Positions 1-64,000 are shown, counted from the first letter of the stretch. The stretch: 64,000 nt of DNA from a bacterium (GCA_963674595.2 CAXXFV010000027.1:256001-320000), one strand, 5' to 3'. The notes: generated by a model not told the origin, from the letters alone. Made by a program: numbers and translations.

Positions 1-1
1 A

Positions 2-292
2 CTTTTTGCATGGATATTTTTCAGGGCAAATAATCTGTCCCATGCATTCTCATACATTTCAAGTATTTGCTCAACGTCTCTTTTCAGCATGCCGAACATC
101 CCTTCAAAATCCATATTTGTCTTTCTACTGATCCTTGTTGCATTCGAATGGATACATAGGGACAAACAGCATGCATTGCAATTTAACAAAAAACTTCCGA
201 TCGCTATTAACTGGTCAATTTATTATACCATTCTGGTGATTATCTTTTTATTCGGCGGACAGCAGCAGCAATTTATTTATTTTCAATTTTAG
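2..292 (+). CDS. MBOAT family O-acyltransferase (AlgI/DltB-like), C-terminal part; 5' end lies outside the window
   Basis: Frame is open from base 2: LFAWIFFRAN...QQFIYFQF. The WIFFRA and FIYFQF motifs are typical MBOAT C-terminal signatures. Confidence 0.85.
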   Translation, partial: LFAWIFFRANNLSHAFSYISSICSTSLFSMPNIPSKSIFVFLLILVAFEWIHRDKQHALQFNKKLPIAINWSIYYTILVIIFLFGGQQQQFIYFQF

Positions 293-300
293 GAGTTTTT

Positions 301-1206
301 TTGAAAAAGTTTCTTAACAAAATGATGCTCTTTTTATTCATCGGTTTGGCAGGATTTTCAGGTTTTTCATTTTTATGTTTTGAAAAAACTAAAGTAACAA
401 TAATTAATGACTTTCAACCTCCTGCAAATACAACAATTGTTTTTTGCGGTGATTCACGTACGGAAACTGCCTGCAACCCGGATTTGATTAAAAATTCCAT
501 TAATATATCAAAATCCGGAGAACCGATTTTTTACACGTTTTACAAGTTACGACGTTTATTGGAACACAAACAAAATATACATACTGTTGTACTTGGTTTT
601 TCCTTTCATTCATTGAATGATTTTCAGGATGACAAGTTATATGAATTTTTCCCAAGTTATTATTTAATTATGGATGATAAAGGGATGGATTATATAAACA
701 ATAAATTCAACCAATATAACACTATATTAAAAAAACAAATAAAGTTATGCTTTAACAAAACCCGGGAACAGCAAGAATCACTGTGGGGTAGATATTATAA
801 AAGTTATGGTTCTAAAGTAACGGATGAAACCATCAACTCGAGAATAAAAGGACATTTTTACAAAGACAATTCTTTACAATCCTATTCTCAAATACAAACC
901 ATGTATATGAAGAAAATATTAGAGTTGATGCAACAAAAGCATGTTACACTCGTATTATTAAATACTCCGCTATATGCTGATTATCTTAAAAAGGTACCAC
1001 AAAAATATATCGATACATATTATGATTTGGTGAAAACATGGACCAAAGAATATAATTGTGTTTTTTTGGATTATAAGCAAATGCCGTTACCTAAAAATGA
1101 GTTTGGGGACGGTGATCATATAAACGCAAAGGGCGCGCAAAAATTTTGTCCGATACTTGCAGAGGATTTGTCTCAAATATCAGAAAAAGTGGCATCTTCC
1201 AATTAA
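301..1206 (+). CDS. SGNH-like membrane-anchored protein (DltD/AlgJ-type partner of the MBOAT)
   Basis: N-terminal TM segment, GDS motif (CGDSR), C-terminal DxH motif (DGDHIN). AGGAG RBS before a TTG start. Directly follows the MBOAT gene. Confidence 0.7.
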   Translation: MKKFLNKMMLFLFIGLAGFSGFSFLCFEKTKVTIINDFQPPANTTIVFCGDSRTETACNPDLIKNSINISKSGEPIFYTFYKLRRLLEHKQNIHTVVLGFSFHSLNDFQDDKLYEFFPSYYLIMDDKGMDYINNKFNQYNTILKKQIKLCFNKTREQQESLWGRYYKSYGSKVTDETINSRIKGHFYKDNSLQSYSQIQTMYMKKILELMQQKHVTLVLLNTPLYADYLKKVPQKYIDTYYDLVKTWTKEYNCVFLDYKQMPLPKNEFGDGDHINAKGAQKFCPILAEDLSQISEKVASSN

Positions 1207-1243
1207 TGATTGTTTTATAATAATAGATTTTTAAAAAATGAAT

Positions 1244-1271
1244 TTGCATAAAAACAATTTTTTATTATAAT
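1244..1271 (+). promoter_or_regulatory. putative sigma70 promoter TTGCAT-N16-TATAAT
   Basis: Near-consensus hexamers upstream of ORF 1318. The AT-rich context lowers specificity. Confidence 0.4.
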
Positions 1272-1317
1272 ATCATAAACAATTACTTGATGTCGTATAA
1301 AGACTTGAGGTATAATA

Positions 1318-2268
1318 ATGATTGTGAAATACTTTCCTCCCCTGTCGCTTGCCTGGAACCGCATGACAGCAGCTTTGTTCCATCCATTTGATATGAAAAA
1401 GTGGTTTGTTGTTGGTTTTACAGCTTTTTTAGCAGGTCTTTTAGAAGGCGGTAATGGAAGCAGCGGAAGCAACAATTTTTCAAAAAATGATGAATTTAGT
1501 CAAGATACGTTATCAGACATTTTAGACGCTCCAATACGATTTTGGGACTGGCTTCAGGATAACCCGCTGTATACGGCATTAATAGTTGTCGGCATCATCC
1601 TGGGTCTGCTTATTTTTGTTTTACTGACATGGGTCAGCTCCCGTGGAAAATTTATGTTCCTGGATAATGTTGTTAAAGACCAGGCCCTTATCTCTAAACC
1701 GTGGAATGATTTCGCCCATTTGGGTGATTCACTTTTTTTATTTAGAATCGTTTTAAATTTTTTAATACTTGCTTTAATAGGCATTCTTGTTGTTTTTGGT
1801 TACCTGTCTTTTATGCATGCATATCAAAGTATGGACTATTCCAAGATTCCCATCTTTCATTTAATAAAAATTGGACTGGTATTTTTTATTCTAATACTGG
1901 TCATATCTTATATAAGTATGTTACTGGACCATTTTGTTATCCCGGTTATGTATAAACACAATTTGACAATTATAAAAGCATGGAACCAGTTCCTAACCAT
2001 TCATTGGCAAAATTTACCCAATTTTATTATTTACGGTGTAATCGTTATGTTGCTAAGCATTGGGTTTGTGGTTTTATTTCTTGTTCTGGGGGTTATGACA
2101 TGCTGCTGTGGAATTGTCTTTTTACTCATCCCCTATATTAGTACCGTTATAACATTACCCTATCCCTACACCATTCGTGCCTATAGTCTTGAGTTTTTGG
2201 CACAATTCGGTCAAGACTTTGATCTTTTTCAGAGGTCTGAAATACTAACCGATAATGCAGAAATATAA
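1318..2268 (+). CDS. multi-pass membrane protein of unknown function
   Basis: About 6 hydrophobic segments, a Gly/Ser-rich loop, a TCCCG motif and a GAGG RBS. Confidence 0.75.
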   Translation: MIVKYFPPLSLAWNRMTAALFHPFDMKKWFVVGFTAFLAGLLEGGNGSSGSNNFSKNDEFSQDTLSDILDAPIRFWDWLQDNPLYTALIVVGIILGLLIFVLLTWVSSRGKFMFLDNVVKDQALISKPWNDFAHLGDSLFLFRIVLNFLILALIGILVVFGYLSFMHAYQSMDYSKIPIFHLIKIGLVFFILILVISYISMLLDHFVIPVMYKHNLTIIKAWNQFLTIHWQNLPNFIIYGVIVMLLSIGFVVLFLVLGVMTCCCGIVFLLIPYISTVITLPYPYTIRAYSLEFLAQFGQDFDLFQRSEILTDNAEI

Positions 2269-2860
2269 TATTATGGAGAAATGGATGAAAGCTGTCTCTA
2301 CTTTGCTTGGTATGATAATTTTCATTTCATGCGCGGGCAATCAAATTATTAAATTGAATTTTACCGAAAAATTTGAAGGACAAACACAACTTGTTCTCGC
2401 ATCCCAGACTTCAAATGTCGATTTTACCGAAGATGTTTCAAAACGACTGCTTGGTATTTTTGCCAGTCACGCAAAAGTTAAAGTCAATTCCAATGTGACA
2501 TACGATTTTTATGTTGATTTTGATAAAGACGGTTATGAAGCAAAACTGGACAAAAAAACAAAAACATTATATTTTACAGCTCCAATAATTAAGGTAAAAA
2601 AACCGGTCATTAATGCCTCAAACGTCAGTTATCCGGAAACCGGGTTACTGGTTAATGAACCACAAGAGGCTGTTCGCATTCTTGAAAGTTTAACAGATAA
2701 ATTTATTGATGAAGGGAAACAGTTACTTGAGGAAGAACGGGTTCAAACGGAGTGTAAACAAAAATTAACAAATTATTTGGCGGGATTGACTAAAGAGCTC
2801 GGTTATGATATTGAACACATCAATGTATCCTTTAAGACAGGAGAAGAAAAAAAGTCTTAA
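2255..2860 (+). CDS. lipoprotein, DUF4230-like
   Basis: Lipobox IFISC; the pattern of beta-strands followed by a C-terminal helix (LTNYLAGLTKELGY-IEHINVSF) resembles DUF4230. The true start is probably a downstream Met. Confidence 0.55.
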   Translation: MQKYNIMEKWMKAVSTLLGMIIFISCAGNQIIKLNFTEKFEGQTQLVLASQTSNVDFTEDVSKRLLGIFASHAKVKVNSNVTYDFYVDFDKDGYEAKLDKKTKTLYFTAPIIKVKKPVINASNVSYPETGLLVNEPQEAVRILESLTDKFIDEGKQLLEEERVQTECKQKLTNYLAGLTKELGYDIEHINVSFKTGEEKKS

Positions 2861-2897
2861 TTGAACGTTTTTTGTTATCTTTTCATATTAAAAAAGT

Positions 2898-3332
2898 TTA
2901 CAACTTTTTCTTTAACTTTTTAACAATTCCGGATCCGACCATTTTATCGGCAGCCAGAATTATTTTTTGAACAAGCTGTAATATATCCTCTTCACCGGCC
3001 CAGTGTCTTTTAACCACTTCAGGATCGACTTTATTCAACAAAGAATTAAGCACAAAGGCAACAAGCACAATATCATCAGCAAAGGCAATGGGGCCCAGAA
3101 TGGCCTCCGGTATAAAATCAAGAGGCGAAACAAAATAAGTTATGACCGCAACAAGTTTTACTTTTTCTGCGGGGGGCACGTCTTTATCTGTTGAAAGTTT
3201 TAAAATCAAATGAAACAGATCCGGTGCTAATAAAATATATTCTGCCCACCGATGTTCCTTACCCTCTTTAGATAACCAGGTTTTTATATTCCGCCGAAGT
3301 TTTTGGTAAAAATCGTTATTTGCGTTTATCAT
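2898..3332 (-). CDS. YkvA/DUF1232 family membrane protein
   Basis: YFVSPLDFIPE...FADD signature. Confidence 0.9.
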   Translation of the reverse strand: MINANNDFYQKLRRNIKTWLSKEGKEHRWAEYILLAPDLFHLILKLSTDKDVPPAEKVKLVAVITYFVSPLDFIPEAILGPIAFADDIVLVAFVLNSLLNKVDPEVVKRHWAGEEDILQLVQKIILAADKMVGSGIVKKLKKKL

Positions 3333-3341
3333 TTACATTCT

Positions 3342-4850
3342 CTAATCTACTACACTTGTATCTTTTTCAAAATCCCACATTGTTGTTTTTTTCAATTCGG
3401 CTATGGCTAATTTATAATCGATATACGCACCCAAATAAGAAAACTTGGCATTGGTTAATTGATTCCGTACAAGAGATAAGTCCTGGCTTGTGATATCTCC
3501 ATTTTCGAATCTTTTAAGAGAAATATCAAAAGCGCGCTGTGCTACATTTCTGTTCTTATCCAGCACATTTAGTCTGTTTTCAGCCTCTTTCAACTGGCTG
3601 ACCACATTTCTCACTTCACGCTCAATTGTTTTTTTCAATTCAACAAGATATAGTTCACTATTTTTCAAATCAGCCTTTGCAGCTTGAACCTGGGCTTTAT
3701 TGACACCCCAATCCCATAACGGAATTGTAAAATTAATTGCGACACCTCTGTTGTTAGGACGATCTTTTAAATCATCTATGCTGGAATTCCACAATGTACC
3801 AAGAGAAGAATTATATGAGATATAAGGATCACTTACACCTGTAATATCATAAAATGCCGATACATCTGCTTTTACTTCACTATAAGCGTCAACCTGTTTT
3901 ACGGAAATCTTTGCAAGTTCAATATCGATTTCAGTTTCACGCAGTTCCAAACGTTTATCTAGAGCAATTTCCACAGCCCTGGTTAAATCAACCGCGAATG
4001 GTTGAAAATCAAAATCAGTTTTTACGGTAATTTGGTCAGACAACTGCAGCCCAATTAGCTGTTTAAAAGAATCCAGCCGACGGCTTAATTCTCCCTGTGT
4101 GCTGACCAGATCGTTCTGTTGTTCCGCAAGATCAACCTCCATTTGCAGGGCTTCAACTTCAGGAATAAGTCCGGCTTCGTATTTCTTTTTACTTAGATCG
4201 TACAACTCTCTCTGCTGTGTTGTCGTTTCCTCAGCAATTTCCATTCGCCGGGTAGCCTGGTATAAACTAAAAAAGGCGGAAGTTACATTATAAACAATTT
4301 CCAACTCACTTCTTTTAAACCTTTTTAAGGTACTTTCATGATTTAAATTTGCCGTTTTTAAACCGAGTTTTAGCGTATTAATAGTGAATAAAGGCTGAGA
4401 AAAACGTAAGCTAAGAGAAGTGTAAATTTCTTTACGTTTTTCTTTTTCTAAAGAGCTGGTAAAGTTTGAAATATCTCTATGATAGGCATAAGAACGTAAT
4501 GTAAACAAACCATTGGTCGGTAAGGGCTGGTTAATATCCAGATTTCCCTGGTAAAGATACGTGCTGGTTGTGTTAAAAACGGGAAGAGCATTGGGCTGCT
4601 GTAATTCGCTGACGTGTTCACTCCATGTTGGTACCTGAAGATTCATTTCCGCATTGGTTTTAAAACGTCCTTTGGCGGCTGCAAGATTTTCTTCCGCTTT
4701 TATCAGACTTAACTTCATGGATTTTACCTGGTAACTTTTTTCCAGGGCAATATCGATTGCATTATTCAAGGTTAAAACTTTTGTTTGAGCAAACAAAGAT
4801 ATATACGATGAAAATATTATAAAAATAAAAATCCTTAATACAGTTATCAT
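3342..4850 (-). CDS. TolC family outer membrane efflux protein
   Basis: Signal peptide, LTLNNAIDIAL, duplicated OEP repeats, IPLWDWG. Start reassigned to ATG 4850 because of the AGGAGG RBS at 4858-4863. Confidence 0.9.
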   Translation of the reverse strand: MITVLRIFIFIIFSSYISLFAQTKVLTLNNAIDIALEKSYQVKSMKLSLIKAEENLAAAKGRFKTNAEMNLQVPTWSEHVSELQQPNALPVFNTTSTYLYQGNLDINQPLPTNGLFTLRSYAYHRDISNFTSSLEKEKRKEIYTSLSLRFSQPLFTINTLKLGLKTANLNHESTLKRFKRSELEIVYNVTSAFFSLYQATRRMEIAEETTTQQRELYDLSKKKYEAGLIPEVEALQMEVDLAEQQNDLVSTQGELSRRLDSFKQLIGLQLSDQITVKTDFDFQPFAVDLTRAVEIALDKRLELRETEIDIELAKISVKQVDAYSEVKADVSAFYDITGVSDPYISYNSSLGTLWNSSIDDLKDRPNNRGVAINFTIPLWDWGVNKAQVQAAKADLKNSELYLVELKKTIEREVRNVVSQLKEAENRLNVLDKNRNVAQRAFDISLKRFENGDITSQDLSLVRNQLTNAKFSYLGAYIDYKLAIAELKKTTMWDFEKDTSVVD

Positions 4851-4872
4851 AAACTGCCCTCCTGTAAAAATT

Positions 4873-6111
4873 CTACTCATAGCGTAAAGCATCTATCGGA
4901 TTTACATTTGCAGCCCTGCGCGCCGGAAACGTCCCAAAAATAATACCGACTGCTCCTGAAACCCCAAAAGCAACGATCACAGATATCGGAGTAATTGCTG
5001 TTTCAAATTCAGCAATACTATTGATACTAAGAGACATTGTAATTCCTAAAATAATACCGATAATTCCACCAGAAAGGCTCAGACCGACTGCTTCGATTAA
5101 GAACTGTGTTAAAATTTCATTTTGTCTCGCACCAAGCGCTCTTCGAATTCCAATTTCCCGGGTGCGTTCCAGTACTGTGGCGAGCATGATATTCATAATT
5201 CCAATTCCGCCGACAAGCAATGAAATAGCAGCAATGGAACCTAAAACAACATTATAAATTCTGCGTTCTTTTTCTTCCTGCTTAAGCAACTCAAAGGGTA
5301 TTATTATGGAAAAATCATTATTATCACGATGTCTTCTGTCGAGCAATTTTCGAATAACAGCGGCACTTGAAATTAAATCTTCGGATTCCTGAACTTTTAC
5401 GGTAATTTGATCAAGTTCACTGTCCAGTTCTCTTTCTTTATCAAACCGGCTTAACATTGTTGTCAGTGGAATATATATATCCTGGTTAAGGTCCCTGGCA
5501 GCTAATTCACCAACCGTTTCGGTAAAAAGCATTTTATTATCCATCACTCCGACAACCAAAAACCACTGATCGTCAAGTTTAATATAATTGTTTAAAGGGT
5601 TTGTAGCCCGAAATAATGAATTGGCAACTTCAGCGCCGATAACACAAACACGTGCTTCCTGATCATGGTGTTGTGCTTTTAAAAACTGTCCTGCTTTGGT
5701 TTCATAATTAAGGATACTTTTAAAATCCGGGGTAATTCCAACCAGAGTTACTTTGGTAGAACGGTCTTCAAATTTGGCTTCAACCTGTAATTCGGCCTGA
5801 GGGGCAACTTTATCAATTGTTGGTACAATTTTCTCAATGGCATTTGCGTCTTTAAGAGACAGGCCCCGTGAAAATTTGGCACGCATTTCTTCCAATTCTT
5901 TATCACTTAGATCTCTGTCACGAATAATTATATTATTAACTCCCAGAAATTTATATTTTTCCAATGCTTCACGTTTTGCACCTTCTCCTATTGAAAGCAT
6001 GGCTATAACAGCCCCAACACCAAAAATAATACCGAGCATTGTCAGGATTGAGCGTAACTTGTGAGTTTTTAATCCTTCCAATCCGAATAAAATTTTTTCT
6101 TTTAATTGCAT
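4873..6111 (-). CDS. MacB/FtsX-like ABC transporter permease without a fused ATPase
   Basis: RSILTMLGIIFGVGAVIAM, GGIGIMNIML, ERTREIGIRRALGA, PIDALRYE. Confidence 0.92.
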   Translation of the reverse strand: MQLKEKILFGLEGLKTHKLRSILTMLGIIFGVGAVIAMLSIGEGAKREALEKYKFLGVNNIIIRDRDLSDKELEEMRAKFSRGLSLKDANAIEKIVPTIDKVAPQAELQVEAKFEDRSTKVTLVGITPDFKSILNYETKAGQFLKAQHHDQEARVCVIGAEVANSLFRATNPLNNYIKLDDQWFLVVGVMDNKMLFTETVGELAARDLNQDIYIPLTTMLSRFDKERELDSELDQITVKVQESEDLISSAAVIRKLLDRRHRDNNDFSIIIPFELLKQEEKERRIYNVVLGSIAAISLLVGGIGIMNIMLATVLERTREIGIRRALGARQNEILTQFLIEAVGLSLSGGIIGIILGITMSLSINSIAEFETAITPISVIVAFGVSGAVGIIFGTFPARRAANVNPIDALRYE

Positions 6112-6138
6112 TACATTCCCTTAATTTACATGTAAGAT

Positions 6139-7128
6139 TCAGGATTTTTCATCGTTAAAAACACAACTGACTGTCATACCCGGTTTCTGTATTGAACTTG
6201 TTTCTTCCAGCAAAATTTCCACATCAAAAACTTTGATCAATGAATTTTCTTCTTTTTCATGACAGGTTTTACTTATATCTAAAACTTTACCTGAAAATTT
6301 TAATTTTGGAAAAGCGTCCAGCCTTATAGTAACTGACTGGTTTAAATAAATTTTATTAATATCTGCTTCACTAATACTCGTTAATACCTTCATTCGGTTC
6401 AAATCCGGCAAACCGATAAGAGCTTCTCCGGGATGAGCCGTATCCCCTACTTTAAATTTTTCGCGGCTGCGCCATCTTCGTCTCAGGTATTCCACAATTC
6501 CATCGGAAGGGGCCTTGAGTGTAAAGCGTTCTTTGGCAAGAATAGCTTTATCTATTGCAGATTCAAGTTGTTTGATTTCTTTCTTTTGAATTAGTATAGA
6601 TTCTTTTTGAATAATACCTGTATGTTTAATTTTTGATATGTTGTTATCATAATCGATTTGGGCAATTTTAAATAAAAGTCGCTGTTTTTCCTTTTTCACA
6701 GCTGATTCAAAACGAACCCGTATTGTATCAAATGCTGCTTGTTCAAACGCCGCTTTTGCGCTTTGCAGGTCAGCTTTTTCCGATTTTATCTGATTTTCCT
6801 GCTCAACATACATTCGAAGTAATTCTGCCTGGGCTATTTCCAACTCGGTTCTTTTCTGACCAAGTTCCTTAACGACTCCTGACGTATCTATCTGCAAAAC
6901 AAAATCACCCTTTTTTACACGTGCCCCTTCTTCTATCATTTTTACTATTTTCGGTTCTCCATAAGACCAATTAAAAGTAGGCATTTGTATATGTTTTGAA
7001 TTAACAGCCTGTAATTCTCCTGTTTCAACAAGTTGTTTAAAATTTTGCTTATTAACGTTTGTTACTACAGATTTGTCCTTGCCGCAAAAAATAAAAAACA
7101 AAAGAAAGAGAGCAAGTGTCCTTTTCAT
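6139..7128 (-). CDS. periplasmic adaptor (MacA/HlyD-like membrane fusion protein) 3
   Basis: ETGELQA, EGARVKKGD lipoyl-like half, coiled-coil hairpin, APSDG, PGMTV. Confidence 0.88.
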   Translation of the reverse strand: MKRTLALFLLFFIFCGKDKSVVTNVNKQNFKQLVETGELQAVNSKHIQMPTFNWSYGEPKIVKMIEEGARVKKGDFVLQIDTSGVVKELGQKRTELEIAQAELLRMYVEQENQIKSEKADLQSAKAAFEQAAFDTIRVRFESAVKKEKQRLLFKIAQIDYDNNISKIKHTGIIQKESILIQKKEIKQLESAIDKAILAKERFTLKAPSDGIVEYLRRRWRSREKFKVGDTAHPGEALIGLPDLNRMKVLTSISEADINKIYLNQSVTIRLDAFPKLKFSGKVLDISKTCHEKEENSLIKVFDVEILLEETSSIQKPGMTVSCVFNDEKS

Positions 7129-8366
7129 TTATCTCCTCCCTTTTCTTTCTTTTCTTTATCCATTTTTAGTTGTTTTGGATCAGTTAATGCAATAATATCC
7201 CCTTCTTTTAGTCCTTTGGTAATAATTACAAAATCATCATTCTCTTTACCGATTTCAACAGAATGCTTTGCAAAATCACTACCCTTTTTAAGAAAAACAT
7301 AATAATCCCCGGCGTTTTGAAACAACGCTTCAAGAGGAATAAACAGAGTGTCCGGAATTTGATCAACGATAATTTCACAATTAACCGTCATTCCCGGCAT
7401 AAAAGTACTGTCACTTTCTAATATTAAAACAGTAACATCAAAAACTTTAACTTTTGAATCTTTGTTTTTGTTATGTGCTAATGTCGCCATTTGCACAACC
7501 TTGCCGGCGTAACTTGTATCAGGATAGGCATCAAGTCTTACATTAACAGGCTGCAGAGTATCTATTTTTGCAATATCAATCTCATTAATTTCAACAAGCG
7601 CCTGCATCTGACTTAGATCCGGCAGACCAATAATCGGCCAGCCCGGCCACAATTGATCATCAACCTGATATTTTTGCTGCGTCATCCAGCTTTTTTGAAG
7701 AATGGCGATACCTGGATTTGGGGCCTTTATTGTTAATTTATCAAGTGTTTCAAGTGCCTCTGCATGCTTGTCTTTGGCCTGATTTACCTTTAGGGTGAGT
7801 TTGCCGATTTCTTCATCATTAATTTTTTTCTGGTTTTCAATTTCCTGTTTTGCCTTTTCGAGCGCGATTTTTGCCTTTTCCAAATTGAGTTCTATTTCTT
7901 TACGGTCAATTTCAGCTTTAAAAACAGCCTGTTCAAGGTCCAGTTCATGTATTCTTAATTGCAACTCACTTTTTTTAACATTTGATTCCATTTCCTCAAT
8001 TTTTGACTCATTTGTAGCCAAAGCCTTTCTTAATTCAGCTTCCGCCATTTCAAGTTCAGATACGGCATCATCAAGCCCTTTCTGAACTTCAGATTTGTCA
8101 AATTCGACAACAACTTCATCTTTTTGCACTTGCTTACCGTCAGGAACCAACTTGGAAATTTTCAATGGTCCGAACCGCCAGTTAATCGTTGGTGATGTAA
8201 TTGTTTGTGAATTAACTGCCTCAAGTTCACCTGTTTCCGTAACGGAAGAAATGAAATTTTGCTTTACTACTGTAAAAGTTTCAACCTTTATGGAATTATC
8301 ATTGTGGCATGCCAACAGAAACAAAAATAATGTAATTAATATCGTTTTATAAAGTTTGAAAATCAT
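7125..8366 (-). CDS. periplasmic adaptor (MacA/HlyD-like membrane fusion protein) 2
   Basis: Lipobox LLAC, ETGELEA, long coiled coil, APNPG, PGMTV. Confidence 0.9.
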   Translation of the reverse strand: MIFKLYKTILITLFLFLLACHNDNSIKVETFTVVKQNFISSVTETGELEAVNSQTITSPTINWRFGPLKISKLVPDGKQVQKDEVVVEFDKSEVQKGLDDAVSELEMAEAELRKALATNESKIEEMESNVKKSELQLRIHELDLEQAVFKAEIDRKEIELNLEKAKIALEKAKQEIENQKKINDEEIGKLTLKVNQAKDKHAEALETLDKLTIKAPNPGIAILQKSWMTQQKYQVDDQLWPGWPIIGLPDLSQMQALVEINEIDIAKIDTLQPVNVRLDAYPDTSYAGKVVQMATLAHNKNKDSKVKVFDVTVLILESDSTFMPGMTVNCEIIVDQIPDTLFIPLEALFQNAGDYYVFLKKGSDFAKHSVEIGKENDDFVIITKGLKEGDIIALTDPKQLKMDKEKKEKGGDK

Positions 8367-8383
8367 TGGGACCCTCTTCCCTT

Positions 8384-9640
8384 TTAAATTTTATATTCTT
8401 TACGAATCGCAGACAGACTGTCCGGCCAATTTATTTTTGATTTTTCCGGAGAGAACAACGGAATTTCAACACTTTTCAAGTCCTGCTGCAAATATATAAA
8501 ATCATCACTCTGAATAGAATTGATAACCTGTAAGGGAACGTATTTGTCTTGTGACTTGAAAAAACAAAATTTTAAACTATCGATTGTAAATACAGCTTCT
8601 TTAGGTATTGCAATTGAATTAAGCGCTCTTTTGTAGATGATAGAGCAGCGGGCACTCATACCTGGCAGCATACCCTTTTGAGTGCTGTCTATTTCAACAG
8701 TTACCTGGACTTTTTTAACATTAGAGCCTTTTTTTACAGGTTTGGCGATTTTATCTATTTTGCTGACTCTTCCGGAAAACAATTTATCTTTAAGCATCGG
8801 AACCTGAATAACCGCGCTGTCTTTTACGGAAATCTTTTGTGCATCTGTTTCGTAGATATTTAATATAACCTGCATTTCCGAAAGATCGGGAATTTGAATG
8901 AGAGGCATTCCTCCGAAAGCAGGATCTCCTTCCTTAACATCTTCCCCGGTCGCCCAATGTCTGCTGTAAACAACAATACCGTTTACAGGAGATTTTAATA
9001 CAAGGGTTTCAAGAATCCTTTTACTTTCCTTTAAATCGTTTGCAGCCTGCTTTATTTTCATTTGTACACGAATCTTTTCTTCCTTTTGAATTTTTTCCAA
9101 AGATTTAAATTTTTTCTCCAGTTTTTGCAACTCTAATTTACGTTCCTCAATTTTTATTTGTTGTTTTTCCTGAACATTTTTAGCTTCATAAGCAAGTTTG
9201 TTCAATTGCAATTCGGCAGTAACCAAGGATGCTTTCGTTGCCTGAATTTCCGATTCAAGCAGATAAGTTTCCATGGATAACTCTGCCTCCTTTCGGGTGG
9301 CCTCTGCTTTTGCCAACGCAAGGGCATCAATCGCATTATTATAGCGCGTTTCCACATTTCTGGCTTCAAGCTCAACAACAACTTGGTCTTTTTTTACAAA
9401 GGTCCCTTCAGGTATTAATTTTGCAATGTTGGAACTGGAACGACGGATACGCGGAGCGGCTACAGGCCTGGAAATTTTTGCTTCCAGTTCACCGGTTTCA
9501 TCAACAGTCAGGTTATAATCAGCTTTGTGTGCCAGAAATAAAAGTTCAGGTTGTTTATTTTTATGACAACTCATAAAAAGTAAAAGACAGGCTGCAATCA
9601 CCAAGAGAATCTTTATAAAACTAAAAAAACCGTTACCCAC
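8384..9640 (-). CDS. periplasmic adaptor (MacA/HlyD-like membrane fusion protein) 1
   Basis: Lipobox FMSC, ETGELEA, EGTFVKKD, SPVNG, PGMSA. GTG start with GAGG RBS. Confidence 0.88.
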   Translation of the reverse strand: MGNGFFSFIKILLVIAACLLLFMSCHKNKQPELLFLAHKADYNLTVDETGELEAKISRPVAAPRIRRSSSNIAKLIPEGTFVKKDQVVVELEARNVETRYNNAIDALALAKAEATRKEAELSMETYLLESEIQATKASLVTAELQLNKLAYEAKNVQEKQQIKIEERKLELQKLEKKFKSLEKIQKEEKIRVQMKIKQAANDLKESKRILETLVLKSPVNGIVVYSRHWATGEDVKEGDPAFGGMPLIQIPDLSEMQVILNIYETDAQKISVKDSAVIQVPMLKDKLFSGRVSKIDKIAKPVKKGSNVKKVQVTVEIDSTQKGMLPGMSARCSIIYKRALNSIAIPKEAVFTIDSLKFCFFKSQDKYVPLQVINSIQSDDFIYLQQDLKSVEIPLFSPEKSKINWPDSLSAIRKEYKI

Positions 9641-9703
9641 TACTGGTCCTCTATTTTCAATTTCATATAAAATTTTGATTTACTTAAGGGAGGAAATTTA
9701 CTT

Positions 9704-9732
9704 ACTATAATAATAAATACAAACTATGTCAA
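9704..9732 (-). promoter_or_regulatory. sigma70 promoter TTGACA-N17-TATAGT driving the adaptor/MacB/TolC operon
   Basis: Perfect -35, 17-nt spacer and 5/6 match to -10, lying about 65 nt upstream of the start at 9640. Confidence 0.7.
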
Positions 9733-9771
9733 GTACTAATTATTTACGCTTCAAATAGTAAATAGTTTCTT

Positions 9772-10758
9772 TTATATATGAAATTCCACTATATCATTAT
9801 CAGCAAGTGTATAGTCCCTGTTGATTTTCTGGCCTTCAAATTTCCCATGTCCCCAAAGTTTTGCAAATTTGAGATGTTCTGAAAAATCTTTATGGACCAT
9901 CTGCGCTAAATCATCAAGCGTACTGCCGCGTTTGAGCATATAAGGTTTGTCATTATCCGGTTGTTTCCCGGGTGGTTTGGTATAAACCCGAATTAATTGA
10001 AGTGCCGCGATTAATTGTTTTTTAAAAAAGTCCAAATCGCTGTTTTGTTTTAAACAATCCAAAGCACTTGTATTAAACTGTTCGGCGTATAATTCTTTGA
10101 GGATTTTATAGTTTTCCATTGCACCGGTTATATCGGTCTTACAACATGCCAGCCAGCTTTGTTTGATGAACATCCGGTCCTGATATTCCGGTTGATGCTG
10201 AATCTTGGCAAGTTTGATATGGGCATTTGCCAATGTTTGCAACGTATCTTCCAACGAATCCATAACATCCGGATCGGAGATATCCACAACAACCAAAACA
10301 AAATCAGAGTGTTTAATAATATCCGGCACCCAAAATTCCATGTGCTGCGAGCAAACAGGCGGCAGATCAACAAGTTCCAACAGGTAATTATCATAGGACA
10401 TTATTACGGGATGAGGTTCCCGGGTGGTATAAGGATAGGGTGCAATTTCAAGTTCCGTATTCGTCAACCTGGATACAAGTTGGGATTTTCCGGAGTTGGG
10501 AGGTCCGACGAGAACTATTTGGGCTCCCCCCTCTTTTTCAACTTTGATACTAAAGCCTTTTTTTCTGCCGGATTTTTGTAATTCATTTTTTAAAGATGAA
10601 ATACGCTTTTTTAAATCAGCCTGCATTTTTTCAGTTCCCTTGTGCTTCGGGATAGCTGCAAGCATCGCTCTTAACGCCTCAAGTTTGTCCTGAGGCGTTA
10701 AAGCCTGACGATACTCATTTTCCGCCCGATAGTAATCGGGTGATAAATTAGCAGGCAT
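9772..10758 (-). CDS. DRG/Rbg-like OBG-family GTPase with C-terminal TGS domain
   Basis: MPANL...IPKHKGTEK N-terminus, G1 GPPNSGKS, G2 YPYTT, G3 DLPP, G4 CKTD, TGS domain IRVYTKPPG...DNDIVEFH. Confidence 0.88.
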   Translation of the reverse strand: MPANLSPDYYRAENEYRQALTPQDKLEALRAMLAAIPKHKGTEKMQADLKKRISSLKNELQKSGRKKGFSIKVEKEGGAQIVLVGPPNSGKSQLVSRLTNTELEIAPYPYTTREPHPVIMSYDNYLLELVDLPPVCSQHMEFWVPDIIKHSDFVLVVVDISDPDVMDSLEDTLQTLANAHIKLAKIQHQPEYQDRMFIKQSWLACCKTDITGAMENYKILKELYAEQFNTSALDCLKQNSDLDFFKKQLIAALQLIRVYTKPPGKQPDNDKPYMLKRGSTLDDLAQMVHKDFSEHLKFAKLWGHGKFEGQKINRDYTLADNDIVEFHI

Positions 10759-10767
10759 TTTATCATC

Positions 10768-11460
10768 CTATTTTGGTATATCCTGATATTTGGAAATAGC
10801 ATGAAAACGTTGTGTAATTTTTTCAAATTCTGTTCTTAAAACAGAATAACTATTATCGTTGGTTTTTATATAAATAATATAGAGCAAGTCGTCACGCGGT
10901 AACACACTAAAAATCCAAACATTTAAATCATCCATTTCCTTTGGTATTTCAACCGCAAAATAAAATCCCTGTAAAAGATGATGTGCCGGCTGGGTAACGG
11001 CTTTGGTAATTTGAACCTGTTTTCCTCTATGTTCAAAATAATCCAGAATATTGGCCAGCATGTCAATCGTTTGGTCCTGAACCTGGGATAGTGTATCGCG
11101 CCTTGCGACCCCGACTAAACATTGTGCGGCGATATTGTCATCGAGCATTCGGTCCATTTGCAATTGCCAGTTAATATGGTTTAACATAGACTCCGATTCC
11201 GGTAAAAGAGCCAATGAGAAACCATCCGAACGTTCAGTCATGCTCCAGTGGCTATCCGGGGCCTGCACGGAGTAACGGTCCGTATAATTATAATACATCG
11301 AATCAACAATACCTTTAGCAGCATTGTTCAACAAAACCGGATAATCACGATAACTGTTTTTTAAACCTGTTTTAACCTGCAATAATATAACAAATACAAC
11401 GGCCAGTGCAAAAAGGATCATGACAATAGGTTGTATGTTTATCTTTTTATTTCTTTTCAT
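10768..11460 (-). CDS. membrane-anchored hypothetical protein (possible PsbP/DcrB-like fold)
   Basis: Likely start is MKRNKK at 11460, next to the pfkB stop. One TM segment, then YSVQAPDSHW and a C-terminal helix FEKITQRF. Confidence 0.6.
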   Translation of the reverse strand: MKRNKKINIQPIVMILFALAVVFVILLQVKTGLKNSYRDYPVLLNNAAKGIVDSMYYNYTDRYSVQAPDSHWSMTERSDGFSLALLPESESMLNHINWQLQMDRMLDDNIAAQCLVGVARRDTLSQVQDQTIDMLANILDYFEHRGKQVQITKAVTQPAHHLLQGFYFAVEIPKEMDDLNVWIFSVLPRDDLLYIIYIKTNDNSYSVLRTEFEKITQRFHAISKYQDIPK

Positions 11461-11461
11461 A

Positions 11462-12358
11462 TTATTTTGAACCAATCTTGTTAATTTTGGAAATGTCCCA
11501 CACCGGCATGGCCCCTTTTTGAGTCGCAACATAGGCACCTAACCTGTTACCGTATTCTGCAATATTCTCAAGTGAGGCTTTTGCGAGATATTTTATTAAA
11601 AAACCGGCCGCAAAAGCATCTCCGGAGCCGGTTGTATCTACAACCTTGACATTGTATCCCGGATGTACGGCATAATCGTCTTTAGTAACGATAAAACATC
11701 CTTTTGCTCCCAGGGTTACAGCGGCCATTTCAATATTGTATTTTACTAAAATTTCTCTTATAAAGGCAATATCTTCTTTTCCCTTGCCATAAATCGCTTT
11801 TAGCTGCGCCAGTTCATCCTCGTTAAGTTTTATAATATTTGCTTTTTGAAGAGAATTTTCAACGATCTTTTGTGATTCATTGTTCCATCCTCGTAAATTA
11901 ATATCAAAAACTTTGACAGCATTTACCGCTTTATCTAAAAACTTTTGAATAGCGATAAAAGAATCCGGCCTGCGTTGGGCCAGGGTGCCAAAAAGAACGG
12001 CATCCAGTTTTGGTGCAATTGTTTCCCACTTTTCATCAAAAACCAGGTGATCAAAGGCAACATTTTGACTGCATTGAAAATGGGGAACACCCTGAGAATC
12101 GAGAGAAACTTGAACAGTTCCGGTGGGGAATTCATTATCAATCTGCAGCCCGGAGACATCAAGCTTAAACGTTCCGGACTGGGTTAAAACCTCTTTTCCC
12201 AAATCGTCATCACCAACCCGGCTGAGGACCATGCCGATATGGCCGGACTGAGAAATATGTGCCGCAAAATTGGCTGGTGCGCCGCCAAGGAATTTTTTGT
12301 CGTCATATATATCCCACAAAATTTCACCTAATCCTGCAATTTTATATTTATGTTCCAT
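11462..12358 (-). CDS. PfkB family carbohydrate kinase (fructokinase-like)
   Basis: GEILWD, GGAPANFA, FDINLR, DTTGSGDAF. Confidence 0.92.
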   Translation of the reverse strand: MEHKYKIAGLGEILWDIYDDKKFLGGAPANFAAHISQSGHIGMVLSRVGDDDLGKEVLTQSGTFKLDVSGLQIDNEFPTGTVQVSLDSQGVPHFQCSQNVAFDHLVFDEKWETIAPKLDAVLFGTLAQRRPDSFIAIQKFLDKAVNAVKVFDINLRGWNNESQKIVENSLQKANIIKLNEDELAQLKAIYGKGKEDIAFIREILVKYNIEMAAVTLGAKGCFIVTKDDYAVHPGYNVKVVDTTGSGDAFAAGFLIKYLAKASLENIAEYGNRLGAYVATQKGAMPVWDISKINKIGSK

Positions 12359-12368
12359 TCACATTCCT

Positions 12369-14318
12369 TTAATATTTCATTCTTTCAGCTATGGTAATTT
12401 TGGGTTCACCGGGCATGGGGCCGGCGCCGGTTCGCGGGTCAATTTCCTTAAAAATAATTCCGGGGGGGCGTTTAAAATCGGTAAACAGAGAATTGCCCAG
12501 GGCACTTTTCATAAACTCTACCCAAATAGGAATTGCGGCCCTGCCGCCTGTTATACTTCCGCCCCATTTGTCATGCATCATCCTGTTATCATCAAACCCA
12601 ACCCAAACAACCGTAACCAAATCCGGGGTGAATCCGATAAACCAGGCATCGCGATTATCACCGGATGTCCCTGTTTTACCGGCACAGGGTCGTCTAAATT
12701 TTAATGTTTTGATACTTTTGGCAGTTCCATGTTCCACAACACCACGCAGCATATCGATCATAATGTAACAGGTTTGCGCATCGAACAATTTTTCATTTTT
12801 ATAGGATTTTGACCATAAATTTTTATTCTCAGCACTTTTAATCGCTTTTATCATTTTGGGTTCTTTTCGAATTCCTTCTGAAGCGATGGTAACATAAGCC
12901 GAAGCCATTTCATAAGGCGAAACAGATGTTGCTCCAAGTGCCAATGAATAAAGAGGCTGTAACGGACTTTTAATTCCCATTTTTTGCGCATATTCAACCG
13001 CTACTTCCGGTGTAAGGCGTTGGATAATTTGCGCGGCAATGGTATTTCTGGACTCTGACAAACCATATTTAACCGTCATGGGCCCAAGGTATTCTTTTTC
13101 GAAATTTTCAGGTTCCCATACCTGGTTATCAAACTCAATTTTAACCGGTTGATCAATCAATACCGTAGAAGGAGTAATTATTCCTTTATCCAGCGCACCG
13201 AAATATATAAACAGTTTAAAGGCGGAACCCGGACTACGGTTATTGGAAACAGCCCGGTTAAACGGTGACCTTATAAAATCCCGGCCGCCAACCATTGCCT
13301 TAACGTCACCACTATGAACATCGATTGCCACCAGTGCTGCCTGCGGATAATTCAATTTTTCTTCCCAACTGGCTTGTTCATAAGGCGGAAAGCCCATCAA
13401 TTGATCAAACTCGGCCAGTTTTTCCTTAACAGCACGGGTTGCTTCAAACTGATAATGAGAATTCATTGTTGTAAAAATATCCAAGCCACCGTAATTGACA
13501 GCTCCTCTGCCCAAATCTTCAGAGGCTGTTTTTAAAATATAATCAAGAAAATAATCGGCAGAACCGCTGAAAACATTCATACGATGATATTCCAGTTCTC
13601 GTGCTGATAATTCCTGGCGTTTATCCTGTGTAATGAAACCCTCATCGGCCATACGTTTTATCACAAATATATATCGTTCTTTGGCAATCTCTTTGTTTTT
13701 ATAGGGACTGTATCTGGCCGGCCATCTTGGGATTCCTGCCAACATGGCTGATTCTTCGACAGTCAATTCATCGGCGTGTTTTGAAAAATAAGTTTGCGCC
13801 GCCAATTCCACACCATAAACACCGGACCCAAAATCAATTTGATTTAAATAAGCTTCGAGAATATCTTTTTTAGTAAACTGACGCTCAATTTGAAAAGTCA
13901 ACAAAGCTTCTTTAATTTTCCGGCTCCAGCTTTTATGAAAATCGAAAAATAAATTTTTAACCAGTTGCTGTGTAATTGTGCTTCCGCCGCCACGAATACG
14001 GCCGCTTTTTAAATTATAAAACAGAGCATTTATAATTGAAAATTTGGAAATACCGTGGTGTTTATAAAAATTTTTATCTTCCAAAGCAATAAACGCATTT
14101 ACCAGATCCGGGGATATAAAATCAATAGGAACCACCTGCCGATTAGCAAGAACTTTGATGACCTGATTATTGTCGTCATAAATTTTAGTCGGTTGGGTTA
14201 AAGCTATCTTGTTCAAGTCATCAGGAATTTGAGGTAAGGTCAATAAATATTTTATAATAATAACCAGGATTAAACAGATAAAAACTAAAATTCCATAAAA
14301 GACGATTCGTTTCTTCAT
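12369..14318 (-). CDS. class A penicillin-binding protein (PBP1A family)
   Basis: Transglycosylase motifs EDKNFYKHHG and GGSTITQQLVKN; transpeptidase motifs SAFK, SRN, KTGT. Confidence 0.95.
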   Translation of the reverse strand: MKKRIVFYGILVFICLILVIIIKYLLTLPQIPDDLNKIALTQPTKIYDDNNQVIKVLANRQVVPIDFISPDLVNAFIALEDKNFYKHHGISKFSIINALFYNLKSGRIRGGGSTITQQLVKNLFFDFHKSWSRKIKEALLTFQIERQFTKKDILEAYLNQIDFGSGVYGVELAAQTYFSKHADELTVEESAMLAGIPRWPARYSPYKNKEIAKERYIFVIKRMADEGFITQDKRQELSARELEYHRMNVFSGSADYFLDYILKTASEDLGRGAVNYGGLDIFTTMNSHYQFEATRAVKEKLAEFDQLMGFPPYEQASWEEKLNYPQAALVAIDVHSGDVKAMVGGRDFIRSPFNRAVSNNRSPGSAFKLFIYFGALDKGIITPSTVLIDQPVKIEFDNQVWEPENFEKEYLGPMTVKYGLSESRNTIAAQIIQRLTPEVAVEYAQKMGIKSPLQPLYSLALGATSVSPYEMASAYVTIASEGIRKEPKMIKAIKSAENKNLWSKSYKNEKLFDAQTCYIMIDMLRGVVEHGTAKSIKTLKFRRPCAGKTGTSGDNRDAWFIGFTPDLVTVVWVGFDDNRMMHDKWGGSITGGRAAIPIWVEFMKSALGNSLFTDFKRPPGIIFKEIDPRTGAGPMPGEPKITIAERMKY

Positions 14319-14328
14319 TCTATTTCTC

Positions 14329-15192
14329 TTATTTTACAGGCAGCGCCATTACAGGAGGAGATTGAATTTGATTTAACTGGGCTATAAAATATCCGGCGGC
14401 AAGTTCCGATGCATTCATTTCATACACATGTGTACCAGCCCCGGAACGAACTTCGAAAGCAAAGGTTACCGAACCATCAACAACCTGAGAAGAGACTCCC
14501 ACCCATTGCAAATTATCCCCCCAGGCTATTAATTTGTAAGGATCATTGATAATTTGCAATTTCAACGATTTGTTTAAACTATCAAAAGCCTTTAAAAACA
14601 AATCTGCCGAAATAACCCGATCCTTATATTGGGGTATGTTTTCAAGTTTAGATTCACTCAAGTCAGTATCTTCATCCTGAAAGAGTATTTTATTATCAAC
14701 ATAAACGGATTTTATTTCTCTTTGAAATCCATCCAAAAAAGATGTCACTGTTTGCAAGGATGTACGTTCGAATTTTGTAAACATCCACACATCGTTTCTT
14801 GACAACTCGTAAAGCTCCAATGGATCTATAATACTTTTAGCAATATCAGCAGGAATGTTTTTATAAAAAGTCAGAAATGTCTTTTTGGTGACTGTAATTT
14901 CAGGTTTTTGTGTGAGATAAAAACCCAAATCCTCCAACGTTTGCACAACAACAACTGAAAGCGTATCAATCGGCAGACTATCCTGCAAGGCGATAACCTG
15001 CTGCTGCCCGTTAAGGCCTTTTTCTTCCTCTGTCCATAAACGGCCGGTTTGGGGGCGCTGAGAATTTGTTAAAAGCATAACCTCACCCAGCACTATTTCA
15101 ACGAAATCAAACATGAACTCGCACAAGACTATTAATAAAAAAACACCTAAAAAAAGGTATAATTTTTTTTTGATTTTCTTTTTATCAGGCAT
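14329..15192 (-). CDS. membrane-anchored hypothetical protein with an internal two-fold repeat
   Basis: N-terminal TM segment, GGAG RBS, two similar segments (TFLTFYKNIP...IIDPLEL and LFLKAFDSLN...IINDPYKL). Confidence 0.7.
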   Translation of the reverse strand: MPDKKKIKKKLYLFLGVFLLIVLCEFMFDFVEIVLGEVMLLTNSQRPQTGRLWTEEEKGLNGQQQVIALQDSLPIDTLSVVVVQTLEDLGFYLTQKPEITVTKKTFLTFYKNIPADIAKSIIDPLELYELSRNDVWMFTKFERTSLQTVTSFLDGFQREIKSVYVDNKILFQDEDTDLSESKLENIPQYKDRVISADLFLKAFDSLNKSLKLQIINDPYKLIAWGDNLQWVGVSSQVVDGSVTFAFEVRSGAGTHVYEMNASELAAGYFIAQLNQIQSPPVMALPVK

Positions 15193-15234
15193 ATCTCCGT
15201 TTCCGCAAAAAGAATGAACCGACAGACTCGTTTT

Positions 15235-16128
15235 TTAAAATTTAAAAGGTACGGGTGTAAAAGATGTTAGAAAGATAATAAATATGATATAACCAAGCAA
15301 GCGGCGTTTTTTATCAAGTAATGTAAAATCATCAATAGGTGCGGGATGTTTGCGTCCTAAAATTAATAGCAATATAAAGAGCAAAGCCCATCCGGGATAA
15401 AAAAATAAGGCAATTATACCAAGCATGGCAAGGAAGCTAAAACTAATCAATCGTGCCTTATGACCGAACATACTGTAAATAATATGTCCGCCATCCAATT
15501 GCCCGATGGGCAACAAATTTAATGAGGTGACAAACAAACCGGCCCAACCAGCATAACCAACAGGATGAGTAATGATTTCATAATTATTTGATATATTGCC
15601 AACTGCAAAATATGAAATAATTTTAAACAGTAACGGCTCACCTAAAATGAGGTATTGGGTTCCTACTTCTGAAGATGGAACAATTGTTGACCATTTCAGT
15701 CCAAAATAGATAGCCGGTACACTCAGAATAAAACCGGCAATAGGTCCGGCAGCGCCGATATCAAACAATGCTTTTCGGCTTGGAATATAACCCCGCATTT
15801 GTATGATAGCTCCCATAGTTCCAAATGGGTTAAGAAACGGAAAAGGTATAAAAAACGGCAAGGTTGCCGGAACGCCATAACGACGACACATGATATAGTG
15901 CCCCATTTCATGTGCAAAAAGTATGGAAATGATGGCAATACTGTAAGTAAAATCAATTGTCAACCACGTGGAAAAGATGGTCGCAATTAACAAGATTAAA
16001 TTAATATACGGTTTATCAATAGGTAACGGTTTGATATTGAAGTTAAATCTGGGTTTTGTTCTCTGTTGAGGATAAACATATTGTATTTCTTCATTTATAT
16101 CATTATTCATAATAATCCAATTTTTCAT
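15235..16128 (-). CDS. site-2 protease (M50) family intramembrane metalloprotease
   Basis: HEMGH, AGP and NLLPIGQLDGG motifs. Confidence 0.93.
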   Translation of the reverse strand: MKNWIIMNNDINEEIQYVYPQQRTKPRFNFNIKPLPIDKPYINLILLIATIFSTWLTIDFTYSIAIISILFAHEMGHYIMCRRYGVPATLPFFIPFPFLNPFGTMGAIIQMRGYIPSRKALFDIGAAGPIAGFILSVPAIYFGLKWSTIVPSSEVGTQYLILGEPLLFKIISYFAVGNISNNYEIITHPVGYAGWAGLFVTSLNLLPIGQLDGGHIIYSMFGHKARLISFSFLAMLGIIALFFYPGWALLFILLLILGRKHPAPIDDFTLLDKKRRLLGYIIFIIFLTSFTPVPFKF

Positions 16129-16131
16129 ATT

Positions 16132-16914
16132 TTATAAATCAATTATCACAGGTTCACCAATTTGAACATTTAAAAATTTTTGTGCATTTCCATTAACAAG
16201 AGCAATTTCCAAAAAATTATGGCTTCCGACAAGGGCAACCAACGAGTCTGTTGTTTCCTGTGCATAATATTGAGATATTTTATTTATTACTGTTTCTTTA
16301 ATTCGAATCGATTTCAAGTTTTTATTGGTAAAAAGTGTTTTGGGAATATTTGTAATCAAGTTACCAAACCGGTCTATATAAACAACTTTACCGGCAATTT
16401 GGTTCCGCTTTTGTTCGGCAAATTCCAATTTTCCTGTCAAATAATCCGTAATTCTGGTGCCTAATTTTGTTACAGCTATTCCATTTGAAAGATGGGCGGC
16501 AATCGGGGCAAAAACATCCCGGCCATGAAATGTTTGGCTGATATCCGGTAAAAAGTATTTGGGATTGTTCAGGTGATAAACATTAACATTTTTATTCTCA
16601 GCATAAATCCATTTTAATACACCGTTATCCGGAGCGATAAAATAATAATTCTGTGTCTGTACCAAAATCGGCAGCCTTTGAGATCCCACACCGGGATCCA
16701 CTACAACTACATGAATACTCATTTTTGGAAAATATTTATAACTTGATGCCAAAACAAAGGCAGCGCTGTTAATATCGCCCTGTTCTATCTGGTGGGAAAT
16801 ATCAATGACGCCGGCATCCGGATTTATTCCGGCAATAATGCCTTTCATAATGCCGGTAAAACCGTCTCGATCACCAAAATCGGTTAATAATGTAATGACA
16901 GGTTTGTTATACAT
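16132..16914 (-). CDS. SAM hydroxide adenosyltransferase (DUF62 family)
   Basis: LLTDFG, VVDPGVG, APDNG, TFHGRDVFAP, IDRFGN. Confidence 0.93.
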   Translation of the reverse strand: MYNKPVITLLTDFGDRDGFTGIMKGIIAGINPDAGVIDISHQIEQGDINSAAFVLASSYKYFPKMSIHVVVVDPGVGSQRLPILVQTQNYYFIAPDNGVLKWIYAENKNVNVYHLNNPKYFLPDISQTFHGRDVFAPIAAHLSNGIAVTKLGTRITDYLTGKLEFAEQKRNQIAGKVVYIDRFGNLITNIPKTLFTNKNLKSIRIKETVINKISQYYAQETTDSLVALVGSHNFLEIALVNGNAQKFLNVQIGEPVIIDL

Positions 16915-16930
16915 AAAGCCAAAAAATTCG

Positions 16931-18343
16931 TTAATGGATACAGTCGTTAATCAAAACGGGTGCATGATCAGGCGCTGTTAATTTTCTATTTTCTTCCCGC
17001 ACCCAATGCACCAGTTCTTCGCACTTTTCCCAACCGATACTGTTGGCCCAAACAGGGTAAATAGAATTATTTGTTAATAACGGGTCCTGTACAAAGTCCG
17101 TATACCCGCTTTTAACTGCCAGGTCCCATTCCCTGGTTTGGGGGATTGGTGAAAAAGAAGCCGGATTTACGTGAACGCCCAAATCATGAACAAACCGTAC
17201 ACTGTTTTTTACTTCATCAATGCTCTGGTTCGGCAGTCCGAAAATGACATATACACCAAGATTCTCAGTTGACAAGCCGGCACGATATAAATTTTTTACA
17301 GCCGTTTCAAGATCATTATTAGAAACTTTTGAAGATAATCGTTTTTGAGTGGAATGATCGGATGACTCGAAACTTAGTCTGAGCGTTCTACCGCCGGCAT
17401 GAAAAAATAAATCAGCCAGTTCCTCATCGATATAACGGGGATGCAGACCGTTTGGGGTGTGCATAGCCAGGTCCAGGTCTTTTTCGATAATTCCCCGGAG
17501 TATGGGTTTAAAAAACTGATCAGCCTGAAATAACAGAGCATCATCATAAAATGCTACATGGTTAATATCATAGTTATCATGCCAATATTGTAACTCGTTC
17601 ACAACCTTTTGCGGAAAACGTCTTAAGTGATGCGGCACAAGCACTTTTGAGGCGCAAAAACTACAATGAAAAGGGCAGCCTCTGGAAGTTTGAATTAAAA
17701 CAGATTCAAGATGTGGATACATATCAAAAGCAGGATAAGGCAGATCGTTGATATTAAATTCATAATCTGCACCGGGTCCATTGGTTATCTCTGCTAAAAG
17801 TCGGACAACTTGCTGTTCACCCTCACCGATAATTATAAAATCCGGTGAAATATAAGATTGGGCATGTTCCGGGCATAAAGTCGCATAAACACCTCCCAAA
17901 ATAATCGGCGTACCAGGGAAAAAAATACGAAGCAGTTCAACCATAGCCTTAACACCGGGATACCAGTAGGTCATTCCGCTTGCAATCAAGATAGCTTCCA
18001 GGCGAACAGGAAAATTTTCAAGGTATTTTTCTACATAGGAAAGAGAAAACCCGTAACGGCAATAATTTTTAGGAACGTGTTCAAGTATAGCTGGTTTTTC
18101 TATAATTTCACGATAAAACTTGCCCGTACCATCGTAACGGACTTTGGCACTGTCTTTTTTCTGATATTGCAGAAATTTTGGGTCAAAACGGTCCAGACAA
18201 TCCAACAGGTGTACCTGATAGCCGTAATTCCGGAGTATTGCTCCAATCTGTAATAATCCGGTGGGTTTGTTCCAAAAATCATAAGCAGCAAAATCATATA
18301 TCCAGGGATTGACTAGAAGTATATTTGCATCCGAACCCGTCAT
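16931..18343 (-). CDS. cobalamin-binding-domain radical SAM protein
   Basis: N-terminal B12-binding-like region (LLVNPW...PIILGGVYATLCP...GEGE) and SRGCPFHCSFC (CxxxCxxC). Confidence 0.88.
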   Translation of the reverse strand: MTGSDANILLVNPWIYDFAAYDFWNKPTGLLQIGAILRNYGYQVHLLDCLDRFDPKFLQYQKKDSAKVRYDGTGKFYREIIEKPAILEHVPKNYCRYGFSLSYVEKYLENFPVRLEAILIASGMTYWYPGVKAMVELLRIFFPGTPIILGGVYATLCPEHAQSYISPDFIIIGEGEQQVVRLLAEITNGPGADYEFNINDLPYPAFDMYPHLESVLIQTSRGCPFHCSFCASKVLVPHHLRRFPQKVVNELQYWHDNYDINHVAFYDDALLFQADQFFKPILRGIIEKDLDLAMHTPNGLHPRYIDEELADLFFHAGGRTLRLSFESSDHSTQKRLSSKVSNNDLETAVKNLYRAGLSTENLGVYVIFGLPNQSIDEVKNSVRFVHDLGVHVNPASFSPIPQTREWDLAVKSGYTDFVQDPLLTNNSIYPVWANSIGWEKCEELVHWVREENRKLTAPDHAPVLINDCIH

Positions 18344-19503
18344 AATATCTCGGTTATCATCATCATGACATCATCTTTCAGTTCAGCCTGACTGTAAAGT
18401 TGAATGTCTTTAACAACCTGTTCGGCAGCATCCTGAACAGAAAGTTTGAAATGATGTTGTAAAGATTTTTTTAAACCTTTCATTCCAAAAGCCTTTTCTG
18501 AACTATTTTCTGCCTCAACTATGCCGTCCGTATATAATACGATCCTGTCCCCTTTTGACAAAGAATTCGTTGATTGTGTAAATTTTTCCGGTTTGCTTGC
18601 TTCAAAACCAATGATCAGGTTTTCCGAAGTTAATTGGGTTAGTGTTCTATTATGTCTATTAATTAACAGTCCCGGTGGATGAGCACTCCCTGCATAGGTC
18701 AGGGTTTTATTTGGTAAATCAATTTTTAAAGAAAGGATTGTTAAAAATAATCCTGTGGCAGTTAAATTTTGCACAAAAAATTCGTTCAGGTGAAACAAAA
18801 CCTGACGGGGTTCAAGTCCGTCTCTTACAAATTTTTGAATTTCACTGCACACACGGTTAACCAGTAAAGCAGCCGCAATTCCATGTCCTGTTACGTCAAT
18901 AATTGTCAAATAAACACAATCATTTGCATCTTTATAAATATCTGCAAAATCACCTCCAACACCAATCATGGGCTGGTATTTGACGCCTATTTCAATATCC
19001 TGATCTTTATAATATTGGGGAACCAAACTATCCTGAATGCGTTGAGCCAGGCTAAGGTCCCGCTCGATCATTGCATGAAAATTATTTATTTTCTTTTGAT
19101 TTTCTTCCAGCAGCAACCCCATTCGGTGGCGTTCACTGGCTTTTTTTACACGTATTAAAAAGTCGTCAGCCATGATGGGTTTGGATAAATAATCATAAGC
19201 ACCAACTTTGATGGCCCTGACGGCCGTTGGAATGCTGCCAAAACCTGTTAAAATAAGTACCTGTGTATGCGGATTTTTGGTTTTTGCCGCTTTTAATACA
19301 TCCAAACCATCAACATTATACATCTGTAAATCGGTAATAACAATCCCATAATCATTATTTTCAATTAATTCAACCGCTTTTTCACCGCTGTCACATTCAA
19401 CAACATTAAATTCTTCTTTTTTTAAAAATTCATAAAAAAATTTGCGATTATTAAAGTCATCATCGACAACTAAAATTGTTATATCAGAATTATTGTTTAA
19501 CAT
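18340..19503 (-). CDS. response regulator receiver-PP2C (SpoIIE/RsbU-like) phosphatase
   Basis: VVDDD, ITDLQM and KP receiver motifs; VGGDF, DVTGHG, YTDG and DD phosphatase motifs. Confidence 0.92.
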   Translation of the reverse strand: MLNNNSDITILVVDDDFNNRKFFYEFLKKEEFNVVECDSGEKAVELIENNDYGIVITDLQMYNVDGLDVLKAAKTKNPHTQVLILTGFGSIPTAVRAIKVGAYDYLSKPIMADDFLIRVKKASERHRMGLLLEENQKKINNFHAMIERDLSLAQRIQDSLVPQYYKDQDIEIGVKYQPMIGVGGDFADIYKDANDCVYLTIIDVTGHGIAAALLVNRVCSEIQKFVRDGLEPRQVLFHLNEFFVQNLTATGLFLTILSLKIDLPNKTLTYAGSAHPPGLLINRHNRTLTQLTSENLIIGFEASKPEKFTQSTNSLSKGDRIVLYTDGIVEAENSSEKAFGMKGLKKSLQHHFKLSVQDAAEQVVKDIQLYSQAELKDDVMMMITEIL

Positions 19504-19507
19504 TATA

Positions 19508-21283
19508 TCACTTCCAGACGTCTCGAACTTTAAAACCCAGCATCGTTATATCATCCATTTGCGGAACGCCTTTTGTAAACTCTTTAAGCTCTTCAAGTAT
19601 ATTATTTAAAATTTGTTGAATATCCCAATTATATTTTTGTGCTTTTTCTAAAAGATTGACAAGGCGCCATTCTTCAAACTCTTTTTCTTCATGATTCATG
19701 GCTTCAGTGACACCGTCTGTAAAAGACAGAAATACGTCTCCTTTTTGAATATCAATATACCCGGTATCATACCTGACATTCGGCATCATCCCTAAAATCA
19801 GGCCGCCTTTGTCCAAGGCTATGTATTTGCCGTCCTTATGAACCAAATAAGGCGGATTGTGTCCTGCATTCACATAGGACATTTTGTTTTCTTTAAGATC
19901 AACCTGTGCACAAAAAAATGTGATAAATTTATCCATTCCGGTATTTTTATAAATCAAATCATTGATTTTACCTACAACAGCAGAAAGATCAGCGTGCTGA
20001 TATAATAAACTGTTTAAACTTGCCTGTAAATTCGACATGAGTATAGAGGCAGGCACACCTTTTCCTGAAACATCAGCAATTGCAAAAATTATGTGCTCAT
20101 TATCCAAATTAATAATATCAAAATAATCACCACCAACCTGTCTTGACGGCAGATTCATTCCGAAAACAGAAAAATTATCAAGCTTTGGAAATGTTGAAGG
20201 TACTAATTTTTGTTGAATTTCACGAGCAATATTTAATTCTTCTTCAATTCGCTGTTTTTCTATAGTTTCTTCAAATAATCTGGCATTTTCAATGGAAATC
20301 ATAGCCTGATTACACATTGTCAATAAAAATTCCAAATCTTCTTCTTTAAAATGTTGTTTGGTCAGTTTTCCTCCCAAAACAACTATACCACGGGGTTCTT
20401 TATTTAACAACATGGGAACAACTGTTTCGAGGCCAAACGATTTGAATTTATTAACAACATCGGTTGGATATACGGATTCAATTAAAACAGGTTCACTTAT
20501 TTGATACAACCATTTCTGAACATCTGGTTGCCCAAACATTTGATTTAACTCCGAGTTTTCCGCACTGCCTTTAAAACCGGAAAGTTCGTAACCGTTTTCA
20601 GTTTTTAAAAGGACAAAACATTTTGTAACAGTCATCTCCCCCATAATGGAATAAAGCAGCAGATTTGAAATTTCCGATAAATTTAAGGTTGAATTGAGTT
20701 CTTTGCTGATTGCAAATAAGGTACTGAGTTCCTGGACTTTTTTATCCAACTGTTTGTTAATGTGATCAATTTTCTGATAATTTAAAGCATTTTCTATTGA
20801 GGAAGCAGCGATATTTGCCAGAGAATTTAAAAACTCTATTTCAGATTCAGAAAATGAAATTTTTGTCAGCTTGCTTCCAAGAGCCAAAATTCCAACCAGG
20901 CGTTCCGTACTATGGATCGGCAGCAATAATTCAATCTTGTTTTCGATGAAAAAATTTTTCCATCGACATTCTTTTTCATCAAGCTCTTTAACCAGTATCG
21001 GATTTTGAAATGAATATTCCACATAAAATTGCTTGCCGATTAAATCACGTGACAATCCTTTAACGGCAAAAATTGAATATTCATCATTCTCATCAGTAAC
21101 AAGAACAAATCCACGTTGAATCATCATCCGCCCCATGGGCGTCCATAATAGTGTATTTAAAATGGATGTTAAATTTAATGATGCATTCAACAATTGACTC
21201 ATCTCAAAAAGAGATTGCAGCTCAAAAAAACGCTGGTCAATACTTAAAGATTGCTCTTGTTCCGCAGAACTATTGTTTTCCAT
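19508..21283 (-). CDS. GAF-GAF-PP2C (RsbU-like) phosphatase
   Basis: Two GAF repeats (FSESEIEFL / FKEEDLEFL...IENA); VGGDYFD, DVSGKG, NAGHNPP, FTDG, DDIT. Confidence 0.92.
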   Translation of the reverse strand: MENNSSAEQEQSLSIDQRFFELQSLFEMSQLLNASLNLTSILNTLLWTPMGRMMIQRGFVLVTDENDEYSIFAVKGLSRDLIGKQFYVEYSFQNPILVKELDEKECRWKNFFIENKIELLLPIHSTERLVGILALGSKLTKISFSESEIEFLNSLANIAASSIENALNYQKIDHINKQLDKKVQELSTLFAISKELNSTLNLSEISNLLLYSIMGEMTVTKCFVLLKTENGYELSGFKGSAENSELNQMFGQPDVQKWLYQISEPVLIESVYPTDVVNKFKSFGLETVVPMLLNKEPRGIVVLGGKLTKQHFKEEDLEFLLTMCNQAMISIENARLFEETIEKQRIEEELNIAREIQQKLVPSTFPKLDNFSVFGMNLPSRQVGGDYFDIINLDNEHIIFAIADVSGKGVPASILMSNLQASLNSLLYQHADLSAVVGKINDLIYKNTGMDKFITFFCAQVDLKENKMSYVNAGHNPPYLVHKDGKYIALDKGGLILGMMPNVRYDTGYIDIQKGDVFLSFTDGVTEAMNHEEKEFEEWRLVNLLEKAQKYNWDIQQILNNILEELKEFTKGVPQMDDITMLGFKVRDVWK

Positions 21284-21774
21284 CAGGCTCCTTTTGTTTT
21301 GACAACTTTTGAGTCTTTTGGATTTATAAAATATTTTACCATTCTTACCTGGTTTTTAACACCAGGATCAATATCATATTCAACTTCATCCATCAATGTT
21401 CGCATAAGATATATACCCAAACCACCAACTTTTAACTCAGCCAGGTATTCTTTTAAATCCGGCATTTTAATGCTGGCCGGATTAAATCCTTTACCATGAT
21501 CTGTAACAATTAAAGTGAATTTTTGAAAATCGACTTTTAATATGATATCCAAGGCTTTACTTTGATTTTGTTTTTTATTTTTTTCAGAATAAGCATGTTT
21601 AATAACATTTGTACAAGCTTCATCACATGCTAATTCTATTTTGCCAACATCATCTTCATTAAAACCGACTTTTTGTGCAATTTTACTAACAAAATTTCGT
21701 ATCACTTCTAAATTGTCAGTTTGGCTTGGGATGCGTAATTTGTATTCACTTTTTGTTAAAGCTTTCACCTGCAT
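21283..21774 (-). CDS. rsbW: anti-sigma factor/Ser kinase, RsbW family
   Basis: EACTNVIKHAY, DHGKGF, GGLGIYLMRTLMDEV. Confidence 0.9.
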   Translation of the reverse strand: MQVKALTKSEYKLRIPSQTDNLEVIRNFVSKIAQKVGFNEDDVGKIELACDEACTNVIKHAYSEKNKKQNQSKALDIILKVDFQKFTLIVTDHGKGFNPASIKMPDLKEYLAELKVGGLGIYLMRTLMDEVEYDIDPGVKNQVRMVKYFINPKDSKVVKTKGA

Positions 21775-21814
21775 AACCCTTTTTCTATTTAACCATCATA
21801 CTTTTCATTCATTA

Positions 21815-22183
21815 TTAATTATTTTGTTCATTTATAGTTTTTACAAACAATTCAGCAGCCTGCTGTTCATGTTCAACAATATCATATAAAGTTGGAAAAC
21901 CTAACAGGTCAAATACACGAAATATTTTGGAAGTCATGGCGCACATTTTAATATCGCCGCTGTTGTTGCGGATTAATTCAATAAAACCCATAAAAACACC
22001 AAGACCGGCGCTGCTTATATAATTCAACTTTTGAAAGCTGACTATAATTTTGTAGCGTTCTTCATCGATGAGTTTTTGGATTTCATCTTCAAGAAGAGGT
22101 GCCGTGTGAGCATCTAAAAACCCTTCCACGTGTAACGTGGAGAGATTATCATTATCCACTCGGCTAACGTTAAAATTCTCCAT
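21815..22183 (-). CDS. rsbV: STAS anti-anti-sigma factor, RsbV family
   Basis: GFLDAHTA and YISSAGLG (phospho-Ser). Start moved to ATG 22183, which has a GGGAG RBS. Confidence 0.9.
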   Translation of the reverse strand: MENFNVSRVDNDNLSTLHVEGFLDAHTAPLLEDEIQKLIDEERYKIIVSFQKLNYISSAGLGVFMGFIELIRNNSGDIKMCAMTSKIFRVFDLLGFPTLYDIVEHEQQAAELFVKTINEQNN

Positions 22184-22237
22184 TTTTTTCTCCCATAACA
22201 ATTGGATGTATATTATCGAATTTCGTTTACTTACCTG

Positions 22238-24328
22238 TTAGTTAACTTTAATAACAATAAATGTCAAATCATCTGTTGCATTGGCGCCGTTAAAAAAAGA
22301 ATATATTTGATGAATAATTCCCTTTTTAACTTCATTTGATGGTAAATTACTGACCTTTTCAAAAACAGACAATAATCTTTCCTCACCAAATTCTTCATTA
22401 TCATCATTGCGGGCATCAATTGTACCATCTGTATATAATAACAACGTGTCACCCGCTGTCAATTCAATTTTTATTTGTTCAAGCGTTTTTTCAAATATTT
22501 TTCCCACAACCAGTCCTACGCCCATCCCGGCGGGTTCCAATATACGGCTCTTTTCTTCACCGATTCGAGACATTAAAATTGGGCAATGACCAGCCCTGCA
22601 AAATGTGAAACTTTTTGTTTCCGTATCCAAAATACCATAAATCATGCTGATAAACGTATTTTGATCAAAATTTCTGTATAAAATTTTATTGGCCGTAACC
22701 AGCAAAGTCTTGGGCGAGGTTTCTTCGTGCGCAAGGGCTTCCATTACGCCCTTAACTTCAGCCATATAAAAAGCCGCAGAAGGACCTTTGCCGGAGACAT
22801 CCCCGATAATAATACCCAACTTGTGTTGTCCAAGATTAAAAAAGTCATAATAATCACCACCGACCTCATTAGCCGTTATACACACGGCATCAAGCTCAAA
22901 ACCTTTTAGCCTGGGCATATCCTTTGGAAGCAATTTCATTTGCGCATCGTGGGCAATTTTTAGTTCCTGTACCAGTCTTTCTTTTACAATTGATTCTTCA
23001 ACCAGACGGGCATTTTCAACCGCAATAACAGCCTGCTCGCCAAAAGCCCTGAGCATATCTTTATCATCTATTTCAAAACCAAAATCGACACGTTTGCCGG
23101 CATACAAAAATCCCACAACTTTATCCGCCGTGACCAAAGGGACGGCCAACAGTGAGTGCAAGTCTCTTTTCCAGTTTAAAAAAGGTTTTGTCAACTGATC
23201 TTTGGTAGCCTGGTTGCTAAGGAAAGGCTCTTTGTTTTTTACCAGCCACTCTTGCAGGGCGGTTTCATGTTCAGATTTTCGCCTTCTCTTTTCACTTTCA
23301 AACAGATTATTAGAGGAGACTAGATTGATTTTTTGGGTGCCGGGTTCATAAAGTTCAAGCCAGCTAAAATCAGCTTCCGTAACATCTGCCGCAAGATTAA
23401 CGATAGATATGACCAAATTTTCCAGTTCAAATTCAGAGCTTACAGCACGGCTTAGATTATGCAAAGAAGAAATTTGCCGCATCTTTCGGTCATAAAGCTG
23501 TGCGGTTGGTAAATGGGCCAGCAAGGCAAGAAAGGCAATAACCAAATACACAGATAAAAAGAGGTTACCGGCATCAATAAAATTACTCAGGATAGGGCTG
23601 AATGATTCCAGCGGATTAATATTATGAAACTTGTAATGAAAATTTAACTGCATGGGCAATAAAATCAAGCCACCCCAAAAACAGGCTATTTTTTGTTTTT
23701 TATTTAAATAGTTTATCCAGGATACCCGAAACGAGTTAATTACAATAAAAATTATTAAAATAAAGAAAACCAAATTTTCCAAAACATCTGTTACATCCCA
23801 GGGAATATTTAGTTTATCTACTAGAATACTTGTTTTTAATATTGGGTATAGTACAATAAAGATCATAAGTGTACTAAAATTGGCGGCAGTCGGCCTCTTG
23901 CGTTTGATATAAATCAGATTTCTAAGAGTACCTAACACTATTAAAATAAAGACGGTTGCGAAAAAACTCCACGACAGAAGAAAAATATAATCGGGAAAAC
24001 TCTGATAAATACTAAAATCCACCGATGGCCGGGAGGCTAATGCTTCCAAACGTTCCTGAGAATAGATCAATAATCCACAGGTAAACAGAATAAGAATAAA
24101 CAAAGATTGTACGCCGCGCAGAACATTTCTGTCAGATGCCCATTTTTGTTTATAAACCAAGGGTAAGGAAAGTACCAGTGCAGCTAAAATAAACGGTTCT
24201 CTCCATACCAGGGCACTATGTGCCGCCATGGCACCTGTTAAAATATTAAAATCAATAACAACTGCGCCTGTAAAAATAGCAAAAGGCAGCATTAAAGATA
24301 TGGTTGATATTTTTTTCACATAGCTCAA
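22238..24328 (-). CDS. multi-TM-GAF-PP2C (SpoIIE-like) phosphatase
   Basis: About 8 N-terminal TM segments, one GAF domain, VGGDYYD, DVSGKG, RAGH, YTDG, DDLT. Confidence 0.9.
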   Translation of the reverse strand: MSYVKKISTISLMLPFAIFTGAVVIDFNILTGAMAAHSALVWREPFILAALVLSLPLVYKQKWASDRNVLRGVQSLFILILFTCGLLIYSQERLEALASRPSVDFSIYQSFPDYIFLLSWSFFATVFILIVLGTLRNLIYIKRKRPTAANFSTLMIFIVLYPILKTSILVDKLNIPWDVTDVLENLVFFILIIFIVINSFRVSWINYLNKKQKIACFWGGLILLPMQLNFHYKFHNINPLESFSPILSNFIDAGNLFLSVYLVIAFLALLAHLPTAQLYDRKMRQISSLHNLSRAVSSEFELENLVISIVNLAADVTEADFSWLELYEPGTQKINLVSSNNLFESEKRRRKSEHETALQEWLVKNKEPFLSNQATKDQLTKPFLNWKRDLHSLLAVPLVTADKVVGFLYAGKRVDFGFEIDDKDMLRAFGEQAVIAVENARLVEESIVKERLVQELKIAHDAQMKLLPKDMPRLKGFELDAVCITANEVGGDYYDFFNLGQHKLGIIIGDVSGKGPSAAFYMAEVKGVMEALAHEETSPKTLLVTANKILYRNFDQNTFISMIYGILDTETKSFTFCRAGHCPILMSRIGEEKSRILEPAGMGVGLVVGKIFEKTLEQIKIELTAGDTLLLYTDGTIDARNDDNEEFGEERLLSVFEKVSNLPSNEVKKGIIHQIYSFFNGANATDDLTFIVIKVN

Positions 24329-24331
24329 GTA

Positions 24332-26716
24332 TTATATGCCTTTATTAATTTTAACAATAATCATTGTCATGTCGTCGTGTTGCTCTTTTTTATTCATAAA
24401 TGTGAAAACCTGCTGTGTAACATTTTTTAAAATATCGCTGGAATTCAAATTTGAATATTTATTTAACAATTCACAAATTTTTTCTTCTCCAAACACCTCG
24501 GATGATGAATTCATTGCTTCTGAAAAACCGTCCGTATAAAAAACGAAAATATCCTGACTTTTCAAAGCAATACTCTTTTCCTGGATAATATTATCGAAAA
24601 TTTCTCCCTTGTCCAATCCCATTGCCAAACCTTTGGGACAAATGATATTACATTTACCATTAAGATTATTTAATGTAATAACAGGATTATGTCCTGCACG
24701 GGAAAAGCAAAAAGTCATTTTTTCAAAATCAAAAACACCATAAACCATACTGATAAAATGCCCGCGTTTTACATTTTCATAAAACAACGAGTTTATTTGC
24801 ATTAACACCTGTTTTGGTGATAACATAAATTTTGTCAGGGAGCGCAAAAATCCTTTTGTCAGAGTCATATAAAAAGCTGCGGAAATACCTTTACCAGATA
24901 CATCGCCAATGGCGAGTCCTAATTTATTTTCCTCGAAAACTACAAAATCATAATAATCACCGCCCACGTCCAAAGCAGGAATACATGTAGCGGCTATATC
25001 AACTCCATTCACTTTAGGATTAGATTCCGGTAACAGGCCCAACTGCACACGTTTGGCAATTTCAAGCTCTCTCTCCAACCTTTCTCTTTCAAGCATGTGT
25101 TTTACATGGCTCGGGGTGTATTTGTTGAGAACATCGGGCTGTAAATCAAAACGAAGAGCATAAAGCGAAATGCCCGCCACAATTAAAAGTAATCCCAAAA
25201 TACTGAATCCATAAAATACAAGATGGATATTTCCTGAAAAGAGATATTTTCCGGAATCCAACAGTAAAAGGAAAACAAAATGTGCTGTAATAGATGATAA
25301 TAAATCAATACGTATAAAGAGCAGCGTAAAGGTTAATCCCAGAATTGCTGTAATTAACATGGAAACCGGTAAAGGAAAAGATACAAAACTAACAAATACA
25401 CTGGCAAAAACACCCCAAAAAAGGAACATAGTAAGGACCAGCCATCTTTTGCGCCCTATATATCTTGCCAAAATTGAAATTGGAAAAAGTATAAACAAAA
25501 ACTGTTCCCAACAAACGGATTGTATAGCAGAGGCTATATTGTAAAACACGGGCACGTCACGGTAATAAATATTAACCTTGCCAGTCCACTCTGACAAATC
25601 GATACTTGAAATATTACGCAAAAGGAATAAAACACCGGTTATAATAAAAACCAACAGAGTGCCAAAGGTAATTCCGGAGAACAATGAATCGCCAAACCGA
25701 CGATAGAAAATTTTTCCACCGGATAATGTATCAAAAGTAACGAGTTTTCCTCTCCAAATTTCTCTAGAAAGGGAGTCTGTTGTTGAAACACTGACTAGAA
25801 AAATTATTCCCAAAACAAGCGGTAAAAATGTCAGGGAAATAACATAATTAATAATATCTAATGATTCCGGATTGATGTACAAGGCACTGGTAAGAGTAGC
25901 TATAATTACAATAATTGTAACAGGAAAAGCGTTTTTAAAACTAAGCTCATCCTTGCGCAGTTTTTTTATAAATATGGTAACAATAAATACTATAAACAGT
26001 ACCAGCACACTGATTAAACCGGTAACCTGATAAATTTTTTCGTAATGATTATCTTCAAATTCAGGAATATCATAAACAACTTTATATCCTGCAAGATTAG
26101 TCCCTGATGTATAAACTTTGACATAACTTTTAATCTTTTCAAACTGTTTGAATTTATATTTTAAATCATAATCAACATATTGCTCTTTAACAAACCGTTC
26201 AAAAGATTCAAATTGACAGTCCTTATTAAGAGACAAATAGGCAATTAACGAATCAGCCACATTCATCGCCAGTGTTTCTGAATAGTTTTTTATATTTAAA
26301 CTGTCTTTATAAAAATCAACATGAAATCCCAACATACCATAATCATTCAGATCAATGGTTATTTTTTCAATTCCTTCAAGTTTTTTATTTTTTTGATGTT
26401 TATGTTTCTTGTGGTCCCAGGTAAAGTGCCAGTAAAAAGTTGGAAATTGATTATATCTCAAGTCCCTTGCAATATCGCCGGTGTAATTTCTTTCAATAAA
26501 CTGGTCCAAATTTTTATGGTATTTAAGCAGTATATCAAGCTCTTTTTCATGTACCGGAAAGCCAAGCAGATTTAACTCTTTCGCAGCCGTTGAAATGTAC
26601 TCATTTTTAGAATATTTGAAATTCGGGGTAAAATAAACGTGTTTATAAAGTTTGAAAAAACAACAAACACTTGCTATTATAATTGATAAAAATATTATTA
26701 ATTTAAATTTATTCAA
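24332..26716 (-). CDS. membrane PP2C (SpoIIE-like) phosphatase with an extracytoplasmic domain and a multi-TM region
   Basis: N-terminal TM, ~200-aa soluble domain, ~9 TM segments, then VGGDYYD, DVSGKG, RAGHNP, YTDG, DDMT. Confidence 0.9.
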   Translation of the reverse strand: MNKFKLIIFLSIIIASVCCFFKLYKHVYFTPNFKYSKNEYISTAAKELNLLGFPVHEKELDILLKYHKNLDQFIERNYTGDIARDLRYNQFPTFYWHFTWDHKKHKHQKNKKLEGIEKITIDLNDYGMLGFHVDFYKDSLNIKNYSETLAMNVADSLIAYLSLNKDCQFESFERFVKEQYVDYDLKYKFKQFEKIKSYVKVYTSGTNLAGYKVVYDIPEFEDNHYEKIYQVTGLISVLVLFIVFIVTIFIKKLRKDELSFKNAFPVTIIVIIATLTSALYINPESLDIINYVISLTFLPLVLGIIFLVSVSTTDSLSREIWRGKLVTFDTLSGGKIFYRRFGDSLFSGITFGTLLVFIITGVLFLLRNISSIDLSEWTGKVNIYYRDVPVFYNIASAIQSVCWEQFLFILFPISILARYIGRKRWLVLTMFLFWGVFASVFVSFVSFPLPVSMLITAILGLTFTLLFIRIDLLSSITAHFVFLLLLDSGKYLFSGNIHLVFYGFSILGLLLIVAGISLYALRFDLQPDVLNKYTPSHVKHMLERERLERELEIAKRVQLGLLPESNPKVNGVDIAATCIPALDVGGDYYDFVVFEENKLGLAIGDVSGKGISAAFYMTLTKGFLRSLTKFMLSPKQVLMQINSLFYENVKRGHFISMVYGVFDFEKMTFCFSRAGHNPVITLNNLNGKCNIICPKGLAMGLDKGEIFDNIIQEKSIALKSQDIFVFYTDGFSEAMNSSSEVFGEEKICELLNKYSNLNSSDILKNVTQQVFTFMNKKEQHDDMTMIIVKINKGI

Positions 26717-26728
26717 CAGATATAAATC

Positions 26729-27988
26729 CTATTCCAAATGATGTTCAACTTCAATTTGATATGGAGATGCGATATTGTCAAAAGATTTTTCAATATGGCC
26801 GAATTCGGAAATTTTAAAAACTTTACCCTGTACGTCATCACAAACAAGACAAGAATTATCAAACTCATTTACCACAATGGATACCGGATGTGAAAATTCG
26901 TTTTTAGACAACAGAAAACCATTTTCACTATATCTTGTTACATTATATTTTTCATTTGAAGAATTGTATTCAATTGCCCAAACTGATCCGGTTTTTTGAT
27001 CACAGGCTAATTTTCTAATCCAGGTAAAATCTCCTGAAATCGTATTAATATGGTTGGCGTATAAATCAAATACTAGAATTCGATTTGCATCAGCCGCCCA
27101 AATTACCTGATTCTCTTCACAATAGACAATATCAGACGGATCTGTAAATAACGGTTCACTTTGACGTCTGATTTGACCAACAGAAGAAATTCTAAATAAT
27201 GATAAACTCTGTTCATCAACTACCCATAAATCCTGCCGCCTTTGGTCCATATCAATAAAACATGGTTTGGGTATAAAATTAAATTCCATGAGTTGTGTAC
27301 CAGATGCATCAAACTTTTTAATCAGTCCCTGACTTTTTTGAATGGTAAAAAAATTTCCATTCCTTTGATCAATTACAAAATCATTTACCTGGTCCAGATT
27401 ATAAACGACATGTGTATAAATACCATTTTCAGATATTTTATAAAGCGAGTTTGAAATATCACTATAAACCCAGGCAGCTCTTTCCTGCACACTTGAATGC
27501 ATCAAAATCGGGTAACTAAAACTACCGAATGAGAAAATCGGATATTGAAGATCATGTGTCATCCTGTGTAAAGTACCAGATTGATAATCCAAAATCCATG
27601 AATAGGTCGGACCCGGTTCAATATCCAATGTATCAGTAGGCGGTGTTTCATAATCCTTAATATGGGCTGTAATATAATAATCATAGGATGTACCATACTC
27701 GACATTGTAATCCGTAAAACTATTTTGGCCTGGTTGAACCGTAGAAATTTGTGTAAATATAGTACCCGGAGCAATCAAACGGTAAACAGAAATAGAATCA
27801 ATTCCTCTAAAATCCAGGTAACTCCAACCCAACTTTACTGATTTTCCAAAAGACAACACAGAAAAATTTTCTATACGTCCGCTTGTTTCCGGATTTTTTG
27901 GATCAAGAGGATTGTTTCGTTCTCTATCGGAACAACTCAGTATAACCAAAATAGATGATAAAACGATTATTTTCAAAAAACTTTTCAT
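26729..27988 (-). CDS. lipoprotein with an FN3-like domain and an NHL/beta-propeller-like region
   Basis: Lipobox ILSC, RNNPLDP, FTDYNVEYGTSYDYYI (FN3-like), repeated ~40-aa blades (PxDIxxD...WxxD). Confidence 0.7.
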   Translation of the reverse strand: MKSFLKIIVLSSILVILSCSDRERNNPLDPKNPETSGRIENFSVLSFGKSVKLGWSYLDFRGIDSISVYRLIAPGTIFTQISTVQPGQNSFTDYNVEYGTSYDYYITAHIKDYETPPTDTLDIEPGPTYSWILDYQSGTLHRMTHDLQYPIFSFGSFSYPILMHSSVQERAAWVYSDISNSLYKISENGIYTHVVYNLDQVNDFVIDQRNGNFFTIQKSQGLIKKFDASGTQLMEFNFIPKPCFIDMDQRRQDLWVVDEQSLSLFRISSVGQIRRQSEPLFTDPSDIVYCEENQVIWAADANRILVFDLYANHINTISGDFTWIRKLACDQKTGSVWAIEYNSSNEKYNVTRYSENGFLLSKNEFSHPVSIVVNEFDNSCLVCDDVQGKVFKISEFGHIEKSFDNIASPYQIEVEHHLE

Positions 27989-28127
27989 AACTTTACCTGA
28001 TAATAACGTGGCAGAAAATAATACGAAAAGAAAACAATTTGGTTTCTTTGATTTTTAAATAAATAACGAGAGAAATTTATCATATAGAAAAATTTCGAAT
28101 AGAAAGGAAATGTCACTTGAATAAAAT

Positions 28128-28679
28128 TTAAATATCTTGTTCACTAAATACAATAGCTGAAAATTTATATATAGTTGTATCCGGATTTTTCCATTCATCT
28201 AAATTAAGACCGGCTTTTCGGCATGTTTGCTGTAAAAACATGTCACGGTCCCAATTGTATTCAACAGGTACTTGTGGCAACAAAACACCGGAATTTGGAA
28301 ATTTCTCAATCAAAAGACCGTGCCGGCCAATTTCAATTTCTTCAACATCACTTACCTTTTCCAGAGGAGTCAGCACAGAAATTTCAATTGTTAAATCATC
28401 AACTTCATTAAAAGAAACAGGTGTAAAACGGGGATCACGTAAGGCTGCGGCTTGAGCCATATCAGTTATTGTCTCCAGCAGGGGTTTAAAAGCCTGTATA
28501 TAACCGATGCAACCACGTAATTCTTTGTTTTTGCGAAGAGTAACAAATGCTCCGCACTCTTTATTTAAAACAGGGTCATCCGACGAAAACTCTGGTAAAG
28601 GTTTTTTACTGGTCACACTTTTTATCGTTTCACGCGCAATATGTAAAAGCTCTTTTTTTAAGGAATCATCAATAATCAT
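28128..28679 (-). CDS. amrA: AmmeMemoRadiSam system protein A (AMMECR1 domain), no signal peptide
   Basis: GAFVTL, LRGCIG, DPRF, EISVL, LLPQV, KAGL. Confidence 0.93.
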   Translation of the reverse strand: MIIDDSLKKELLHIARETIKSVTSKKPLPEFSSDDPVLNKECGAFVTLRKNKELRGCIGYIQAFKPLLETITDMAQAAALRDPRFTPVSFNEVDDLTIEISVLTPLEKVSDVEEIEIGRHGLLIEKFPNSGVLLPQVPVEYNWDRDMFLQQTCRKAGLNLDEWKNPDTTIYKFSAIVFSEQDI

Positions 28680-28694
28680 ATTTCTGCTCCTGTT

Positions 28695-30197
28695 TTACTT
28701 GCTTTTATTTTCACCAAAAACCTGTGTTCGATATACCCAAAACTCTGCTCCGTTTTTCCAGGCATTTGAAGGTAAACCGGCTTTACGACATAAACTTGTC
28801 ATTTCCTCATCAACACTTTTCCAGCCTGCCTGAATTGGGACCTCGGGCAGATATGTGGCACTGCGTCCATTCTTTTTTAAAATAATACCATGCTCGCCCA
28901 TTTTAAATTCAGCTATTGAATTAATTTTATATACGTTCGTTAAATAAACAGATATTTTTATTTCTATTTCATCCAGTTCATCAGGAGACAACGGCGAAAA
29001 GCGGGGATCACCAAAAGCAGCCGCAACCGCCATTTGCGGCACAAGTTGATATAAAGGCAGGCTGGACTCATGCTGCCCAATACATCCACGGAGTTGTCCG
29101 TTTTTAGTTAGCGTTACAAAAACGCCTCGTTTTTCATTTAAAACAGCGTTATCCGTTTTGAATTCAGGAATAGATTTGGTTTCCATATAACTTTTTATTG
29201 CCTGTCCGGCTAATTTTAACAACTCGTTTTGCAGATTTTTATCAATTTCGCTATACTCCGTATGTTCCTTTTGTTTGGTAAAAACAACAGCGCCATAACC
29301 GACAACGTATCCCTCCTTTTGGCCTGTTACTTTAGCGGAATTCGTCCTGGTAATAATTTGTGCATGAGTTGCCCCCATTTCTTTTAATGCTATTTGTAAA
29401 ACAGTTAAAGGACCGCTGCCGCATAGCTGAAATTTATTATTTTTTACGCCATTATAAAAATTTTCTGGATCACATCCCTGAATGGCAGCCAACGTGGAAT
29501 TGTCGGAATTTTCACAATCTGTAACAGAATAACCATGATATAAATCAGAACTGGCGATGATTAACGTTTTTTCAGGATCAATAACATCGGCAAGGGTTTT
29601 GCCGATTTGTTCACAAACATTCCAGTTATACTGCCCGATAACAATAGGTACAATATTTACATCAGGAAAAATTGTTTGAATAAACGGAAGCTGAACTTCA
29701 AGTGAATGCTCATTAGGGCCGTGACCGTTTTCTGAAAAAGAAATGTATCGGCATTTGTCCACTAATTTTTGCGCTGTTTTTTTATCGATCAAAGACGTTC
29801 CCAGAGGTGTTTTGTAAGCGTCTCCCGGATATATAGAAGCTCCCTGAAAAGGATCACGATGGCTTGGCGCTAAAATAACAATCAATTTATAAGAATCGGA
29901 TTGGATCTGCTTATAACCTGCTGCGGCTGTTTTGCCGGAAAACGTATAACCGGCATGTGGAACAACCATTCCGTAAATATGTCCATCATCAGAAATGGCG
30001 GCTGATTCTTTTAAAAGTGTGGAAATATAACCTTTTAACTCGGCAGGATCACCGGGATAGAACCTGTCGGCAACCGCAGGAGGCCGGATATGGTCTTGTT
30101 TATTCTGCGGATCAGCACAAAAAGCTGACGACAATAATAAAATAACTGTAAAAAAGTATAATATTTTTGAATGATGCACAAGATGTATTGATTTCAT
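28695..30197 (-). CDS. amrB: AmmeMemoRadiSam protein B (MEMO) fused to an AMMECR1 domain, with a predicted signal peptide
   Basis: RPPAVADRFYP, PHAGY, PSH, EHSLEVQLPF, SSDLYH, VVGY; C-terminal LRGCIG/DPRF/KAGL. Hydrophobic N-terminus ILYFFTVILLLSSAFCA. Confidence 0.92.
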   Translation of the reverse strand: MKSIHLVHHSKILYFFTVILLLSSAFCADPQNKQDHIRPPAVADRFYPGDPAELKGYISTLLKESAAISDDGHIYGMVVPHAGYTFSGKTAAAGYKQIQSDSYKLIVILAPSHRDPFQGASIYPGDAYKTPLGTSLIDKKTAQKLVDKCRYISFSENGHGPNEHSLEVQLPFIQTIFPDVNIVPIVIGQYNWNVCEQIGKTLADVIDPEKTLIIASSDLYHGYSVTDCENSDNSTLAAIQGCDPENFYNGVKNNKFQLCGSGPLTVLQIALKEMGATHAQIITRTNSAKVTGQKEGYVVGYGAVVFTKQKEHTEYSEIDKNLQNELLKLAGQAIKSYMETKSIPEFKTDNAVLNEKRGVFVTLTKNGQLRGCIGQHESSLPLYQLVPQMAVAAAFGDPRFSPLSPDELDEIEIKISVYLTNVYKINSIAEFKMGEHGIILKKNGRSATYLPEVPIQAGWKSVDEEMTSLCRKAGLPSNAWKNGAEFWVYRTQVFGENKSK

Positions 30198-30212
30198 TTT
30201 TCCCTCTACAGC

Positions 30213-31355
30213 TTATTTCCAAATTCCGGGTATTGTGTGCCGGCATTTTGGACATTTACCATCCTGAAGGTTATTTTCAAGAATCGAAAATCCGATTCGG
30301 CGAATCAAAACAGTTTGGCAGTTTGGACAATAAGTACTTTCTCCCGGGTCACCGGGTACATTTCCAACATAAACATATTGTAAACCATTATCAAGAGCAA
30401 TTTGCCTCGCACGTTTTATGGATTGGACCGGTGTGGGCGGCACATTTTTCAAACGATATTGCGGATGAAACCGGGAAAAATGGATCGGCGTTTCCGGCCC
30501 TAATTCTTTATAAATCCATTTACTTAACGCTTCCAATTCCTTGGGATCATCATTTTGTTCGGGAATAACCAGATACACTATTTCCGTCCACATATTTTCC
30601 GATTTTAAGAGAACCAGTGTATCCAAAACCGGTTTGAGCGTACCGGCTACCAACTCTTTATAGAATTTTTCAGTAAATGCTTTTAAATCAATTTTAACCG
30701 CATCTAAAACTTTGCACAGGTCCCGCATGGGTTCAGGATTAATATAGCCATTGGAAATCATTACACTTTTTACATTCTGTTTATGTCCGGCGACGGCAGA
30801 ATCATACATATATTCCGTAAAAACCACGGGTTCTGTATAGGTATAGGCAATCGTATGACATTTTTTATTACGGGCAGCCAGGGCCATATCATCCGGTAAA
30901 AGCCGGAAAGAACGAATCTGTTCCGGTCTGGATTGAGAAATTTCCCAATTCTGGCAAAATTTGCACATAACATTACAACCAACAGTTGCCACTGAAAAAG
31001 CATTTGTACCGGGTAAAAAGTGGAACAAGGGCTTTTTTTCAATGGGATCAATATTTGCTGAACACGGATTTCCGTAAACAAGCGTATAATAGGTCCCGCC
31101 ATGATTTTCCCGAACACCACAATACCCTCGCTCCAGGTCATCAATTAAACACTCACGGGGACAGAGTTTGCATTGAATTTTTCGATGGTCCAGCTTTTCA
31201 TAGTACCTTGCTTCAACAAGTTCAGAGTCCGACGAAGCAGCAGCGAGCTCAGATGAAAACATCGGACACCCGGAAGCGAGCAAAAAACAGCCGCTTTTTA
31301 TAGAATCTTTTATAAATTCTCTTCTTTGCATTGTTGCTGATCTCTGTTTATACAT
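30213..31355 (-). CDS. amrS: AmmeMemoRadiSam radical SAM enzyme with a twin-arginine signal
   Basis: CKLCPREC...CGVR, DPIEKKPLFHF, GCNVMCKFCQNWEISQ, YTYTEP, C-terminal CxxC...CxxC. N-terminal QRREFIK; alternative start at 31331. Confidence 0.93.
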   Translation of the reverse strand: MYKQRSATMQRREFIKDSIKSGCFLLASGCPMFSSELAAASSDSELVEARYYEKLDHRKIQCKLCPRECLIDDLERGYCGVRENHGGTYYTLVYGNPCSANIDPIEKKPLFHFLPGTNAFSVATVGCNVMCKFCQNWEISQSRPEQIRSFRLLPDDMALAARNKKCHTIAYTYTEPVVFTEYMYDSAVAGHKQNVKSVMISNGYINPEPMRDLCKVLDAVKIDLKAFTEKFYKELVAGTLKPVLDTLVLLKSENMWTEIVYLVIPEQNDDPKELEALSKWIYKELGPETPIHFSRFHPQYRLKNVPPTPVQSIKRARQIALDNGLQYVYVGNVPGDPGESTYCPNCQTVLIRRIGFSILENNLQDGKCPKCRHTIPGIWK

Positions 31356-32358
31356 TTATTATTTGAATCTTTTCGGGATCAGATGTCCCAAGTTTGTGCT
31401 GATTATCCGAAGCAGTAAAAATATAATACGGCTCGCGTCCTGTTTCTTTGAGCGATTTAAAACCGTTTTTCAGCCGTTGTTGATCAATAATCTGTAACCC
31501 ATAATAATCCATTGCAACCATATCCACAGCCGCAATGACCGAATCCATCTGCCAGGTCCATTGCGGCATATAGGGAGGTCCGCCTTCATATTGCGGCGTC
31601 AAGGCATCACAAATCGTTAAACGGGTTTTGTTTTTAATATCGGAAAACATATTTACATCAGCTACATAGGGATTGCCAAAATCATCATGATATTTATTGG
31701 GATTATTGATAGCACCGAAAAAATTTTTCAGTGCCATGCTGATGCCGACAATACCATGGTCTTTTAATATCGGTAAATTAATGACGGCAGTACATTGGTT
31801 GTGCAAAATTCGTGAAACAAGACTGGCAGCAGAGCCAAATTCAAAAATCTCTCGTGTATAACCACTTTGGTCATTGCCATAATATTGAACTTTTTTAGAA
31901 CCATAATATATATTATAACCGGCCCGTTCAAGGTCCCTGTTCATTCGGTCCCAGACAATAATATTTCTTTTGGGAACACCAACGGATAACAAATTTTCAA
32001 CGACTGAATTTACGATATCCGGATGCGTGGAAAGCCCTTTTCCGGCCAGACAGTTTACTTTTAAACCTACGATATCATCAGGTGAAAACAGAGTTTGCCA
32101 AACTTTAATATTTTTAACACCGAACAAATTTTCTACAGCCGTATCCACCATTTTTTTAACGGCATCACCCGACACACTGTTCCCATGAATACGCATATCA
32201 CTTCGATGTGAGGTAACAACTTTTGAAGTGTTCTCCCCTTTTTGATGTATTGAAAAATCAGACTGGTTTTGCATACAGTTGGAGCCGGACATCGTTCCCA
32301 TAATGCCGGTGCACCCGACACATACTGATCTTAAAAAATGACGTCGATTTATCACCAT
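31348..32358 (-). CDS. DUF362 domain protein with a twin-arginine signal
   Basis: NRRHFLR Tat motif; VGLKVN, THP, INLPILKDH, ALKNFFG, DMVAMD. Confidence 0.85.
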   Translation of the reverse strand: MVINRRHFLRSVCVGCTGIMGTMSGSNCMQNQSDFSIHQKGENTSKVVTSHRSDMRIHGNSVSGDAVKKMVDTAVENLFGVKNIKVWQTLFSPDDIVGLKVNCLAGKGLSTHPDIVNSVVENLLSVGVPKRNIIVWDRMNRDLERAGYNIYYGSKKVQYYGNDQSGYTREIFEFGSAASLVSRILHNQCTAVINLPILKDHGIVGISMALKNFFGAINNPNKYHDDFGNPYVADVNMFSDIKNKTRLTICDALTPQYEGGPPYMPQWTWQMDSVIAAVDMVAMDYYGLQIIDQQRLKNGFKSLKETGREPYYIFTASDNQHKLGTSDPEKIQIINV

Positions 32359-32369
32359 AGCATTTCCTT

Positions 32370-32403
32370 AAAAAAAAACCGTGACCTTGAACAAGACCAC
32401 GGT
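32370..32403 (-). terminator. intrinsic terminator downstream of the REC-PAS-GAF gene
   Basis: Minus strand ACCGTGGTCTT-GTTC-AAGGTCACGGT (11-bp stem with 2 GU pairs) followed by a T run. Confidence 0.7.
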
Positions 32404-32432
32404 AATATATAAATTCATTAAGGAAAAAACAA
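32404..32432 (-). promoter_or_regulatory. putative sigma70 promoter TTGTTT-N17-TATATT for the DUF362/amrS operon
   Basis: 17-nt spacing; the predicted TSS falls inside the 5' arm of the terminator hairpin. Confidence 0.45.
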
Positions 32433-32443
32433 TATAGAACAAT

Positions 32444-34576
32444 TTATCTTAAAAATCGTTCCACAATTTTTTTAAATCCGCCTCTTTCATAATCAGGCTC
32501 ATCATTCATATCCCGAATATCATCCGCTTCGTTTATAAAATCTTCCTGCTCATCAATTCCAAACGGCTCTGGTTGAGGTCTCTGTTCAGGTTCCGGCTCT
32601 TCTTCAATAGAAGGTAATGGTGAACGTTGTTTAGCCGGCTGAGAGCTTCCCATTTGTTCTTTTGCCTGTACATACATAACCCGGTTATCAATTGCTATGG
32701 CAATTTGGTTTGCCAAAATTTCCAAAGTATGGATCGTATCGGTTGAAGGCAACCGGCTATCCTGAGGATCATCGGCCATCATAAAACCGATTATTTTACC
32801 TTCCCGGGATTTTATTGGGACCAGCAAAAGCCCCCAATTCGGCCAACCGTCTTCAAAACGGCTGTTGCTTTCAGCGCCATAGTAAATTCGCTTCATTGGG
32901 CGAAGAATGGATTCATCCTGGTTGATAAAATAGGATTTACGCTGTCTGTATTCATCCTTGAGTAAGTCACTGAATTGTTTTAAATCGAAATTCAACTCAC
33001 GGAGCTGATTTTGTTTAATCTTATCATCACATGCAACCGCTTTGGTTTCCAACATTCCGCTGTTTTTACTTATAAGAACAAGAGAAACCAAATTAAACTC
33101 TAAAGAAAATTTAACAGACCAAACAACTTCTTTTAACAATTCGCTTAAACTGAGATATAACTTGAAGATATTGCTTGTTACCAGAATCTGGCGCATACGC
33201 CGAGATTGACGTTCGATATTTGAAAAACGGTAATAATTTTCTACGGCCATTGAAATCATTTTTCCAAACAATTCAAGATTATAAAAAGTGGAACGTGTGG
33301 GATAATGACTTGGTAATGGATCATCCAGAGAAATATAACCAAAAGTATTGTTTTGAGAATCGGTCAAGTTTAACAAAACCAAATCACGTTTATGCCATTT
33401 TGTTAAAGGACGTCGCTGCTGTGTCCTTCTTTCCGGCATATCTGGACGGTCATCAGAGTGGCCATCCCGCTGATCCTGTGAATGGTATATAACCTTGATT
33501 TTAAACCTGTCCGCAAAAATTCTGTTTATAACCTCCTGGGGTACTTCCATTGTCCGTTCATCAACTGTCCCGGACTCGTTAAAACCAACCATTGCCTGTT
33601 TAATGAATACATGTTTTCGCCTATCCAGCAAGGCCACTGTTGATCTTTTAAAGCCAAAAACCTGACTGACAACCTGGGCCATTCGTTTTAACAAAACATT
33701 CAACGGTTCGGAATAGCTCAACTGAATCAGGCTGGTCACTTCGCTGACCATTTTATTTTGATCAATCTGAATTTTTTGTATGGCGGTTTCATCAACTTGT
33801 TTTTTAATAACCAAAATACTTCCGCGGAAACCGATAATTTGGTCCGGTTGAATTTCATCGCGTAAAATTCGCATTCTTAATTCTACAGGAAGGCGTTCAC
33901 CGGTTTTATTAACCAATGTTAAAGTAAATGTATAAGTTGATCTTTTTTCTGTTACATCAAAAACTTTGATAAAAAAATCATCCGCATCCTGCTTTGAGAT
34001 CAAATCAAGAATCGTAAGTTCCAATAATTCATCTTCAGAGTATCGGGTTAATACCTGAAGTTGTTTATTGGCAGACAAAAACCTGCCCCTGCGATCACAA
34101 ATAAAATTACCGGCATCTTTATCCGGAATATAATTTCTAACAGGTTTATCTGTTGATTTCATAAAAGAAGCTGCCTGGGGGACTCCCTTTAAATTTTTTA
34201 TTTTTGGTTTTTCATGCCCGGCAGCGCGTTTAATAGAATTTGACAGGGATGACAAATAACCCTTTTTCTTGATAACAGTATCAAACAAATTATCGCCTGA
34301 TGACTGTAGGACACTATCAGATTCATTTTCATTAATTGTCAGAATGATTGGAAGATCTTGCGCCATTGATTCGAGACGGGAAAAGAATAGATCAAAGTCC
34401 CCTTCTGCAAGTTCACTGTCTAGAACAATTACGTCATAGCTGTTTCGTTCTATGCGTTGCTCTATTTCATCTATAGACGTTGCTCCATCCGGTTGGTACT
34501 CTGTATTTTGAGCACGCAACATCTGTTTGGTTGCTTCCAAATAAGAAATATTTGGGTGTGCAATTAATATTTTCAT
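32444..34576 (-). CDS. REC-PAS-GAF-GAF signalling protein with no recognisable output domain
   Basis: Atypical receiver (VIVLDSEL), PAS (DRRGRFLSANKQ...YSEDELL), two GAF-like regions, acidic Pro-rich tail. Confidence 0.75.
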   Translation of the reverse strand: MKILIAHPNISYLEATKQMLRAQNTEYQPDGATSIDEIEQRIERNSYDVIVLDSELAEGDFDLFFSRLESMAQDLPIILTINENESDSVLQSSGDNLFDTVIKKKGYLSSLSNSIKRAAGHEKPKIKNLKGVPQAASFMKSTDKPVRNYIPDKDAGNFICDRRGRFLSANKQLQVLTRYSEDELLELTILDLISKQDADDFFIKVFDVTEKRSTYTFTLTLVNKTGERLPVELRMRILRDEIQPDQIIGFRGSILVIKKQVDETAIQKIQIDQNKMVSEVTSLIQLSYSEPLNVLLKRMAQVVSQVFGFKRSTVALLDRRKHVFIKQAMVGFNESGTVDERTMEVPQEVINRIFADRFKIKVIYHSQDQRDGHSDDRPDMPERRTQQRRPLTKWHKRDLVLLNLTDSQNNTFGYISLDDPLPSHYPTRSTFYNLELFGKMISMAVENYYRFSNIERQSRRMRQILVTSNIFKLYLSLSELLKEVVWSVKFSLEFNLVSLVLISKNSGMLETKAVACDDKIKQNQLRELNFDLKQFSDLLKDEYRQRKSYFINQDESILRPMKRIYYGAESNSRFEDGWPNWGLLLVPIKSREGKIIGFMMADDPQDSRLPSTDTIHTLEILANQIAIAIDNRVMYVQAKEQMGSSQPAKQRSPLPSIEEEPEPEQRPQPEPFGIDEQEDFINEADDIRDMNDEPDYERGGFKKIVERFLR

Positions 34577-34633
34577 TTATCAACCTCTCCCTTAACCCAA
34601 CACCACATCAGAGAACATATAAAATTTCAGTTT

Positions 34634-34662
34634 AATTAAGTAATTTTTGCCAAAAATGTCAA
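34634..34662 (-). promoter_or_regulatory. putative sigma70 promoter TTGACA-N17-TTAATT
   Basis: Perfect -35 and a weak -10, upstream of the start at 34576. Confidence 0.45.
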
Positions 34663-34787
34663 GATTTAAATACCACAAATAAATTTATATGACTCACCAA
34701 TTAAATTTTGCTGCAAAATAAATACCAAAATAAGAAAATTTTTATCTCAATTCAACGACAATTGATAACAAATTAATATACAACAAG

Positions 34788-36101
34788 TTAAACATTACTT
34801 GGCACAACATAAGGTTTTCGATAATTGCGCTTTAGCATGTCATTGGCCTCATCATCACTTACAAATCGTTCACTGGATGGGTCAAATTGTAATTGACGTT
34901 GTAAACGATAAGAAATATTTCCCAGATGAGCCAAAGCAGAAGACAAATGAGCCGTTTCAACAGGTCCATTCAAGATTGATTTATCATGGGCCCTTACAGC
35001 TTTTATAAAATTAGCAAAATGATCGCCGCCTTCTTTACGGCTTGGGCCAGGTTCATATTTTTCACGTCCAACACTGATAAAAGTTTCATAAGAACTATAA
35101 CCTTTTACAAGCATATAACCTTTACTGCCGTAAAATATGTTACCAGTTTTAACGCCGTCTTCATAATTTGTGTTCCAGTGTCGAACTTCAAACTGTATCA
35201 TTTTCTTTTGTTTGGGATAATTATAAACAGATGTTAGAACTTCGGGGGTTTCTTTACAATCATCCCATAAAAATTTTCCACCCATTGCCGTTACCTGTTC
35301 AGGCAGCCCGACATCCAGTCCCCACATACACATATCTGTTTCATGTATACCCTGGTTTCCGACGTCTCCGTTGCCAAAATCCCAATGCCAGTGCCAATTG
35401 TAATGGACCAGATTACGGGTAAAAGGCCTTTCCTGCGCCGGACCCAGCCACAAATCATAATTCAGTCCTTCAGGGACCGGTTCAAATCCTTTATCTCCAA
35501 TATCAGGACGCCAGCGAAAAACCAATCCACGGGCCATATAAACATCACCAATAATGCCGTTACGCAATTGCTGAACAGCTTCCTGTAAAGCGGCAGAGCT
35601 GCGTAATTGCACACCGTGCTGTACAATTCGATCGTATTTTGTGGCAGCTTCAACCATTTTCCGGCCTTCCCAAATGTTATGGGATCCGGGTTTTTCTACA
35701 TAAACATCTTTACCGGCCTGGCAGGCCCATATTGTTGCTAATGCATGCCAATGATTTGTTGTTGCAATACTTACAACATCTATATCTTTATCTTCATATA
35801 CTTTTCTAAGGTCTTGTTCCAGTTTTACTTTTTTATCATATTTTTCTTTAAATTCAGTTTCACGTTTTTTTAAAACCATTAAATCAGGATCACATAGCGT
35901 GACGACGTTAACATTCTCCAAATTCATGTATCCCTTTACATGATTATTTCCGCGTCCGTTTAATCCCAAAACCGCAACATTGATTCTGTCATTTGCGCCT
36001 TTTGCAGATGCCGGTAAAATCATTGGAGCTGTAACAGAAGCCGCTGCAACAACACCTGCTGATTCTTTCATAAAAGTCCTACGTGAAATTGTTTGATCCA
36101 T
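34788..36101 (-). CDS. Tat-exported Gfo/Idh/MocA family oxidoreductase
   Basis: SRRTFMK Tat motif, GLNGRG, NHWH, VYVEKP, WLGPA. Confidence 0.92.
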   Translation of the reverse strand: MDQTISRRTFMKESAGVVAAASVTAPMILPASAKGANDRINVAVLGLNGRGNNHVKGYMNLENVNVVTLCDPDLMVLKKRETEFKEKYDKKVKLEQDLRKVYEDKDIDVVSIATTNHWHALATIWACQAGKDVYVEKPGSHNIWEGRKMVEAATKYDRIVQHGVQLRSSAALQEAVQQLRNGIIGDVYMARGLVFRWRPDIGDKGFEPVPEGLNYDLWLGPAQERPFTRNLVHYNWHWHWDFGNGDVGNQGIHETDMCMWGLDVGLPEQVTAMGGKFLWDDCKETPEVLTSVYNYPKQKKMIQFEVRHWNTNYEDGVKTGNIFYGSKGYMLVKGYSSYETFISVGREKYEPGPSRKEGGDHFANFIKAVRAHDKSILNGPVETAHLSSALAHLGNISYRLQRQLQFDPSSERFVSDDEANDMLKRNYRKPYVVPSNV

Positions 36102-36167
36102 TATTTCGACCTCATTTGCTACGCTGGTTTATTCTTTTATTATCAATTAGCTGGTATTCTTTTTATA

Positions 36168-36309
36168 AGGATATATTTTACATCTGTCATATTCAAGTAG
36201 AAACAAAAAAGAAAAACTGCGTAAATAAAAATGAAACAACACATTTAAGAAAAATGCAAAAGACGACAAACGTTTAAAACTTGCTTTTTAGATTAAAATT
36301 CATTACTCT
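36168..36309. promoter_or_regulatory. divergent sigma70 promoters: minus TTGAAT-N17-TATCCT (36196-36168) and plus TTGCTT-N17-TACTCT (36281-36309)
   Basis: Both have a 17-nt spacer and point toward the flanking genes. Confidence 0.45.
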
Positions 36310-36389
36310 AATAGGCTACCCTCAAATTTGATATTTCTTTACAGGAGATTAATTAATGTAGAATTAATATACTTTTAAGGAGGAAAATA

Positions 36390-38183
36390 TTGATCCTAAA
36401 AAACAAGATAAATGATTTGTTTTCAATTTGCCCCACTGTTAAAACCCTGCTATGTGATGCCGATTATCCAAAAACAGCACGACATTTTTTATTAAAATAT
36501 TTAGATGAATTCGCCTATCTTATAAATAAAAACATCAGAGAGATTCAACCTCTTGAATGGGAACTTCAGATGACGTGTATTGAAACCCTCAAGAGGATTT
36601 TTTCTGTACGCAGTGAACGATTGTCTAAATTTAGTTCTATCCGGTTGTTATGGCTGTTAGCACATGAGAAATATGATGAATTGCCGGATAATTTCAACGA
36701 AGGTTTTCTAAACGAAATGTATTATTTATTCCTGGGTATGCAGGGTAAAAGCGGGATTTATGACCAGGAACCCTACCCGGAATTTGCCAAACTTCATGGC
36801 AGAGAAGCAGCTAAAGTCCGTTCCGACCAACTGGATGAAATGGCTTTAAAGTCTCATGAATATATGAAAAGATACCCAACCGGATTGGACCCTCAAGTAA
36901 AACAAAAACGATTACAAAACCAGGAACGGATTCGAAAAGCATTTAATGCAACAGTTGAAGAATGGAATGATTATCTTTGGCAGATTCGTCATGTGATTCG
37001 GAACTCGGAAACACTTGTAAACCTAATCGACCTTACTCCTGAAGAAGTACAAGCTATTGACCGGGCCCGTTCAAACAAACTTCCATTTGGCATAACACCT
37101 TATTATGTTTCGCTTATGGACAAAGAACCGGACAGAAAAAACGACCATGCCATAAGGGCACAAGTTATTCCTCCCTTGAATTATGTTGAAAAAATGCTTT
37201 CTACACGAAACGATCCGACCTATTGTTTTGATTTTATGCTGGAAAATGATACCTCCCCCATTGACCTTATTACACGTCGTTATCCTATGATTACCATATT
37301 AAAACCCTATAACACGTGCAGTCAAATTTGTGTCTATTGTCAGCGAAATTGGGAAATCGACGATGTTCTTCAACCACAGGCGCTGGCAACACAAGATAAA
37401 ATAGATAAAGCCGTTCAATGGTTAAAAGACCATCCAGCAGTCACCGAAGTTCTGATTACCGGCGGCGATCCCCTGGTTATGCAGGATAAAATGATAGACA
37501 GTATATTAGAAAAAGTTGCAAAAATAGACCATGTTGAAAGAATCCGAATTGGTTCTCGCGTGCCGGTCGTTCTACCGCAACGAATAACTGACAACCTTAT
37601 GGAAATTATTGCCAAATACCACGAACCCGGACGCAGAGAGGTTGTACTTGTTACCCATTTTAGCCATCCATACGAAGTGACTCCGGAATCCATGCAAGCT
37701 GTTCAAAAATTTAAAACAAAAGGAATATCCGTTTATAATCAAGCTGTTTTTACAACAGAAAACAGCCGCAGATTTGAACTGGTTGCTCTGAGAAGAATTT
37801 TACGATTGATTGGTGTAGATCCCTATTACACATTTAATACAAAAGGAAAAGAAGAAACCAAAAGTTACCGGGTTCCATTAGCACGTTTACAACAGGAAAT
37901 TAAAGAAGAGGCCCGTTTAATACCTGGAATTATGCGAACGGATGAAGCCGTTTACAATGTACCAAAACTTGGTAAAAACTATATAAGAGCACAACAACAT
38001 CACAGTTTAATTACAATTTTGGCAAATGGCCGGCGCGTCTACGAGTTTCATCCCTGGGAAAAAAATCTGTCCCTGGCAAGCACTTATATTGACACTGATG
38101 TTTCAATCACTGAATATTTGCTGGAGTTGAAGCAAAGAGGAGAAAACACACAAGATTATTCAACCATCTGGTATTATTTCTAG
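36390..38183 (+). CDS. KamA family (lysine 2,3-aminomutase-like) radical SAM protein, long form
   Basis: WNDYLWQ, ITPYY, ITRRYP, CSQICVYCQR, TGGDP, RIGSR, THFSHP, NQAV. AAGGAGG RBS before a TTG start. Confidence 0.9.
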   Translation: MILKNKINDLFSICPTVKTLLCDADYPKTARHFLLKYLDEFAYLINKNIREIQPLEWELQMTCIETLKRIFSVRSERLSKFSSIRLLWLLAHEKYDELPDNFNEGFLNEMYYLFLGMQGKSGIYDQEPYPEFAKLHGREAAKVRSDQLDEMALKSHEYMKRYPTGLDPQVKQKRLQNQERIRKAFNATVEEWNDYLWQIRHVIRNSETLVNLIDLTPEEVQAIDRARSNKLPFGITPYYVSLMDKEPDRKNDHAIRAQVIPPLNYVEKMLSTRNDPTYCFDFMLENDTSPIDLITRRYPMITILKPYNTCSQICVYCQRNWEIDDVLQPQALATQDKIDKAVQWLKDHPAVTEVLITGGDPLVMQDKMIDSILEKVAKIDHVERIRIGSRVPVVLPQRITDNLMEIIAKYHEPGRREVVLVTHFSHPYEVTPESMQAVQKFKTKGISVYNQAVFTTENSRRFELVALRRILRLIGVDPYYTFNTKGKEETKSYRVPLARLQQEIKEEARLIPGIMRTDEAVYNVPKLGKNYIRAQQHHSLITILANGRRVYEFHPWEKNLSLASTYIDTDVSITEYLLELKQRGENTQDYSTIWYYF

Positions 38184-38434
38184 TGACAATCGGGATGATT
38201 TCAGTCATTCCTCTATCTGGTTTAAAAAAATTAAATCGTGACATGAATCACCGTTAAACACATAAAATCACAGTATTATAAAGTGTAAATATCTGAAACA
38301 CTCTTTCAACATAGTACAACAATTGAATATGAGCTAAAAGATATTCATTGTAAATAAAGGACTTACAACAACAAAACATGGCATTATTTTTGTGAAATTT
38401 AATCAAAAATATAATGCCGGTATCGGAGGTTAAC

Positions 38435-39607
38435 ATGAAGATATTTTCACGAATATATACAAGCATTTTAACGGTGCTAGTGCTTCTGACACCACTTTCA
38501 GCCCAAACTGATGTGTCGATTACAGCACAATTAACAAATCCTGATATAAAAATGTTTATGATCAGTGATTTTAATTTTACCGGTAAAAGCACAATCACAT
38601 CTGAAGTATTTCAAATAACGATTTTAAATAATAATCCAACACAGGCACAACAATGTGTCTTAAAGCTGTCAATACGTTCCGAAAATGAAGGCGAATTGGC
38701 GTCCGGAATTACCAACCCATTTACTCTTGAACCGCTTGAATCAATTATAGTAACAAACAGAAATTTATTCACCAAAGTCGATGAACGGTTTACTCTTGAA
38801 GATTATAACATTGAAGAGTCCGGGTCGGAACTTGTGGACAAAATACTGGCTACCGGCAAGCTGCCTTCAGACAGGTATTTTTTTGAATTTAACCTGACAT
38901 TTGGGGCAAATATTAACCAGATGCCGTTATACGATACACATGCCCAGGTCAGCATTGATGTTACAAATCCTACGATAATTGATTTGATTTTACCCGGTTC
39001 CACACCAGAAGACCTGACTTCAATTTATACCACCCTCCCGCTTTTTCGCTGGGAATCAAACATGGACCGGTTCCGTCTCGTTGTGGCTGAATATTTACCA
39101 GACCAACATACCGGTGCCAGCCCTGAACAAATTATAAATGACCGTATTTTATTGCAGGTAGATTTAAAACTGGACACATCACCAGGCGCCGTACCCGGGA
39201 CTTTGACGGATGAGAATGAAACTATCATTACATCTACAAATTACCAATATCCGTCTGCCGGTGTTTTGCCGTTACAGGAAGGTCATACCTACTACTGGCA
39301 GGTTATAGGAACAGTTATCACCTCAGGATCGCCTGTAGAGTTACCCAGTGAAATATGGGCGTTTCAGATTAAGGGCGGAGGAGATGTTATCCTCGATCCT
39401 GAAATTCAACAACTTTTAGACGAATTAAACATAACCCTCAGCGATATGATGGAGCAATTAATGGGCGCTGAAGGCGAATTATTCGGTTTTAGTCCGACAG
39501 GAGCAGTTCTATTGAACGGAAGCACATTAACGGTTGCTCAACTTAAGGAGATACTGTTAAAAATACGAAACGGAGAATACAGTATCATAAGCTCAGAAGT
39601 ACGATAG
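38435..39607 (+). CDS. secreted hypothetical protein (Ig/FN3-like regions)
   Basis: GGAGG at 38425-38429 before ATG 38435; signal peptide ending LSA-Q; PLFRW and LQEGHTYYWQV FN3-like motifs. Confidence 0.75.
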   Translation: MKIFSRIYTSILTVLVLLTPLSAQTDVSITAQLTNPDIKMFMISDFNFTGKSTITSEVFQITILNNNPTQAQQCVLKLSIRSENEGELASGITNPFTLEPLESIIVTNRNLFTKVDERFTLEDYNIEESGSELVDKILATGKLPSDRYFFEFNLTFGANINQMPLYDTHAQVSIDVTNPTIIDLILPGSTPEDLTSIYTTLPLFRWESNMDRFRLVVAEYLPDQHTGASPEQIINDRILLQVDLKLDTSPGAVPGTLTDENETIITSTNYQYPSAGVLPLQEGHTYYWQVIGTVITSGSPVELPSEIWAFQIKGGGDVILDPEIQQLLDELNITLSDMMEQLMGAEGELFGFSPTGAVLLNGSTLTVAQLKEILLKIRNGEYSIISSEVR

Positions 39608-39642
39608 AACAAACCTATAACTAAAAAAGAAAGGCTAAAGCC

Positions 39643-40326
39643 ATGTTTAAAATAAAATTTAAAAGTCTTATAGTGTTTCTTGCTATATTTATATTGAGCA
39701 CACAAACAGCAACAACCGCATCCAGAGATATTGCTCTGGTTTTAAAAATAAAAGGTGATGCTGAAATAAAATCAACAGCACACGACTGGTTATCCTTAAA
39801 ACGAGGCAGACGTTTACAAAGCGGCGATAAAATTCGTACGGGGCAAAATTCCATGGTTGCTCTTGTTTTTAATGATGATAAAAGTATGATGAAAATACGT
39901 TCGGATTCTGAAGTCACCATAAAAGGCGAGCGTAAAAAAAGAGGCATAGCCAAAAAACTTTTCATGAACCTTGGCGGCTTATGGGCAAAAGTGACACCCA
40001 AGGGTGCTGGTTTTACCTTGGAAACCCCATCCGGAGTTGCCGCTGTTAAAGGAACAGAGTTTTATGGTTTGTTGGATTCCGATGGCGTTTTTACTATTAT
40101 CGGCATTACCGGTATTGTGGAATTGTTTAATGAACTCGGCACAATACTGGTAGAAAAAGGTATGACAGGGACTTCGCCCAAAGGTCAGGAACCATCTTTA
40201 TCAGGAACAGATAGCTTTGACGATTGGGCAAATCAAAACCTGGATGAAAATGAGCTTAATATAGAATTTGAGAACGCAGACGGTTCAAAAAAGCAACTTT
40301 ATATAAAATATCGTAAAGAAGAATAA
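39643..40326 (+). CDS. FecR domain protein with a signal peptide
   Basis: LQSGDKIRTG, LFMNLGGLW, ETPSGVAAVKGTEF; no cytoplasmic anti-sigma segment before the signal. Confidence 0.88.
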   Translation: MFKIKFKSLIVFLAIFILSTQTATTASRDIALVLKIKGDAEIKSTAHDWLSLKRGRRLQSGDKIRTGQNSMVALVFNDDKSMMKIRSDSEVTIKGERKKRGIAKKLFMNLGGLWAKVTPKGAGFTLETPSGVAAVKGTEFYGLLDSDGVFTIIGITGIVELFNELGTILVEKGMTGTSPKGQEPSLSGTDSFDDWANQNLDENELNIEFENADGSKKQLYIKYRKEE

Positions 40327-40337
40327 TGGAGTTTTAA

Positions 40338-42881
40338 ATGAGACTTCAGGCAACATTTGGGTCAGGCAGCTTGATATTTATTTTTTGTTTTCTATTTTTG
40401 GTAAATTTTGTGCCCGCTGCACATGCACAGGGAAATATTGTGCATTTTCCTGTCAATTCAGCCATACAGGGTGAAGATATTTTCATAGAAGCAAAGGTTG
40501 AAGGTACATCAGCACGTGTATTATTTATCAAAGTTTATTACAAACTCTCTGAAGAAGAGTCCTTCCGTGAAGCGGACCTCACACCGGATATTAATCGCTG
40601 GGTTGGTGCTATTCCCGGTAGCCATGTTCAGGGAGAAAGGATGTTTTATTTTATTTCAGCCTTACTGGATAATCAGAGTATTATAACATATCCTGCTTAT
40701 AATCCATATAATGAACCGGTTGAAATAATATTAACGCCTCCTGCCGTAACAGAACGAGATACAACAAAAACACAAGAACAGTTTGATCTTTTTGTGCCGG
40801 ATGATTCGATAGATACCTTTGTACCGGAATCAACCGTACCATCATCAAAAGAGACATCTTCCCAATCACCTATTTTTGTGATATCACCGGAAAAGAATGA
40901 GAACCTTGTTTCGGAAGAGGTTTATTTTGCAGCTTCGTTTGAAGGCACTTCGATACAAGTTGATTCAAGCACGGTTCAAATCTTTTTGGACGGACGAAAT
41001 GTAACGCCACGTTCAGAAATTTCCCAATTTATGGCGACTTTTGAACCGGCGAAACTTCCTCCAGGTCCTCACTGGTTTAAAATTGTCGCTAAAGATCAAA
41101 ATGGAAAAATATTACCACCTAATATTATTAATTTTAAAGTAATCGGCGAGCAAAAAGATAAAGTCGTTTCTGAATTCAGAGGGCATGTATTTACAGATTT
41201 CCGTCAGGAAAATATAAGTGATAACAACGAATCCCTGACAATGGCAGGCGGAGACATTACCGGTCGATATGGTGCATTGCAATATGATGCCGGTGTCTTT
41301 TTAACCTCCCTGGAAGATAAAAAATATCAACCAAGAAACAGATTTCATTTTTCCTTAAATACAAAAATTCTGGGAATGACGGCAGGTGATGTATACCCGC
41401 GATATAATGATCTCATACTTTACGGCAAACGGGTACGAGGATTTTCCGGTTATCTTAAATTGGGATTTTTTAATTTGGAAACAACCATCGGTGCCACGAA
41501 CCGGTCTGTTTCCAGCAGTTATGTTCCGGCAACGGATTCTACATCCATGGCTATAACAAAATACGGCACGTTTCAGCAGAATTTGTTTGCCATCCGCCCC
41601 AGTTTTGGCAGCGGTCGAAATTTTCAACTGGGTTTTAGTCTGGTTAAAGTAAAAGATGACACCGGTTCCATAAAATACGGAAGCATGCCGAAAGACAATT
41701 TGGTCCTTGGGCCGGATCTAAAAATTTCATTTGACCGTGGAAGATTTGTATTTTATGCCGACGGCGCTTTTAGTATGCTGACAAATAACATTTATCCCGG
41801 CAGCCTGACTGAAGAAGAAATTGAAGAAGCATTTGATAAAGACGTTGATTTACCGTTTGATCCAAAAGATTTTGAAAAATATCTTATTATTAACGACAGC
41901 ACAGTTCCTCTTGATCCGACAGATAAAACATCCATGGCCTACCATTTAAGATTAAAGTTGAACTATTTTCGCAATCTGTTCCGAATCGGTTACAAATCTA
42001 TTGGTGCAGAATATTCATCACTGGCCAATTATTGGCTGCGGACTGATCTTCGTGGATTTTATTTCTCAGACAGGATGCGTCTGTTTAGAAATAAACTGTA
42101 TTTAACATTAGGTTATGAAGGTTATAAAGACAATTTTTCACAAAATGACAACAATCCCTCAACTGATCTCAAAACAGTAAACTATGCCGTATCCTATTAT
42201 CCCGGTCGCGGGCTCCCCCGAATCAACATCAGTCTGCGTAATTATTACAGGGACAACCAGGTTGATACCTTGAGGGCCGTCCAAAGTTTTGATATTACCG
42301 GAGCACCGGATTCACTTTATTATTATGATTATCGTGAAAAATCCATGAACAAAGACCTTACGTTCCAAATTGGTTATGATATCAATGTGTTTGATGCCGA
42401 CCATTCCATTAACCTGAGTTATATCACTTCTGATAAAAAGGATGACTATAACGCTTCAAGAGATGCCAAACAGGAATTATCCTCCAATATGCACATGTTG
42501 TCTTTGGCGACAAAATATAATATCCCCCTGAAAACGACAATCACTTATGCTTCAAATGACAATAGTTATAGTGGCGGTGTGTCAGACTTTGAGTTCTCAA
42601 TTTTTGGATTGGGAGCAGAGTATCGTCATTTTAATAACAAACTTGTCTCATTCGCTGAAATGCGATTTACAAACGCAACCGGCTCAACAATGGGAAGCAG
42701 TGTCCTGGATTATTCCAGAAATCATTTTCGTATTGGCGGATCCTATTATATCAGCCCGCGTCACTATGTAACGTTGGATGTGAATTTTATTAGTTACAAC
42801 GATAAAACCAGTACCACTACAGCAAGTAACTCTTCATACACAGACCAAATAATTAGATTGCGTTACGAAAAGTTTTTCTAA
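40338..42881 (+). CDS. outer membrane beta-barrel protein with N-terminal periplasmic Ig-like domains
   Basis: Signal peptide AHA-Q, alternating beta-strand pattern over the C-terminal ~570 aa, terminal RLRYEKFF BAM-type signal. Confidence 0.75.
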   Translation: MRLQATFGSGSLIFIFCFLFLVNFVPAAHAQGNIVHFPVNSAIQGEDIFIEAKVEGTSARVLFIKVYYKLSEEESFREADLTPDINRWVGAIPGSHVQGERMFYFISALLDNQSIITYPAYNPYNEPVEIILTPPAVTERDTTKTQEQFDLFVPDDSIDTFVPESTVPSSKETSSQSPIFVISPEKNENLVSEEVYFAASFEGTSIQVDSSTVQIFLDGRNVTPRSEISQFMATFEPAKLPPGPHWFKIVAKDQNGKILPPNIINFKVIGEQKDKVVSEFRGHVFTDFRQENISDNNESLTMAGGDITGRYGALQYDAGVFLTSLEDKKYQPRNRFHFSLNTKILGMTAGDVYPRYNDLILYGKRVRGFSGYLKLGFFNLETTIGATNRSVSSSYVPATDSTSMAITKYGTFQQNLFAIRPSFGSGRNFQLGFSLVKVKDDTGSIKYGSMPKDNLVLGPDLKISFDRGRFVFYADGAFSMLTNNIYPGSLTEEEIEEAFDKDVDLPFDPKDFEKYLIINDSTVPLDPTDKTSMAYHLRLKLNYFRNLFRIGYKSIGAEYSSLANYWLRTDLRGFYFSDRMRLFRNKLYLTLGYEGYKDNFSQNDNNPSTDLKTVNYAVSYYPGRGLPRINISLRNYYRDNQVDTLRAVQSFDITGAPDSLYYYDYREKSMNKDLTFQIGYDINVFDADHSINLSYITSDKKDDYNASRDAKQELSSNMHMLSLATKYNIPLKTTITYASNDNSYSGGVSDFEFSIFGLGAEYRHFNNKLVSFAEMRFTNATGSTMGSSVLDYSRNHFRIGGSYYISPRHYVTLDVNFISYNDKTSTTTASNSSYTDQIIRLRYEKFF

Positions 42882-42952
42882 AACCTTAAAAAAACCAGAA
42901 CGAGCATCACTTTTAATTTCGGGTGTCGGGCAAAAGCAGGGCTTGAGCGTTT

Positions 42953-45100
42953 ATGATCAATTTTAAAAACATTCTAAATTCAAAATCCTCTATATTAATT
43001 TTTATCACATTTTTTTCAATAATATTTGCCTATTTGTTCTCTGCTTTACCCATTATAGAAGATCTGAATTTAAAATCAATTGACGTATTATTTCGATTCA
43101 GAGGGCCTATTTCTCCTCCTGATACATCCATTGTAATCGTCGGTATTGATGACCAGACACTGGCAAGTCTTCCCAATAAATACCCCTACCCTACCAGTTA
43201 TTATGCAAAACTGGTAAATAATTTAATGGAAGCCGGGGCAAAGCTTATTGTTTTTGACATCGAGTTTAGTGAATCCAGTCAAAATCCAGCACTGACTGAA
43301 ACAGATGAAAATTCAGAAATTAACAGTGATTTGTATTTTGCCAAAGCGGTGACGGATGCTCAAAATGTTGTTCTTGCCACCAAAGTTGTCTTTGATTATG
43401 GAAGTCACGGAACTGAGAATTTCTATATCCTCCCCCTTTTGGCGCCATTGATGCGCAGTCCTGCTACACGTGGGCTTGTAAATGTTTTTGAAGATTCCGA
43501 CGGCTTCCTGCGCCGGTATATGTTGTTCCAACAGATTCAAAATAATTTCTATTACCCGCTTGCTATTGAGGCTTATAAAAAGCTGGAAAAAATTGAAATT
43601 GATCCTGATCAGGATTTGGCGGCAGACACGTTTATTCTGGGCTCTTTAAGAATTCCCAAAAAGACATTTAATTCCACCTATATCAACTTTAGAGGACCTG
43701 CGGAAACCTTTAACACCTATTCAATGGCAAGTGTTATTGACGATGAAAAATTTGATTTGATGGGTGATGAAGATACAGATATATTTGAAATGCATAAAGA
43801 ATGGGGAACATTTAAAGACAAAATCGTATTTGTCGGCGCCACTGCCGAAGAAATGCAGGATAACAAACTGACGCCTTTTTATGAGTATGAAGGCCGAAAA
43901 CAAAAAATGCCCGGTGTTGAAATGCATGCCAATGCATTAAGCATGCTTTTACGTGGTGATTTTATTAAAGAACTGAATTCCTGGCTGATTTTTATATTTG
44001 TCGTTTTAATTACGTTTTTGGCAACGTTCATTACCCTATATTCGCGACCCGTCAAAGCATTTCTTTTAATAATAATAATTTTACTGGTTACAATCGCATG
44101 CTTTGCCCTGGTATTTACAAAAATACATCAAATAGCTTTTGTTTCAAAACCTATAATTTCCTTATTTTTAACGTTTTTATCATCGTTAACTTTTAAGGCC
44201 ATTACAGAACAACGGGAGAAACGCCGAATTAAACAAGTTTTTAAACAATATGTTGCCCAAAATGTTGTTGAAAAAATGCTAAGCAGCGGCCAACTCCCTG
44301 AATTTGGCGGAGAACGAAAAACAATAACCATCCTGTTTTCAGACATTCGACGATTTACAACATTTTCAGAATCGCACGATCCGGAAACCGTAGTTTCACG
44401 GTTATCCGAATATTTAACGGAAATGGTCAAAGTGCTGTTTAAATACGACGGTACCCTGGATAAATTTGTCGGTGACGAAATTATGGCCCTTTTTGGTGCG
44501 CCCTATTATTACACAGACCATGCAGAAAGGGCTTGCTATGCTGCCCTGGAAATGGTGGAACAATTGCGACAAATTCAAAAACGCTGGTCCGACAGCAAAC
44601 ATGATATTTTCCATATCGGTATCGGTATTAACACCGGCAAAGTCATCGTAGGGAATTTGGGTTCAAACCAGTTGTTTGATTATACGGCCATCGGAGACGA
44701 AGTGAACCTGGGCGCTCGTTTGGAAGGTACGAATAAAGAATATCAAACCACCATTATTTTAAGCGAAAGTACCTATGATCTTGTTAAAGATAAAGCCAAA
44801 GTCAGAGAACTGGATTTTGTCCGTGTAATGGGTAAAACAAAACCCATACGAATTTATGAATTACGCGGTATGAGTGATTTGTCGCAAATTGAGCAGGATT
44901 ATATTATTGATATATTTAACGAAGGACTACAGTTTTATCGCGACAGGTGCTGGTCCGATGCATTAAAATCATTTCGACGCGTGTTGCGATATTTCCCTTC
45001 AGACGGCCCATCGCGAGTGTACACCATCCGTTGTCTGGATTATATTGAAAATCCACCTCCACCGGACTGGGACGGCGTTTATGAATTTAAAAAGAAATAA
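42953..45100 (+). CDS. CHASE2-domain class III adenylate cyclase
   Basis: IVIVGIDD, DSDGFLRR and PGVEMHA (CHASE2); 3 TM; FSDIRRFT, DKFVGDEIMA and DYTAIGDEVNLGARLEG with ATP-specifying K and D; TPR-like tail ending WDGVYEFKKK. Confidence 0.93.
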   Translation: MINFKNILNSKSSILIFITFFSIIFAYLFSALPIIEDLNLKSIDVLFRFRGPISPPDTSIVIVGIDDQTLASLPNKYPYPTSYYAKLVNNLMEAGAKLIVFDIEFSESSQNPALTETDENSEINSDLYFAKAVTDAQNVVLATKVVFDYGSHGTENFYILPLLAPLMRSPATRGLVNVFEDSDGFLRRYMLFQQIQNNFYYPLAIEAYKKLEKIEIDPDQDLAADTFILGSLRIPKKTFNSTYINFRGPAETFNTYSMASVIDDEKFDLMGDEDTDIFEMHKEWGTFKDKIVFVGATAEEMQDNKLTPFYEYEGRKQKMPGVEMHANALSMLLRGDFIKELNSWLIFIFVVLITFLATFITLYSRPVKAFLLIIIILLVTIACFALVFTKIHQIAFVSKPIISLFLTFLSSLTFKAITEQREKRRIKQVFKQYVAQNVVEKMLSSGQLPEFGGERKTITILFSDIRRFTTFSESHDPETVVSRLSEYLTEMVKVLFKYDGTLDKFVGDEIMALFGAPYYYTDHAERACYAALEMVEQLRQIQKRWSDSKHDIFHIGIGINTGKVIVGNLGSNQLFDYTAIGDEVNLGARLEGTNKEYQTTIILSESTYDLVKDKAKVRELDFVRVMGKTKPIRIYELRGMSDLSQIEQDYIIDIFNEGLQFYRDRCWSDALKSFRRVLRYFPSDGPSRVYTIRCLDYIENPPPPDWDGVYEFKKK

Positions 45101-45111
45101 GTGAGGTTAAC

Positions 45112-45291
45112 TTGGAAGAGCAAAATACAAATTCCCCAAAAATCAGTGAATACAAAGGAAAACCTGTTTTAACTCTAAATCCGAATGATCGATATCCGTT
45201 TACGTTCGGATTATCGAAAGCAAGGCTGATCATTGAACACCTTGAAACGATAAAAGCCTTTATAAACCAATATGATCATTCGGCAGAGTAA
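45112..45291 (+). CDS. small hypothetical protein, 59 aa, absent from the ORF track
   Basis: GAGGT RBS, TTG start, MEEQNTNSPKISEYKGKPVLTLNPNDRYPFTFGLSKARLIIEHLETIKAFINQYDHSAE; it almost fills the gap between the cyclase and iolG. Confidence 0.75.
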   Translation: MEEQNTNSPKISEYKGKPVLTLNPNDRYPFTFGLSKARLIIEHLETIKAFINQYDHSAE

Positions 45292-45299
45292 ATAAGCAA

Positions 45300-46313
45300 C
45301 TATATTTCGCTTAGGTTGACGATACGGTTTTCCGTTAAAGAAACAGTGGCGGCTGTTGCTATTTGAAGAGCAGCAATACCATCATCAATCTGTACCATCG
45401 GTTCTTTATGGTTAACCAAATTATCCAAATAGTTATTCAACTGGTTTACATAAGCATCACCAAATCGTTCCGGGAAATATGGAACGGCATCATGCGTAAT
45501 ACCTTTTTCATTCATAACATAAATCGGGGTTTCGCGTAAATAGCCAATCTTGACTGTACCTTTTGTACCCAAAACCTCTGCGCGGATATCGTAGCCGTAA
45601 ATCCCATTTCTACTAATATCGATCTCACCGAGATTACCGTTTTCAAAAGTTAAAACGATAATGGCGTTATCCGTGTCGTTAACTTCTTTAACTTCAGGAT
45701 AAGCAAGAACACCGCCAACGGCATATACGGATTTTACTTCACCCATGTACCATCTGGCAACATCAATATCGTGAATGGCCATATCAATAATCTGCCCGCC
45801 ACTATTAACAGGCTTTAAATACTCTAAACTCGGACGGTATGGATCACGGGAAGAACCGCGGAACATACAGGTATCGCCGATTGTGCCATCAACAATTTTT
45901 TTCTTGCCGGCGGCAAAACCTTTGTCAAAGCGTCTCTGAAAACCCATTTGAAAAAATACACCAGTCTTATCTACCACAGACTTTACTTCACGTGCTTCTT
46001 CCAGTTTTAATGTCATTGGTTTTTCGCAAAAAACAGACTTTTTTGCGTCAGCCGCATCAATCATAATTTCTTTATGATTAATGGTTGTTGCGGTAATGAT
46101 AACAGCTTCAACATTCGGATCATTATTTAAATCATGATGATTATCATACCATGTTGGCACATCATATTCTTCTGCAATTTTTTTTGCGCGTTCCGGAATT
46201 AAATCTGCAACGGCAACCAGATTTGCATGTGGAACGCGATAGGAAATAAACTCTGCATACATACTTCCCAAACGTCCGTTTCCAATTAAACCGACATTGA
46301 TTTTCTTTTTCAT
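45300..46313 (-). CDS. iolG: inositol 2-dehydrogenase-like Gfo/Idh/MocA oxidoreductase
   Basis: GLIGNGRLG, CEKP, GFQRRFD, SRDP, DMAIHDID, YGYDIRAEV. Confidence 0.75.
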   Translation of the reverse strand: MKKKINVGLIGNGRLGSMYAEFISYRVPHANLVAVADLIPERAKKIAEEYDVPTWYDNHHDLNNDPNVEAVIITATTINHKEIMIDAADAKKSVFCEKPMTLKLEEAREVKSVVDKTGVFFQMGFQRRFDKGFAAGKKKIVDGTIGDTCMFRGSSRDPYRPSLEYLKPVNSGGQIIDMAIHDIDVARWYMGEVKSVYAVGGVLAYPEVKEVNDTDNAIIVLTFENGNLGEIDISRNGIYGYDIRAEVLGTKGTVKIGYLRETPIYVMNEKGITHDAVPYFPERFGDAYVNQLNNYLDNLVNHKEPMVQIDDGIAALQIATAATVSLTENRIVNLSEI

Positions 46314-46342
46314 CTCTACTCCTTTTACTTATTGTTTATATA

Positions 46343-46957
46343 TTACTTAATATTAATACGCAATTCTTTCAACCGGTTTGTTACCTGTGTTGAATTTTCG
46401 AAAAATATACCGGTAATTCCCACATTATTTGCCGTATCAACATTTTCTTTTCTGTCATCTATAAACACTGATTCTTCAGGTGTTACATTCATTTCTTCAA
46501 GTGCTATTTCGTAAATCCTCCTGTTTGGTTTAATAACATGATGGTAACATGATATAATAATATGATCAAATATATTATCAAAGCCATATTTTTGCCGACG
46601 ATGATTGGACATTTCCACGGAATCGTTTGAAAGAATGGCAATTTTGTAGCCGCTTTCCTTCAACTTGTTAACAATATCCAGTCCCCCATCTACTTTTTTC
46701 ATATAGGGTTCCAAATCGATATCATCATCATCCGCTGTAATATCAACTGTTTTTAATAATAATTTCCAAAAGTCAGGATCACTTAATTCACCGGCATCCG
46801 CTTTTGGCCGAAGATTTTTTTTGGCCTCAAATAACAGTGATTCCTCTACCGAATATTTTGCGGCCAAATCTTTAATTTTCCAATCGATAAAATCTATAAG
46901 CAAAACACCACCGACATCAAAAAATATAGTTGTAATTTCTCTCGTATTTCCTTTCAT
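46343..46957 (-). CDS. HAD family phosphatase (YihX-like)
   Basis: FFDVGGVL, LSN, KP, FIDD. Confidence 0.88.
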   Translation of the reverse strand: MKGNTREITTIFFDVGGVLLIDFIDWKIKDLAAKYSVEESLLFEAKKNLRPKADAGELSDPDFWKLLLKTVDITADDDDIDLEPYMKKVDGGLDIVNKLKESGYKIAILSNDSVEMSNHRRQKYGFDNIFDHIIISCYHHVIKPNRRIYEIALEEMNVTPEESVFIDDRKENVDTANNVGITGIFFENSTQVTNRLKELRINIK

Positions 46958-46978
46958 TCACAGGCTCCGTTCCAATTT

Positions 46979-48301
46979 TTAATAACTTGTCTTTGTAGAT
47001 TTTTTCAAAACTAGTGGTAATAATATAATAAATGCAAGGAGTGCACTTGCTACCCAAAACATAAATGTATCATTCCATCCCCAATGGTCGCTGATATAAC
47101 CGCTAAAAATAGATGTTAAAAACGTTCCCAAATAACTCATGGCACCGGTCAGTCCTACGGCAGAAGCAACCGCTCTTCGTGGTACGAGTGCCAGGGGTCC
47201 CAGCCCCGTCGTTACCATTTGCGCCCCGTAAATAAAAAATCCGGCAACACCAAAAGCAACGCCATCCCAAATTCCGGCGTTTTTCGGTAAAAAATAAATA
47301 AAAATTATAGCACCAACCATACCAATTATATAAATCAACGCAACGGCCAGGTTTTTCCTGGGAAAAAATTTGTCAGCAATAAAGCCGGCCAGTATCGTTC
47401 CGGGAATACCCATCAATTCCAGAAAACTGGATTTAATCCCTCCGGAAGTAATGGAGATGTGTTTTACTTCGGTTAAATAGGTAACACCCCAGTCACCAAG
47501 GCCGTATCGAACCATATAAATAAGCATACATGAAAACGCCAGCAACCAAATTCTGGGGTTTTTTAGAACATAGTTTCGGAATAATTCATTGGCCGATTCA
47601 TTCGTATCCATAACAGTTTCTTTAACAACATCACCGTGATATACCTGGATCGGTGGTAAACCAACTGTTTCCGGTCGGTCCTGCATTTTCCAGGCAACAT
47701 ATAATGCACCTAATACACAAAATCCGGCCGGCAGGAAAAATCCGAAACGCCATCCCATTCTTTCAACAATAAATCCACCAAGGAACAAAATGGTAAAGGA
47801 ACCGATATTATGGCAGGTATTCCAAATGCTGTAATATCGTCCTCTTTCTTTTGAACTGAACCAGTTTGCCATGGTTTTGGGGCCTATAGGACTTCCCATG
47901 GATTGAAAATATCCGTTCATTATCCAAAATATACCAAAAAACAGAATGCTTGAACTCAGTCCGAAAAAGATAGATACGATTGAAGCGCCCAAAAGGCCAA
48001 AGGCCATAAAATATCTTGGATTAGATCGATCACATAGCGGTCCGTTTATCAATTTCGCCAACGCATAGGTTGCACTAAACAACGATAAAACAACACCCAT
48101 TTGTGTTTTGCTCAGGTTTAACGAATCCATCATTGCCGGTAAAGCAATAGATAAATTTTTCCGAATCAGATAGAAAAAAGCATATCCCAAATAAACGGAT
48201 ATAAAAACCTGAATTCTAAATTTTCGATAACTAGAGGCAACCTGCTCTTCCGGCAACGGTTCAGCAGCCGGTGCCGTTTTGATGTAATCCAAGAGTCGCA
48301 T
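46979..48301 (-). CDS. MFS organophosphate:phosphate antiporter (GlpT/UhpT/UhpC family)
   Basis: GYAFFYLIRKN, DRSNPR, WFSSKERG, WNTCHNIG, YMVRYG, FFIYG. Confidence 0.9.
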   Translation of the reverse strand: MRLLDYIKTAPAAEPLPEEQVASSYRKFRIQVFISVYLGYAFFYLIRKNLSIALPAMMDSLNLSKTQMGVVLSLFSATYALAKLINGPLCDRSNPRYFMAFGLLGASIVSIFFGLSSSILFFGIFWIMNGYFQSMGSPIGPKTMANWFSSKERGRYYSIWNTCHNIGSFTILFLGGFIVERMGWRFGFFLPAGFCVLGALYVAWKMQDRPETVGLPPIQVYHGDVVKETVMDTNESANELFRNYVLKNPRIWLLAFSCMLIYMVRYGLGDWGVTYLTEVKHISITSGGIKSSFLELMGIPGTILAGFIADKFFPRKNLAVALIYIIGMVGAIIFIYFLPKNAGIWDGVAFGVAGFFIYGAQMVTTGLGPLALVPRRAVASAVGLTGAMSYLGTFLTSIFSGYISDHWGWNDTFMFWVASALLAFIILLPLVLKKSTKTSY

Positions 48302-48389
48302 TAAAATAACACCTTCCTTTTTAAATTAACCAAAAGCAGAGATTTTTTTGGTTTTTAATATACAAAATGATTTGTATGCTGATATCTTT

Positions 48390-49337
48390 TTACTCTTTTA
48401 AAAACTGATCAACATTATCTTTAGTAATCAAATCAACACCTGTATCATAAATCTCTTTTTCGGGCATTTTTTTGTTTACAGCTATATCATAAAGAATTTG
48501 AACACACATTTGACCCATATTATAAGATCGCTGGCCTATAACAACATTTACCAATCCATCGTCAACCAGCATCAATTGTTCTTTAATCGTATCAAACGCC
48601 AAAATTTTAATATCTGTTCGTTGATTTAAAGCATTTAATAAAGCGCCCTTTGGAGAGACAGTCGGCCAGGAACCCGGTACAAACCAGGCATTCAGAGAAG
48701 GTGTAGACCGGGTATAATCTTCCATCAGCATTAACGCCTTTTCCGTGTCTTCATCACATGATAACAGCTTGAGCTCTTTTAATTTACTGTTGCTTTCTGC
48801 TAGCTCATCTCTGAATCCGCGAATGCGGTCGTTTAAATTAAGGGCACCAAGTGCACCTGTTATGATTGCATAATTTCCCTGGTCATCCAAAAGTTTTATC
48901 ATTTCCTTACCGGCAATTCGGCCGGCCTCATAATTTTCAGTACCGACATAGGCGATACGCTTACTTTGAGGGGCATCAGAATCAAATGTTAAAACAGGAA
49001 TACCGACATCTATTGCCTTATTTATGACAGAGGCGACACCATCCGGGTCATTCGGAGAAATAGCGATACCGTCGACACGTCGTGCGATGAGTGATTCCAT
49101 AATATTTACCTGGGCCGTTACATCAGCCGCCTGAAGAGGTCCGATGAGATCAGTCTTGACACCCAATTCTTCTCCGGCTTTTTTCATACCGGCTTCGGCC
49201 TGAAACCAATATGGATTGGTTAATGACTTTGGTACAAGTACAAAATAAAGCGTGTCTTTACCTTTATTGCATCCGCTAATGATCAACAAGAAAGATATAC
49301 AAATGAAAACAAAAGTAATAAAAAAACGTTTTCTCAT
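48390..49337 (-). CDS. sugar-binding lipoprotein (RbsB/LsrB-like), no adjacent ABC permease or ATPase
   Basis: Lipobox ISGC, NPYW, GIAISP, TFDSDAP, YVGTENY, DTG. Confidence 0.88.
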   Translation of the reverse strand: MRKRFFITFVFICISFLLIISGCNKGKDTLYFVLVPKSLTNPYWFQAEAGMKKAGEELGVKTDLIGPLQAADVTAQVNIMESLIARRVDGIAISPNDPDGVASVINKAIDVGIPVLTFDSDAPQSKRIAYVGTENYEAGRIAGKEMIKLLDDQGNYAIITGALGALNLNDRIRGFRDELAESNSKLKELKLLSCDEDTEKALMLMEDYTRSTPSLNAWFVPGSWPTVSPKGALLNALNQRTDIKILAFDTIKEQLMLVDDGLVNVVIGQRSYNMGQMCVQILYDIAVNKKMPEKEIYDTGVDLITKDNVDQFLKE

Positions 49338-49973
49338 TAGGAATCTCCTATCATCATTAAATCTATTAAATATTCCTGGTTTAAATAGTATTTACAGAAC
49401 AATATAAATTTAAAAAATCAAAAAGAAAAGCATCTCGTGATGTTTTTAATATTTAAAATAGGGGTATAAGGGAATAGTCGGATTAATGCTATAAAGGATG
49501 CAACTATTTTATTTACTGTTTTTTATAGATTAAACAGGTCAAACAATTTAAAAAAGGCATTTTAATTGATCAATTGTACTATTGAATATACAAATAAAAT
49601 AAATTAAATATAAAGTTGTTTTTTTAATTGTAATATTTATAGCTAAAATCTTTATAAAAAAATTCATCCAACCATTTATTTTTTATTCATTAAAGAAAAC
49701 TACTCGTTTAATAAAAAAAATTAATAACTAATATAATTGGAAAAAAATTAGAGTGTTCAGGCAATCAGTCGTATAATATATTTATTATTGTCCGCTTGAG
49801 AAAGATTGATGAATTTTTGAATATTAATGACCAGCCGTTTTGAAAAAAACAATATTCCTCCTGCAAATGTGAATTTCACGATATTGCCTGATATATATGT
49901 ATCCGTCCCCCCTTTCTTTCTCATCACCTTAGTTGTTAAATTTCAACATGAACAAAAAAAAATTAAAAAAATA

Positions 49974-50030
49974 TTGAAATTTTGAAACAAATACTTTAAA
50001 TTGTCGTAAAGTTAATGACTCACGGTCATT
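49974..50030 (+). promoter_or_regulatory. promoter TTGAAA-N17-TAAATT followed by a probable TetR operator AATGAC-N5-GTCATT (50014-50030)
   Basis: Perfect 6-bp inverted repeat just downstream of the predicted TSS and upstream of tetR. Confidence 0.55.
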
Positions 50031-50066
50031 TTATTAACATTCGAATATTATATAAACGAGAGTAAA

Positions 50067-50705
50067 ATGGGAATTAGTGAACGAAGAAAACGAGAAAAAC
50101 TGAAAAGGCGGGAGGAAATTCTTGACGCAGCGGAAACCATATTTTTCTCTAAAGGAATTTCTGAAAGTACAATGGACCAGGTTGCGGAAGAGGCTGAATT
50201 AAGTAAAGGTACCTTATACTTGTATTTTAAAAACAAGGAAGACCTTTATTTTGGAATTACAGAAAGGGCCCTGAATCTGTTAACAGAAGAATTTTCTAAA
50301 AGTATTGATCCCAATTCAACAGGACTCGAACAAGTAAAACAAATTGGTCAAGCCTATTACAAGTATTCATTTGAACACAATAATTATTTCAATACTATTT
50401 TAAAATTCGATTCAAGTGGATTGGAAATAATGAAATCCGAAAATATGCTGGCAGCGTGCCATGATCTTGGTCAAAAGGTTAATCAACTTGTCATTAAAGC
50501 ACTGCAAAAGGGCATTGAGGATGGCAGTATTCGTAAAGATATTAATCCTGTAAAAACCGCGTTTATTCTTCAGGGCCAAAGTAGTGGTATTTTTCAATTA
50601 ATTGCCAGAGAAAAGAACCACCTGGAAAATTGGAATAATCTTAGTATACCGGATATACTTGAAGAATTTACGAAAATGATGGTTCGCTCATTAGGAAACC
50701 AATAG
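50067..50705 (+). CDS. TetR/AcrR family regulator
   Basis: ILDAAETIFFSKG...TMDQVAEEAELSKGTLYLYFKNKEDL. Confidence 0.95.
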   Translation: MGISERRKREKLKRREEILDAAETIFFSKGISESTMDQVAEEAELSKGTLYLYFKNKEDLYFGITERALNLLTEEFSKSIDPNSTGLEQVKQIGQAYYKYSFEHNNYFNTILKFDSSGLEIMKSENMLAACHDLGQKVNQLVIKALQKGIEDGSIRKDINPVKTAFILQGQSSGIFQLIAREKNHLENWNNLSIPDILEEFTKMMVRSLGNQ

Positions 50706-50728
50706 ATGCATTTTATATAGGAGTTTGT

Positions 50729-52081
50729 ATGCTCAAAAAGACTTTAATAGCACTGCTTTTTTTATGTAATACAATTTTTGCTCAAACACTGGATGATATG
50801 CTAAAAGAAGCATTTGAAAACAATCTGGCCTTAAAACAAAAAAACATTGAACTGACAAAAAGTATGGAAATTCTCAAAGAGGCAAGAGGTATGTTTTTGC
50901 CGGATGTTGAGATTGATGCCCGCTATTCACGAGCCGGTGGCGGACGATTAATTGAATTTCCTGTTGGGGACTTGCTCAATCCGATACATACAGGTCTTAA
51001 TCAACTGATGCAACAGCAGCTTTATCCTGAAAATCTGGAGAATGTAAATATTCCTTTTTTAAGGGAAAAAGAACATGAAACAAAAGTGAGAATTGTACAG
51101 CCGATTTTCAATCCACCGATTTATTATAATCATAAAATTAAAAAGTACCAGTTTGAAATTGAAAAGGCAAACAGGGACGCCTATAAACGTGAATTGGTCT
51201 TCGAAGTGAAAAAGGCTTATTTTAATTATTTAAAATCGACTTCTTTTATGGAAATCTTGAACGATTCTAAAAAATTACTGGAAGAAAATTTACGTGTTAG
51301 TAATAAGCTTTATGAAAATCAAAAGGCAACCCAGGAGATTGTTTTTCGGGCAGAGGCGGAACTCAGCAGTTTGGACCAGCAATTAGCAGAGGTGGAAAAA
51401 TACAAAGACCTTTCAGAAGCTTACCTTAATTTTTTATTAAACAATCCGCTGGATCAACAAATAACAGCAACTGAAACTGAAAATAAAATAACGCCCCCTC
51501 CTCCTTTTGATGATATTGTTTTACATGCAATGGACCACCACGAAGCCATAACACAATTCAACGCCGCTATTAAAGCTTCTGAAAACGGTGTTAAAATACA
51601 AAAATCCTCATTTTTACCTATTATTTCTTTTGCATTTGATTATGGTTTTCAGGGCGAAAAATATAGTTTTACCGACAAAGATGATTACTGGATGGCTTTT
51701 GCGGTCATGCAATGGAATTTATTCAACGGCTTTCAGGACAAAGCTAAAATAAACCAGGCAAAACTGCAAAAACGGGAATTGGACCTTAAAAAACAGCAGA
51801 TTAAAGAACAAATAAAACTACAAATCAAAGAAGCCCATAAGGGTATTTACGTAGCAAATAAGGCAATTCTTGCAGCAAAAGCCCAGGAAAACAGCGCACG
51901 AAAATCCTTTGAAATTGTTGAGCGTAAATATAACCAGGGAATGGCCCCGCAAATAGAATATATGGATGCTCAAACAACATTCATTAATGCTAAAATGAAT
52001 GTGGTTGTTAAAAATTACGAGTATTCTATCAGTTTGGCTGAACTTGAAAAAGCAGCCGCTTTATATCCTATTAAAGATTAA
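50729..52081 (+). CDS. TolC family outer membrane protein
   Basis: Signal peptide, OEP repeats, QPIFN, WNLFNG. Confidence 0.9.
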   Translation: MLKKTLIALLFLCNTIFAQTLDDMLKEAFENNLALKQKNIELTKSMEILKEARGMFLPDVEIDARYSRAGGGRLIEFPVGDLLNPIHTGLNQLMQQQLYPENLENVNIPFLREKEHETKVRIVQPIFNPPIYYNHKIKKYQFEIEKANRDAYKRELVFEVKKAYFNYLKSTSFMEILNDSKKLLEENLRVSNKLYENQKATQEIVFRAEAELSSLDQQLAEVEKYKDLSEAYLNFLLNNPLDQQITATETENKITPPPPFDDIVLHAMDHHEAITQFNAAIKASENGVKIQKSSFLPIISFAFDYGFQGEKYSFTDKDDYWMAFAVMQWNLFNGFQDKAKINQAKLQKRELDLKKQQIKEQIKLQIKEAHKGIYVANKAILAAKAQENSARKSFEIVERKYNQGMAPQIEYMDAQTTFINAKMNVVVKNYEYSISLAELEKAAALYPIKD

Positions 52082-52102
52082 ATATAGAAAACGGAGTTAA
52101 AA

Positions 52103-53137
52103 ATGAAATACAAATCATTCATAATCGTTTTGCTTTCTTACTTATTATTAAATGGTTGCGGCAAAAAAACCGAGCCGGACCAACAAACTATTATTCCGGT
52201 ACAAACAAGTCCGGTAAAATATAAATCTGTTGCATTTCCAATCCACAGCAGTGGTATTTTGAGCTGTAAACGGGAGGCCCGGCTGGCATTTAAAACCGGG
52301 GGTATCATTCAAAAAATTAAAGTCGATGAAGGCCAAAGTGTAAAAAAAGGCCAATTATTGGCCGAACTTGATCTATCAGAAATAAATGCCCGCTTTATTC
52401 AGGCTAAAACGGCCTTGGATAAAGCACAACGCGATTTCGACCGTGTTAAAAATCTGTATAATGATCAGGTCGCAACACTTGAACAGTTTCAGGATGTGGA
52501 ATCCGGACTTGTTGTAGCGAAATCAAATTTAAAAATCGCCCAATTTAATCTTGATCACTCTACTATTACGGCCCCTGAAGATGGAAAAATATTAAAACGA
52601 TTTATGGAACCGAATGAAATGGTGTCTGCGGGAACGCCTGTTTTGTACTTTGGCACAACAAAAGACGACTGGATCGTTCGCGTGGGCTTAGCTGATAAAG
52701 ATATTATTAAAGTAAATTTAAATGATTCTGTAAGCATCAGTTTTGACGCTTATCCAGATAATGTCTTTTCAGGCACTGTAAGTGAAATTGCCGAAGCAGC
52801 GGATCCGATGAGCGGAACTTTTGAAGCAGAGATTAAGATAGAAAAAACAAATAAAAAATTGGTTTCCGGTTTTATAGCTAAAGTTATGATATATCCACAA
52901 AAATCACAAAATCTGAAAACCGTTCCAATAGAATCTCTTGTTGATGCACAAAACAATGAGGGATATTTATGGATTCCTGTGGATAATCATGCTGAAAAAC
53001 GCCGAATAACACTTGGTGATAAAATAGAGAACGATATTATAGTAACAAACGGACTTTATAATATAACGCATGTCATAACGTCCGGCGCTCAATATTTAAA
53101 TGAGCGGTCCACAATCAAAGTTATAAACAATCCTTAA
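52103..53137 (+). CDS. RND periplasmic adaptor subunit
   Basis: Lipobox LNGC, VDEGQSVKKGQLLA, APEDG. Confidence 0.92.
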   Translation: MKYKSFIIVLLSYLLLNGCGKKTEPDQQTIIPVQTSPVKYKSVAFPIHSSGILSCKREARLAFKTGGIIQKIKVDEGQSVKKGQLLAELDLSEINARFIQAKTALDKAQRDFDRVKNLYNDQVATLEQFQDVESGLVVAKSNLKIAQFNLDHSTITAPEDGKILKRFMEPNEMVSAGTPVLYFGTTKDDWIVRVGLADKDIIKVNLNDSVSISFDAYPDNVFSGTVSEIAEAADPMSGTFEAEIKIEKTNKKLVSGFIAKVMIYPQKSQNLKTVPIESLVDAQNNEGYLWIPVDNHAEKRRITLGDKIENDIIVTNGLYNITHVITSGAQYLNERSTIKVINNP

Positions 53138-53162
53138 AGAACAGAAAGTACAGGAGCTTTAT

Positions 53163-56100
53163 ATGCGTTTGCCGAAACTGGCTATAGAAAATCACCAATT
53201 CACCAATATCGCATATTTCATGCTGGTATTAACCGGGTTGATTTCTTTTATCACCATGCCGAGAAGTGAAGACCCGCAGGTTTCCCCTCCCGGATCAACT
53301 GTGGTTGTTATTTATCCGGGCGCAACACCAACAGATATGGAAGAATTGGTAATTGACCCATTGGAAGAAGCTATTAATGAACTGGAAGATATTAAAACGC
53401 TGGAATCCACATCTGAAGATGGAATAGGTATTATACAAGTTGAATTTTTAACCGGCAGCGATCCGGACGATAAATATTCGGATGTTGTGCAAAAAGTTAA
53501 TAGTGTAAGACAAAAACTTCCGGATGATATCTATAGTCTGGAAACAACACAGTGGTCTATTTCCGACGTTCAAATTATGCAGCTTGCCTTAACGTCTGAA
53601 ACGGCGCCATATAAAAATCTGGAAAAAGAAGCCGAACGGCTGAAAAAGTTACTTGAAAAAGTAAACGGCGTTAAAAAAGTGAAGCTGTGGGCTTTTCCGG
53701 AACAACAGGTCAACGTTGCGCTGGACATGGAAAAAATGGCCCATTATAAAATATCAATCTCTCAGGTTATGAATGCCATAGGCGCGGCAAATCAAAATAT
53801 CCCGGGCGGTTATATTGATATAAGTACATTACGGTTTAATGTACAAACAACAGGGTCTTATGGATCTTTGCAAGAAATAAAAAATACGATTGTTCATTCC
53901 AGAAACGGAAAAATTGTATTTTTAAAAGATATTGCCAATGTAGAGTTAGCTTATAAAGATAATAATTATTTTGTTCGGTATAAGGACAAAAAAGCAGTTT
54001 TAATTACGCTAACACAAAAAGAAGATACAAATATATTTAATGTAACCGATGGTGTAAAAGAACAGATTAAAGAGTTTAAAAAATCTTTACCTGCTTCACA
54101 TAAACTTTATACCTCTTTTGATCAATCTGAAAGTGTTCACCATAGATTGACAAACTTTTTTTCCAACCTGTTACAGGGTTTAGTGCTGGTAGGCATTGTC
54201 ATCTTTTTATCAGTCAATATCCGCGCTTCTATTATCGTTATGCTGGCTATCCCCTTTTCTATTCTCATTGGAATCGGATTTGTCGATTTATCCGGAATTG
54301 GTCTGCAACAGATGACAATTTCCGGGTTGGTTATTGCATTGGGATTACTTGTTGACAATGCGATTGTGGTTATTGAAAATATTACCCGATTTATGAAACA
54401 GGGATACACGAGAAAAGAAGCAGCCATTCAGGCAACCAGTCAGATTGGCTGGGCTGTTGTGAGCGCTACGGCAACAACCGTTCTGGCCTTTGTGCCCATG
54501 ATGATGATGCAGGATGTAACAGGTGATTTTATTCGCAGTATGCCATTGACAGTGGTTTTTACACTGCTTGCATCTCTCCTAATCTCATTGACCCTGACAC
54601 CCTATTTATCCAGCAAATTTCTTAAAGTTGATGCAAAAGAAAGTCGTTTCAGGAAAATGTTGGACCGGATTGTATCGGTGCAATATAAATATATTTTGAA
54701 TAAAGCCATCAGCCATCCTGGTAAAACGATACTGCTGACATTACTTTTGTTCTTTTCAAGTTTTGCTTTGTTACCATTGGTTGGCGTGAGTTATTTTCCC
54801 AAAGCAGAAAAACCTCAATTTTTTATCAATATAGATACGCCAAATGGGACCAATCTGGCAGAAACTGCCAAGGTGGCACAATATGTTGAAACGATATTAC
54901 AAAAAGAACCGGATATAAAAAAATATACACTTAATATCGGACATGGAAATCCCAGAGTTTATTATAATGTTATATCAAAACGAGAACGAAGCACTCACGC
55001 TCAATTTTTTATAGAATTATTAAACTATGATGCAGATCGTTTCCATAAATTAATCACAAGGCTCAGAAATACTTTTAACAATTATGCAGGCGCAAAAATT
55101 GAAGTCAAAGAACTGGAACAGGGACCGCCCATTAACGCCCCTATTGAAATTCGTATACTTGGAGACAACCTGGATTCTTTAAAAACAATTTCCAAAGACG
55201 TAGAAAATATCATAGCGTCCATGCCGGGTACTATTAACATTAACAATCCCCTGGGTACCTCCAAGCTGGATATTCGCGTCAATGTAAACAAAGATAAAGC
55301 TGGGCTTTATGGTGTTCCCCTGGTCGAAATTGATCGCACAGTAAGGGCAGCTATTGCCGGACTGAGCGTTACAAAATACCGTGATGCGGAAGGCAAAGAG
55401 TACGACATTACCTTACGCCTGCCTGTGGAAAACAGTCCGAAAATATCAGACCTTGAAAAAATATATATTACTTCTGTTACAGGAACGCAGATTCCATTAC
55501 AGCAATTAGCATCAATTGAATTGGAATCTTCGCCGCAAATTATCAGTCATTACGGACTTGACCGGAATGTATCACTGACAGCCGATGTAGTCAGCGGTGT
55601 ATCGGCCAATAAAACAACTCTGGCAATTATCGAAAAATTAAAGGAATACAAATGGCCGGCCGGTTATCGTTATGCAATCGGTGGGGAATTGGAAAGTACG
55701 GGTGAATCGTTCGGAGGACTGGCCCAGGCGTTTATCATAGCCATTATCGGTATATTGGCTGTTCTTGTTCTGCAATTCAAGTCCTATTCACAGCCTCTTA
55801 TTGTTTTTGCCGCCATACCCTTTGCAACCATCGGTTCTATATTCGCATTATTAGTTACCGGTAATACATTCTCATTTACAGCATTTGTCGGATTTACGAG
55901 CTTGGCAGGTATTGTTATAAACAATTCCATTATTCTAGTTGATTATACCAATCAACTACGCCGGGAAGGAATAGCTATTTTAGAGGCCCTCGAACAAGCT
56001 TGTCAGGCACGATTTGTACCGATTATATTAACAACCGCAACAACAATCGGAGGATTATTACCGTTGACGCTTGGCGGTGGCACTCTTTGGGCGCCAATGG

Positions 56101-56195
56101 GCTGGACGTTGATTGGCGGTTTAACAACATCAACCTTTTTAACATTAATCCTTGTTCCCGTACTTTACAAAATATTTTCAAAAAAAGAACAATGA
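53163..56195 (+). CDS. RND efflux permease (AcrB/AcrD/AcrF family)
   Basis: 1010 aa; YPGA, GLLVDNAIVV, ARFVPIILT, LILVPVLY. Confidence 0.95.
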   Translation: MRLPKLAIENHQFTNIAYFMLVLTGLISFITMPRSEDPQVSPPGSTVVVIYPGATPTDMEELVIDPLEEAINELEDIKTLESTSEDGIGIIQVEFLTGSDPDDKYSDVVQKVNSVRQKLPDDIYSLETTQWSISDVQIMQLALTSETAPYKNLEKEAERLKKLLEKVNGVKKVKLWAFPEQQVNVALDMEKMAHYKISISQVMNAIGAANQNIPGGYIDISTLRFNVQTTGSYGSLQEIKNTIVHSRNGKIVFLKDIANVELAYKDNNYFVRYKDKKAVLITLTQKEDTNIFNVTDGVKEQIKEFKKSLPASHKLYTSFDQSESVHHRLTNFFSNLLQGLVLVGIVIFLSVNIRASIIVMLAIPFSILIGIGFVDLSGIGLQQMTISGLVIALGLLVDNAIVVIENITRFMKQGYTRKEAAIQATSQIGWAVVSATATTVLAFVPMMMMQDVTGDFIRSMPLTVVFTLLASLLISLTLTPYLSSKFLKVDAKESRFRKMLDRIVSVQYKYILNKAISHPGKTILLTLLLFFSSFALLPLVGVSYFPKAEKPQFFINIDTPNGTNLAETAKVAQYVETILQKEPDIKKYTLNIGHGNPRVYYNVISKRERSTHAQFFIELLNYDADRFHKLITRLRNTFNNYAGAKIEVKELEQGPPINAPIEIRILGDNLDSLKTISKDVENIIASMPGTININNPLGTSKLDIRVNVNKDKAGLYGVPLVEIDRTVRAAIAGLSVTKYRDAEGKEYDITLRLPVENSPKISDLEKIYITSVTGTQIPLQQLASIELESSPQIISHYGLDRNVSLTADVVSGVSANKTTLAIIEKLKEYKWPAGYRYAIGGELESTGESFGGLAQAFIIAIIGILAVLVLQFKSYSQPLIVFAAIPFATIGSIFALLVTGNTFSFTAFVGFTSLAGIVINNSIILVDYTNQLRREGIAILEALEQACQARFVPIILTTATTIGGLLPLTLGGGTLWAPMGWTLIGGLTTSTFLTLILVPVLYKIFSKKEQ

Positions 56196-56232
56196 TGTAG
56201 CCATTCATCATTTAGAAATAACTTTTTACTTG

Positions 56233-56264
56233 AAGCGCCGGGATTATTTCCCGGTGCTTTTTTT
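56233..56264 (+). terminator. intrinsic terminator of the plus-strand RND operon
   Basis: AAGCGCCGGGA-TTATT-TCCCGGTGCTT followed by a T run. Confidence 0.8.
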
Positions 56265-56293
56265 ATGAACATCCTTAGAATAGATATAAATAG

Positions 56294-56333
56294 AAAAAGG
56301 CCGCAATTTTTAAACAAAAAATTCATTGCGGCC
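56294..56333 (-). terminator. intrinsic terminator of the minus-strand RND operon
   Basis: GGCCGCAAT (56299-56307) and ATTGCGGCC (56325-56333) form an inverted repeat; followed by T5 on the minus strand. Confidence 0.65.
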
Positions 56334-56361
56334 CGGAAGGATTGCAAGTTATAAAAAACTT

Positions 56362-57711
56362 TTACCTGCCTGTAAGTTGAAAATATCTCGTTTTTTCAAT
56401 AATGTATCTTACTTTGGCCTCTGTCAACTGGTCCAGCGTTTCCTGTTGTAAAGCCTGGGCTTCTAAAAGATCAGAAATGCTGACCAGTCCATTTTCATAG
56501 CTGTCCTTTTCTACTTTTAAATTTTCTTCAGCCTGCGATTTTGATTCTTCGCACAGCAAATATTCTTTGTAGGACGTGGTCAAGTCCTGCCAGGCTTTTT
56601 CAATTTGAAGGAGCAACAGCTCTGAATTATCTTTAAAATTGTTTTCGGCAATTTTTTCTTTTAACTTTCTTTCCTTAATTTCATGTGTTCCGCCCCACCA
56701 TCCGGAAATCGGCACAGAGACAGAGGCAAATGCCAATCCGAGTGTACGGCCTTCTCCTTTATCAAATTTAAGATATTGCCCGCTAAGGCCGACACCAGCC
56801 TGGGGAAGATATTCACCTATTTTCATCCTTGTCTGTAATTTTTCAACGCGAACTGATTTTTGTAAAAGCGCATATTCCGTGCGTCTGGTGAGCGCTTGAT
56901 TTTTATCAATATAATAATTTTGAGGTGACCCGGTAATTTTCAACTCTGCGTCCAGTGTCAATAAAGAGTCGTAGGGTATACCGACATGTTGACAAAAAGC
57001 CATTTTAGCGAGTTTTTTACCATTTTCCAGTTTTGATTTGTTGACTAGCACCTGACTCTTTTTTAGTTTGACTTTTAAAAGATCGTTCTTCATGGTAATA
57101 CCGGAATTGTACGCATCGTCAACCTGTTTTAAAAGACTGTTTAACAATTCCTCGTATTTTTCAATAGTTAACGACTTTTCATCAAGAGAAACGATCTGCC
57201 AAAATAACTCTTCGGTTTTTAACGTGATCTCATCCTCAGCAAGACTTTTTTGGTCCTGCTTTGCTTTTACATTCAATGCGGCAAGTTTGTTTCCATTAAT
57301 AATTCTGCCGCCGGTGAAAACCGGCTGTATAATATTAACATAACCGATTGTGCCCTTTTCCAGCAACCCCATGGAAAAACCGGGGAAATAGGCAAATTGC
57401 GTTGCACTAAAAAGAGTAGCCGGATTGCCGTTATAAACAGGAAGGTTTCCACCTTCAATATCCATTTCCATTAAAGGTTTTTGAGCTTCATACATCATGC
57501 CTCCCGCACTTATGGTGGGGAAATAATGAGTCAAAGCTGTTTTTCTGATTTGCTTTGCCGCTCTGACCTCCAGTTTGCTGTTTTTGCTTTTAGCATTGTT
57601 TTGTAAAGCCAACTGTTTACTTTTTTCAAGCGTTAAGGTTTGCTGACCGAAAACCTGTGCAGTCATCAGCAGAAAAGCAATCAATAGAATATATATATTT
57701 ATTTTTTTCAT
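56362..57711 (-). CDS. TolC family outer membrane protein
   Basis: True start is MKKINIY at 57711 (ATGA overlap with the RND stop); signal peptide, QPVFTGG, VPISGWW. Confidence 0.9.
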   Translation of the reverse strand: MKKINIYILLIAFLLMTAQVFGQQTLTLEKSKQLALQNNAKSKNSKLEVRAAKQIRKTALTHYFPTISAGGMMYEAQKPLMEMDIEGGNLPVYNGNPATLFSATQFAYFPGFSMGLLEKGTIGYVNIIQPVFTGGRIINGNKLAALNVKAKQDQKSLAEDEITLKTEELFWQIVSLDEKSLTIEKYEELLNSLLKQVDDAYNSGITMKNDLLKVKLKKSQVLVNKSKLENGKKLAKMAFCQHVGIPYDSLLTLDAELKITGSPQNYYIDKNQALTRRTEYALLQKSVRVEKLQTRMKIGEYLPQAGVGLSGQYLKFDKGEGRTLGLAFASVSVPISGWWGGTHEIKERKLKEKIAENNFKDNSELLLLQIEKAWQDLTTSYKEYLLCEESKSQAEENLKVEKDSYENGLVSISDLLEAQALQQETLDQLTEAKVRYIIEKTRYFQLTGR

Positions 57712-60700
57712 ACGGTTGTGATCTCCTCGACATGTTGTACATCTCCTCTGTGAAAGAGGTAATAGAGAACCGGAATTACAATAAGACATAAAACCAGTCC
57801 AAAAAGCAATCCAAAACAGATAACTGAGCCAAGCGGTCCCCAAAGCGGAGATCGGCTTGCAATCATCGGCACAACACCGACGGCAGCAGCAGCGGCTGTT
57901 AAAAATATCGGGCGCATTCTTCTTTTGCCGGCAGCAATGGCAGCTTCCTCAAGAGAATAGCCATGAACTCGTCTCAGCTCTTCTGCAAAGGATATATAAA
58001 TAATACCATTTCTCACCACAATTCCCATAAGGCCGATGATACCAACTAGCGCCGTTATTCCAAAAGGATATCCGGTAATTTTTACACCAAGGGCCGCACC
58101 AAAAATACTCAGCGGCATTGTCAGCATGATGAGAATGGTTGTTTTAATATTTCTGAATTGAAATAATAAAATTAAAAAGATAAGTGCAACCGTTACGGCC
58201 ATTGCATAATAGAGTGGTGTTACTTCATTAACATTCATCTCATACTCGCCGCCATAGGTAATAAAGGCGCCTTCAGGCAAAGTCAAGTTCTCTATCATTG
58301 GTCGTGCTTTATTAAAAATCGTTGATGCATATACGTTTCTTTCAACATCCACCATTACAGTAATGCTTCTTATGCCGTTCCTTCTGGCAATTTCTCCCTC
58401 TGTCCATTGTGGTTTTGCATCAGCAAGCTGACGTACCTGTATGGCGGAGGTTAAAAATGGAGATGTCACATATTGATTTAAAACATCGTCTATATCTGTT
58501 TTTGTCTTTTTATCAACCTTTAAATTCACCTGAACAGGATAATCGTTTTCCCAAATTGTAGAGACAGGAAATCCGTGCATTCCTACCATAAGAGAATAGT
58601 CGAGCAATGTTTTCGAATATCCCAGTCGACTGGCCTGGTCCTGCCTGAGGTCAAGCTGAACCGATTGATAAGGTTCTGCATAATCAGTTCTCACATGTTG
58701 AACACCTTCAAAATCGCGAAAAATTGATTCTACCTGATCAGCAACCTGCTTAATCGAACTGATACTGTCTCCGGAAATGCGAATTTCGATCGGGGACTTG
58801 AACGTGGCCATGGCAAGTTGTTTCCATTTTATATAGGCATTTGGAATAGAATTGGTATATTTTTCGCTATATTCATTCAGTATATCAACAGTTGCTTCAC
58901 TTGATTCTGTTATGACTAAAAGTTGTCCGTAATGTTTTGCCGGAAAATTTGGTGCATACAATGAGTTAAAACGCGGTGAACTGGTACCGACAAATGCCGC
59001 TACTTCTTTGACGCGAGGATCCTCTTTTAAAACACCTTCCAGTTCTTTCATAACAGTATCAGTTTGTTTCAGAGAACTGCCGACAGGAAGGAAAACTTCA
59101 ACAGCAAACTGATTTCGGTCAAAAGCCGGAAAAGGCTGTTGAGGCGTTATCAGTAAAATCAAAAGTCCTAAAATGAATGACAGGACGCCAATAAAAACGA
59201 CGCTCTTTTTTTTCTTAAAAGCATTTTCCAGATGTTTATCATAAAATGATTGCAGCCAGTCTAAAAAGGCTCCCTTTTTACCACTTTTTTCACCTTTAAT
59301 TCCGTGTTTTATAAAATCGTAACACATCATAGGAACCCACAAAACAGCAACTAAAAGAGACACAATCAAGGCATAGGCAATGGTCAACGGCAAAGATCTT
59401 ACAAAATCACCGGCAAGACCACTCATAAACATGACCATGGGAGCAAAAGAAAAAATGAGAATTAAAGTAGCGGAAAAGACCGAACCGAATAGATCAGTAA
59501 CGCTTTGTGATGCCGCATCATGGGGTGAAATACCATGGTCAAGTTTTTCCACATAATTGTCTATGATTACAATTGCATTATCGACCACCATGCCCAGAAC
59601 AATGATCAGCCCGGCGAGTGATACGGTTTGCAGGTCCATTCCGGTCATCCACATAATTCCCAAGGTGATAAAAATCGAAATAGGTATAGCTGCCGCCGCA
59701 ACGAACGCAACCCTTTTTGGTAACAGAATTATCGTAACCAGAATAACAGCAATGATAGCGATTCCAAACTCTTTAAGAAAATTTAAAATTGATTTTGATA
59801 CAAAATGCGGCATATCTGATATAAGACCAACACGTACGTCCGATGGAACGCTATTAATAAATTTCTCAATTTCAGTTTTTACTTTACCCCCGTATTGCAC
59901 AATATTGTTTCCGGGCATCATTTCCAGGGATACAATTAAACATTTTTTTTCCGTTTAGCCGAATATATGAGGAAGGTTCCGGGTATTCTCTCACCACTTT
60001 AGCTACATCTTTAACACGAATAACATTTCCCAAAGGGTCCGAGTAAATAATTTGATTAGCAATGTCGTTTTCTGTTTTATAATTTGAAGAGATATGAATG
60101 GGCCGGATAAACGTGCCGTCATCAATTTCTCCGGAATAGTTGACCATTCCTTCGGGTCTTAACGCGGCCAATACGGTTAAAGGTTTAATGCCATAGTGAG
60201 TTAGTTTGGCGTCATCAATATAGACATTGATTTCTTCCTTTTGTAAGCCAAAATGCTTAACTCGTGATGTTTCTTCAATTTTTCGAATATCGTCTTCAAA
60301 TTTTTCAATATATTTTTCGAGTTCTTTATATGTTTTTGTTTCCGATTCAACGGCCAGAAGGATGGCTGAGGTATTGCCAAAATCATCGTTTGCGGTGAGA
60401 GAAGTAACACCGGCAGGCAGTTCCGCTTTAAGTTCATTTAAACCATGACGAAGTTTGAGCCAGAAGGGTTTGGGATTGTTTTCCTTTTTTCGCACCTCAA
60501 CGTATATAACCATCACGTTTTCTTTGGATATGGAGTGGGTTTTTTCCTTATTTACTTCTTCGTATTGAAACAGGTAATTTTCTACCTTTTTAGTGAGCTG
60601 TTCCTCCACCTGTTCGGATGAAGCACCCGGATAAACGCCGATAACCAAACCCTGGCGTATTTTGAATTCCGGAAATTCATCGCGCGGCATTTGTGTCAGT

Positions 60701-60792
60701 GCCACAACACCAAGCAAGACCAAAATGGCAGTAGCGACGACAATAACCTGCTTGTATTGTAAAATAATTTCTATTAATGTTCGTTTTTTCAT
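57708..60792 (-). pseudogene. RND efflux permease split by one frameshift (real lesion or sequencing error)
   Basis: Removing one base from T8 at 59943-59950 joins NGKK to CLIVSLEMMPG and gives a continuous full-length RND protein (GMVVDNAIV, RRMRPIFLT). Confidence 0.85.
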
Positions 60793-60811
60793 TTTTTGTA
60801 TATCCCTGTCA

Positions 60812-61863
60812 CTAGTTAACCAGGCTTACCAATATATTATCAAATAATTTTTGTTGACCGGCAATGACGACCAAGTCACCTTGTTTCAAAACCGTTGGTA
60901 ATTTCTATACCATCTTTTAATAGTCTTCCTGTTTCTACATATTTTTGCGTGGCCCTTTTTTGCTCCGGGTCCACACAATAGACAAAATTTTGTCCTTTTT
61001 CGTCAACCAAAACCGCCTGATTAGGCGCCAAAAGACCGGTTATGGCATTTTCGCTTTCAATAACTACATTACAAATCATGCCGGGTTTTAGGTTAAGTCC
61101 TTTATTGTTTATGCAGATTTTTACATTATAAGTGTGAGACAAGGGATTAGCGACCACACCAATTTCTTCAACAGCGCCACTAAAACTCATATTACCAAGG
61201 GCAGTTACTTTCACGGTGGCATTTTGTCCTGCTTTAATAGATGCAATTTCATTTTCAGAAACTGAGACTTGGGCAAATACTTTTTCAATTTTTATAATTT
61301 CAATAGCTGTTAACCCGGGCATGGCACCCATCCCGATATCAATGGAACGTCTCCCTACAATGCCGTCAACAGGTGAATATAAATAACAATCATCCAGACT
61401 TTTTTTAGAAATTGCAGCAGCCGCTTTTGATTGTTGTAAACTGGTTTTCTATCTCAATCAGTTTGATCTCCGGAAGATTGCCGTTGTTGTACATCGGCAG
61501 CAGTCTGTCGTAAGCATCTTTAGCTTGTTTAAAGGTTGCCAAAGACATTTCATAGGCAATTTTTAAATGTTTCGTTATTTAATTCAGCGAGTAATGTACC
61601 TTTTTTAACGGCAGTTCCTTCTGTCACGTAAACATGAGAAACATTACCAACAACTGAAAAACTTAGAGGAATAGATTCGGATTCCCTAATTGTACCACTA
61701 TATTCAAAAATATGATTATTGTTGAAACGGCTCAACTTTATGCAACTTTAACAGGAACAGGTGTGTTATTTAGCGTGTCATGTTCCACATTTTTAGAACA
61801 TCCAATCCCCAAAGATAAAATTGCACTCATTAATAAAAAGATTACAGGATTTCTTGCTTTCAT
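60812..61863 (-). pseudogene. RND periplasmic adaptor broken by about 4 frameshifts
   Basis: Starts MKARNP...LGIGC (lipobox). Shifts near 61740, 61558-61559, 61445-61448 and 60888-60891. The repaired frame reads NAYEMSLATFKQAKDAYDRL...SPVDG...GLKQGDLVVIAGQQKL...VN*. Confidence 0.8.
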
Positions 61864-61886
61864 TATTACAATCCTCACTACAATTA

Positions 61887-61916
61887 GACAAAATTTGTTT
61901 TTTAGTCGAAAAATAT
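61887..61916 (-). promoter_or_regulatory. probable TetR operator copy 2 (GAC-N15-GTCGAAAAATAT)
   Basis: Same spacing and same 12-nt right arm as the copy upstream of tetR. Confidence 0.55.
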
Positions 61917-61926
61917 TTAAAAAATT

Positions 61927-62506
61927 TTACAAACCTTCAGATATTAACCGGGAGGCTATTTCAATTGATTCAGGATCATCATTATCCAAAAATAAAAACT
62001 GCATTAATCCTCTCAATATTCCATAAATGACGTATGATGCTTTATCGGCCTGAGATTCGTTAATAAAATTAAATTCTTTTTTGCTTAAACCAGAATCTAA
62101 AATTTCTTTAATTATTTTTTTTACCCTTTCGTATATTTGCTGATGTATACTATCAATAAACTTGCTATTCCCACCTATCTCAACCTTTTACCAAAGAATA
62201 AATACTGATCGTGTTCTTTACTTCATTCAGCATAGCTGTAATAAATTTTTTTAATTTTTCCCTGGCAGAAGTCAAGTCCCGAATTGAATTTAAAGAATTA
62301 AAAATTATTTCATCTAATTCCTGCCTGACAACCTGTTCGAATATTTCTTCTTTGTTTTTAAAATAATAATATAATGTACTTTTAGCCTTGCCGGTTTCTT
62401 TTGCAATGTCTTCCATAGTTGATTTATATAATCCCCATTTTTGGAAAACAACTTTGGCTGCTTCAATAATGTTTTGTCTGACTTGTTCGTCTTTGTTTGT
62501 TTTCAT
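61927..62506 (-). pseudogene. TetR/AcrR regulator with one frameshift
   Basis: HTH STMEDIAKETGKAKSTLYYYFKNKEEI. Removing one base at 62182-62183 extends the frame GEIGGNSKF...ASRLISEGL* to a normal ~192 aa. Confidence 0.82.
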
Positions 62507-62507
62507 A

Positions 62508-62566
62508 TTTTCGACCTTTTTCGTTTTTTCGTCGAAAAATATACTAAAATATTATCTAAAACACAA
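62508..62566 (-). promoter_or_regulatory. promoter TTGTGT-N17-TATATT (62566-62538) overlapped by operator TTTTCGAC-N15-GTCGAAAA (62508-62538)
   Basis: Perfect 8-bp inverted repeat covering the predicted TSS and abutting the tetR ATG. Confidence 0.6.
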
Positions 62567-62760
62567 ACAAAAATTTTTAATACTCGAAGAAAATTGCCGT
62601 ATTTTATACTGGTTTTAAGATATAAATTAACCTTTGGTATTTTACAAATGAAAATGAATTATTGGTGGGGTTGCGGCACTATGAGGAACATAAAAAAGAA
62701 AAAGGCATAAAAATAATTAAATCAGATCAAACAATTTCTATATGAATGAAAAGAAAACCT

Positions 62761-63789
62761 CTATAGAGTTTGGTTTAAAAATGAGATTTTAAAAGATGCT
62801 CCGTTATTATTTTTTTGTTCCAAAAAGCCATCTATCTGTTCAGTTAAAATATTAACAAGATAAAGGCCAAAATTTTCAGAACGATCCAAATTATTCAGGG
62901 TGGGCATTCCACTCCCATTGTCTTTAACAATTAGTGTATAATAATTTGTACCGGATTTAACTTGCGGGTAAAATTTAATAATTATTTCAGGATTATCCTG
63001 TTGAGAAAATGCATGCTTTATTGCATTTAAAACAAGTTCATTAATAATTAAGCCACAGGGGATGGCTTTGTCTATAGTCAATGAAATATCGCTGATATCA
63101 AAAGTAAATGTAATTTGTTTATCCTTAATAACATATTTATTGGAAAGTTGAGCAACCAGTTTTTTAAAATAAGTATTTATATTAATTTCAGAAAAGCTAT
63201 CAGACTGATAAAAATTTTCGTGTACAAGTGCTATTGTTTTTATACGCTGTTCATTTTCCAGAAAAATTTGTTTATCTCTTTCATTTTTTAGTTTTTTTGA
63301 CTGAAAATATAACAGACTGGACATAATTTGCAGATTATTTTTAACCCGATGATGAATTTCAGCTAATAATGTTTCTCTTTCTTTAATCAGGTTACGTAAT
63401 TCAACTTCGGTTTGTTTTTGTGTTTGAATGAGATCTTTTAGGTAACAATGTTCCTCTTTTAATTCAGAGTTTTTTAAATTTAATTGTTTTGATAAATCTC
63501 TCAAATAACCAATAATAAAAGCAGAAAGAAATAATGAGGACACAGCCGGCCAGTTTATTAATAATAATTTAACACCCGGTGAATCTAAAAAATTTAGTAA
63601 TACACCATTTAAAACCAGGACGATTATGGATGAGATGACGCCCCCCCTTAATCCATATTGCCAGGCAATGATAGCAGCAGGTATTACTTGTAAAGCAGCG
63701 ACGCGTGCGCCGATAATTTTATATAACAGAATAAAAACGATGCTATAGGCGAAATAAATACCGGCGTGTAAGAATATCATTTTTTTCAA
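62761..63789 (-). CDS. membrane sensor histidine kinase, HisKA_2 type
   Basis: 4 TM segments, EIHHRVKNNLQ, NELVLNAIKHAF, DNGSG, FGLYLV. Confidence 0.92.
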   Translation of the reverse strand: MKKMIFLHAGIYFAYSIVFILLYKIIGARVAALQVIPAAIIAWQYGLRGGVISSIIVLVLNGVLLNFLDSPGVKLLLINWPAVSSLFLSAFIIGYLRDLSKQLNLKNSELKEEHCYLKDLIQTQKQTEVELRNLIKERETLLAEIHHRVKNNLQIMSSLLYFQSKKLKNERDKQIFLENEQRIKTIALVHENFYQSDSFSEININTYFKKLVAQLSNKYVIKDKQITFTFDISDISLTIDKAIPCGLIINELVLNAIKHAFSQQDNPEIIIKFYPQVKSGTNYYTLIVKDNGSGMPTLNNLDRSENFGLYLVNILTEQIDGFLEQKNNNGASFKISFLNQTL

Positions 63790-64000
63790 TGTCAGATCTC
63801 GGTATGTTTTTTTGATTCAATTTAATTTAAAATAAACAAATTCACGTGAATAACAACAACTATATTGATTTTTTTAAAAAAAATTACGAAAAAATCGTAT
63901 TTTTTTATAAACTGAATATAACAAATTTAAATATTTAAAATAAATTGAATCAAACGTATTTCACTCCCTGAATTTTGTTAGAAAACCGAAAATTATGGTA

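Follow-up and report, generated by a model that had tools for sequence, protein, structure and literature searches.

In a sediment-type KSB1 bacterium, four genes on the minus strand at positions 28128-32358 of the window (the whole stretch of DNA analysed here, 64,000 nucleotides) appear to encode a second AmmeMemoRadiSam system that is targeted for export; the ordinary cytoplasmic set is present as well, dispersed over the genome. We hold this reading with somewhat better than even confidence. Conserved export signals on the radical SAM enzyme of this system (AmrS) and on its partners suggest, as judged from sequence comparisons, that radical chemistry has been sent to the periplasm. The preliminary description of this DNA had proposed such a rerouting and is partly supported; what it overlooked is that the host genome also encodes, elsewhere, a canonical AmrS (338 aa) and AmrB (285 aa), both leaderless.

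The operon and its setting

The features on which the argument rests are the following.

28128-28679, minus: stand-alone AMMECR1 (AmrA), 183 aa, no signal; Pfam 193.9 bits, TIGR04335 186.8 bits
28695-30197, minus: fusion of Memo (AmrB) and AMMECR1 (AmrA), 500 aa, MKSIHLVHHSKILYFFTVILLLSSAFCADP
30117-30197, 29286-30080 and 28716-29219, minus: within the fusion, the Sec-type signal, Memo and AMMECR1, respectively
30213-31355, minus: AmrS, the AmmeMemoRadiSam radical SAM enzyme, 380 aa, or 372 aa from a second ATG at 31331
30954-30977, minus: CX3CX2C radical SAM cluster motif, CNVMCKFC, its cysteines invariant in the AmrS alignment
31218-31355, minus: Tat-type leader of AmrS, MYKQRSATMQRREFIKDSIKSGCFLLASGCPMFSSELAAASS, 46 residues; RR codons at 31320-31325
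31348-32358, minus: DUF362 protein, 336 aa, beginning MVINRRHFLR; PF04015 69.9 bits
31687-31704, minus: NPNKYH loop of DUF362, residues 219-224, centre of the predicted AmrS interface
32269-32358, minus: Tat-type leader of DUF362, MVINRRHFLRSVCVGCTGIMGTMSGSNC; RR codons at 32341-32346
32378-32403, minus: terminator-like hairpin, 11 pairs and then a T run (consensus scan and sequence)
32444-34576, minus: response-regulator receiver, PAS and GAF protein, 710 aa (Pfam Response_reg, PAS and GAF matches)

The tight packing of four genes noted in the preliminary description is borne out by the reading frames located at these positions, with an 8-nt overlap or 16-nt gap at the first junction and 15-nt gaps at the two that follow. 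A terminator-like hairpin separates the regulator gene from the DUF362 gene, so the four genes probably have a transcript start of their own; AAGGAA lies 6 nt ahead of the DUF362 ATG. The Response_reg/PAS/GAF gene is found upstream of the operon on the same strand in all 20 related loci, and this conserved neighbour may encode a regulator of the four genes.

The family assignments of all four proteins are secure by Pfam and NCBIfam profiles. AmrS scores 403.9 bits against TIGR04337 (cut-off 220) and 66.5 bits against Pfam Radical_SAM, and since the TIGR04337 match begins only at residue 49 (residues 49-379), the N-terminus of AmrS is an extension. CNVMCKFC is invariant in 21 of 21 aligned AmrS sequences, in which an N-terminal four-Cys motif and C-terminal Cys pairs are also kept. 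The nearest solved relative is the PFL-activating enzyme 3c8f (E 1.3e-6); AmrS falls below the activase cut-offs, with 58.5 bits vs 231.75 for TIGR02493 and 39.7 vs 174.35 for TIGR02494. The fusion reaches 201.7 bits with Memo (PF01875), 168.9 bits with AMMECR1 (PF01871), 252.2 bits with TIGR04336 (cut-off 26) and 163 bits with TIGR04335 (cut-off 99). Only two AMMECR1 matches occur in the host genome, the fusion and the stand-alone gene, which are 43% identical over the AMMECR1 domain and both keep the RGCIG and DPRF motifs described for AMMECR1 in PMC2034487. A further point missed in the preliminary description is that the stand-alone AMMECR1 carries no signal; it is leaderless in each of the 13 (of 20) related loci in which it was found; most likely this fourth gene serves the cytoplasmic AmrS and AmrB and completes the dispersed cytoplasmic set.

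Export leaders and their distribution

Tat-like motifs lie near the N-termini of AmrS (QRREFIK, within MQRREFIK...LAAAS) and DUF362 (NRRHFLR), as had been remarked at the outset. The twin arginine, followed by F or Y, is invariant in 20 of 20 AmrS and 19 of 19 DUF362 orthologues from five families of the order, the DUF362 set having RRxF throughout (19/19). The 15-35 residues after it differ in length and sequence among orthologues and end in AxA-like sites, and a fixed RR with a variable stretch and such an end is the signature of a signal peptide. By inspection, the h-region of AmrS, SGCFLLASGCPMFSS, has 15 residues, followed by LAAAS, and the DUF362 leader has an uncharged stretch of 23 residues; both leaders thus agree with the TATFIND rule for Tat signals, which asks for at least about 13 uncharged residues in the h-region and for an AxA-type c-region. 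Charged D and K residues precede the h-region of AmrS, the hydrophobicity of which is no more than moderate. Against the TIGR01409 profile (cut-off 16.7 bits), the AmrS of the window has no match and its DUF362 leader scores 14.8 bits, as compared to 26.9 bits for an oxidoreductase near the operon; among the orthologues, 5/20 AmrS and 7/19 DUF362 proteins score above the cut-off, and 14/20 AmrS proteins match at E<=1. The host genome encodes TatC (TIGR00945, 222.8 bits vs a cut-off of 132.7), and RR leaders are borne by five of its eight readable DUF362 copies, a frequency that points to an active Tat route for the DUF362 fold. Alignment and inspection lead us to regard the leaders of AmrS and DUF362 as real, conserved and Tat-like.

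The Memo-AMMECR1 fusion bears a signal of another kind: its n-region is positively charged, and a short hydrophobic segment leads to an AxA-like site ahead of the conserved R(K/P)PAVAGQFYP. The Sec-like signal ascribed to it earlier looks cleavable in 20 of 20 orthologues: by inspection, these and the window copy conform to the SPase I rule (h-region of 10-17 residues, small residues at -3 and -1). There is thus a division of labour, with RR leaders on the iron-sulfur protein and the LarA-like protein (see below) and a Sec signal on Memo-AMMECR1.

How widespread signal-bearing variants might be had been left as a question; leader-bearing AmrS turns out to be an entire clade with members in many phyla. 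Across 40 relatives AmrS falls into two classes. In a tree of 132 sequences (130 near-complete members of the 150 nearest 50%-identity representatives, plus the leader-bearing and leaderless AmrS of this genome), 28 have RR leaders; 27 of these fall, together with four near-variants, into a single clade of 37 sequences (SH-like support 96), whose neighbours are membrane-domain fusions. Of 80 genome loci from Planctomycetota, Armatimonadota, Caldisericota, Desulfobacteraceae and other groups, 65 pass a strict RR rule, and six more have RR. As far as the tree goes, leader-bearing AmrS is one clade spread over many phyla, Planctomycetota, Armatimonadota and Desulfobacterota among them.

In the orthologues, AmrS, the Memo-AMMECR1 fusion and DUF362 all carry signals, and DUF362 is adjacent in 19 of 20 related loci. 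Metagenome relatives include Memo-AMMECR1 fusions with clear lipoprotein signals beside AmrS proteins that lack the extension (for example L144, L154, L196, L216), so that export of Memo-AMMECR1 need not go with export of AmrS. Triple Memo-AMMECR1-AmrS fusions have a Sec-like hydrophobic segment at their start (P0156), and it is difficult to see how such proteins would be loaded with iron-sulfur clusters. In other AmrS proteins the enzyme is joined to multi-pass membrane domains (P0129, P0134, P0137). Other relatives pair leaderless or TM-anchored AmrS with lipoprotein Memo-AMMECR1 and DsbD_2+Fer4_5 membrane proteins. The wider contexts (membrane proteins, lipoprotein Memo-AMMECR1 fusions, cytochrome c biogenesis genes) fit the non-RNA, envelope-type target put forward in the preliminary description.

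A predicted partner and the place of the radical step

In 22 of 80 metagenome loci the gene immediately upstream of that for AmrS encodes DUF362. The predicted structure of DUF362 (pLDDT 83.4, residues 1-41 disordered) finds its best Foldseek matches among LarA-like nickel-pincer enzymes (top 9q3k_A, E 4.6e-6, TMq 0.44), nearly all of the 18 matches at E<=1e-3 being LarA-type, with TM-scores of only 0.38-0.45 and identities of 9-14%. The model thus predicts a LarA-like fold. A search of the 97.6%-complete genome for larC (PF01969), the gene of the nickel-insertion protein, had no match, although the control search matched 6 of 14 genomes; DUF362 is therefore unlikely to hold a nickel-pincer cofactor formed in the known way. 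The protein is also without a glycyl-radical motif.

That DUF362 is a specific partner of AmrS, as suggested earlier, draws support from its adjacency in the related loci and from the complex modelling that had been called for. The predicted AmrS-DUF362 complex has an ipSAE of 0.79 (0.78-0.80 over three runs) vs 0.01 for the best control; 116 of 157 solved complexes attain this mark, as do 2 of 215 mismatched pairs. The three runs share at least 96% of contacts, with partner pLDDT of at least 92; a search for a solved structure of a similar complex found none. The model puts the NPNKYH loop of DUF362 into the cluster cleft of AmrS, with a predicted contact between the Met inside CNVMCKFC and Lys222, a docking that is new here. 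NPNKYH is invariant in 20 of 20 aligned DUF362 sequences and occurs exactly in 22 of 23 AmrS-adjacent metagenome DUF362 proteins vs 0 of 5 distal paralogues; it is absent from all seven other DUF362 copies of the host genome that were aligned. The loop thus seems to mark AmrS-adjacent DUF362 proteins only, and DUF362 is a predicted binding partner, and possibly a substrate, of AmrS.

In the scheme that we prefer, AmrS and the LarA-like DUF362 would fold in the cytoplasm, where AmrS would receive its iron-sulfur clusters and probably SAM, and would bind each other there, with the NPNKYH loop seated in the AmrS cleft that the cluster-binding motifs flank. The LarA fold carries a cofactor in LarA, and the Tat pathway moves folded, cofactor-loaded proteins; the twin-arginine leaders would carry AmrS and DUF362 across the membrane by that route. 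Memo-AMMECR1, without an iron-sulfur cluster, would leave unfolded via Sec and take up metal outside, and the three proteins would act in the periplasm on an envelope-associated, non-RNA target. Alternatively, AmrS might activate DUF362 itself in the manner of a glycyl-radical activase, turning over once, for which the SAM that it had carried out would suffice. Observed directly are the identities of the genes, the conserved leaders, TatC in the genome, the clade and the co-occurrence with DUF362; export, the complex of AmrS with DUF362, which is a model, and the place and nature of the radical reaction are what we infer. We know of no SAM pool in the periplasm and of no reductant there with a low enough potential, and action of AmrS on DUF362 in the cytoplasm followed by export of the pair would be equally simple.

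This leads to the strongest rival, which we consider less likely: AmrS would be a cytoplasmic maturase that modifies or activates DUF362 at the NPNKYH loop inside the cell, using SAM and a cytoplasmic reductant, before Tat export of DUF362 with or without AmrS. In that case the leader of AmrS would be there for co-targeting or for quality control, and the radical chemistry would stay inside the cell. To our knowledge SAM and reductant are available inside the cell only, which counts in its favour, and the modelled loop at the cluster cleft resembles an enzyme-substrate pose. Six metagenome loci have a leaderless DUF362 beside RR-bearing AmrS, and the HXS defence system, as described in PMC13128918, follows the same logic, with HxsB and HxsC in the cytoplasm and a signal on the effector only. 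However, a purely cytoplasmic enzyme needs no leader, yet the RR of AmrS is invariant across phyla, and the leader persists in F0-AmrS-F1 loci that lack DUF362. If Memo-AMMECR1 leaves unfolded via Sec, moreover, any action of AmrS on it would have to follow export.

Less probable again is a tether at the membrane, in which the RR leader would stay on AmrS as an anchor, or be a vestigial Tat signal of the kind known from NarG, and hold AmrS on the cytoplasmic face next to a membrane-embedded substrate (lipid, isoprenoid or quinone) that exported Memo-AMMECR1 reaches from the other side. The relatives with leaderless or TM-anchored AmrS, lipoprotein Memo-AMMECR1 and DsbD_2+Fer4_5 proteins speak for it, as do the fusions of AmrS to multi-pass membrane domains, and Burroughs and colleagues in 2019 reportedly tied Memo contexts to isoprenoid modification. 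But the strict RR, AxA-like c-regions and short h-regions are more what one would expect of Tat signals that are cleaved than of anchors, vestigial Tat signals are not known to keep the twin arginine, and the RR leaders common among the DUF362 copies of the genome also weigh against it.

An annotation artefact, with true starts downstream of RR and ordinary cytoplasmic enzymes, is very improbable: the window copies do have an in-frame ATG at AmrS residue 32 and three ATGs after RR in DUF362, and the TIGR04337 profile starts late, but the alternative starts are not conserved, RR is invariant across the order and phyla, 15 of 21 AmrS genes have no ATG downstream of RR ahead of the core, and downstream starts are excluded in 2/21 AmrS genes (L038, L051) and 2/20 DUF362 genes (L051, L054) because no ATG, GTG or TTG lies between RR and the conserved core.

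Comparison with known systems

Our literature search found no report of an AmmeMemoRadiSam variant with export signals, nor of a radical SAM enzyme as a Tat substrate, and we know of none among the known Tat substrates. DUF362 and DUF2088 belong to the same Pfam clan, CL0471 (PMC11770544). This clan and the Foldseek matches link the modelled DUF362 to the LarA/DUF2088 racemases, from which it is set apart by low TM-scores and identities and by the failure to find LarC in the host genome. Tat-exported iron-sulfur proteins and hitchhiker complexes (hydrogenase small subunits, DmsAB, PaoABC) resemble the present case in having a twin-arginine leader on a cofactor protein and, in some AmrS relatives, a partner (DUF362) without a signal. 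PaoABC is a documented Tat hitchhiker heterotrimer (PMC4273604). A leaderless DUF362 next to RR-bearing AmrS, as in the six metagenome loci, is, in gene layout, the classic hitchhiker arrangement, and as such it also speaks for the scheme that we prefer.

Anaerobic sulfatase-maturing enzymes are radical SAM maturases of exported proteins and, like HxsB and HxsC, link a radical SAM enzyme to a periplasm-bound protein; here, unlike in HxsB/HxsC-type maturases, the leader is on the radical SAM enzyme itself, whereas in the account of PMC13128918 the signal is on the substrate only and HxsB and HxsC act in the cytoplasm. Among the glycyl-radical activases, PFL-AE is the nearest solved relative of AmrS; the model has a flexible partner loop at the cluster cleft, and one SAM per activation would suffice. 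PFL-AE binds its substrate loop in a comparable manner. These activases are, as far as is known, cytoplasmic; AmrS is not a member by its TIGR02493 score, and DUF362 lacks their radical motif.

For the canonical AmmeMemoRadiSam system (TIGR04337/TIGR04336/TIGR04335), RNA base modification is proposed in PMC2034487, and the cytoplasmic location implicit in that proposal appears at odds with export-type leaders on AmrS and on the fusion. As in the canonical system, all three families are present here above cut-off and adjacent, and AmrS keeps the CX3CX2C, four-Cys and C-terminal Cys pairs; unlike it, AmrS has a Tat-type leader, Memo-AMMECR1 has a Sec signal, DUF362 is added and the host also keeps a separate leaderless set. 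If our reading is true, iron-sulfur radical chemistry that is known only from the cell interior would have been relocated to the periplasm.

The operon and its N-terminal leaders

A leader-bearing AmmeMemoRadiSam operon is confirmed in the window, where four tightly packed genes occupy positions 28128-32358 of the minus strand and are securely assigned, by the matches of their protein sequences to Pfam and NCBIfam profiles, to the families listed here together with the flanking features.

Features of the operon and its flanks (window positions)
24332-26716, minus strand: 794-aa protein; N-terminal half a large multi-helix membrane part, C-terminal SpoIIE/PP2C phosphatase domain (PF07228, 149.6 bits)
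26729-27988, minus strand: predicted lipoprotein (MKSFLKIIVLSSILVILSC), 419 aa, without Pfam match, 3' of the operon
28128-28679, minus strand: stand-alone AMMECR1 (AmrA), 183 aa; TIGR04335 186.8 bits (cut-off 99)
28695-30197, minus strand: fusion of Memo (AmrB) and AMMECR1, 500 aa; TIGR04336 252.2 bits (cut-off 26), TIGR04335 163 bits (cut-off 99)
30213-31355, minus strand: AmrS radical SAM enzyme, 380 aa (372 aa if the second ATG, at 31331, is the start); TIGR04337 403.9 bits (cut-off 220)
31348-32358, minus strand: DUF362 protein, 336 aa; PF04015 69.9 bits (Pfam)
32378-32403: terminator-like hairpin that splits the operon from an upstream response-regulator/PAS/GAF gene
34788-36101, minus strand: GFO/IDH/MocA oxidoreductase with a strong Tat signal (TIGR01409, the NCBIfam Tat-signal profile, 26.9 bits on the N-terminal 40 residues); shows similarity to the BT_2158 glycoside 3-dehydrogenase family, at 176.6 bits far under the 750 cut-off

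Because the TIGR04337 match to AmrS begins only at residue 49, the first ~46 residues of this protein (MYKQRSATMQRREFIKDSIKSGCFLLASGCPMFSSELAAASS) represent an extension. DUF362 begins with MVINRRHFLRSVCVGCTGIMGTMSGSNC and the Memo-AMMECR1 fusion with MKSIHLVHHSKILYFFTVILLLSSAFCADP, and the stand-alone AMMECR1 is without a hydrophobic N-terminus. The preliminary description was right about the twin arginines (RR) of DUF362 and AmrS and about the Sec-like signal of the fusion, and passed over the leaderless state of the fourth protein. Among 40 relatives from the window's order, AmrS falls into two classes, the first with 57-71% identity and an alignment start at query residues 4-29, the second with 42-49% identity and an alignment start only at about residue 40-50. 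In the 20 first-class loci that were fetched for orthologue comparison, AmrS has kept the motif [S/T/N/D]RRx[F/Y] in every case and DUF362 has kept RRxF in 19 of 19; in each of the 20 fusions a positive n-region leads into a short hydrophobic segment and an AxA-like site, after which comes the conserved R(K/P)PAVAGQFYP, and the stand-alone AMMECR1 is leaderless in 13 of 13 orthologous copies. When the orthologues are aligned (21 sequences of AmrS, 20 of DUF362), nothing in the leader is invariant except the two arginines and, in DUF362, a Phe; a hypervariable, gap-rich stretch comes next and then the mature domain, with a mean column identity of 71% for AmrS and 61% for DUF362. As judged from these alignments, such a pattern is that of a signal peptide under selection.

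TatC is encoded in the genome. The backing that TIGR01409 gives to Tat signals is mixed: the AmrS leader of the window has no match and that of DUF362 scores 14.8 bits, under the cut-off of 16.7 (the neighbouring GFO/IDH/MocA oxidoreductase served as control), and the orthologue leaders match at E<=1 in 14 of 20 AmrS and 12 of 19 DUF362 proteins, with 5 and 7 of these totals, respectively, above the cut-off. At least one cysteine is found in the h-region of the AmrS leader (window 31218-31355) in 19 of the 21 aligned sequences, often as GxxC...C, and Planctomycetota relatives have GAGACGLCA-like strings there; conserved cysteines inside a signal peptide are unusual. Upon inspection of the alignment, a lipoprotein signal was rejected for this leader since the conserved Cys, 8-10 residues past the RR and ahead of the hydrophobic stretch, comes too soon to be that of a lipobox.

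Distribution and gene neighbourhoods of leader-bearing AmrS

A further TIGR04337 gene lies on a different contig of the window's own genome (6.6 Mb, 97.6% complete), and its 338-aa product begins directly at the conserved core. This leaderless AmrS (L004:7635-9209, contig C23) lies 9 nt 3' of the gene for QueH, epoxyqueuosine reductase (PF02677, 229.7 bits), on the same strand, a placement that fits the old RNA-modification proposal for the cytoplasmic system. Two more contigs encode, respectively, a leaderless AmrB of 285 aa and a weaker Memo relative, and the only two AMMECR1 matches in the genome are both inside the window operon. The simplest reading is that there are two sets, namely a cytoplasmic triad with scattered genes, to which the window's leaderless AMMECR1 belongs, and an export-targeted set that consists of Tat-AmrS, Sec-type Memo-AMMECR1 and Tat-DUF362.

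The names borne by close homologues put the organism in candidate division KSB1. In the window's phylum, AmrS was detected at E<=1e-60 in 135 of 151 sampled genomes (including one, G115, with a leaderless-type match only) and the leader-bearing type (E<=3.5e-122, 48-100% identity) in 95 of the 151, the boundary between types by E-value being fuzzy for the most distant families of the phylum. When 1.84 billion representatives were searched without a profile, there were 8048 matches at E<=1e-3, and the best 150 of these, together with the two AmrS of the own genome, yielded 132 sequences with a near-complete domain: 28 have an RR leader, 78 no extension, 14 a long N-terminal fusion (many beginning with membrane helices), 3 a TM/Sec-like start and 9 some other N-terminus, among them RK or KR forms of the RR motif. 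In a tree of the 132, built with FastTree only and rooted at its midpoint, 27 of the 28 RR-leader sequences fall within one 37-row clade (SH-like support 96) with named members from Desulfatibacillaceae, Armatimonadota and Victivallales; the membrane-fusion forms neighbour this clade, and the own leaderless copy lies in a separate one, all of whose members are without the extension. Three clade members were then used to scan species-representative genomes, which gave 474 relatives, and the best 80 of these are mostly from Planctomycetota and Armatimonadota, with Caldisericota, Desulfobacteraceae, Verrucomicrobia, Chloroflexota, Firestonebacteria, Kuenenia and others also represented. Under a strict rule, 65 of the best 80 have RR with at least 12 uncharged residues, and the rest have RR with a charged h-region (6), KR or RK (2), a plain TM anchor (3) or a truncated N-terminus (4). 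On the question of spread that the preliminary description had raised, the leader-bearing forms make up a clade with members in many phyla.

Two further fusions stand in the tree among sequences without the extension. P0156 is a single-chain Memo-AMMECR1-AmrS of 835 aa with a Sec-like hydrophobic start, an odd feature in a protein that has to hold iron-sulfur clusters, and the related 651-aa P0146, without such a start, is apparently truncated at its N-terminus.

Within the window's order the layout of the operon is fixed, with the upstream regulator and the Memo-AMMECR1 fusion present in 20 of 20 loci, DUF362 in 19, the stand-alone AMMECR1 in 13 and the downstream lipoprotein, of unassigned family, in the same position in 6. 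Other phyla show a different layout, with Memo/AMMECR1 in just 4 and DUF362 in just 1 of the 80 loci (best of 474). In those 80, a signal-bearing family without Pfam match (F0) is encoded directly upstream of AmrS in 60, and F1, a polytopic membrane protein of ~780 aa that contains a spermidine-synthase-type domain (PF01564), adjoins AmrS, mostly directly downstream, in 28; near AmrS there are also a Tat-leader protein of unassigned family in 9 Armatimonadota loci, a DsbD_2+Fer4_5 membrane protein in 3 loci and CcsA in 3. Neighbours in high-GC loci were clustered with a codon-position GC filter against shadow ORFs. The order F0, AmrS, F1 is the commonest context of Tat-leader AmrS outside KSB1 (L059-L138, e.g. 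L062:4480-10223), F0 is often duplicated, and a putative ECF sigma-like gene, so named from its sequence, stands ahead of the cluster in 4 loci. By crude hydropathy, F1 has 5-8 helices before its SAM-binding-type domain, which would face outward in 18 loci and inward in 10. The own genome encodes an F1 homologue that is unlinked to the operon, and a single F0 query had no match there.

A metagenome scan with relatives nearer to the window's subclade provided 80 further loci, with Memo(+AMMECR1) near AmrS in 46, F1 in 33, the DsbD_2+Fer4_5 protein in 7 and DUF362 directly upstream of AmrS in 22, there being enough upstream sequence in 55 of the 80; layouts such as DUF362-AmrS-Memo-AMMECR1-F1 recur. 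The N-terminus of Memo-AMMECR1 is hydrophobic in 44 of 45 evaluable loci, and the AmrS beside these 44 is of RR type in 20, of TM type in 5, unevaluable in 8 and of class 'none' in 11, a class that takes in KR variants as well as genuinely leaderless proteins. Truly leaderless AmrS adjoins fusions with clear lipoboxes in loci such as L144, L154, L196 and L216, so that the AmmeMemoRadiSam system can straddle the membrane; such layouts support an envelope-linked target, yet they weaken the case for a radical step outside. A DsbD_2+Fer4_5 membrane protein is encoded directly upstream of TM-anchored AmrS in L123, L136 and L137, and the homologues P0129, P0134 and P0137 have a multi-pass membrane domain, DsbD/CcdA-like by eye, fused to the N-terminus of AmrS. 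Membrane partners of the DsbD type may be an electron route to AmrS.

DUF362 as a predicted partner of AmrS

The structural model of DUF362 (pLDDT 83.4, pTM 0.84), in which residues 1-41 are disordered as expected of a leader, has its best matches among LarA-like nickel-pincer enzymes (9q3k_A, E 4.6e-6, TMq 0.44; 18 matches at E<=1e-3), in agreement with the Pfam clan that DUF362 shares with DUF2088 (PMC11770544). A search by DUF362 sequence found no solved structures at useful E-values. Extracellular fusions of DUF362 to CBM9 and dockerin are on record (PMC5742341). There are nine DUF362 matches in the own genome, with an RR leader in 5 of 8 readable copies, and since LarC (PF01969) was not found in this 97.6%-complete genome, its LarA-like DUF362 proteins probably have no nickel-pincer cofactor that comes from the known pathway.

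Modelling of AmrS with DUF362, a check suggested in the preliminary description, came out in favour of a complex. With the mature forms of both proteins and our own orthologue alignments, the ipSAE was 0.79 (runs 0.78, 0.79, 0.80) versus 0.01 for the best control, with contact agreement of at least 96% between runs and partner pLDDT of at least 92; the ipSAE mark is reached by 116 of 157 solved complexes versus 2 of 215 mismatched pairs, a calibration that is only rough with user-supplied alignments. As no related complex has been solved, the score is unlikely to reflect memorised structures, and the model supports, as a prediction, the binding of DUF362 by AmrS. The predicted interface comprises, on the DUF362 side, the invariant KDH (201-203), NNPNKYH (218-225) and GGPP (259-262) and, on the AmrS side (numbered from the second ATG), residues 64-72, from the part of the N-terminal four-Cys motif bounded by Cys61 and Cys71, as well as Met122 within the CX3CX2C motif and residues 133-138; Lys222 of DUF362 is modelled in contact with AmrS residues 70, 122, 133 and 229. 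All 20 sequences of the DUF362 alignment share the NPNKYH loop unchanged. Of 23 evaluable DUF362 proteins encoded next to AmrS in the metagenome loci, 22 have it exactly and the remaining one has NPHKYH; the loop is missing from 5 of 5 distal DUF362 paralogues of those loci and from all seven other own-genome copies that were aligned. By sequence comparison, this loop tracks AmrS adjacency. Six metagenome loci combine a leaderless DUF362 with RR-AmrS and F1, which is the arrangement classically seen in Tat hitchhikers.

Possible site of action and known systems

The prevailing view strictly confines radical SAM enzymes to the cytoplasm because of their dependence on SAM, on an electron donor of low potential and on oxygen-sensitive clusters, and a coherent multi-phylum clade with invariant twin-arginine leaders, often with exported partners, challenges this view. 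No radical SAM enzyme with a Tat signal or in the periplasm is described in the literature searched, which has most subscription journals outside its coverage, and the name AmmeMemoRadiSam is absent from titles and abstracts there. The interpretation offered in the preliminary description is partly borne out: the leaders, the clade and the DUF362 partner (by linkage, NPNKYH and model) stand, and the location and the chemistry are what we infer from them. On balance we lean towards a reading in which AmrS and DUF362 would mature and pair in the cytoplasm and be exported jointly by Tat, Memo-AMMECR1 would next be exported by Sec, and the exported set would then have either DUF362 itself or something associated with the envelope as its target. 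True export would predict the division of routes seen among the leaders, Tat-type for an iron-sulfur protein and a LarA-like protein and Sec-type for Memo-AMMECR1. An activase-like single turnover, which is our own suggestion, would use SAM carried out along with AmrS, so that no periplasmic SAM pool would be needed. An exported version cannot have tRNA or rRNA as its target, and on the DUF362 side a single loop, NPNKYH, stands out as a concrete candidate for the place of action.

Among the alternatives to this co-export, the one that fares best has DUF362 matured in the cytoplasm and then exported, which we regard as possible, if on the unlikely side. It has the logic of the documented HXS system, in which the signal is confined to the effector and the radical SAM enzymes work within the cytoplasm (PMC13128918); the window operon differs in that the radical SAM enzyme itself bears a leader. 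That the AmrS leader acts as a membrane tether, a reading that draws on the layouts straddling the membrane, seems to us improbable. An annotation artefact is essentially excluded, and true starts downstream of the RR, which the preliminary description had named as fatal to its proposal, do not hold, as there is no ATG, GTG or TTG between the RR and the invariant core in 2 of 21 AmrS and 2 of 20 DUF362 genes (no ATG in 15 of 21 AmrS genes, with alternative starts elsewhere that vary in position).

Co-export by Tat can be extended to a joint reading that we consider unlikely as a whole, in which an ancient radical SAM clade would work outside the cytoplasm, the loaded AmrS holoenzyme and LarA-like DUF362 would leave via Tat, the carried SAM would serve for a radical or covalent modification at the Lys of NPNKYH in the periplasm, and the resulting catalyst would, with exported Memo-AMMECR1, remodel an envelope molecule. 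If it were true, SAM radical chemistry, with some supply of SAM and electrons, would exist in the bacterial periplasm.

AMMECR1 and MEMO1 have human homologues that are linked to disease, and the functionally orphan AMMECR1/Memo/AmrS triad gains a new handle. For the canonical AmmeMemoRadiSam system, Balaji and Aravind proposed RNA base modification with the cysteine of the AMMECR1 RGChG motif as catalyst (PMC2034487). That system is a triad defined by gene neighbourhood. The same group (Burroughs et al. 2019, in JBC) has reportedly extended the contexts of Memo towards isoprenoids.
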